In this document: positions 1 to 64,000 of the stretch, piece by piece
Numbering within the stretch: position 1 is the first letter of the stretch
How the letters are laid out: each line of letters starts with the position of its first letter
NCBI GenBank assembly: GCA_002269645.1
Contig: NIVC01000434.1
Span: 540,199 to 604,198, forward strand
Length of the DNA stretch: 64,000 nucleotides
Direction of reading: 5' to 3'
Origin: Macrostomum lignano
Taxonomy: Eukaryota
Made by a program: the position numbers and the translations under genes
The notes under the pieces: generated by a model
What the model saw: only the letters and a program-made list of their open reading frames with translations
Database searches by the model: none
Told to the model about the DNA's origin: nothing

Positions 1-471
1 TGCCTTGCAACTGCTATAATGTGCTATAAACTTTATTTATTTCAATGTAGACTAGATCTAAACTTTTGCATTAAGCAAACAAAGTTTGTAGACTAAATAT
101 ATTTTAATAAGTAGAACTTGATTGTTTAAAGTAAATCAATTTGGGAGTAAATCAAATTATTTCCTTTGTTCCATGCTATAGAGGGGCTACTTGACTTTGT
201 CTATCTTATTTTTGCCTAACAAAATGTTAGGAGGTTATATAATATATTAAATATATAAGTAGACCTAAGCCTAGATAGTTATTTAAAATCATTTATGCTT
301 TTGGCTAGACTTAGCCAACTAACTGATAAGGGCCTATTCTTCATTAAAATACTTATAAGCCATGATATTTATATAAATAGATTCTAGGCTAGAGCATATT
401 TTGGCTAGGTCAATTATGACTTTGCAAATGTTTATACCATGCTGCAGCAAAAGTTGATTAGGCCTAATAAT

Positions 472-1047
472 CAGTATTAGGCACTTGTCTATTAATAAGC
501 ATTAAGATTTTTCATTACTGTTAATAGACTACCATGCCATTAAGATTTTGTTGCACTAATGGATTAACAAATTTGCATTAGACCTAATGCTTTTATGATT
601 TAAAGACATTCATTAATGTTAATCACAAGTGAATACAAGAGTAAGAACAAAGGTGCAAAGATCATAAATATGTCTGACAAGTAGTTATATTATAAATTTA
701 ATTTACCTACATGTCTAATTAGTCTTTCTGTTTATAAGGATAATCATACAATTTAACATCTTCTTACTTTCAGTTACAATGTATTGCTTTTATTATTAAA
801 ATATGATATAATTCTTGCTTACACATAGGCATTATTTTATTTAATTTTTTACCCATCTTTAGTAACTTTCTGCTGCGCCTGCTAGTGCAACTGAAACAAC
901 TTTAACAAATTTAAATTTTCAAATAAAGAAGTTTTTCTTACTTTATACCACCTTTAGTAGCCTCTTATGTATATAAGTTTTTTCTTATACATGCATCATT
1001 TGTTATTTAATAAATTGTAAGTCACTTTGATAACCTCTCTGTGTCAG

Positions 1048-1087
<40 letters not shown>

Positions 1088-2590
1088 ACGCAAAGATATT
1101 ATGGTGGGCGTCTTGCGCGCACGCGCTCGCAGAAGAGACTAGAAGGACAGTTTGTGGCAGATTGTGGGGTCAGGTTAATGGCTTGAAGGTCAGACTCAAG
1201 CGTGGCGGTCAGCGTGGCGGTCCGGCCTTGGCCCCGTCAGAGACGCTCGGTTGGCTGATGTAGCAAGGTTAGCGCCAGCGGGTTTTGCTCCCCTCTGCCG
1301 TAGCTGCGGAGGCAGTGGCCGACGAGCATTAGCCGGCGCCGCTGCAGAGTGGCACTGAGCTGAGGCACACGGGCTCTCGCCATCAGCTGGTCCGTCGGCA
1401 GCCGCTCTGGGTAATGGATGCCAAGGGCGAACCGCAGCAGCGATCGGTAGGCAGCGTCCAGGGCTCGGGACCTCGAGTCGGTCATTGGCACTGCCTCCAG
1501 TCCGTACAGGAAGATTGGCTCTACGGCAGCGCGGAACAGGCGCATCTTCACGTCGTCGTTGGCAGCTGAGCTGAAGACCTCCCTGAGGAGATGAGCCGCG
1601 CGCCAGGCCTGTGACCTCCGGTCGGCGATGATGGAGTCAGGGCTCATCACGAGGGAGCCCAGGTACCGGAAGTCTCTGCAGGCTGAAATGACTTGTCCAT
1701 CTGGTAGGGTCAGGATTGGTGCTGCATCGGTGCCCATGTGCAGCACTTCCGTCTTGCGTGCGTTGATTTGCAGTCCGACTCGGGCGCTCTCCTCATAGAG
1801 TCTCGAGAGCGCTCTCTGGGCGGCAGTCGGACTGCGGCACAGCAGGGCAATGTCGTCGGCGTATGCGAGGGCGGGCAGAGGGGCAGCACCGCGGCGGGAG
1901 CTCCGGCGTGACGCCAGCAAGTAGCTGTCCTCCTCTGTGAGGCTTCGGCGCAGCACGTAGTCGACGACAAGGATGAAGAGCAGTGGAGCCAACGTGTCAT
2001 CTTGGAGGACTCCAGAGCTGGTGCAGAAGTCCTCAGTTGGGCCATCGCTGGTTTGGACAAAGGCTTTGCTGTTGTTGTAGAGGTCCATCACTGCAACGAT
2101 AAGAGCCGGAGGGACGCCATAGTGTTTGAGCAGCCACGCGATCGCGCGCCGGCACACTGAGTCAAAAGCTTTGCGGAAGTCCACAAAGACAATTGACACA
2201 GCTCTTTGGTGAGTTTTACAGGCCTCGACGACTGCTCGAAGGGCTGCAATCTGCTCTGTTGTCGAGCGACCGGGCCTGAAGCCACTTTGGAGGCTCAGGA
2301 TCATTTGGTTGAGGCCAGGCAGCAGCCGATTACGCAGTATAGCATTGAGCAGCTTAGCCAGAGTGCATTCCAGAGCGATGCCGCGTTGGTTGTCCAGACT
2401 GGTGGATGCGCCCTTCTTGGGGATGGAGACGATCTTAGAGGTGCGCCAGCTGAAAAGATAGAAAAGCAAAAACAATGCATTATAAAGTTTGTTTTTTTTT
2501 GAGAAAAAAGGTGCAAAATTTCTGTATGTTCTGTGTTAACATTAACAGATTAATAACAACTATATGTATTATTTAATAACTTATTTTAAA
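472..2590 (-). mobile_element. Degraded, truncated non-autonomous hAT MITE (same family as 8155-9020 and 9085-9967), split by the LINE
   Basis: 472 begins cagtattaggcac (decayed TIR cagtgttgggcac). 472-1049 and 2447-~2590 are the reverse complement of contiguous MITE interior (ccatctttttagcaaaacacagagg in the 9085 copy). The far TIR is not seen. Confidence 0.75.
1050..2446 (-). mobile_element. 5'-truncated non-LTR retrotransposon (RTE-like LINE) with reverse transcriptase and (TA)n tail
   Basis: ORF 1237-2475 has RT motifs QSGFRPGRST, FVDFRKAFDSV, GVLQDDTLAP (QGD changed to QDD), YADD and FRYLGS. TGA at 1237-1239 looks premature: the frame continues RGQGRTATL to TAA at 1099-1101, followed by about 15 nt and the (TA)n tail at 1049-1084. 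CAGCT occurs at both junctions (1045-1049, 2447-2451). Confidence 0.92.
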
Positions 2591-2760
2591 TAAAATGTCG
2601 ACCAACCTAATCTATACATAGAGGATGAGGAGAATCTGGTATAACTACTCGTAGTTACCATTGACAATGCATAGAATACAGTTCAGAAATAAATAGAATC
2701 TTGTGTAATTTGCCATTGATAAATGCATAGATTACAATACAGAACACAACTACTTTTCAG

Positions 2761-4413
2761 TCTGTAAAAGGCAACAATTTAGACCAGGCCCAGTCTCTGG
2801 CTGATGATCTAGAAACAGCTCTGGGTCCAAGTTCTCAGAATAAAGTTCAGACTTTGTTGCGTCGAATTGAATCGCTAACAGATGCTGAGCGCTTGCTGCT
2901 CTATACAATGCTACCAGCTGGAAAAGATGAACCGCCTACTGTTGCTCCGTCGGCCCGTCAGCGTGGCTTTCAATGGCTGAATCGCTCTCGAGTAGAGGTA
3001 ATAGTTATATCGCTGTATGCCGCTTTTGACTAGGTTTTTCGTTCTGATGATCCAAATGTCCTCAATTATAGCCAATGCTGACGGAGATACAGAGTTCTTG
3101 ACAGTTGGTGTCGCTAAAAGGCTTAGATTCTCTGTTTTTTTTAAAGATTATTGCTGTAGTACTTTATCTTAAATATTCTGAATGCTGTTGCTTTGAAACT
3201 TGCTCCATATTTGCATAGATATAGAGCAATTTTATAAACTTTGTATCAAGATCCGTGGAAAAACTTTTTTTGCTTGGGGATGGCAGGCAAGAGACCCTCT
3301 GGCTATAATATTTTTGCGCTGCAGGCGAGATGTTTTGAAGGAGCATATACTCAGCAACATCGAAAAGTTGACATCACAGAGGATTCCGTCTGTGATCGCC
3401 ACTTTTCAGAGTGCAGGTAAAGTCTCTTAATCTTTGCGAGTGACGCAACTCGGCTATGCCGCGGCAGACTTGAGTTAAGGAATAAAGTGGGGGAGCGGTG
3501 TGCGAGAAGGGTTGGACGGATTAAGGCTATCCCGATCCGTTTTTTCGTATCTTTTGTTTCAAAATAGTCCAAGAGAAATTGCTCGCTGGCGCATAGAGTG
3601 GCCACTTTTCAGTGTTGCTGAGTACGAGTACATGATCCCTCATTTACAATATGGGTGCTTGGCGTCTTCTAAACTGGCCCCTTGGCGTCTTCTGGACAGC
3701 ACTCCAGTCTCCATTGTAGTTTGGCAATAATCTCCATCTCAATGCTAAGGGACACTGCCTTGGCTAGGGACTTCAAGAGTTACTCGTAGTTGTTACTAGA
3801 ATGGCTGATTATCATTAAGTCTCAGCTTTGATCCAAGAAATATCAGCACTTATTAGTGCAACACTAAGTCCGGTCTATTCTATAAAAATCCATTGTGCTG
3901 CTCATTCAGAAACGCGACTCAGATTCAGCGGCCGACTCCGACGCTAGAGCCTTAGTTCTACTCTGGGCTGAGCAGAATCTCGGCGCCGCATTCTCTTCCG
4001 TTGCGCAATTGTCGCGCCACCTGCTGCAGAATCCGGCCGCTGCGCAGTCCTCGTCTCGATTGCAACGAATGCACTGTAGGCAGCAGCAGCATCCTGATGC
4101 GACTCTCATTGATGAAGATGACGATGACGACGAAGAACTCGAAGACGAACTTAACGACGGCTTCGATGGCGCATTCGACGACTTTGGAGCTGGCGGCGCA
4201 AACGGATCATCCGATGTGACGCTCATGTCGCCCGTGTTTTATTCCGCTCTGGACTTCACCGCTGCTGCCAATGGCGGCCCGGGCAGCGGCAGTCACTTAT
4301 GGCAGCAGCGTGGCGTAGGTGGTCTTCGCCGACCAACAGACGGCTGCGGCGAGTCGCCGCCGCCTACGACTGGTACTGGCAATAGCGCTGAGCATAGCAG
4401 TAATGACCAGTGA
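2761..4413 (+). CDS. RFX7: RFX5/RFX7-like protein, two exons (2761-2997; 3910-4409/4413), winged-helix DNA-binding domain not found
   Basis: Exon 1 (ttttcag acceptor, gtaata donor) encodes QNKVQTLLRRIESLTDAERLLLYTMLPAG...RQRGFQWLN, resembling RFX7 [29 protein letters not shown]...QQMHAFSWI. Exon 2 (phase 0, cattcag acceptor) encodes DARALVLLWAEQNLGAAFSSVAQLSRHLL, resembling the RFX7 post-DBD [36 protein letters not shown] donor at 4410 may continue the gene. The start exon is unresolved. Confidence 0.72.
3350..3622. mobile_element. 273-bp MITE with TA flanks (Tc1/mariner-like), copy 1
   Basis: TIRs ctcagcaacatcgaaaagt / acttttcagtgttgctgag; TA at 3348-3349 and 3623-3624; homologous inverted copy at 14648-14911. 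Confidence 0.85.
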
Positions 4414-5718
4414 GTGTATCAGCTGGTTGATAAAATCAAGTGAGCCTGCATTGAGTAAAAATATTGTGGTGTCTCATTAATATTGGGCAACTATTGGATA
4501 GCCTTGAAATGCTGAATCTTTTTCTCTGCTTTTTATACTGTACGTTACTCTGTACTTTCCTTTGTTTTATCACACCTTATACTTAAATCTTACAGCTTAT
4601 GTAAAAGTAAGAAAGGGATGTTTCATAATTGTCATAATGCCCAATTTTCACGCTTTATAAATATTGAGTATTTATGGCAACTTTCTTTAGTAGCTTCCGA
4701 TTTCTTTCGAATTGAACTTAGCAAATCTTATTTGCATTTGCATTTTCGTGTTGTAGACACATGCTTTGTAACGGAATTTACTCGTAATTAAAGTAACGGT
4801 TTCTCTAATTCTACAAGTTTAATATTTTGTTCGCTGAAAGTACTGAAATTTACCACAGGTTTTCAGTTTGTATTAAGAAATATAAATTACTTTGTAAACT
4901 TTTACAAATTCCTTGATACGAGCGTGACACCTCTATTAAGGTTTTCCCTGTGAAGACTACTGATTTATTGTGTTTTTTGTGATTTTACTTTATTTACTGT
5001 ATTTTAGCCTTGTTCAGGGGCGTCGCCACCGGGGGGACAGGGGACACATGTCCCCCCAGTAAATCTATGGGGGGGGGGACATGCCAATGCTTTCCCCCCA
5101 CCCCATCTTTGTTGACCTGTTATGGTAATCAATAACTTTGTTTCTGGGCGACAAAAATAGTGCCTGTGGTGCTAAAATGAGTGCCTGTTGCGCTAAAATT
5201 GTGTCTGCGGCAGTAAAATCGTGCCTGCGGCGCTAAAATGATCGCTGACAACCCGGATTCTGAAAATAGGGTACATGTAGAAATTTATTCTGAATCCATG
5301 AAAACGCGCCCCTGGCCTTAGTGTCAAAAACTCTCTTTTACTAGTTACTCTAGGAAGCAAATTTATGACGCATCAACAATTTTGGCGCTTCTATATTAGT
5401 ACTACTATTCAATTCCACGAACATTTTGCTGGTAAAGTTGAGTAATTCTTGGTGCTGACTACTCTGATCCTAATCACAGAGAATTCTGTAATTCTAATGC
5501 TAACTGCATCGCATGTTGCTATCTAGATGAAGTTATTCTAGCAAAATTCTTCAAAAAAGAACGGCCATGGGTTTAAAACTTTCCAGGATTGCAGAATTTG
5601 ACGCCGCGCAGTCAATCATTAATCATTAAATATTCAAGTCAATCATTAGTCAATCATTAATCATCAGTCAATCATTAATATGATTTTAATCATATTCAGA
5701 ATTCAGATGCAGTCAGTT

Positions 5719-5891
5719 CAGTAGTGCAACCAGAAATTTTTTGAGGGGGGGGGCGGATTTTGGATGGTAAAGACCCGGGAGGGGTGGCTCTGCTCTTGAC
5801 GAAAATTCGCTTGCCCCCCTTTTTTGATTTTTTCCGGTCTCCGCCTGCCTACTAGGGGTGAGACCGACCGCCCCCCATGGTTGCGCCTCTG
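5719..5891. mobile_element. About 170-bp MITE
   Basis: Imperfect TIRs cagtagtgcaacca / tggttgcgcctctg with G-run and C-run interior. Confidence 0.55.
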
Positions 5892-6241
5892 AGTCATTTT
5901 ACTGATTACAATTAAGGTCGTGTTGATAGCTAGTTATAAAATTAAAGCGACACTTGAGCTTAAACTTAATTTGGGAATTTAGAGCTTAGAAGGACATTTA
6001 GTCGACAATAATTACCTTGTCGCCAAGGTTCATTTGTTTATTACATGTATGTAAGTCAAACGGCGGAATTACATGTAGATCGATGTGTGCAATTATATTT
6101 TACAGTTCAAATTGAAACAATTACGATCGATATACGAGCTTGTATTTCAGATATTAAAATTTAAGTTGATGCTTTGCTAAGGTTTTATTAAGAAAATTTA
6201 CTTGCTTAAGAAGTTTTCTTCGAAAAAAGCACATTAATGGC

Positions 6242-6710
6242 GGTCACTAGTCAGATCGTGATATTCCATTTCGTCATATCGGATGACGAAGTGACCCAGA
6301 AGCAAAGCAGCTTTGAAAAATAATATGACGAAGTGACCAAATATTTAGTTATGCTGGATACTTCGTCATCAAACCAATAAACCTGTGTGAGATTCGAGTT
6401 AGTGTAATAAACTATATTTTGTTTTTTTTAACTAAGCTGCGCGGCAAGCATGCAGAACCGATCGATTGACAGGTTTTATATCAATCGAGATGACAAAATG
6501 ACTGGGATCATTAGGATTCCAAGTAAATATTTAATCGCCACAATGATTCACTTGGAACCAATTAAATTATTATTGGTGATGACGAAATGACTCTTTTCAG
6601 GTAGTGCATGCTATACTAATTAAGATGACGAAGTGTCGATCCCTAGTCGAGGTAAGCACCCCAGACACCCCCAGATGACGAAATAGCAGATGACGAAATG
6701 ACTAGGAACC
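6242..6710. mobile_element. 469-bp non-autonomous DNA transposon with 8-bp TSD
   Basis: Perfect direct repeat ttaatggc at 6234-6241 and 6711-6718; imperfect TIRs ggtcactagtca / tgactaggaacc; repeated internal gatgacgaa(g/a)tga motifs. Confidence 0.8.
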
Positions 6711-7401
6711 TTAATGGCAGTCGTATTTTATCAGCAGATTGCATAAAATGTGTCTAATTATTGATCTTCCACTCTTTTTAAACTTTTAGTTGATAAACGA
6801 GAGTGCTTTCTTCAAGCAATATTTTGCATATTTCGCCAGAAATTTATATCAATTCGCTACGAGCAGACGTCATAGCACCTCCAGTATTCGGTTTACAGAA
6901 GTTGTTGCCCTTAATGGCCTCAATCCCTACCCCCAACTGTATCCATATGTAATTGATTAACTAGCTGGCGAATTAAGATATAAAACGTAATCAATTTTAT
7001 AAGTATTAAATATATATACATTATAAAATTTATACTCAATAAAACATTTTTATTCTTTTGATAATTAATCAAAGACAAATTTTAAAGTCTCTTTTTGTTA
7101 TTTTTATTAACATTAATTTAAAAAATTTAAAGCTTTTTCAACTTTTAAATATTCTGAGAAGTCCGTACCACCGTAATAGAGCTAAGACAGACAGTCGACA
7201 GTGCAACTCTACAAGTAGCTAATGTAACTGTTTGACCCTGAATTCAGTTTACAAAGTTGTAACATTTTATTTGTAACTGTCAGTGAATAATATAGTTAAA
7301 AATAAAAAATCATTAATATTGTCCCCCTAATCAACGGCAAATGATCTTTACTTTTTTACACTCTCTAAATATTTTAATAGAGAAATTGTTTTCTCTCCAA
7401 G

Positions 7402-10400
7402 AGCATTTAAGATCTGAGTCTGATACCAATGTGAATCCTGATAATGAGACTACATGCTGTATCATTCCTTTGAATACTAGAAAAGTAAATCTTGGAAATG
7501 TAGTTCAATACTTAGAAGAAAAAGGCTTCAAAGTTGTTGGCTTGAAACTATTCCCATCCTTACCTTCTTATGTTTTTACACTAGCTAAAATCAAAGAAGT
7601 AAGTTTCATTTGTTTGTGATATTTTGTTTTTTTGGTTAAAATGTGTCAATTGCTAGGCCTAGTCTATTCAATAAGTAGCTTCTAGTAAAAGATTAATTAA
7701 TAGTAGGTTTAACTATGCATTAGGCCTTTTTTAATAATTAAAATGAAAGTTTTATATTAGTCTAACTTAATCAATTATGTTATAGATAGCCTATAATGTT
7801 CTAGCCTACAAAGCTGCAAAAAACAATCAGTGTCAAACTTCTAGTTCTGTATTTTTCACATAGCTGCTTATGATATGAATTTTAAAACAACTAAACATAT
7901 TGCAGAGTATAAACTATGCTTAATGGTTATTTTTCACTAAAATGAGTGTTAGAAAACTTTTCTAGACTCTAGCAGTCAGATGCATCAGGCTTTTCCTATA
8001 AAACTTTAAGAGTAAATAGTTATAGGCCTAAATATAAATATTATATATTAATTTATACATTTTCATTATGCCTATAAAACTTAAAATATTTCTAAAGCTA
8101 TATGCAATAAAAGTTGAAAAAGCTATATCAAAATGATTATTACTCTTGTAGAATCAGTGTTGGGCACCATTAATGAAAATCTTAACTTTCATTAATGGCA
8201 AAGCATTAGCATTAAAATGAAAAAATCCTAACTTTTTAACTCTTAATTTAATTAAGCTACCTGAAAATTAAGCAATAATTATTAATAACCATTAATCCGT
8301 TAAAGTTAACAGAGAAAAATAGAAATTTTCACTTTTTCCAAAGACTTTATAATGCAATTGCTTTAGCTTTTCCATCTTTTTTGCAAAGCAAATAGGTCAT
8401 CCAAGCAATTTACAAGCTAAAAAAATAACAAAAATAATAATAATATTAAAAACTTGTATGTACAATACTACTAAAAGTAAGCACATAGTAAAAGAAGTAA
8501 CTTATTTAATTGAAACTTAAAAGCTAATTATTTAATTATAAAATACGAATAACAAGGTTGCTTTAGTAACATTAGCTGGCGCAGCAAAAAGTTACAAAAG
8601 ATTGGAAAAGAACTAAATCAAAGCAATCGATGCCCATAGATAAGCAATAAAATTCACAATTTTAATTCATTATTAAAGTTCATTAGTAAGAAGTTGTTAC
8701 ATCTACATGATCATTGTCATAAACAAAGAGATTAATTAGGCATTTAGGTACATTAGGTACATTTGAATAAATTCAAAATCTTGTAACTTCTTGTCAGACT
8801 TGTATTTTTGTTCTTTTTTGCGTTGTTGGTCATTGACACTGTCATCAATGTTAATGATAAATTTGTCATTAACTCACAAAATTATTAATGCAAATTTGTT
8901 CATCTGTTGGTACAAAAAATCTTAATAGTAGTCCATTAATGTTAATGAAAAATCTTAACACTTTTTTATTAATGCTTATTAATGGATTAATGCTTATTAA
9001 TAGACTGGTGCCCAACACTGTGAAGAATTACCTTTACAAAGAAAAAAATTAATATTTTCCTTGTAAAATTCTAGTGGCAATAGACAGTGTTGGGCACCGT
9101 TAATGAAAATCTTAACTTCCATTAGTAGCAAAAGCGTTAGCGTTAAAACAAAAAAAATCTTAACTTTTTAACTCCTAATTTTGTTAAGTTAACTGAAAGT
9201 TAACTGATAATCGTTAATAAGCATTAATCCGTCAAAGTTAACATAGAAAATACAGAAATCTTGCACGTTTTTTCCAAAACAGACTTCGTATTGTAGATCT
9301 TTGCTATTCCATCTTTTTAGCAAAACACAGAGGTCATCTAAGCAATTTGAAAGCTAAAAAAGTAATAAATAATAATTTTAAAAACTTGCATGCATAATAC
9401 TAACTAAAAGTAAAGCATATGGTAAAAAAGTAACTTATTTTATTTGAAACTTAAAAGCTAATAGCAAGGAATTCATAATTAAATATGCATATGAAGGTTG
9501 TTTCAGTACCATTAGCAGGCGTAGCAGAAAGTTGCGAAAGATTGGGACAGAAATGAATCAAAGCGATCGATGCTCACACGCAAGAAATAAAGTTTCACAC
9601 TATTTTAATTCATTATTTTAAAGTTTATTTGTAAGAAGTTGTTAATTATATGTATGTCTGTATGATCATCGTCATAAATAAAGAGATAATATTTAGGCAT
9701 ATAGGTAAGCTCAAATATGTTCGTAATGTTTAAACTTCTTGTAAGACTTCTATTTTTCATTCCTTCTTTGTGTCTTTGGTCATTGACATAGACACTACTG
9801 TTAACAATGAATTTATCATTAATTCACAATTTTTTTATTGCAAATTTGTTAATCTATTAGTTCAAAAAAATCTTAACAACAGTCCATTAATGTTAATGAA
9901 AAATCTTAACGCTTATTAACGCTTATTAACGGATTAACACTTATTAACGGACTGGTGCCCAACACTAGCAATAGATTGGGGAAAATAAAATTTTCTTTTT
10001 CCTATTGAATTTTTAAAATTATAGTTTGGCTAGCTATTTCTATATCAATTCTTTTTGGGTCTTACCTCAGTCAAGCATTTGTTCAATGTTTTTATCCAAC
10101 TTTAATGTTACATTAATGTTTATTGATTGTTTATATTTAAGTTATAGAAACTTATATATAAAATAATGAATAGTAGCAGTTTTGGAACTTTTCTTTAATA
10201 TAGTTGGGCTTATATATTCATATATATGCAACAGTGGTGTGACAAAGGGAATTGAAAAAAATAATGCAGGAGAAAAAATGCAATAAAAAATTCTTGCTCA
10301 GGAGAGCACAAGATAGTTTTGTAAAAAAAGTGGCATTAAAAAGTACTAGAAGTTAAATTAAAGGTTAAAGTGAGTTTAAAGACATCATAAAATATAACTT

Positions 10401-13400
10401 GTTAGCAAATACATGCAAATGAATGAGGGAATAGTCATAGACTTAGTCAATAGTCGCTCATCAAATAGCAGAAGCTAATGCATCAAGCTCATACTTCATT
10501 GTTTGGCCTCCAATTTGCGCTTTTTCTTGGCCAGTTTGTTCTCTGCCTTATCCAGATTCTTCCTCTCCACCTGCAGGGCTAGCATCTTCCTCTGGTATTT
10601 GCTTAGCAAGGCATTTGCCTTTTCCGATTCCAATTCAAGCAGCCACTTCTTTTCCCAAATCTCTATCACCGCATCAACATCTTTTGTATTGCTTGTACTA
10701 GCTGCCTCTTAAGCAAGTTGCTCCTTGTGCAGCTCCTTTTTCTGCATGCACCTTTGCCAAGCAGCTTGATTTTGTCGGGCATTGAATCCTTCGGCAATGT
10801 AATGGTCACCAAAAACAAAGGACTCACATGTGAGAGCAGTGGACTTCAGAAACCCATTGAGAAGCAGCCAAGCGTCCACAGTCAATGTATCTAATGAATT
10901 GTGCTTTCGCATTAGCAGATCTGCCAGGCTGGAAAATGGAATGCACGTTCAGCTTCAGAATTTCCATGTGGTATGCTTAGAGCAGCAGAGGCAAGTCGCC
11001 ACACTGTTGGAAATCTAAACTCCTCTGTTGACACCTTTAAACTCCCTACAATGAGCCAAAAGTCTAGCACAGTGGAATTGTCATCAAGAATGCTGATCTC
11101 ATTGGTTGCAATGGCCAGTACCAGCTGCCTCCATTCTCTATCAATTGCTGTGATGCTGTTTTCAGGAAATCTCAATGCTTTGGCCATCTTTGTTGCAAAT
11201 TTGGATGACAGGTTCTCAACTCTGCTTGGGTCCAAAAACTGTGCCTGGCATAGTGTTGCATTGCATCTGCTAGCGGTAAGTGGGATTGCAGGTAAGTTGC
11301 AAGTGCCATGTAAAATTGCTTTGCTTGAACAAAGCACTGTTTCTGGAGTCTCTCTGGGCATTGCTGAAGCAAGGACTTGGTCTTCTCACCAACAAACATT
11401 TCGTAGTCAGAGGCACAGTGCTCAAAATCAATTTGCATGGTTGTCAAGTGAGATGCATTGGCACTCACATAGTCAAGCTGAACAAAGCAGCTCAGAAGTT
11501 CCCTAAAGAGCTGACGCACATTGGCATACATTAAGTGAATTAGGACCGTTCTCTGTTGAAAATGCGTCTCAAACTTGTCAAGAATTGGCAAGACAGACTG
11601 AAGAAACAGAAGGTCAAACTCTACTTCCTTGTTCTGCAGCAGTTCACAAATCTACTGAACCTGCTTCTTCTCAAGGCTGCCAGTAGGCTCTGAGTTGTTG
11701 CACTTTAGAAAAAACTCTCGCAACCCAGGTAATTGCTCCACTAGTCTGTTAACTACAGGCAGCAGCTGGACCCAGCAAGTCTCTACACCATGGAGAAAGC
11801 AGTGACACTGGAGGTCCAGCAAGTCCTGTACATGCTCGTAGTGAGACTACCGGGATGTGTACATAAAGTACGAGTAGACTAAGTCAGCCAGACTCTCGCA
11901 CTCACTCCCCAGCTTGTCACAAGCGCGTTGGACGCCATTGGACACATGATGTAGAATGCATGTCGTAAGCTCCTGTAGCTGAGGCGCATACTTCCTGATA
12001 AGGACATGAAAGCCCTTGTTGCGCCCAACCATGACTGATGGTCTATCTGACATGATCAAGACGCAATTGAGCAGAGAGATTCCAAGCTCGGCACATGCAT
12101 CAACCACGGCTGTCTCAAGCATTGCAGCTCTTCTATCCCAAACTTAAACAGTCTTGATTGGCACAGCCAGAAGTTGACGATGCTTGATGGAAATGAAGGT
12201 GATGACAATCACAAGAAACTTCCTGGCACTCATGACTTCATTTGATTCATCAATAGACAAACTAAAGAAGCCACTGCCAGCATTTAGGTCTTGAACAATC
12301 TCCTCTCATAGCACAGGTGCGATTGCATTGGTCACTAAGTAGTATGTCTTGTTGCGCTTACAGCTAAACTTGGCAGCAATTTGACTGTCTGGGAACATTG
12401 ACTTGTACACATTGTGGTCAGACTTGGAAAATGACTGGTGGTGTTCTACCACAGACAGTGCATGGTGCAGCTCCGCCTCCATCACTTGCAAATCCAACTT
12501 GTCAGACTTGCATGTGTCACTACTAGCTCGAGCTGCTGGCTTGAAAAATGAGTCAATTGGCTTTGCTGCTGCTTGTTTGATTCTATGCCCAAATCCCACT
12601 CTGAGCTTGTACTTCTCATTGTGCTTCTTAGACTTTGCATGGTTTTCGATGGCACCAAACCTAGCTGAGCCAATGTGCAGAGTTGTAGAGCACAGCGTGC
12701 AGATCGCGCCATGACAGTCCTTGGTATTTGGTTGCAGCCAAATCTTGCACTTCTGATCATTGACCACGCGACTGTGCCAGGCTTCAATAAACTTTGTAGC
12801 TTGCTGCTTTGAGAGAGACATGCTGCAAATGTAAAAGTGAAGTGAGAAAATACCTACAGAATACATACCTACCTAGTTTTGCCTCCAAAAAAGGAGATAA
12901 AATAACAGTTAACAAAATCATTCTGGTATAACTCTTTTTCAAAACCAATGCAATGATGCATTTAGACAACATATGCATTAGTCAATGTAATGACAGTTAA
13001 AATAAAAAAGCCTGATAAGGCTTTCAAACACAAAATGGGATCGCTAAACTGGAGTAACAAAAAATGTAGAAATGCACAAATTCATTAAAATAATGCAACT
13101 GCGTTAAAAATGCAGCCTGTCACACCACTGATGCGCAACCTTGGGAATCACTTGGCCATTTCTATTGGCAACACACACATGTAAGTCACTATTGGCTGAG
13201 AGTAGTCACTGACTACTATTCTATCCTATAGCGACTTACATGTATGTTGCCAATAGAAATGGCCGAGTGAATCCCTAGGTTGCACCCAAGCATGTATATA
13301 TTGATAGACATGTTATAATATTGCATATTAATTAATATACTTCAGATTATTCTTCTTAAGTTCATGAAGCTCAATGGACTGTTTAATGCACTATTTTAGA

Positions 13401-13888
13401 GCAGCCTACCAAAGTTTCAAGGGCCCGTGGCAGTTGTTGCCATTCAGGGCAAGGATTCTATTGCTATGCTATACAACTATGTAAAGCATTCTGGATATTT
13501 GTGCACCAGTTTAAATATTGGGTAAGGTATTCTATTCATTGCAAGAATTCATTTAATTTATTGCACCTTTCCTTTTATTCATATACTGATAAAGTAAGAG
13601 TGCTAGTTTAATCCTAAGAATCCTATTGACATTAGATGTTGCAGGTTCCTATAGAATGATTTTTCATATGAAGTTGCAAAAATTGATTAGTTCAAATTCA
13701 CAAAATCTACCAATTATCAAACCACACCAACCATTTTCAACAGCAATTCAACAGCTTCGCCCATGTTTTGCCCAGCCACAGTGGCGGAGGCTCGCCTTGC
13801 TATTGACCAGCTGTTCCCTGTTGCTGGTGTTGACCTGCACAATTGGCAACGCTCTGTTGATTGGTACATTGTGCGTGAGAACTGCTAG
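7402..13888 (+). CDS. NDK (nucleoside-diphosphate-kinase)-fold protein, degenerate; last three exons 7402-7598, 13400-13521, 13744-13888
   Basis: Phase-compatible AG/GT exons. TTCCIIPLN...LGNVVQYLEEKGFKVVGLKL, GPVAVVAIQGKDSIAML and PATVAEARLAIDQLFP match NDK N-terminal, central and C-terminal patterns; stop TAG at 13886-13888. Upstream exons are not identified. Confidence 0.7.
8155..9020 (+). mobile_element. Non-autonomous hAT MITE, 866 bp
   Basis: Perfect 14-bp TIR cagtgttgggcacc / ggtgcccaacactg; 8-bp TSD tgtagaat / tgaagaat (7 of 8 match). Confidence 0.9.
9085..9967 (+). mobile_element. Non-autonomous hAT MITE, 883 bp
   Basis: TIR cagtgttgggcacc / ggtgcccaacacta; perfect 8-bp TSD gcaataga at 9077-9084 and 9968-9975; collinear with the 8155 copy. 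Confidence 0.93.
10232..13130 (-). mobile_element. Decayed full-length hAT transposon (2.9 kb) with pseudogenised transposase
   Basis: 13-bp TIR cagtggtgtgaca / tgtcacaccactg; TSD atatgcaa / atgcgcaa (6 of 8). Transposase fragments on - strand: BED-like CTLC...HAKSKKH, FSCKRNKTYY, FSLSIDES, IMSDR, CILHH and the dimerisation motif SIPHGNSEAERAF; broken by stops and frameshifts. Confidence 0.92.
13135..13283. mobile_element. About 150-bp foldback (hairpin MITE)
   Basis: Arms gcaaccttgggaatcacttggccatttctattggcaaca... and ...tgttgccaatagaaatggccgagtgaatccctaggttgc, about 55 bp and near-perfectly inverted. Confidence 0.8.
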
Positions 13889-14647
13889 GTCTAGAAGCAT
13901 GGGCTGGACACGTGCGTTTTCTTTTTTCAGACTAGACTCGATAAATGCAGTTGAAAATAGCTTTTAACCCTTGTATTGTAATCTTCTTGCACACAGCTTT
14001 TTACAGCTTTACCTGCAACTAGTAACTCTGCTACACTTACTTATTTTGCTTGCTCGTATTTATAATACATTTTTCTGCTTAGGGGCTAGTACTCGTACCT
14101 AGTCCTGATTAGGTTTTGTAGTTAGAAAGTTTTGCACGCACGCTCCATCGTGCAGGAGTGCAATATGATACAAAAATGTTCACATTTTTAGCTTAAACAG
14201 TTATTAAATTTTTGCACAAATTTCTACCGTAAAAATATATAGTCTCATCTCGAGTAAATTCATTTGTTTCATTTCTACCAGTGACATTGACTAGTCACTA
14301 TAGCTAGCAAGCATCAACTTCAGTTTGTCAGCTGCTTACTAAATATAATTTATAATTTTTTTTGCTTAATCTCATACTGACTGGTACATGTAAAGCAGCG
14401 AATCTTTACCAGCTATCAGTGATTTGAGAAGTTTTTTATGAAAATGGTCTCAGAATAGAAGATAGAAGAATAAATATTTAATATAGAAATTTGTTTTTGA
14501 ACTCTGAAGGATGAATCGAAACAATTCTGCATCGAAACTTTCTGAGGTTAAGTAAAGGACCAACAAAAACTGATGCCTTGAATGCTTTGAAATTCTCTTA
14601 CATGGAAATGAACCACATGGAACCATGGGACAACGCCGTCACATATG

Positions 14648-14911
14648 CTCAGCAACATTGAAAAGTCGCCACTCTATGCGCCAGTGATCGATTTCTCGGA
14701 CTATTATCAAATACAATATACGAGAAAACTGATCGGGGTAGCTTTAATTCATCCAACCCTCTCACACCGCTCCCCCCCACTTCATTCCTGAGCTCATCTG
14801 CCGCGGCGTAGCTAAGTTGCGTCACTCGCAAAGATTGAAACTACTTGCACCCTTAAAAGTGGCGACTACAGACGGAATCTTCTGTGATGGCTATATTTTG
14901 ATGTTGTTGAG
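14648..14911. mobile_element. MITE copy 2 of the 3350-3622 family, opposite orientation
   Basis: Reverse-complement homology across its length; ends ctcagcaacattgaaaagt / tgatgttgttgag followed by TA. Confidence 0.85.
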
Positions 14912-16751
14912 TACATATTAGCAATTGCAGAATTCGTCCACTAATGTTCTGAATTTAAGGGAACCAAATTTTGATCAGGCCTTAACAGCTGCGTTCACAT
15001 AAAACGTCGAAAAACCATTTAGTCCCAGCCCCTGAGAGCACTATAGTTGACATTATTATCGCGCTCTTTTCCATCGAATAAAGTCGCTCCAATCTTGAAT
15101 CAAAAAGGCTGGAACGAAATGTTTTGCAAGCGATAGATAAAACGCACGTTAACGCAGCTCTAAAATAATCCAACTTTAGCTCCCATTAAGAAAGCCATTA
15201 GTTGACGAGACTGCAGTTTGTACGAATTCAATTGCAAAAAGGTATACCAGTACATGTATTAACAATATACATGTACATGTAATTGTCAACTTTACTTGAA
15301 ATCGTTATCAGGACAGCTCGGTAGATCGAAGTAACCAAAATTTTGTACAGTTCAACAATTGCCTCAATTTGAAATAACTTCATCTTTAATAATAGCTATG
15401 AAAAAGTGACTCAATAAGCATACGCATACATGTACGCTATACTCATCGCCAAGGAATGAGATTGAACCACGCGATAATAAATATATGTATTTGTTTAAAA
15501 ATAAGAAATCAATCCAAACACGAATGAATTAAGAGCGAATACATCCATCCAATTTCTGCTGGAAATCCTGTGACCGAGTTCAGCTCGGTGAGAACTTAGC
15601 AAAATACAAATACAACAAACAGTTTGCGGAAGTGTGGAGCAAATAAAAATATTACGGTTGTACTGCGCCATTGTGGGAAGTCGAGTTGTAGATTTGGAGT
15701 CTGCTGATTAACAAAAACACAAGCGTGTAATGATAAAATTAAAAATTGGCATTAGGATAACATGTTACAGTCTGGCAGACAAAATCCACGAGCATATTTG
15801 ATGCCACTACGAGGTCAGTGGCTCTGGTTTGTCTAGTTAAAATTAAGTGATTGCCGTTACAAATCAACCGATTTCAACAGTGCCGACACAAACGTTAAAA
15901 ATATCTATTACAAAACATTGGCGAACAAGTTCTGAGAATTGAAAAAAAACAAATCAACATTATATGCAGTTTAATTTTATAAAGCCAGACAAAGCAGTAA
16001 ATATAACATTTGTTAGTGGGTGTCAGTCAGTTACAAAAGATGAGCATAAATTGAGTGGGAAAATAGCAGAGTTAAATGAGATCTGGAGTCTTCTAGTTAA
16101 ACCAACTACTCTTTCACATGGCACTGTTACCTCAGCATCAGCTGCAAAGGCATCTAACAATAAACAAGTATGTGGCACAGTGAAAACGTTATTTATCTAA
16201 ATAGAGTTTAAGAAACCAAAGGCCAATTCAATGAGAAACGGCTTGGAAAACATCAACTCCAAACAAGGCCACTAAGTGCAAGAGAAAAGTACACAGTTAT
16301 AACAATACGATTCCAGCGACAATGCAGAAACTAAAGCTAGATGGAACACAATACGGCAAGCGAGATGAACAGTAGCATATAGTGCAGCACAGAGAGATGC
16401 GAGCTGTGTGTGCAACACGAAGTTGATAGGATCTCAAATTTAAATACTTCGGGGAGTGGACATTTGTTCATAATGTGTACGGCTATAAAATGGAAAATAT
16501 TTGGTAACCAGGTGTTAGATAATTGGTATGAGCAAGTCAGTAAAATAGATACAGAATAATTATTCATATAATATTTGAACCAGCCAGTATGAGTGTAAAT
16601 ATTTAATGCATATATGTTGAAAATAAGTGGCAATATATATATATATCCATCCATATATATATATATATCATATATAGCTAAGTGATAAGCAAGCTCTAGC
16701 GCATACTTGCAACCTGCTCAAAACGCATGGAAACTGCAATACGCACAATCC

Positions 16752-27861
<11,110 letters not shown>

Positions 27862-29377
27862 TGCATGTAGAGTGATGAGGGCTTAAGCTTGGCATGCATT
27901 TATATTTTAATCCATTGTCAATATTGCAAATGTGAAGCACATAAATTACATCAGGTTTTTAGTGAATCTTGGCTTGCATCTGCTAGTGAAATTAATGCCC
28001 TTAAGGGCCAATCCCCAATGTGGTGGATGCCTATGCAGTAGGCAAAGTGTACATGCTACATGCTACAGTGTACAGCTTTATATGATAAATAAAGTTAGGG
28101 CTACTATATATACTCCTATATGAATGTGTCTGTGAATGATTGCATAACTTGTCATTATAGCAAATAACATAAAATAAATTCTATTACCAATCCCTACATT
28201 TAAGGATAGCAAGTTGGTAATTTGCAATGCGATCAATCCTCAGTCTATCCGTATGGGACTAATCCTGTCTATTGATTGCCATATTCAATTTAATGATCAC
28301 TGATAAATATGATTAATAATGCATTATAGCTATAGATTAAGTGCATATTTCTTATGAATTTCTAACAAAACAAATTTTCAAGTTTTAAATAATATAATAA
28401 TTTGTTTTTATATTTTTATGTTTACTCTTTTTTAAATAAATGCATTGACTATTCTTTATCACTTAGGAAGCATATATGCATAACTGATAGCTAAACTAGC
28501 TATCTACCATTATGACTCCTCTTAGGTTGCACATCAGAATAATTATGCTAATTCTCCTATTACTGATACAAAGGACTACTGGCATTTGACCATGTTTGTT
28601 CCCTTCTTAGATAGACTATTGGTCAACCTGTAATATTGATTTTCCTGCCTATCTGATGTCTAATATAAACTTAGTGCCTTGCCTTATCCTAGCAATAGAC
28701 AAAATATATAAGTCCCTTCATCTAGCTTAAGCTATCAATGTAACACTATACTTTGAAAGGCATATATCATGCCAGAAAATTCTGGCATGCATTTGGTTTA
28801 ACCAAATAATGTTAGTATGTACTTAATATGCATTCGGGTATTGCATGACAAAGGTGGCATGCTATGATATAGAATAGCTTGATGGCATAGAATGTGGTAT
28901 GATAGTGGGACATGTCTTCTTGAGGCATAACATGGGATTCTATTACGATTCTATATCATATAATATACCATATCTAGTTTTTTACTAGCAATCAATATCT
29001 CCTATTAAGGAGCCAAAAATATAGTACATTTTTTGAATAAACTTTATAGTAGCTTCTTTTTGCAATAACCTTAGCAATCCCTAGTAAGCCTTAATATCTC
29101 AGCAATTCACACCACAAGCCTTAATATAGTAGCTAGGCCTATCTGGCCCTATGACCCTTGACATTTTAGCAATGATACCATAGGCCTTTAAATCTAAAAA
29201 ACACCATCTCCTTTGTTTGTTATGCTAAAAAATATTTGTAGGCCTAATATCCAATCTGCAAAAGGAAGGGTATAAGGTAGAAATTTCTATTGTATTAAAA
29301 ATATTGGTATATTGGCTTACTTGTCATACATAAGTTATGTTTATAGGTACTAGCTATATTATAAACTGTTGTACACC

Positions 29378-29536
29378 TAGTAGTATAGCTAGGGGAGGGG
29401 GGCCAAGGCCTCCCAAAATTTACTCAAAGAAAAATTATCTTTTTGGCTTTCCTTGAAATTCTAGAAAAAAATCCTTCCTTTATAACCTCATTGAATGCTA
29501 ACTGGGTCCCTAAAAAAATTCTTAGCTATTCCATTA
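29378..29536. mobile_element. Decayed MITE of about 160 bp
   Basis: Ends tagtagtatagctagggg / cttagctattccatta are imperfect inverted repeats. Confidence 0.45.
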
Positions 29537-29619
29537 TGTATAAGTGTGTTTACAAAATGATTATTATACAATATGTGACTATAAATACATAGTTAAAACA
29601 ATTAGAGCAGGTCTATGTG

Positions 29620-32600
29620 AATTAAGTAACCAAAAATTAGTAACTATAAATTTAGTAATGCTTGAATTTAGTAACACTTAAATTTAGTAATTGTCAAATT
29701 TAGTAACACTTGAATTGAATTTAATACTTGAGTTTAGTTATGCTTGGATTTAGTAACACTTGATTGAATTTAGTAATATTTGAATTTAGTAATACTATTT
29801 GGTGTTCAGAAAAGTTCTATTGTCTTGCAACTTCACTCTTATATAGTGAACCCAATATAGAAAATTTTGCAATAAAATGCAATAAATAAAATTCAATATA
29901 ATAACGTTAAGCCCATGTTAAATGTTGCTTTTGACATCTCCTTGATTTTTTCATTGCTTTTATATTCTGTGGGAAATTCAAGAAAACCTGTTTGTAACAG
30001 TTAGTAGATATTCAAGTTAAGATGAAAATACATTTTTAGGAAAACTTTGTTTTATTTCATTATATATCAAGTAAGTTTTAGTCAAGTTAAGTATAACTAG
30101 GCAAATTAAAAATTAGATAATTTTGTTTATCTACTTAGTGAAAAACAAAACAATATACACTAGTTATGCAGCTTATAGCACATCTAGATAGGTCTTTTAA
30201 TAATCCACATTCCAAGCTCCTATCTTTGCAACTCAGCCTTCTTTCCAAAAGTTGCAATATACTATAGACCCCAGCTTTGTGTTTTTGTTGGCCAATTCCT
30301 TATACCAGCCCTTTAGTTAGCCTACCTACCTTATTCTTGTTCTTTAGAGCCTAACAAACCAGTAAAAGTCTTTGGAAGAGAGGAAAAACAAGAGGAACTA
30401 CACATTGAGACTGTACATACTAGGGCCACTTTGCCACTATTGTATACCCCAAAAGACTATGGGGATGGGGTCATACTATAAAGCTGTTGTAGTAAGTTTG
30501 ATTGTACGTCGGAACTTTTACACTATGGAGATTGGAGCTAAGAACGATCTTATCTTACGATGGCTTTATAGATCAGGCCTTATGTACATAAGCAATAATA
30601 ACTCCCAAGTATTTTTTTAAAGTTCCACAGATGATTCTTTTATTCTTAACTTCAAAGTGATATGTAATACATAATACAAGCAGATTGCAACTCCAAACAA
30701 TTATATATAGAAGCTATCATGAAACTATTAATAAGCAAGGCAAATGTAAAACAGGCTATTTAAACTTTGCTTATATTTATCATACAACTAGGAAATATGA
30801 TCCAACCCACTTATTCTTTCACTGTGAGAATTTCAATATACTTTGTCACACCTATCTGTGGCTACAATATAACATGGTCAAGCAATTGACTAGCTAGCAC
30901 CAATGCTACCATAGCCAAGGACAAGAATATCTTAAGATCCTGGAATTTAAAGAATGCATAAAGCAGCAAGCCTCCCATATCAATGATGCTCCCCATTGAA
31001 CTGTCTCAGTTGAGCTAGCTCAAGCTAACCTATCTGACTATTCTAATGCGAAACTACCCAACATAAGCACCTTGAAGCACAATGCTCGCAGAGCCAAAAA
31101 ATGCAGGGCTACCTACTTTGCCACATAATCTAGCTGACTTTCAAGTTCCAGATCTGCTGGCCTCTTTTTTAGATAGAACTTTATCCTTTACAACAGTGGT
31201 ACTCAAGATCTATACCAATTTCTAATCCTCAGGACACAATATGGGCTCAATTTGTTAGAGCACATTAATTGACACAGAAATGGTACCTTTGATTTAGCCC
31301 CTCTACTATTTGCTAGAATTTATACCTTTTATATAATAGCTTACAACCCAACTTTTATTGCAGTAGGACTCCTGTACAACAAAAAATTGTTAATGCCTAA
31401 AAATGCTTTTTATAGGTGCTCACGGACATAAATTCTAATCTCAACCCAGAATGCATTGAGTGACAATGAAGCTACTTTCCATTTGGCATTTTGCAATAAG
31501 TTCAAGCTATAGAGATTGACAAGTGCTTCTTCTATCATGCCCAATGCATTTGGTAGCATATCTAGGAAGAGGGACTTGCAGTCACATATGCCAAGGAGGA
31601 AAAGCTTGCAATAGAAGCCTGCTATCTCCAAGTCTTGGCACTCATACCTCTAGCTAATGTTACAGAGACCTTTGAGCAACTCAGCAACAATCAGCGCCAA
31701 GGCTACAATGAGCAACTGCAGCGCCTATATGACTACTATTAGGATGCATACATTGGATCCCATAGTGAGCAACAGAATGCTTATTATCTTATAGCTTTTG
31801 GAATATCTATATATGTATTCTAGCCAGCTTCAAGTGTACCAACAATGCTATCAAGGGCTAGCATTGCAGCTTTGAGACCTAGTTAGACTGCTCCCATCTG
31901 TTTATCTAAAAACTTATTTTTGCTTTACACTATGAGGCTCTCTAACCCACTGCTCTAAGCCCATGCTGAACAAGGGCACACTGTACCTAAATAAGCAAAA
32001 CACACTATTCTACAATGCCCGTGTCAATACCATTGTCAATTAACTCATTGCCAAAAAATGCATTGCATTTAATGCAATATATGCCAAGGCAAATTGTTTC
32101 CAATTTTAGCTATTTATGCACACTGACATATGACTTGATGTAATGTACATTTTGGGCTATATATTGTTCATTTTGTCACAAATAATATTAGTTCTAAATT
32201 TGGAATAATGTATATTACATAATTATATACAAGGGAAGAATAGTGAGCAAAATACATTTCGTAACTGATTACTGCATATATTGCAAATCAATTCAAGATG
32301 CCAAGAAATCTATTTCCATGTTGATTTAGATAGCTAAGGGCTCTTTAATTATAGTTGCACTATTGCACTATGCCTTGCAAAGTAAAATTAATTTTGGCAT
32401 TAAATTAGGATACTCTAGTTTTTCAGTAAGCACTTAAATATTTAAAGATATAAGAAATCTTAAAGCTATTTTTCAATGGTGAAATGCAGCATAGGCAAAA
32501 AATATAGCCTCAAATAAGCTGAAAAAGGGGAGTGCAGAGGCAGATAGAAGAGGCTAATCATTATCTAAGTTTTTTCAGACATTGTCCAAGTAAAAAGATA

Positions 32601-33400
32601 ATGTCTTGCAAAATAAGAAGCTACAAGTCTATTTTTATGAACAGGGAAGAGTAATTGACTAATTAGTTTATAATAATCTATATTGGCATAATGTGATTTC
32701 TCATTTTTTTAATTTAGTCAATGTATCCATGGGTTCATTTGCTAAGATAAGGCTACAATTGTAATGCTGATTATTTCACTTTGAACCAGCATTGTGACTA
32801 GCTTACATGGATTTAATTAGTGCTAAATCCAAATGGTATAGGCCTATGCTATTTATTTGTTTACTTTTTTCCAATAAAGATTTATCACAATAGGTTTTGT
32901 CTCTAAAACTGAGTAGCTTGGATCAAATATATTCAAGTGCAACATATATTTCTGTGAGCTTATCACAACCTTTACTTAAATTGCATGCTTCCTATTATAA
33001 TACCAATGTGTATATGGGTTTGTATGCTTATGCAAATATAGCTTATATTATTACCATTGTTAGAATAAAATATTTATACTTGGGATTTGTTTCCCAATTG
33101 GCAAAAATTCTTAAATTTATATATATATTAATAATGAAACTACCTATATAAATAATAAGTAACTTATAATATAATAATAAATAACTTGATAACTTATATA
33201 ATAATAAGTAACTTAGTAATAAGTTTTTGTACCATTATATTACAAAAATATTTATGGGATATCCCTTAGCTATTGTTGCATGACTAAATTAAAGTGTTAC
33301 TAAATTAAATTCAAGCATTACTAAATTCTAATGTTACTTAATTCCAACATTACTAAATTAATCATTACTAAACTTTGGTAACTAAATTTTATGCCATAAT
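29620..33400 (+). mobile_element. Fossil Mutator-like (MULE) element: FLYWCH + DDE transposase pseudogene (about 30720-32050) between inverted subterminal repeat arrays
   Basis: Translated fragments: KQGKCKTGYLNFAYIYHTTRKYDPTHLFFHCENFNILCH (FLYWCH-like), FILYNSGTQDLYQFLILRTQYGLNLLEHIN*HRNGTFDLAPLLFARIYT, KCFFYHAQCIW*HI*EEGL, LYDYY*DAYIG and NNAIKG*H. aatttagtaa repeats at 29620-29795 mirror ttactaaatt repeats at 33285-33390. Confidence 0.82.
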
Positions 33401-34393
33401 TGCTCTGGCCTTTTCTGTCATATATTGTTATATATTAACTAATGTCCATTTTTTAATTTATCCTCCATTGTGAAAAAAACAACTTTTTGCATTAGCCATT
33501 AGGCCTATAACTTATTATGTCTATAGGCCCTATTTTATGGCAATGGCTAGAGTTCCAATACCGGAACTTATTTTCTAATGGATATAGATCTGGCAGTCTT
33601 CAGCAGGCAGTTATCTACTAATGAAGTCTTTGAACATTAGAAGTATGTTGTTTTGAATCTTATTACCTATTTTGTTTTGATCTTATCTTGAACAAAATCT
33701 TAATATCAACCACCTATTAAAAAAGTAAAATGTTTCTGTGTTGAATTGAATGTTTTATTGAAAAAGAAGTCATTATCCCAGTTGTAAACAGAGAAAATGA
33801 TTGAACTTGATTTTTTTAGATTAAATTGTTTTGATGAAATATTTTCATTTTAAAATTACTAAATCTATAACTTTTATGCCATAATATTGCCATTGGACCA
33901 ATAACTTTTAAAGATGAAGAAAACAGTGTATTTACTAATTAGGTAGTTTGCAGGTTTTAGCTGTTTTTTATTTTAGATTTTTAGATTTTTAGAACATATT
34001 TTAGAGCATAAACAAAGACAAAGTGCATGCAAGATGCAAAATTTATGAAGTGTTGACACTTCGTCTTCCTGGAATAACACTAACAGTGGCCACTGCAGAG
34101 GGATAAAACCAACATAATATTTTTGAATAGTGGCAATCCCATACAATCCTGGCAGTTTGTCTCCTAATCTGTAAGTTCATCACTGCTGTTTATGATGCTT
34201 CATAAGTTATAACAAGAAACACAGGCCAGTAGGTGTAGGCCTAGGATGGGGCCTAGGTCCAGGTCCACGCCTATGACACCTACCAGGCTGCCATGCCTAT
34301 CCCTCAGAGTGATGCACTGTTCCAATGTCAATATGAGACCCGCGTGTTGGTTGTCGTCGTGTTAATCGATATCCATTTTTTATTATTTAAATG

Positions 34394-34417
34394 TAGTAGT
34401 AGTAGTAGTAGTAGTAA
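34394..34417. repeat. (TAG)n microsatellite
   Basis: Direct reading. Confidence 0.9.
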
Positions 34418-37400
34418 GTTGGCTCAGGCAAGAAGCCTGTTTGTTTGGCCAGTATAAATGTCCTGGTTTTCATCAAAATAAACACACGCGATAAAATACG
34501 TATATTTTAACAAAAACCAGAACTGAAAACTAATAATTAACTGAAAACTAGATTTTTTACTTCTCAAAAACATATAATCAGCAGTTAAAAGCACTATTTT
34601 TCTTATACAACTTTTTTTAAAAAGTAAAATTGTTGTTTTTTTGTCGCCATCCGTCGACGCTAGAGAACCGTTGGCTAGATATGTAAATAAAACCCGTATT
34701 TTCGTATCATAGATGTCCATCGAAGCCGGTTAAGTGTTGCCGTCGATAGACGGCGACGTCGAATCGATAGACGTCGGAATGCTGTATATTGGTTTTAATG
34801 TAGCACTCGCCACAGTCAACATCTTGTTATTCATCTCCCGTCTGGAGCTACATATATACATATTACAAGTATGTAGCTCATTCTATATGTTATACTTGTA
34901 AATCCAGGCCTGAGCAGCACTGACGCCAAGCTCTGAAGCTCAGCTCAGTGGGATAAGTCCCCGGTTCCGTTAAGAACAGCCTCAGCACAGCTGCATGGCT
35001 TTATGCAGTTCAATGGAATGTGAAATAATTAAGTTAATGTAAATAACATGTGGCGTAGATGTGCATGTATTATACATATGTATGTACGACGAACTACGTG
35101 AACAGGGATACGTATGCATGCATGTACATGTACAGATTTTGATCACGACAAGAACGTGTATATGGAAAGGAATGGAATACATGTAAGACATGTGATTATA
35201 TCCCGGACTGACTTTCTGTTACCACATGGACATATACTCCATGAATTTAGCCGAGTCAAGCTGTCCCAAGCTTTGCACAACAAGGAACGGATCGGCAGAG
35301 TGCTGAACCAGAAAAAACTGTACAGATGGTTGTACATTATATACACTGTACAATATGCATGGCCTGGTAGAGCACATGTTTAATTACCTGGAAGTGGTTA
35401 TAGTGGGTGAATCCAGAGGGGTGGCTACATGGGGTCATCATGTCTCGCTCGATAGGATGCAGTTGATCACGATTTTTTGTTATATTTACCTTGTTTAATT
35501 TGACGCTTTCATCAAATTAAGTTGTCAGATATGTCAGTACAGATGATGCTCCTATATACTTGTAGGTCGCCATCCACAAAAAATATGAAAGTGCTCCTGC
35601 TGCCTTTTGTCTATTATAGCTATAACTTCATGCATACCGCAACAAAAAAATATTCAAATTCAAAAACAAGCCTCAGATCTTTTAGCGTTATATACTTTTT
35701 TGTACAATTGCCAATGAGAGCAACTTCGCTCGTACAGAGACAGAGAGCTATACAAACTTTGAACCTGGGCCTGGAACTAATTTTGTCGCAATTTGTCTTT
35801 TTTTACAAAACAGCCAATCATTGGGAACAGGTTCATGTAAGCATAGCATGTGCATGTACAGCTCAGGTGAATGTGGCGTGACCCTAAAATTGCAAATCGG
35901 TCAGGAATTTCCTGCGTCACAACTAATCTTGTAATAAGTTCTTAAAAACCTCTTAAGTAAATTCTTTTTAGTCTACTTAAATGCGGAAAATGTATTCAGC
36001 ATTAATACGAGTAATGGCCCCCGAGTCTACAAAAATCGATTCAATCAAGTCGTTGCTATTATAACTTGAGTAAAATATGACTCAGGTACTCGCCTATTTG
36101 ATTGCATTACGAGCTAAAAACTAAAAAACTGTCTACAGTTGCCTGATCAAAATGAGGAGTCGAATGAGTTGTTAAACCAGACTGGTGCTAGGCATTCTTG
36201 GTGCATTTGAACTTTAATTAGGTCTGCACATCTGAGAGGTACGCAGAATTGAACCGAGCCGAGAAAAGGATGTATACAATTCGAGCATGTAAAATGTTGA
36301 AGATCTACATGTAGTTGAAGCACCAAGCGGGTTTCATTCGATAATTTAGTTGGACAGTATAGGACTCTGAGTCCGTGCGTTTTCTGGGGCTAATCCTACC
36401 TAATTCTCCTGAAGAGAGAGCTGCTCCCATATCGGTTGTTGGGATTCAGGTCGCGATTAGATGCGGAAACACCCACCCCACGAGACCTCTCGCTGCGCGC
36501 CTCATCACATCACTATTTGGCGTCCGTGCAGCCTTCACTCTGCATGATAGAAAGGAGTCCCTTGAGAGACGGACCTAATTTTAAGGCGAATCCAAGTCAC
36601 TCTATGCAGTGCAGAAGAGGCCGAGCTGCACGAAAAGACCTGCCTTAAGACGAGGAAGGAAAATGATATCTTTCTTTCACGCTGAGGGGAATGGCGATTG
36701 GGCAACGAGAGAGCATCCTTATTGGGTTAGCAGCGTCCGGCAGTGTGTCTGTCCGTTCGCCTCCCAAATCGTGTTGTGAGTGACAGGGTTGCGGGGAGCG
36801 GGAGCCAAGGGATCAAGTGTTAGCGTGCAGCTGGGAGAATCAAGCCCGTGCAACTCAGAAGGCTTCGCTCTGCAGGCTATCTGACTCGCTCTGTATGCAG
36901 CTAGTCTTTTTAAAAGCAGACCCTTGACTCGCGTGGGGAATTAATATTTTAATTGACCCCGCTGCTGCAGCCTTACACTTGCTGCTCTTTCATCAGCTCT
37001 TTCTCTCGCTGTCTGCCGGCCCCTGGCTACATAGTAATCAACGCTGTGGGAGGGCCCAGCTTCGCATTCAGACTCACGCTTCTCTCCCTATCTCTGGCTA
37101 TTTTATGTGTTCTTCTCTATATGAGTAAAAGTCTCGCATTTCCTTATGTTAATTAATTATTGTGCAAGGCTTCCAGGTCTGTTGTATAATTAGTAAAAAT
37201 GCCTTGACTTCAATAATATCAGCTGAACATTTGTCACCTATAGTGAATGCCTTTTCGGATAGCGACCTCTGCTTATGCAGCCTGTAAAATAAAAAAACTG
37301 AGTCTGATCTCACGAAAAGAGCCTATACTTCAGATCAGGATATTGTGCGACAGGGGGAGGGCGATCTTGACTTTTGTGAAGGTTACAGAAATTTGTGCAG

Positions 37401-37577
37401 TGGTCGGAGCTGTAACGATAGATACTCGTAGTGAGTGACGCCACCTGTTGAGTGGATAGCACAGATGATGCATTGGGAAAAGGAGCAGTTCATCTAAAAC
37501 AAAATTTGCACTGTAAATTTCATCGATACTACAAAGAAAATACTTGGACAGAAGAACATTCTGTTGGAGCCTTCGTC

Positions 37578-38054
37578 GGGCGCCAGAGTATCGGTAACGA
37601 AGCGCCATGTCAGGCAATCGGGCGCCAGAGGATCGGTAACGAAGCGCCATGTAAGGCAATCGGGCGCCAGAGGATCGGTAACGAAGCGCCATGTAAGGCA
37701 ATCGGGCGCCAGAGGATCGGTAACGAAGCGCCATGTAAGGCAATCGGGCGCCAGAGGATCGGTAACGAAGCGCCATGTAAGGCAATCGGGCGCCAGAGGA
37801 TCGGTAACGAAGCGCCATGTAAGGCAATCGGGCGCCAGAGGATCGGTAACGAAGCGCCATGTCAGGAAATCGCGGGCGCCAGAGGATCGGTAACGAAGCG
37901 CCATGTCAGGAAATCGCGGGCGCCAGAGGATCGGTAACGAAGCGCCATGTAAGGCAATCGGGCGCCAGAGGATCGGTAACGAAGCGCCATGTAAGGCAAT
38001 CGGGCGCCAGAGGATCGGTAACGAAGCGCCATGTCAGGAAATCGCGGGCGCCAG
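37578..38054. repeat. 42-bp GC-rich minisatellite, about 11 units, with a 44-bp variant
   Basis: Unit gggcgccagaggatcggtaacgaagcgccatgtaaggcaatc; the variant ends gtcaggaaatcgc. Confidence 0.95.
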
Positions 38055-38940
38055 ATGAGTTAAGAATGTGGCAACTGGGAAGCATGCAGTGCATAGATAC
38101 ATGTAACCTATCGTTGTAAATCCTTGAGCCCTCAGTCTCCACCAGTTCTTTATACAGCCGGGAATCACAGTACTGTTTCCACACCATTGTCGTCGCTTGT
38201 TTAGGTCTCATCAAAAAAGCATCCATTTACTCAGCGCTAACTATATACTAATTTGTTTACAATGGCCCGTGACAAACTGCTCTTTCAACTATTTTGGCTT
38301 CCTGTGTATAAAATAGTCACTTGTTAGCAATTAACAGGTAATAATAATGGATGATGAATGTAGTTTCAGTCCCACAAGTTCTCTTGCGATCATCCAATTG
38401 CAAAAAGCAGGACTTCACCGCATGGTGTTTACGCATCAGTGACTAACTGATTTATAGATTGATAAAATAATGACAAGAGTTAAGTAGAGATAAGAGTCTG
38501 ATGTCTTTCACACCTAATACTCGTACTGGCCATAATTCATCCCGCTTACTTGGATGTGGTGTTTTCAAGCTGGTGTTGCTACCTGAACACCGGATGTGCT
38601 TTTATCTTCCATGAAATTGGCTTTCTGTTTACAAACTGGAAATGGGCGGAAATATATTTTCAGAAACGCGTTCCATCATCTTAAAAGCTCAGACATTCCT
38701 TTTCTGAAGAAGTCGGTCCCAAAATATCCAAATGTTCTAATCTGACCGCCAAGCAAAAAGAAAGCACAAATAGCCACCGCAATGGCTCTGAAGCGCCTTC
38801 ACTTCTGCAAATTTCAGCCTGATAACTCCATGCCTGATTTGAAGAGGCCTGCAGAGTGGGGGCGGAGCGCCGAAATTTTAAGATGGACAGTCAGAGATCC
38901 TAACAGATTCAGTCAGATAAATCCACTGTGACGCAACACA

Positions 38941-39370
38941 GCGACACTTCCCAACTCAGCGACCTCCCCCAACTCAACGACTTCTTCCAACTCAGCGACC
39001 CATCCCAACTCAGCGACCCATCCCAACTCAGCGACCCATCCCAACTCAGCGACCCATCCCAACTCAGCGACCCATCCCAACTCAGCGACCCATCCCAACT
39101 CAGCGACCTCCTCCAACTCAGCGACCTCCTCCAACTCAGCGACCCATCCCAACTCAGCGACCCATCCCAACTTAGCGACCCATCCCAACTTAGCGACCCA
39201 TCCCAACTCAGCGACCATCCCAACTCAGCGACCATCCCAACTCAGCGACCTATCCCAACTCAGGGACCCCCTCCTAACTCTCAGCGACCCCTCTCGACTC
39301 AGCGACCACTCAACAACTTAGCGACCCCTCCAAACTCAGGGATCTCTCCCAACTCAGCTACTTCTCCTAA
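38941..39370. repeat. 18-bp minisatellite
   Basis: Unit cccaactcagcgacccat. Confidence 0.95.
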
Positions 39371-39908
39371 CCCCAGCTCAGTGCTTCTGGAGACAGCGGT
39401 TTTCTTATGAACCTAATAATAAAGCACTTTTGGGGAGATATATTGGAAGTAGGGCAATAGTGTAGATTTCTACTCACTAAGATAGGCAAGCCAGTCTATT
39501 CAATGAGTTTAAGCTTTCCAGTAAAAGTATAAAATCCAGGCGTCTTAAATTAACAGAAAAAACCTGCGCAGACAGCGTCTGCAGGCCAATGCAGAGGTTT
39601 ATTTATTAACGACTGCAGAACTTCAGTGCAAGACGGGGGAGCAATAAATCCTGAATTGTCACTCTGACTCCGCATCGCCATTTCGGGAAAGGAAAATAGC
39701 TCGTAATTGCCGGAGACGAACAAAAACTGTACTACTTTCTCTCAGAGTCTCGGGCGAAGATAGACTGTACGCACATGTCTTCATGGAGTCATAAACGACT
39801 AAGGCAGGGCGCTATACGCTTGCAACTTTTGAAAATCAGAGTTTTTTAATGAGAAAATTTATCAATGAGATAAGTCTCATTTATATATTCTACAGAGAAC
39901 TCTACGAT

Positions 39909-40240
39909 CCCACACATTCCCACACATTCCCATACATTCCCTCACATTCCCACACATTCCCACACATTCCCACACATTCCCACACATTCCCACACATTCC
40001 CACACATTCCCACACATTCCCACACATTCCCACACATTCCCACACATTCCCACACATTCCCACACATTCCCACACATTCCCACACATTCCCACACATTCC
40101 CACACATTCCCACACATTCCCACACATTCCCACACATTCCCACACATTCCCACACATTCCCACACATTCCCACACATTCCCACACATTCCCACACATTCC
40201 CACACATTCCCACACATTCCCACACATTCCAACACATTCT
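39909..40240. repeat. 10-bp satellite (CCCACACATT)n
   Basis: Nearly perfect array. Confidence 0.97.
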
Positions 40241-40366
40241 CACACATCCCAGACATACATTCCACGATCCCACAGAGACACTATCCGGCCCTCGTGGGGT
40301 CCTTTGAAACTTCGCAATAGCAGTCCGCTCAAGGTTTGTGTCTCTTTTCAGCTCTCTTCTCTACAT

Positions 40367-40582
40367 CTCCTCTCCTTCTCTTCTCTCCTCTCCTCTCCTC
40401 TCCTCTCCTCTCCTCTCCTCTCCTCTCCTCTCCTCTCCTCTCCTCTCCTCTCCTCTCCTCTCCTCTTTTCTCCTCTCCTCTCCTCTCCTCTCCTCTCCTC
40501 TCCTCTCCTCTCCTCTCCTCTTTTCTCCTCTCCTCTCCTCTCCTCTCCTCTCCTCTCCTCTCCTCTCCTCTCCTCTCCTCTC
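40367..40582. repeat. (TCTCC)n pentanucleotide microsatellite
   Basis: Direct reading. Confidence 0.97.
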
Positions 40583-41031
40583 ATCTCCGTTTTAAGGAAG
40601 ACTTGCTCCGTTTTGTATTTGAAAGTCCAGAAGGTGAGACATTGTGAATTTTAGTGTTAAACAAACTTGGAAACTTCCTAATATAAGATTCTTGCCAATG
40701 CGCTTCTTCTGCTTTAGTTGTCCATGAATGTCTCCCGAGCAGTCTATGAGCCAATGACTAGAGACGGATAAGGCTAGAGAGAGGGAGTGAAGGACAGACG
40801 GAGGGAAAGAGACCCGCAGATCAAGGCCTCTCTCTTTAGCTATTGGTTCCGCCAGATGCAGTGCTTTACCACGCGGCCAGACACCCCCACTCCGAGCCAA
40901 ATCCTACAGCAAAAGCGAAAGCGAAAACGGAAGCAAGAAAATTTCCTTCACTAAATTCTTGCAACCTCTAACTCTGAAGCAAGTTTTCTAAGCAAAATTA
41001 CATAAGGGTTAGGAAATTGAGCTTAATAAAA

Positions 41032-56702
<15,671 letters not shown>

Positions 56703-56994
56703 CAACCTAACAACAAGCTCAATGAATCCAATAATTGATCCACTTTCTCACAGAGCTGAGCCGCCAAATTGAAACTAATGAACTTGTCTTAAACTACTAT
56801 AAGTAGTAACCTTGCCATTTGTTCGATTTGTGCTCGAAACTTTCTGTTAATCGCTTCTGTTATGTTCTGTTTACACATGCGTTGCAACCCTCCCGACTAG
56901 CCTAACTATTCCGCCCTGACCCATGCAGCTCCCACGACCCATTGACTATTCTACTCTCTGGACACCATCTAAACACGTAAAAACTATCTTCACT

Positions 56995-57135
56995 ACCCTG
57001 ACCCATCCTGACAACCCTGACCCATGTGAGTAACCTGACACATGTGAGTAACCTGACCCATGTGACTACCCCGACCCATCCTGACTACCCTGACCCATCC
57101 TGACTACCCCGACCCATCCTGACTACCCCGACCCA
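56995..57135. repeat. 19-bp tandem repeat abutting the viral element
   Basis: Unit accc(c/t)gacccatcctgact, about 7 copies. Confidence 0.85.
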
Positions 57136-57406
57136 AGTAGTATATAAAAAGACGCTTCTAGACCCAGAGCACTTTTTTAATGACCGTTTTAAGGGTCTAG
57201 AGGGGGGACACGGGGGGTAAATAAAAAAACACATCTAAACACCATTAATACATCTAATCACCCATAATCACCCCTAACAATAAAAATCACTTCCAAACAC
57301 TTCCAAACACTCCCCAACACCCCCCTCGCGTCCCCCCTCTTAAGACCTTACAAACGGCCATTAAAATAAGGTCTGATCTAGAAGCGTCTTTTTCTATACT
57401 ACTACT
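57136..57406. repeat. 270-bp foldback with AGTAGT...ACTACT ends
   Basis: Left arm agtagtatataaaaagacgcttctaga...ggggggacacgggggg (57136-~57217) is inverted relative to the right arm cccccctcgcgtcccccc...tctagaagcgtctttttctatactactact (~57320-57406). Confidence 0.88.
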
Positions 57407-57460
57407 CTATAACCCCTTGCCCGCGCCGCAGGCGCGAAGGGTCTTTTTCTGTTACTAAAA

Positions 57461-57775
57461 ATGACCCGAGTTTACACCTTTTCTGTTAGTGATACTTTTG
57501 AGACTGTTGCTAAAAATGCAGAGATAATAAAACAACATATTTTGAATGGAATAATTGATGAAGTTTATTTAAAATATGACGACAAGCACGACCTAAAACT
57601 TTATCCATTAGAGCTAGATGAGATGTTTGATTTAGAACAAGAGGGTGAGTTAATATTTCAACTTGGAGATTATTTAAATTCGGATGATTGGGAGGTTAGA
57701 TCAACAGATTCCGAATCAACAAATAGTTCATATGAAACCAGCGATTCAGAGAATGAAAGTGAAATTTTTATGTGA
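57461..57775 (+). CDS. Hypothetical 104-aa viral protein with acidic C-terminus
   Basis: ATG preceded by aaaa as in neighbouring viral ORFs; no recognisable domain. Confidence 0.6.
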   Translation: MTRVYTFSVSDTFETVAKNAEIIKQHILNGIIDEVYLKYDDKHDLKLYPLELDEMFDLEQEGELIFQLGDYLNSDDWEVRSTDSESTNSSYETSDSENESEIFM

Positions 57776-57791
57776 AAAAAATATTTAAAAA

Positions 57792-58016
57792 ATGAACTAT
57801 TATTCTATAACAGAAACGACATTTATTGTGAAAAATATATATAAAAAAATGAAGGTAAACTATTCCTACATCGGAAATGTTCCAATTAATGAACTTAATG
57901 AAAATTTAAGTTTGATAACAGTTGAACAAATGTCAATAATAATATTAGTAACAATTATAGTAATAATATTGTTTTTGTTTGTTATAAAAAATTTACTACC
58001 ATGTTGTCTCAAGTAA
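57792..58016 (+). CDS. Hypothetical small membrane protein
   Basis: C-terminal hydrophobic stretch IIILVTIIVIILFLFVI followed by KNLLPCCLK. Confidence 0.5.
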   Translation: MNYYSITETTFIVKNIYKKMKVNYSYIGNVPINELNENLSLITVEQMSIIILVTIIVIILFLFVIKNLLPCCLK

Positions 58017-58026
58017 TTGTTCGAAC

Positions 58027-59175
58027 TTAGTTCGCTGATATTAGTTGGTTCTCATAAAACGAACCCAATATTTCTTCACCGTCCTTATCAGCAATTATAT
58101 AGGTTGTAGGATTGGTATTTAAAACTTTACTGATAGTAAATTTCTCACTTATCTTCCAATATCCTTTTCTTCCTTTTTCAAACTTATCTTTCCATTTATA
58201 GATATAAACAGAATCACCAACCTTAAAAGATTTCTTTTTATTTTTTTCAAATTTTCCAAAAGTAACTTTAACGTTTTCAGGATTGTTATAAGCTTGTTGA
58301 GGAGTCATCTTTATAGCTGAATGATATGAATTGTTATAATCTTTCACTACGTCTGGTAATATTTTTACCCACTTTTGGTTACCATTAAGACTAAACTGAA
58401 ACCATAATTTCTTACCTAAAGTTCGATTAAATCTTTCTATTAATGCGTTTTTACTCTCTCCATAAATAGAATAAATTTTATTAATATACTCCCCATTCGC
58501 GTCTTTTTTCCTTTCTTTTCCTTTTTCAAAATGATACAATTTATACATATGAGGATTGTAAAATTCTTTTCCTTCATCAACACACAATCTTTCGCTTTTT
58601 TCTCCAAGACTTCTAAAAGCAGCAGCAACCTCCTCTCCCTTTTTGGATTTTAAAGGAACAGCCCACGCGTATCGAGTAAAACCATCTAATATGGTTAAGA
58701 TATATTTATATCCTCTTTCGTTCGGCATCGACATTAAATCAGCATACCAAATTTCATTCTTTTTGAAGTTCATGATTTTTCTATAAAATTTAGGTTTTCG
58801 ATATTCTTTATGAAGAATCTTTGCCTCATCAGAACTTAACCCACCACCACTTAATAATAAACACTCGACACAATTATTTCCATGTTGATTATAATTAATT
58901 CCCAAACCAAATTTAACTTTAGACTGCAAAATCTTTTTAACCATCCACCTAGTTAATCTTTGCCCTACCGATAATCCCTGCAAGTTATCTAATCCTTGAA
59001 TCATTTTTTGATCGGCTTCATGTTTTAATCTTAATGCTTCCTCGGGCGGGTTCTTGTCAGCATCTCTATATGCTAAGTCGTGATAGTATGCTAACCAATC
59101 AATCCCATTTATTGGAATTGAATCAGATTTTGGAGTATTGTCAGGATTTAATCTCAAATCTAAGCGAGTGCCGGG
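58027..59175 (-). CDS. 3' exon: PLA2 C-terminal part fused to Polinton-type DDE integrase
   Basis: PGTRL...PINGIDWLAYYHDLAY...HEAD...KVKFGLG (PLA2 with HD dyad), then with no stop GGGL...LHKEYRK...WYADL...YILTILDGFTRYAWAVPLKSK...VDEGKEF...IERFNRTL...NNSYHSAIKMTP...FKVGDSV...LGSFYENQL. Confidence 0.93.
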   Translation of the reverse strand, partial: PGTRLDLRLNPDNTPKSDSIPINGIDWLAYYHDLAYRDADKNPPEEALRLKHEADQKMIQGLDNLQGLSVGQRLTRWMVKKILQSKVKFGLGINYNQHGNNCVECLLLSGGGLSSDEAKILHKEYRKPKFYRKIMNFKKNEIWYADLMSMPNERGYKYILTILDGFTRYAWAVPLKSKKGEEVAAAFRSLGEKSERLCVDEGKEFYNPHMYKLYHFEKGKERKKDANGEYINKIYSIYGESKNALIERFNRTLGKKLWFQFSLNGNQKWVKILPDVVKDYNNSYHSAIKMTPQQAYNNPENVKVTFGKFEKNKKKSFKVGDSVYIYKWKDKFEKGRKGYWKISEKFTISKVLNTNPTTYIIADKDGEEILGSFYENQLISAN

Positions 59176-59478
59176 TAGTTTACCCTCAATCTTTCGAAAG
59201 AGGCTGGAGCACACCTTAAGCGGCGATAATTACCGCCCATCTCCGTCTGCTCTCTGAACCTTCTCCTTATATTTAAAATACTTAGGAGCTTGGCTGCGCA
59301 TTGCCACCATGTCTTCAAGCTTTTTACCTTTGGGAAGAGGAGTTACCTCTGTTCCTTCAAAAGATTTCTCAATTGAAGTGGTACTTGAAGCTGTATGACG
59401 GGTTTCACGCAATTTGGAGATGTCGCCACAAATAGTGACTAGCAAGGACATTGCCTTCCTCACTCAGGCCACGGGATA
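59176..59478 (-). ncRNA. Group I intron, IC1-like, 303 nt
   Basis: Sense-strand elements: P1 exon CAGGU with IGS GCCUG (U-G at the splice site); P AAAUUGCGUGAAA (59403-59415); Q AAUGCGCAGC (59293-59302); R UCAGAGAGCA (59248-59257); S AAGGUGUGCUCC (59206-59217). P7 GAGCA/UGCUC with bulged A and G-C guanosine site; P3 AUCUCC/GGAGAU; P4 UGCGUG/UGCGCA; P5a CUUCAAG/CUUGAAG with an A-rich bulge; P5b with GAAA loop; P6a CUCCU/AGGAG; P8 GGCGGU/AUCGCC; P9 CCUC/GAGG; P9.0 AG/CU. Confidence 0.93.
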
Positions 59479-60213
59479 ACCTGTGAAGTTCATTGATGGT
59501 AGGTGTAGCTCACCCGTATACCTCCCAGTAGTAAATATTGGTGGTAAGCTTGTTAATCCTTTTTGAACATCTAAAAATCCTCCTTCAAATACTAATTGAT
59601 CGTTCCGAAGGAACGCGGACTTCGCCGATCGAACCTTTGGTTCGCATGCGTCGCATGATTGCTCATTTTTTATAGCCTTAAAAATACATGATAGCACCAA
59701 TTGTTTTGCAAATTCTTCAATTGTTGGTTGTTTAACAAATTTAGTTTTATTATCAATAGCAGCTAAGTATCTTTTATTTGTCCAATGTTCAGACTTTTTC
59801 ATATGATCTTCGTCTTTGTAATTAAATGAAGAAGCAGGAATAAAATGATCAATATGTAAAGCACCACCATAGTCTTTTGGAACATAATAATGTTTTGTGA
59901 AATTTAACCAATCAATAAAGAATTCAATTGAGCAACCAAGGTAATCAATAGTATGATTATTTTTTCGAGCATTATTTGATTTTAATAGTTGATTTATTCT
60001 ATTTCGTGAGGTGATAATAAGTTTGTAATTTTCATCAGTGTGATATTTATTTTTTATATATTCTTTATTGTTTTTATTCCACAGTTTTGATATAACTTTC
60101 TCACAAGATCGACAATCATTTCTAAATTTTTTTGAATCATTTCTCCAAAAATAAAATTCTTTTGTCATCGGTTTTTCTTGTTTACACTTAGTACAAATCT
60201 TATTAGTTTCCAT
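59479..60213 (-). CDS. 5' exon: HNH endonuclease (giant-virus type) fused to the PLA2 N-terminus
   Basis: CTKC...CRSC zinc pair, YLGCSIEFFIDWL, LHIDHFIPASSF, HWTN...DNKTK, then CDAC...EGGFLDVQK...GELHLPSMNFTG. If unspliced it stops at TGA 59464-59466 (249 aa). Confidence 0.88.
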
Positions 60214-60240
60214 TTTATAAAAAATAAATTTAACAATTAA

Positions 60241-60903
60241 TTAAACACCAGTATGTCCAGCAGCTTTCGCAGCAGCTAAAACAAGTTTTCGTGGTGTTTT
60301 AAATCCATCACCAACAGCTAGTTTGTTATTTATAGAATTAACAATCCTTTTATACAAGCTGGTATTTTTAACAGCTCCTCCTAACTCATCATAAAAAATT
60401 CTAGCACTTATTAATTCATCCCTAGTATATAAATCAGGGTTAAATTTTACCCTAGGGTTCATAACAATATTATATGCTCCACCCAATTCTCTATATAGTT
60501 CATTTCGATTTTTATCAACTCCACCAATTCGATAATTATTATTACCTAAATCTGTCGCAGCAATACTAGCTGGTACTCTTGGATATTGTTCCCGATCGCC
60601 CCGCTCTGCACGTCTAATCTCTGCAATTCTCAATTGTGCTTGATCAACATCATAAGCAGGCGGCTCATCCAAAATTTCATCCTCTTTTGGCTCAGTATTT
60701 TTAGCAATTTTTTCCAGAAGATCTTTATCTGTTTTTTCTAGTTCACTAATTTTCCCAGTAATAGGATTAACAAAAGGAGCAGCAAATCTTTCACGCTAAT
60801 TGTATCCTAACTTTCTTTTTTGTAAATTTCTAACAAAATCAGAATATCTTTGCTTCTCTTTATAAATCGCTAACTCTCCATCAACGTCCATAAATTGACT
60901 CAT
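60241..60903 (-). pseudogene. Polinton accessory protein (about 220 aa) with one in-frame TAG at 60796-60798
   Basis: ATG at 60903 is in frame with ORF 60241-60672. MSQFMDVDGELAIYKEKQRYSDFVRNLQKRKLGYN*RERFAAPFVNPIT resembles the coiled-coil/KPIT-type ORFs I associate with Polintons; function unknown. Confidence 0.6.
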
Positions 60904-60937
60904 TTTTTAACATAAAAAACTTTTTTAACTTAAAAAA

Positions 60938-62402
60938 ATGGCTGAAACAAAAACTATGTGGAGTGATAAATTTCATTTCAAAAAGCACCGACAGTATATT
61001 AATGAGGTCAGAGCAAGAGATTTAAATTATACCCTACCAACAAGTGATAATTCAAATAACTTTACTACTGGAACGGTAACTTTTGACATCGGCGCAACCA
61101 ACACTATATTGGATATGAAAAATGCGTTTTTCCGCGTTAGATGGTTGTATACTAGAAATGATGGAACTGCTCTTGCAGCCGGAGATATCGCAGATCGATC
61201 CGGAATAATAATAGAAAATGATTGGTTTTATAAATGTTTTTCCCAAGCTCAACTAACTGTTAATGGTGCTGAGGTTGAGACATCATCAAACCCCGCAGAG
61301 ATTAATGGAGTTTTGAAACATTTAAATTATACTTATTTATCAAAACAAGTTGGTGATAATGTTGGGTGGATGCCGGATAAAGGTAACGGCAAGCAGTAGT
61401 TTTCCCTAATGTACAAAACGCAGCCGGTGCAGATACTGCAGCGCTAATTGTTTACCTTAATACAAACATAGTTCCAGTTGTAACCACTATGACTAATACA
61501 AAAGATATTAATACTGGTTTTATAGATCGTCAGAATAAATTCCCAGTCGTTTTAACCACAGCAACAGCATATGAGCAGGACTTTTCAATCTTTCCACTAT
61601 TTGGGTTTTTCTCACCAAATCGGGTATGGAAAGGATTAAAATTTGGGATACAGTTGCAAATATCTGGTGGATATCAGCCTAGGATACTTTATGGAACCTC
61701 AATTTCAACCGATATAGCAGTTCGTATAGATTCAATTCAATTAGTCGTACCAACTATTGAGGTAACAGCCCCACTTTTAAAACACATCGATAATCAGTTA
61801 ACGCATGATCAGGAAATATTTTATTTGAATCGTCGACATTTTATGCGAACCATTAATAATAACCAGGATTCATTCCAGTGGCAAATACTGACATCAAAAC
61901 GTCGGTGAGATATATTTTTGTTTGTTTAAGATAACAAATAGAAGGAGTAAAAGAGCAAATGGGGATTTATATTGGCTTCAATCCGGCTGCCATAGCAGAA
62001 CAAGCAGCCACCGCAACAGACAATGCGGCTGCAGCTATTAACGAGTTTAATGTTTCAGAATATCCGCCTGCAGGTTGATGATCAATATTATCCGGTTAAA
62101 GACCCCCTAAATTTAAAATAGCAAATAATAATGTTAATGATTTTATAAAATATTATCAAGATTATGCCAAAAATGAAGCATATGCCGTCCCTCAGTACAC
62201 ACCCACAGAGTTTCTAAACATTCATCCAGTGGTTGTTTATGATCTAACGCACAGAAAGAAAACGTAGCCAATATTGGACTTAATTATATGTTAGAGATTA
62301 ATAAACCGGTAATCAGGCACTTGACGCCCACGTATTGTTTCTAGAGGAATATATGTCAATTGCTAAGCTGATGGCACGATTGTTCGGGACGCACCATTGT
62401 AA
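60938..62402 (+). pseudogene. Major capsid protein (double jelly-roll, hexon-like), frameshifted
   Basis: TFDI...LDMKNAFFRV...CFSQAQLTVNGAEVE, FSIFPLFGFF...GLKFGIQL, IDSIQLVVPTIE, VRYIFVCL, QVDDQYYP and PVVVYDLT. Frameshifts near 61390, 61900 and later; real decay and read errors cannot be separated here. Confidence 0.8.
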
Positions 62403-62451
62403 AATGAGGCAGGTCTCGACCGTCGCACCTATTTAAATTATTTCTTTAAAA

Positions 62452-63354
62452 ATGGTAAAGGCAAAACACGATAAAATATTTCCAAATGATCCTTTTCTTT
62501 GTTTAGTAATCGGAGATCAGGTAAAGGAAAAACACATTTGTTTACGATTTATTAACAACAGATGGAATGTTAGACTATAATAATTTAATAATTTATACTA
62601 ATAAACCTAGAATAAAATATTATGAATTTCTTAAACATGGATTAAAACAAATTAAAAAAAGATCTTGTTTAGAATGTTAAGAGCATATGAGCAATATGAG
62701 GATGATGACGAACCGCGATTTAATCTAGCAGACATTGAGGATTTATGTAAAACAATGGCACAACAGCCAGAAAACATCACCGATCCCGAAGGGCGGACTT
62801 CGTCCGATCGCCCCAACTGTTTAGAGTATCAACCGATTAGCCTATGATCAAATTCCAAAACATGATAAAACACTAATTATTTTTGATGATTGTATTAATG
62901 ACGGTGATCAAGAATTGCAAAAGGAAATTTTTGTTAGTGGTAGAGGAGATGGAATTGGAGCTTTTATCTTACTCAATCCTTTAGAGAATTAGAATCGATT
63001 ATAAAAAAGAATGCAAGTTGTTGTGTAATGTTTGATTTAGATAATTATGATTTACAAAATATTCACGCTAGATTTAATCCCGGATTGGATGCAAAACCAT
63101 TTAAAAGTATGTGTAAAAAAATTTGGGATGATAGCCAATACAAACATATTTATATCAATCCGAGGTTAGAAAGGAAACATAGAATTTTAACAAATTTGAT
63201 AAAAGAAGATAATGAGGAAGAAGAGACATATATATCGGACGGAGTCCGCGACCGGTTCGATTTTCCCACTATAAAAATGACTACAAATTTAAATACTATA
63301 AAACAATTGGTAGATCGAACTAATTCAAATTTAGTACAACATTACAGTTTATAA
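62452..63354 (+). pseudogene. A32/FtsK-like packaging ATPase, frameshifted
   Basis: PFLCLVIG then (after a shift) RSGKGKTHL, Walker A near 62515-62540; LIIFDDC Walker B near 62877-62892; FVSGR and (shifted) LTQSF...IIKKNA. Confidence 0.88.
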
Positions 63355-64000
63355 TGACAACCAGCGAGCAACGGATTCAATTGCGCGATCCATTACAACT
63401 TGATCAAAGCCTAAGTTATCAAATAGGTTTAATACTATTTTCGGTTTTCAACATGCCTCAATTAATTAATGCAACAAATAATCAATTTAGATATTCTAAA
63501 GATTCCGGAGCCAATTGGACAACATTTAGCGTTAACCCAGGAGCGTATAGCTATACTGATTTGAATGCTTATATAGAAGGAGAATTAACAACTAATGGTG
63601 ATTGGGTAGCAGGAGCAATTGTTATAGGTGTTGATTTACCGTCTGGCAGATTCACACTATCACTAGGATCCGGATATCAGGTTGATTTCACAATTGCAAA
63701 TTCACTCAGAACCATACTTGGATTTAATTCCCGAATAGTTACCACATCAAGCACCGGATACAGTGGAAATATGAGGGGGAGTAAATACAATTAATATAAC
63801 AACCGACATTTCAAACGGTGGTTATATAACAGATAATAATGGAGTTTTGGTTCAACGTGGAATTATTTATTCAATCCCATTTCTTGCTGTTCCAATTGGA
63901 GAGAAAATGATTGTATCACCTCAAACCCCAATATATTACCCATTAAATCAATATAATGTTCATCAATTTATATTAGGATTGTAGATGAAAGCGATAGATT
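63354..64000 (+). CDS. Minor capsid (penton-like single jelly-roll) protein, one frameshift near 63775, runs off the window
   Basis: RIQLRDPLQL, NNQFRY, PGAYSYTDLN, LRTILGF, then in a shifted frame INITTDI...IIYSIPF...PQTPIYYPL; ATG overlaps the ATPase stop. Confidence 0.78.

Follow-up and report, generated by a model that had tools for sequence, protein, structure and literature searches.

A group I intron splits the PLA2-integrase gene of a GGNCC-avoiding Polinton lineage and may mask the target of an Eco47II-like nuclease

Introduction

The window analyzed here, a stretch of 64,000 nucleotides from Macrostomum lignano contig NIVC01000434.1, carries on its minus strand two open segments, 60213-59479 (245 codons) and 59175-58027 (382 codons plus stop), which lie in one frame on either side of a 303-nt intervening segment. 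As a preliminary description of this DNA had correctly read, unspliced RNA is predicted to meet a stop four codons inside that segment, while the PLA2 half runs into the integrase without a stop. The same description proposed that a ribozyme toggles a single 627-aa HNH-PLA2-integrase polyprotein between endonuclease-only and entry/integration products. What interrupts the gene, which product depends on its removal, and why an interruption should be kept at exactly this point are the questions raised by the locus.

The Polinton copy in the window

The interrupted gene is present in more than 100 copies in the genome, in two families (A and B), and belongs to a Polinton whose left end, with an AGTAGTA start and a 268-nt terminal inverted-repeat hairpin, lies at 57136-57403; sibling homology ends at 57136 and the host flanks differ. 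A family-B element on contig C2696 spans 17.8 kb with AG-start terminal inverted repeats and a 6-bp target-site duplication, the window copy showing the left end only. Upstream of the nuclease slot lies a conserved ORF with one in-frame stop in this copy (60241-60906, minus strand), followed on the plus strand by capsid-like, A32 packaging ATPase and minor-capsid-like genes (60938-64000) that are frameshifted here and form longer frames, with Pox_A32 matches, in siblings. The packaging ATPase scores above the cut-off in siblings (PF04665), and a protein-primed family B polymerase was found in sibling L210 (PF03175, 66.9 bits), that of the window copy lying beyond the contig end. A double jelly-roll capsid is above the cut-off in family B (PF21738); the 493-aa family-A counterpart has no Pfam capsid match, and family-A capsid labels are assigned from position and size. 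An integrase of the retroviral type, as in Polinton/Maverick elements, is present, and an adenovirus-type cysteine protease had no Pfam match among the ORFs scanned. The animal nuclear setting is based on Wnt genes that share contigs C67 and C506 with intron copies. Atlas matches for the host gene, which we take to be PRDM14, were generic C2H2 only. A/T-rich starts were also observed and brought into consideration that a helper virus might transcribe the element in the cytoplasm; PMC11296320 gave no promoter description to set beside them.

The interrupted gene encodes PLA2 and integrase. Exon 1 (59666-59479, minus strand) begins at an ATG of its own and is out of frame here solely through a one-base shortfall, while exon 2 (59175-58027, minus strand) supplies the rest of a parvovirus-type PLA2 and a DDE integrase, as seen from Pfam and homologues. 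The PLA2 HD motif lies near 59080 and the integrase D, D and E motifs near 58749, 58581 and 58440. Exon 2 alone matched rve at E 1.6e-7 (32 bits, cut-off 32.6) and Phospholip_A2_4 at E 0.022, and relative P0001 matched foamy-virus integrase structures at E 2e-9. The in-frame ATG (59666 in the window), from which PLA2-integrase could be translated, occurs in 27 of the 30 copies fetched from 52 genomic matches, and with it the protein measures 424-445 aa. Fusion of PLA2 to integrase had been taken as unusual, which it is not in this lineage, PF08398 and PF00665 occurring together in 68 of 120 listed homologues. Adintoviruses, as far as described in the available text of PMC8502044, likewise combine a parvovirus-type PLA2 with a retroviral-type integrase, but their PLA2X ends in a pX-like domain, whereas here PLA2 is followed by integrase and has no such C-terminal domain at that place; a weak Adeno_PX match falls in a different ORF.

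A group I intron in the PLA2 loop

The intervening segment (59176-59478, minus strand) is a 303-nt group I intron of the ORF-less kind, which separates the Gly codon from the Pro codon in the PLA2 loop, and the proposal of a ribozyme-type intron is thereby borne out. In a scan of 381 nt it matched RF00028 with 64.2 bits (gathering 50) and E 3.4e-16, having been missed by an Rfam scan over 7.5 kb, and sibling introns score 64-89 bits. Its boundaries are identical in all 30 copies, with lengths of 301-303 nt, and the predicted junction is exact, since intronless alleles from the same genome and from databases read straight across the splice point. The Rfam alignment places the internal guide sequence at 59461-59469, forming P1 with a U-G wobble at the 5' splice site, and the P7 strands at 59252-59248 and 59211-59207, where the guanosine-binding G-C pair is kept. 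P3 and P7 are paired in 56 of 56 cores, and P4, P6a and P9 are mostly paired; between families A and B, both-sided changes were found at three of five pairs in P7 and at a single pair each in P3 and P4. When simply folded, the intron gives a weak signal (z -1.98). A 77-codon open frame crosses the ribozyme core (59230-59463, minus strand) and resembles the tail of the nuclease ORF encoded in relatives' introns (63% identity over 54 aa to the P0121 tail); the nuclease domain is absent from the window intron, which has a short P2.1 loop (59425-59439). A spliceosomal intron using GT...AG near the junctions was rejected, being out of frame.

The expectation that fused PLA2-integrase is made only from spliced RNA stands on the condition that the predicted intron splices; the part of the claim that placed HNH in the same protein does not, so that splicing would gate PLA2-integrase and not HNH. 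No joint skipping 59176-59478 was seen in contigs from four read runs, and known intronless DNA alleles likewise showed no joint in the deepest run; these contigs drop rare forms and their cover of the intron could be DNA, and they were used neither for nor against splicing. Searches of IMG/VR and JGI returned distant relatives only, with no intron at E 0.01 in the 10 of 57 loci scanned, or nothing. Among outside relatives the intron is visible only where it has been translated, at the N-termini of the proteins P0002, P0042, P0007 and P0144.

The window intron is an atypical variant ending in A rather than G, like the hexacoral ND5-717 intron. The terminal base is A in 22 and G in 8 of the 30 copies (A in 42 of 55 in a wider set), which rejects decay of a single copy as its cause; no matching change in P7 accompanies it, and all 28 family-B introns end in G. 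The A-ending introns may be splicing-dead, their copies being non-autonomous and the intron spreading at the DNA level only, a reading compatible with the other explanations considered below and one that we hold to be possible, though rather doubtful. A terminal G is near-universal and the guanosine-binding pair of P7 is kept, homing is independent of splicing, and the G-ending copies could supply integrase. Against this, the A-ending copies form the majority and have five different exon-2 starts, and ND5-717, according to the available text of PMC8146996 and PMC6545197, ends in A and splices in vivo, with more than 70% staying unspliced; that intron is, however, mitochondrial, obligatory and fixed. 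Exon 2 is open in 19 of 22 A-ending copies with a dN/dS of 0.10, the same as in G-ending copies, a comparison that recombination blurs and that, the copies being mosaic, cannot show A-ending copies to be functional.

Intron-bearing and intronless alleles

Intronless alleles account for 7 of 117 matches in a protein search, and a sequence pattern for them gave 26 hits against 0 in the control. This pattern was longer than a first one, whose 7 hits lay in frames that do not code and were due to chance. Alleles with an A-ending intron, with a G-ending intron and with none coexist in the genome, and databases hold intron/intronless pairs (P0007/P0008 and P0002/P0138). Across families whose four-fold sites match at only 24 of 69 positions, the intron is 82-88% identical, but the argument for transfer is weakened by the fact that RNA structure alone conserves introns. 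All 28 scorable copies with a free-standing Eco47II-like nuclease, among the best 30 of 102 matches, carry an intron; intronless family-A alleles without this nuclease number only three, which is not significant.

An Eco47II-like nuclease in sister copies

In family B, the intron occupies the same site, measures 863-895 nt and contains a 228-aa ORF in its P2.1 loop. This intronic protein matches Pfam RE_Eco47II (PF09553) with 30.1 bits against a cut-off of 25.9, while the free-standing form, which some family-A copies have in their upstream slot, scores 23.8 and remains under that cut-off. The structure model (pLDDT 78) has EcoO109I as its best fold (Z 9.9, rmsd 4.4, 177 aligned residues, 14% identity) and comprises a folded domain of about 165 aa, to which no DNA-binding domain has been added. 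The D and E-x-K residues of a PD-(D/E)XK nuclease are kept in 16 homologues, and dN/dS is 0.32.

The nearest viral relatives of the nuclease adjoin C5 methylases in large-virus contigs, and those nuclease loci gave no Rfam match. No methylase was detected among the element ORFs scanned. A genome-wide search directed at the C5 type (PF00145) gave 12 matches, none on the element contigs examined. Nuclease family and fold are thus those of Eco47II type II restriction-modification systems, including the large-virus copies, with the difference that no methylase was found in the Polintons. The Eco47II family is tied to GGNCC in the available text of PMC10305163, where the assignment is worded 'without certainty'. 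From this family assignment and the avoidance described below, the nuclease of the sister copies probably cuts GGNCC.

Avoidance of GGNCC

The Gly-Pro codons of the PLA2 loop must spell GGNCC, and the intron splits them. Elsewhere the elements largely lack this word. Five near-complete elements contain 0, 0, 0, 1 and 5 GGNCC against 12.9, 10.5, 8.0, 10.7 and 11.5 expected, counts that are not independent when pooled, given the relatedness and mosaic make-up of the copies and the overlap between some loci, the real sample being two families. The element with 12.9 expected is intron-bearing and spans 17.8 kb, and the five sites of the last element sit in an 800-nt stretch unique relative to its siblings. 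The Polinton part of the window (57136-64000) is likewise free of it, with 3.3 expected from a maximal-order and 8.8 from a dinucleotide model. Among 256 gapped words GGNCC alone is at zero, the next lowest ratio being 0.55, and zero was reached by 0 of 300 and 4 of 300 synonymous shuffles. Whichever of the four bases stands in the middle, the word is absent, in both families and over whole elements. Moreover, among the 49 database relatives that are closest, Gly-Pro outside the loop occurs 6 times where 30.5 would be expected, and in the next 71 it occurs 32 times against 40.

No such depletion was observed in host DNA (90 vs 87 expected), in the host flanks (37 vs 35.6) or in three other Polinton-like stretches of the same genome (7/8.7, 9/8.8 and 7/8.7). 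Intronless alleles are GGNCC-poor outside the junction (1 in 37.7 kb aligned; 5 vs 10.7 and 5 vs 6.7), and copies with HNH in the upstream slot lack the Eco47II-like nuclease yet are GGNCC-free, so that avoidance tracks the lineage and not the gene. An unrelated viral contig, L066, in which no intron was detected, has 0 GGNCC against 4.0 expected.

Proposed mechanism and alternative explanations

In the reading that we favor, and consider probable as a whole, the locus corresponds to the gene for PLA2-integrase in a multi-copy Polinton of an animal's nuclear genome, split by a group I intron and with a separate nuclease gene just upstream, in a lineage where a methylase-free nuclease has had its site purged and the ribozyme masks the one unavoidable site, driving homing or competition between Polintons. 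The nuclease would still cut GGNCC without a methylase partner, and the lineage would have shielded itself by shedding GGNCC sites. Where the Gly-Pro of the PLA2 calcium loop needs GGNCC, the ribozyme would break the site in DNA and restore it in RNA only. In intronless relatives the junction would then be nearly the sole GGNCC left, and a five-base cutter could behave as a site-specific homing enzyme; cutting of an empty allele may be followed by repair from an intron-bearing copy, which would spread the intron, or may destroy a rival. The window copy, the ORF-less form with HNH in the slot, would be immune and could be mobilized in trans. A difficulty for this model is the undepleted host DNA, because a methylase-free five-base cutter should harm the host nucleus unless its activity is limited in time or place. 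Whether the whole amounts to a restriction system that does without a methylase, in a lineage of animal DNA viruses, is, in our estimation, evenly balanced: a captured five-base enzyme, its site (including Gly-Pro) erased from a 15-18 kb genome, a self-splicing intron serving as immunity factor, a short-site cutter serving as homing enzyme and weapon, and an active ribozyme in a protein-coding transcript of an animal nucleus would all have to hold jointly.

The pressure could instead have come from outside, if both site loss and the masking intron had been selected by a large DNA virus that co-infects and has a restriction-modification system for GGNCC, with the Polinton nuclease a passenger or an anti-virus weapon. 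The C5 methylases beside the closest viral relatives and the avoidance seen in copies without the nuclease gene are consistent with this. We nevertheless consider it unlikely, as no depletion is seen in the other Polinton-like stretches of this host, the nuclease keeps its catalytic residues and a dN/dS of 0.32, it lies within the intron interrupting its presumed site or immediately next to that intron, and no helper virus of this kind was found.

Homing endonucleases as a rule have long sites, and ordinary homing on a long target centered on the junction, with GGNCC loss as the relic of a less specific stage, would remove the problem of host toxicity. Intronless alleles, moreover, differ at synonymous positions around the junction. 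This seems quite unlikely in view of the loss of all four middle bases of GGNCC throughout both families and of a folded domain limited to about 165 aa; in addition, a relic should have eroded across families with saturated synonymous sites.

Relation to known systems

Group I introns matching RF00028, of about 310-380 nt, have been described in small integrating DNA viruses, the protist polinton-like viruses (PMC12220804). In the available text of that study the hosts are rhizarian, chlorophyte and cryptophyte only, the introns interrupt a short gene before the capsid gene, and no nuclease is linked to them; the intron described here sits in the PLA2 loop of an element with an animal host, and is associated with a nuclease and a purge of its presumed site. 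Nuclear group I introns were placed only in rRNA genes of eukaryotic microorganisms by a review, as far as its available text goes (PMC3679873), whereas the gene interrupted here codes for protein and belongs to an element integrated in an animal. In open full texts we found no report of a group I intron in an animal nuclear genome or an animal Polinton, and the available parts of PMC10748475, PMC11131425, PMC11071296 and PMC2441816 contain no passage on such introns.

Bodo saltans virus, according to the available text of PMC5871332, also has nuclease-bearing and ORF-less introns in essential genes, with the target masked; interference during co-infection was proposed there and shown for gp210 of PhiPA3 (PMC11620839, available text). 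Those enzymes are HNH or GIY-YIG homing endonucleases, whereas the present one is homologous to restriction enzymes, has a presumed site of five bases and goes with loss of that site across the whole element. The arrangement further resembles the collaborative homing of F-CphI and psbA, for which the available text of PMC3984707 describes an ORF-less intron located at the presumed target of a free-standing nuclease next to it, as well as a composite form in which the intron contains the nuclease. Here both states occur in one animal genome and in two Polinton families.

If the GGNCC model is true, a restriction enzyme would have become a homing enzyme without acquiring a longer recognition site, and an intron would be kept because it hides a codon pair. 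Since one animal genome contains copies with a free-standing nuclease, copies with an intron-internal one and copies with none, the path proposed to lead to mobile introns becomes directly open to study, and the natural A- and G-ending forms of one ribozyme offer a clean test of breaking the terminal-G rule. Site purging makes sense only if the elements meet as replicating DNA, and would therefore bear on the view of animal Polintons as viruses.

The HNH gene and the hairpin repeat

The upstream slot in the window is occupied by a separate HNH-type endonuclease gene (59585-60213, minus strand), which overlaps the PLA2 start by about 82 nt and encodes 209 aa in near-identical siblings. In intact copies the ORF has 187-210 aa, and its frame ends about 106 nt ahead of the splice site. 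Within the overlap region lies a GC-rich hairpin repeat of variable, frame-keeping length (59600-59660; alignment of 30 copies and read contigs), where a one-base shortfall near 59,624 joins the HNH and PLA2 frames in the window copy. Checking siblings for the same fusion showed it in 3 of 30 copies (the window, L015 and L021), each one base short at a different place in the repeat, whereas the remaining 27, including siblings 99-100% identical to the window copy, keep two genes. Read contigs covering 59,624 all carry the extra base that restores two frames, at depths of 9.45/9.45, 7.65/7.65 and 294.7/294.7 in three runs, the fourth being without cover; these contigs pool all copies, and an assembly error and a copy-specific deletion look alike there.

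A 627-aa polyprotein as the normal product, although its frame is open in the assembly copy, L015 and L021, is thus highly improbable, the more so as no homologue exceeds 497 aa among the 120 listed (lengths up to 669 aa were searched) and the integrase motif tested is absent from all of the best 150 HNH relatives. The proposed switch between endonuclease-only and entry/integration products falls with it, because HNH is a separate ORF, occurs in intronless alleles too (3 of 3 in family A) and is replaced by another nuclease in many intron-bearing copies. Collaborative homing by HNH was downgraded as well, since intronless alleles carry the gene. A single-sequence structure model of the HNH protein (pLDDT 35.5) was unusable, and, as regards a beta-beta-alpha-metal fold, its profile matched in the PDB only the zinc finger of Hpy99I (E 0.014). 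The protein matches endonuclease VII in PHROG (E 1e-11), and H123, N146, N155 and K158, which include the residues of the H-N-H/N catalytic motif, are invariant in 73 aligned sequences.

A group I intron divides the PLA2 calcium loop

The two open stretches of the preliminary description (60213-59479 and 59175-58027, minus strand) are both open and in the same frame, and translation of unspliced RNA does halt, as stated there, four codons into the 303 nt separating them. Exon 2 (59175-58027, minus strand) completes the parvovirus-type PLA2 domain and continues into a DDE integrase. The intervening stretch matches the group I intron model RF00028 at 64.2 bits (cut-off 50) and sits exactly between the Gly and Pro codons of the PLA2 loop; the proposed junction is borne out by intronless relatives running uninterrupted across it, in databases (proteins P0001, P0004, P0008, P0138) and in the same genome.

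Thirty of 52 genomic matches were fetched and compared. A is the last intron base in 22 of the 30 copies (42 of 55 in a wider set), alongside five exon-2 starts. That A-ending copies of the window type are dead for splicing is a real but lesser possibility. Their guanosine site in P7 is unaltered. The hexacoral ND5-717 intron, which shares the terminal A, is described as splicing inefficiently in vivo (PMC8146996, PMC6545197). Exon 2 dN/dS is 0.10 for A-ending and G-ending classes alike, a non-diagnostic value since the copies are mosaic. The same 5' site is also the start of another group I intron, unlike this one in its catalytic core (33 bits) but sharing P2.1 and P5 parts (locus L146:2745-3078; also L145, L147, L155, L164, L168, L176, L191 and L192). 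None of the 3' boundaries tried for it restores Gly-Pro in frame, and the spliced PLA2 loop would therefore be altered.

The genome scan with RF00028 gave 28 stronger matches, all in a second Polinton family (B). There the intron uses the same codon boundary, measures 863-895 nt where measured, ends in G and houses a 228-aa ORF in its P2.1 loop; the window intron (family A) has a five-base loop at this place and retains a frame resembling the tail of that ORF. Ribozymes of the two families are 82-88% identical, with three of five P7 pairs altered on both sides, and exon 2 four-fold sites are alike at 24 of 69. The ribozymes are thus far more alike than the four-fold sites, which suggests transfer between families, RNA structure being a further cause of conservation. 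The slot upstream of exon 1 in family A holds either an HNH gene, as in all three intronless alleles, or a free-standing nuclease 67% identical to the intronic form; the intron was present in 28 of 28 scorable copies with the latter (top 30 of 102 matches, two lacking both exons). The nuclease has 15 homologues in databases, and the tails of ten of them translate through intron-like sequence; the composite of nuclease and intron therefore occurs in other samples.

The nuclease and loss of GGNCC

The 228-aa ORF exceeds the Pfam cut-off for RE_Eco47II, and Eco47II is associated with GGNCC (PMC10305163). Its structural model is confident over ~165 residues and best matches EcoO109I (Z 9.9, rmsd 4.4, 177 aligned). 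The nearest viral relatives lie on large-virus contigs with adjoining C5 methylases; no methylase was found among the scanned ORFs of the elements. Across the large-virus contigs (L123-L132) a DNA methylase adjoins the nuclease in both inspected, and several are mildly GGNCC-poor.

Every Gly-Pro codon pair contains GGNCC. The strongest result of the analysis is the GGNCC count: five near-complete elements have 0, 0, 0, 1 and 5 against 8-13 expected, all five of the last lying inside a non-homologous insert, and their host flanks have 37 against 35.6. Among 256 gapped words GGNCC alone had a zero count, and synonymous shuffling gave zero in 0/300 and 4/300 trials. Intron-bearing loci (93, overlapping and related) contain two GGNCC in 362 kb; both lie at one position (L052:1484, L057:1484), adjoining the catalytic Asp codon within the nuclease ORF region in decayed copies of family B. 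Three other Polinton-like stretches (two with untrimmed flanks) were not depleted. Outside the loop, Gly-Pro occurs 6 times against 30.5 expected in the 49 closest database relatives listed, and 32 against 40 in the next 71.

Beyond the observed intron, insertion site, allele states, nuclease family and absence of GGNCC, we consider it probable, taking the model as a whole, that the Eco47II-like enzyme cuts GGNCC, that the Polinton lineage survives its own nuclease through loss of the site, and that the intron conceals the single GGNCC fixed by the PLA2 loop. With the site lost elsewhere, the empty junction of intronless relatives would be nearly unique and would be cut, after which repair would copy the intron in or the rival element would be lost; the window copy would be an ORF-less, immune form. 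Several observations tell against a simple form of this model: away from the junction, GGNCC is scarce in intronless alleles too; nuclease-free copies are just as free of the word; a distant PLA2-integrase element (L066, an IMG/VR contig), in which no intron was detected, has 0 where 4.0 are expected; and the host's own DNA has no such protection. The host nucleus may, as a guess, be spared by expression confined to the replicative phase. A nuclease acting from outside the element, with which the GGNCC-free state of nuclease-free copies would fit, is unlikely, other Polinton-like stretches of the same host not being depleted; homing at a long site is about equally unlikely, the short word being missing almost throughout the elements.

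Group I introns are known from protist polinton-like viruses (PMC12220804) and, in parental and ORF-less forms, from Bodo saltans virus (PMC5871332); collaborative homing (PMC3984707) and intron-nuclease interference (PMC11620839) are established in phages, and one review places nuclear group I introns in microbial rDNA only (PMC3679873). Full-text searches yielded neither a group I intron in an animal nuclear genome or animal Polinton nor a site-purge arrangement; subscription papers or supplements, above all Tables S11-S12 of PMC12220804, may contain such a case. Whether an animal DNA virus lineage harbours a methylase-free restriction system, with its site erased and an intron as immunity factor, we regard as evenly balanced.

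HNH as a neighbouring gene

In 27 of 30 copies PLA2-integrase (424-445 aa) starts from an ATG of its own in the frame of exon 1; the HNH frame of intact copies closes ~106 nt upstream of the splice site. Only three copies, that of the window included, show the fusion, each lacking one base at its own position within a GC-rich hairpin repeat; the other length variants of this repeat keep the frame. Every read contig covering 59,624 (three runs) has the extra base, also present in siblings 99-100% identical to the window copy; assembly error and private deletion look alike here. PLA2 and integrase, supposed usually to be separate ORFs, share one protein in 68 of 120 listed homologues (of 458), none of the 120 exceeding 497 aa, and the best 150 HNH relatives lack the integrase motif. 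Judged from these comparisons, fusion of PLA2 to the integrase characterises the family, with HNH as a neighbouring gene, and a 627-aa HNH-PLA2-integrase polyprotein is very improbable as the product. Short GC-rich hairpin repeats of frame-keeping length recur in coding overlaps and intron loops (window 59600-59660, ~62790, ~63238; locus L042 ~1686-1715), possibly as a tiny mobile palindromic element.

The Polinton and its surroundings

AGTAGTA and a terminal hairpin open the element at 57136, an end that sibling copies share amid different flanks; in both families the ends are long imperfect hairpins bordered by AGTAGTA and its complement (window 57136-57403; family-B locus L205 7922-8020). 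Sibling copies have genes for a protein-primed polymerase and an A32 ATPase, and family B one for a double jelly-roll protein; one family-B element shows both ends and a 6-bp target duplication, and spans 17.8 kb. Contigs C67 and C506 carry Wnt genes together with intron-bearing copies, which marks the host as an animal and the copies as chromosomal. The contig of the window stops at window position 64000.

Family B also encodes a primase-D5 helicase and, in two adjoining long ORFs, what resembles a split polymerase (L205:1025-6651; L202:2359-5262); an endonuclease VII domain lies in one of the two. A similar pair is present in the intronless family-A element of contig C1051, and other family-A copies have a single polymerase of 1,160-1,210 aa. 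The starts of most element genes follow a T-rich run and then AAAATG (e.g. window 60213, 60938, 59666), which may be a common promoter or translation signal. A host C2H2 zinc-finger gene, which we take to resemble PRDM14, has exons at window 52188-56330 (plus strand), the last one seen ~800 nt ahead of the element. By inspection, a reverse-transcriptase-like ORF (1240-2535) and DNA-transposase-like gene fragments (10915-12872) lie on the minus strand of the window.

Follow-up and report, generated by a model that had tools for sequence, protein, structure and literature searches.

The 64,000 nucleotides of Macrostomum lignano DNA analysed here (the window) raise the question of how a group I intron can sit in a protein gene of a virus that is integrated in an animal chromosome, and what keeps it there. 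An earlier note, made from the sequence alone, had described a 303-nt in-frame insert with two stops, and we recovered it at exactly the same coordinates, 59478..59176 on the minus strand. The covariance model RF00028 matches at 59488-59185 with 64.2 bits (gathering cut-off 50, E 8e-16) and is complete from model position 1 to 253, so the insert is a genuine group I intron, as the note had claimed, of a kind that is common in giant viruses. A scan of the whole window at the gathering cut-off and an E-value scan of 12 kb both came out without the intron, which makes its detection filter-dependent. The case shows how such introns escape notice, the window copy having been dropped twice by routine Rfam filters. 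At other copies the scores were 62-66 bits (L024, L240 and L241), and 73-91 bits in the sister family that we call B.

In the xGPGT motif of a parvovirus-type PLA2 domain, the intron separates the Gly codon from the Pro codon. Its removal restores the conserved frame, and alleles without the intron were found. Spliceosomal removal by way of the nearby GT and AG was rejected, it would shift the frame. The features of the locus, with their positions in the window, are the following.

57136..57403, no strand: element end, a 268-bp imperfect palindrome adjoining host repeats
58027..59175, minus: exon 2, the remaining parvovirus-type PLA2 domain and the rve integrase, 382 codons
59176..59478, minus: group I intron of 303 nt without an ORF, ending in A in this copy
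59176..59205, minus: P9.0 and P9 with a GAAA loop, without P9.1/P9.2
59206..59254, minus: P7 (variant pairs, G-binding G-C pair kept), 3' strand of P3, and P8
59258..59411, minus: P4-P6 domain; P5abc has an A-rich bulge and a GAAA loop (L5b), and P6a resembles a tetraloop receptor
59425..59457, minus: P2 and P2.1; the P2.1 loop is the position of the nuclease ORF in sister family B
59459..59487, minus: P1, in which the internal guide sequence pairs with the last part of exon 1; the 5' splice site has a U-G pair
59479..59666, minus: exon 1 of the PLA2-integrase gene, ending in the Gly codon of xGPGT; 42 codons in insertion-free copies
59599..59662, minus: short insertion with several hairpins in exon 1, which varies among copies
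59667..60213, minus: HNH / endonuclease VII-like gene in a swappable nuclease slot, which holds an Eco47II-type gene in other copies
60938..61908, plus: major capsid protein-like frames, fragmented in this copy; 27.5% identity to the family B double-jelly-roll protein, E 2e-12
63324..63984, plus: homologue of a 214-aa family B gene, split over two frames

The helices that can be drawn are P1 with its U-G pair, P2, P2.1, P3-P8, P5abc, P9 and P9.0. The set listed in the earlier note is thus pairable, and P8 also forms in the computed fold. The fold of the whole intron by itself is modest (z -2.26, with 2 of 100 shuffles equally good). When 76 pairs defined on the window intron were compared with sister family B, 62 were identical, 9 had changed on both sides (one of them depending on the alignment), 3 had changed on one side and 2 were broken. 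Three pairs of P7 differ between the families, and the G-binding pair is kept. Among 34 copies of the window's own family, A, both P7 and P4 are invariant. Changes at paired positions within this family are mixed. Of these, 12 break a pair (in some cases because the P8 register was set poorly), 2 are compensatory and 8 are confined to one side; compensatory changes are carried by two A-ending copies. The unusual P7 that the note had pointed to is real and keeps its G-binding G-C pair, but the variant is not special to this element. There were six P7 variants among 125 viral intron motifs, the window's variant was seen in one of the 125, and a complementary P7 partner was present in 118. An IMG/VR contig (L103) holds an unrelated viral group I intron with the same rare variant.

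Introns of type IC1 have a P5abc with an A-rich bulge, a GNRA loop L5b with its receptor, a P2.1, and P9.1/P9.2 with P13. The first three of these are present here, and the IC1 label given in the note fits the P4-P6/P5abc scaffold. It does not fit the 3' part, where the P9.1/P9.2 extension with P13 is absent and the intron ends 8 nt past P9, nor the closest relatives found, which are giant-virus and not rDNA introns. The nearest introns that we found were in giant-virus-type contigs, with about 72% identity over 180-190 nt.

The window copy ends in A and is without the terminal G that is a hallmark of group I introns. Of the introns in 30 close copies, 22 end in A and 8 in G; A is also found in three of four diverged copies, and the A- and G-ending introns are tied to different exon 2 haplotypes. 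All 27 family B introns that could be parsed end in G. A terminal A alone does not mean that an intron is dead, since the A-ending intron Diderma L2066 is reported to splice fully in vitro (PMC3679873). It was also observed that the 3' end of the intron, 59176-59194, is complementary (19 nt, 84%) to 57844-57862, just past the integrase gene, which could be due to chance.

The surroundings agree with the Polinton/adintovirus context proposed in the note. The window has an rve integrase, pPolB lies about 10 kb from the intron in seven contigs, and family B has a double-jelly-roll capsid protein and an A32 ATPase, with a capsid-like match also in the window. PLA2-like genes have been described in adintoviruses, where PLA2 is thought to aid entry (PMC8502044). 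As for terminal repeats, one element end is seen in the window, and the other is beyond the contig end, which the window copy runs off. The end that is seen, the 268-bp palindrome, has matching arms of 27 nt and may be a hairpin-forming terminus or two ends head to head; the family B termini also have a short inverted repeat. Small polymorphic multi-hairpin insertions, which look like a tiny mobile palindromic element, occur in exon 1, in the upstream gene and in peripheral loops of the B intron (L033-L060). An in-frame fusion of HNH and PLA2 was rejected as a family trait, being present in 3 of 30 copies, and the HNH gene is a weak candidate for an obligate partner of the intron, since it also flanks an intronless allele. 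The host flank contains a LINE-type reverse transcriptase frame (1237-2475), a tRNA-like SINE head (53860-53990, by eye) and a long minisatellite (54736-55990).

The Polinton lineage that carries the intron has integrated about 100 times in this bilaterian genome. An intron search of the 764-Mb assembly gave 212 candidates, of which 40 were scored, with 96-100% identity, and 30 were fetched. A search with a core pattern gave 139 matches, a count that rests on the listed matches being intron 20-mers, as the reversed control gave 114; among the 100 listed, 81 were of the window type (family A) and 19 of the sister type (family B). The Wnt and troponin loci are each present as two to four near-identical copies in the assembly, and the intron counts are therefore probably inflated by duplicates. 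Troponin, a bilaterian marker, gave 18 matches. Two other host markers, GH6 and mir-2, gave none in searches whose control did not work, and a COX1 fragment was uninformative. Wnt genes and introns were found on common contigs (C506, C67, C952 and C393), and intron copies lie inside large contigs, which supports the integration in an animal nuclear genome that the note had suggested.

The best 28 of 29,353 candidates in a genome search with RF00028 were scored, and all 28 belong to family B. Its introns are 836-895 nt (27 with parsed ends) and occupy the same insertion site as in family A. The two families have about 60% protein identity in exon 2 and diverge widely around the insertion site apart from the Gly-Pro. 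The search for intronless alleles, which the note had recommended, gave one in family A (L032), uninterrupted at the site and with an exon 2 that is 95% identical in protein, and 27 more from related families. In the close copies, a sample biased to the top matches, the intron diverges by 1.1% as compared to 5-17% at exon third positions. The introns of the four diverged copies are 93-95% identical and their exon 2 87-94%, and the exon divergence peaks adjoining the intron.

The main story goes beyond the earlier note. It consists of a family with many copies, in which the last intron base is either A or G, of alleles that have no intron, and of an Eco47II-type nuclease. In family B an ORF lies in the P2.1 loop of the intron and continues into the ribozyme. 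Its product matches PF09553 (RE_Eco47II) with 31 bits (cut-off 25.9) and is a bare domain of 160-170 aa without any extra DNA-binding part. The model of the nuclease (pLDDT 89.9) has its best fold match in EcoO109I, with Z 9.9 and rmsd 3.7 over 164 aligned residues; a search by sequence for a solved relative gave no significant match. The nuclease is present in 28 of 28 family B loci and unbroken in 15. Among 165 homologues in the databases, ten read through in frame to the same ribozyme core, which implies that the composite of intron and nuclease exists in other samples as well.

When the genome was searched for the nuclease there were 115 matches, and a match lies no more than 1 kb upstream of at least 21 among the 81 listed family A sites. 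An ORF-bearing form of the window's own intron was expected, but the four fetched family A loci with an upstream nuclease all hold the gene outside the intron, free-standing and 161-171 aa long, next to an ORF-less intron. The free-standing gene fills exactly the slot that the HNH gene has in the window (L239-L242), and the borders are conserved. The slot upstream of PLA2 is a swappable nuclease cassette. The free-standing proteins score 18.8-23.8 against PF09553, below the Pfam cut-off, and are 64-68% identical to the intron-borne form. In a quick tree the free form is placed beside family B, among the intron-borne proteins (support 84-89) and apart from the restriction-modification (R-M) enzymes (99); both nuclease trees were quick ones and do not settle the direction between free-standing and intron-borne.

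More distant relatives of the nuclease, with about 30% identity, occur in giant-virus-like contigs and adjoin a C5 methylase in 8 of the 9 loci scanned. An Eco47II-type nuclease and a convergent C5 methylase form a recurrent R-M pair in such contigs (L062-L072). No cognate methylase was found in the parts of the elements that were scanned. Single-protein scans gave one distant locus in metagenomes and none in viral contigs or phage records. Scans of 6 distant nuclease loci, of 6 other element stretches and of 9 out of 33 IMG/VR loci with PLA2/rve gave no group I intron.

A homologue of Eco47II has been assigned to the site GGNCC, in the words of the source "without certainty" (PMC10305163). 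A Gly codon followed by a Pro codon necessarily contains this site, and the intron separates the two codons. Families A and B, over 19,629 nt, have not a single GGNCC as compared to 21.6 expected, which makes it the lowest of 256 gapped words, the next having a ratio of 0.64, and with codon shuffles the expectation is still 16.7. Divided by the middle base, W gives 0 against 14.9 expected and S 0 against 6.1. The word is also missing from 30 close loci (97,660 nt, not independent) and from the 4 diverged loci. Host DNA has 85 as compared to 95.7 expected. The intronless allele L032 has a single GGNCC in 3,029 nt, and this is the empty insertion site.

The codons at the site add to this picture. 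In the 28 intronless alleles, which represent only about five lineages, the Gly codon is GGC in 27 and GGG in one, and never GGA or GGT. GGSCC is kept in 25 of the 28, and the remaining 3 have lost the Pro codon. GGA and GGT make up 23 of 122 Gly codons in the genes of the element and are used at 4 of 6 intronless IMG/VR sites. This suggests that W sites are cut or converted and that S sites are partly resistant. Partial depletion was seen elsewhere, with 12 GGNCC as compared to 22.9 expected in other pPolB (Polinton) loci of the genome, 37 to 109.8 in the giant-virus R-M loci and 77 to 123.9 (codon shuffle) in Polinton-like loci of IMG/VR, and an outside pressure could therefore contribute. 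Avoidance of Gly-Pro at the protein level was rejected as a specific test, since the intronless homologues avoid it too (6 as compared to 37.2 expected).

The intron site, the multicopy integration, the allele states, the family and placement of the nuclease and the loss of GGNCC are observations. Taking them together, we find it probable that the intron forms a two-part selfish system with a short-site Eco47II-type nuclease for which no methylase was detected, where site loss and the intron as a plug give protection, homing or interference gives spread, and splicing restores the PLA2 frame. The nuclease would most likely still cut at GGNCC, a short site, and probably prefers its GGWCC form. 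The elements have lost every GGNCC except the one forced by the Gly-Pro codons of PLA2, presumably under the pressure of this cutting, and the intron, by splitting the one site that the virus cannot lose, would plug it. Intron-bearing elements would then be immune. When elements meet in a cell, an intronless relative would be cut at its empty site, and either be repaired from the intron-bearing copy (homing) or be destroyed (interference). Splicing likely restores the PLA2 frame in G-ending copies, and this is uncertain for A-ending ones such as the window copy. The host genome keeps its GGNCC sites, and the nuclease must therefore presumably be mostly silent or kept away from host chromatin.

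On the RNA side, none of the runs that contain the stretch is recorded as RNA, and no exon-exon joint was found in the assembled contigs of four runs from four studies (three guessed to be RNA and one of undetermined type), in which other nearby joints were listed; such contigs show presence, not absence. Assembled contigs from the same four runs bridge the exon-intron borders.

In its fullest form the proposal is that about 100 working group I ribozymes lie in an endogenous-virus protein gene of a bilaterian nuclear genome, and move along with a type II restriction enzyme that has been domesticated and goes on cutting its 5-bp site. A genome-wide purge and an intron plug would make a methylase unnecessary to the virus, with intron-borne, free-standing, HNH-replaced, empty and resistant states existing side by side. 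We put this forward tentatively, as possible but not quite probable. If it is true, each step in the evolution of the intron and its nuclease can be tested within one genome, because all the states coexist there. The case also makes it possible to test if such a ribozyme functions in an animal nucleus and if an A-ending intron can spread. As a homing or interference enzyme, the nuclease would have the specificity of a restriction enzyme, protected by site loss and an intron instead of methylation, and would connect the R-M systems of giant viruses with Polintons and with the origin of mobile introns.

An explanation to the missing GGNCC can also be that a co-infecting giant virus, through its restriction system, caused the sites to be lost, with the intron shielding the unavoidable site and the nuclease being secondary and derived from that virus. 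This would be in line with the Eco47II-type R-M pairs in giant-virus-like contigs, with the nearest introns being found in giant-virus contigs and with the partial GGNCC depletion in the other Polintons of the genome. We regard it as unlikely, as GGNCC is wholly missing only from the nuclease-carrying families, and as the nuclease stays in or beside the intron in two families and ten database proteins and groups apart from the R-M enzymes. A long recognition site is less probable still. Here the Eco47II-fold protein, or the neighbouring HNH protein, would recognise at least 14 bp, like I-Ssp6803I, and the GGNCC gap would be a by-product. Most homing enzymes do have long sites (PMC3984707), the exon divergence is highest beside the intron, and an HNH/EndoVII-like gene occupies the same slot in the window. 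However, a long site gives no reason for the loss of a 5-mer throughout the element, the nuclease has nothing beyond its 160-170 aa with which to bind DNA, families A and B differ widely around the site apart from the Gly-Pro, and the HNH gene is also found beside an intronless allele.

It is conceivable that the intron is real and no longer splices, at least in the A-ending majority, and that the element has spread as a transposon that lost PLA2 and translates its integrase from a start inside exon 2. The A at the end of 22 of 30 copies, the fragmented capsid frames of the window copy, the many database relatives that are integrase-only and the mixed changes at paired positions in family A all fit with a dead passenger. 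We nevertheless consider this improbable, since the GGNCC loss would be left unexplained, P7 and P4 show no change in any of 34 copies, and compensatory changes occur in two copies that end in A. Furthermore, the 382 codons of exon 2 form an open frame in 12 of the 22 copies with a final A and in 6 of the 8 with a final G, and Diderma L2066 splices fully with the same last base (PMC3679873). That the element should come from a food organism or symbiont, as a contaminant or through a chimeric join, is hardly credible, even though its GC is lower than that of the flank and the window copy runs off the contig end. Copies lie inside large Wnt-bearing contigs, the family B copies have a common sequence from the terminus inward and differ outside it, and the window stretch was found in 19 runs from 7 studies under one organism code, with contigs from four of the studies covering it. 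Our preferred reading thus remains that of an intron and a short-site nuclease acting together.

Parts of such a system are known from elsewhere. Endogenous Polinton-like viruses (PLVs) of protists (Rhodomonas lacustris, Paulinella and Desmodesmus) contain RF00028 introns of 309-376 nt, likewise in protein genes of integrated PLVs (PMC12220804). In the sections of that source covered here they are reported to be confined to a few protist groups; the gene that contains them is small and precedes that of the capsid, and no nuclease is assigned to them, as compared to an animal host, a PLA2-integrase gene and an Eco47II-type partner in our case. In Bodo saltans virus there are also introns at conserved motifs of viral protein genes, in nuclease-bearing and ORF-less forms, for which an interference model was proposed (PMC5871332). 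Unlike the present element, this is a giant virus of a protist that is not integrated in an animal, its enzymes are of the HNH and GIY-YIG types, and the sections covered do not describe a purge of short sites. Collaborative homing in phages involves a free-standing nuclease beside an ORF-less intron, and a composite form with the gene inside the intron, as here (PMC3984707). The difference is that both states were found in one animal genome, and that the free form is nested among intron-borne ones (quick tree, support 84-89), which would be the reverse direction.

The PD-(D/E)xK homing endonuclease I-Ssp6803I is another case of a restriction fold encoded in a group I intron, but it belongs to PF11645, has a 17-bp site and is found in prokaryotes (PMC3424549); the nuclease described here, of PF09553, has apparently retained a site of 5 bp. 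The nuclease family and fold are the same in type II R-M systems of the Eco47II kind, and the giant-virus-like relatives are paired with a C5 methylase. Here, in contrast, no methylase was seen in the scanned parts, and the protection appears to consist of site loss and the intron. With the nuclear IC1 introns of the Tetrahymena type the intron shares the P5abc scaffold, P2.1 and the nuclear location (PMC3679873), and it differs in being without P9.1/P9.2 and in lying in a viral protein gene. According to the same review, nuclear group I introns are found exclusively in rRNA genes of microbial eukaryotes and have His-Cys nucleases only. As compared to this view, the present case places group I introns in animal chromosomes by way of a virus.

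The earlier note knew of no described case in a Polinton protein gene in an animal chromosome. This holds in so far as we found no animal-nuclear case, but the introns of protist PLVs had already been published (PMC12220804). Within the literature covered, from which subscription papers, bioRxiv supplements and most of Table S11 of PMC12220804 were left outside, neither a group I intron in an animal nucleus nor an intron nuclease of the Eco47II type was found, and term look-ups in PMC10748475, PMC11296320, PMC11131425, PMC11957031 and 10.64898/2026.10.13.758929 gave no such intron.

It was also possible to observe traces of related arrangements. In the databases there are PLA2-integrase proteins that consist of exon 2 only and start with a peptide derived from the intron (P0021, P0002 and P0051); two of them, P0021 and P0002, both list a 4,853-nt contig, which is probably the same intron system elsewhere. 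In four contigs of the genome (C2140, C2328, C629 and C954) two introns, or nuclease copies in fragments, lie a few kb to 25 kb apart, and these may be tandem, nested or insertion-broken elements.
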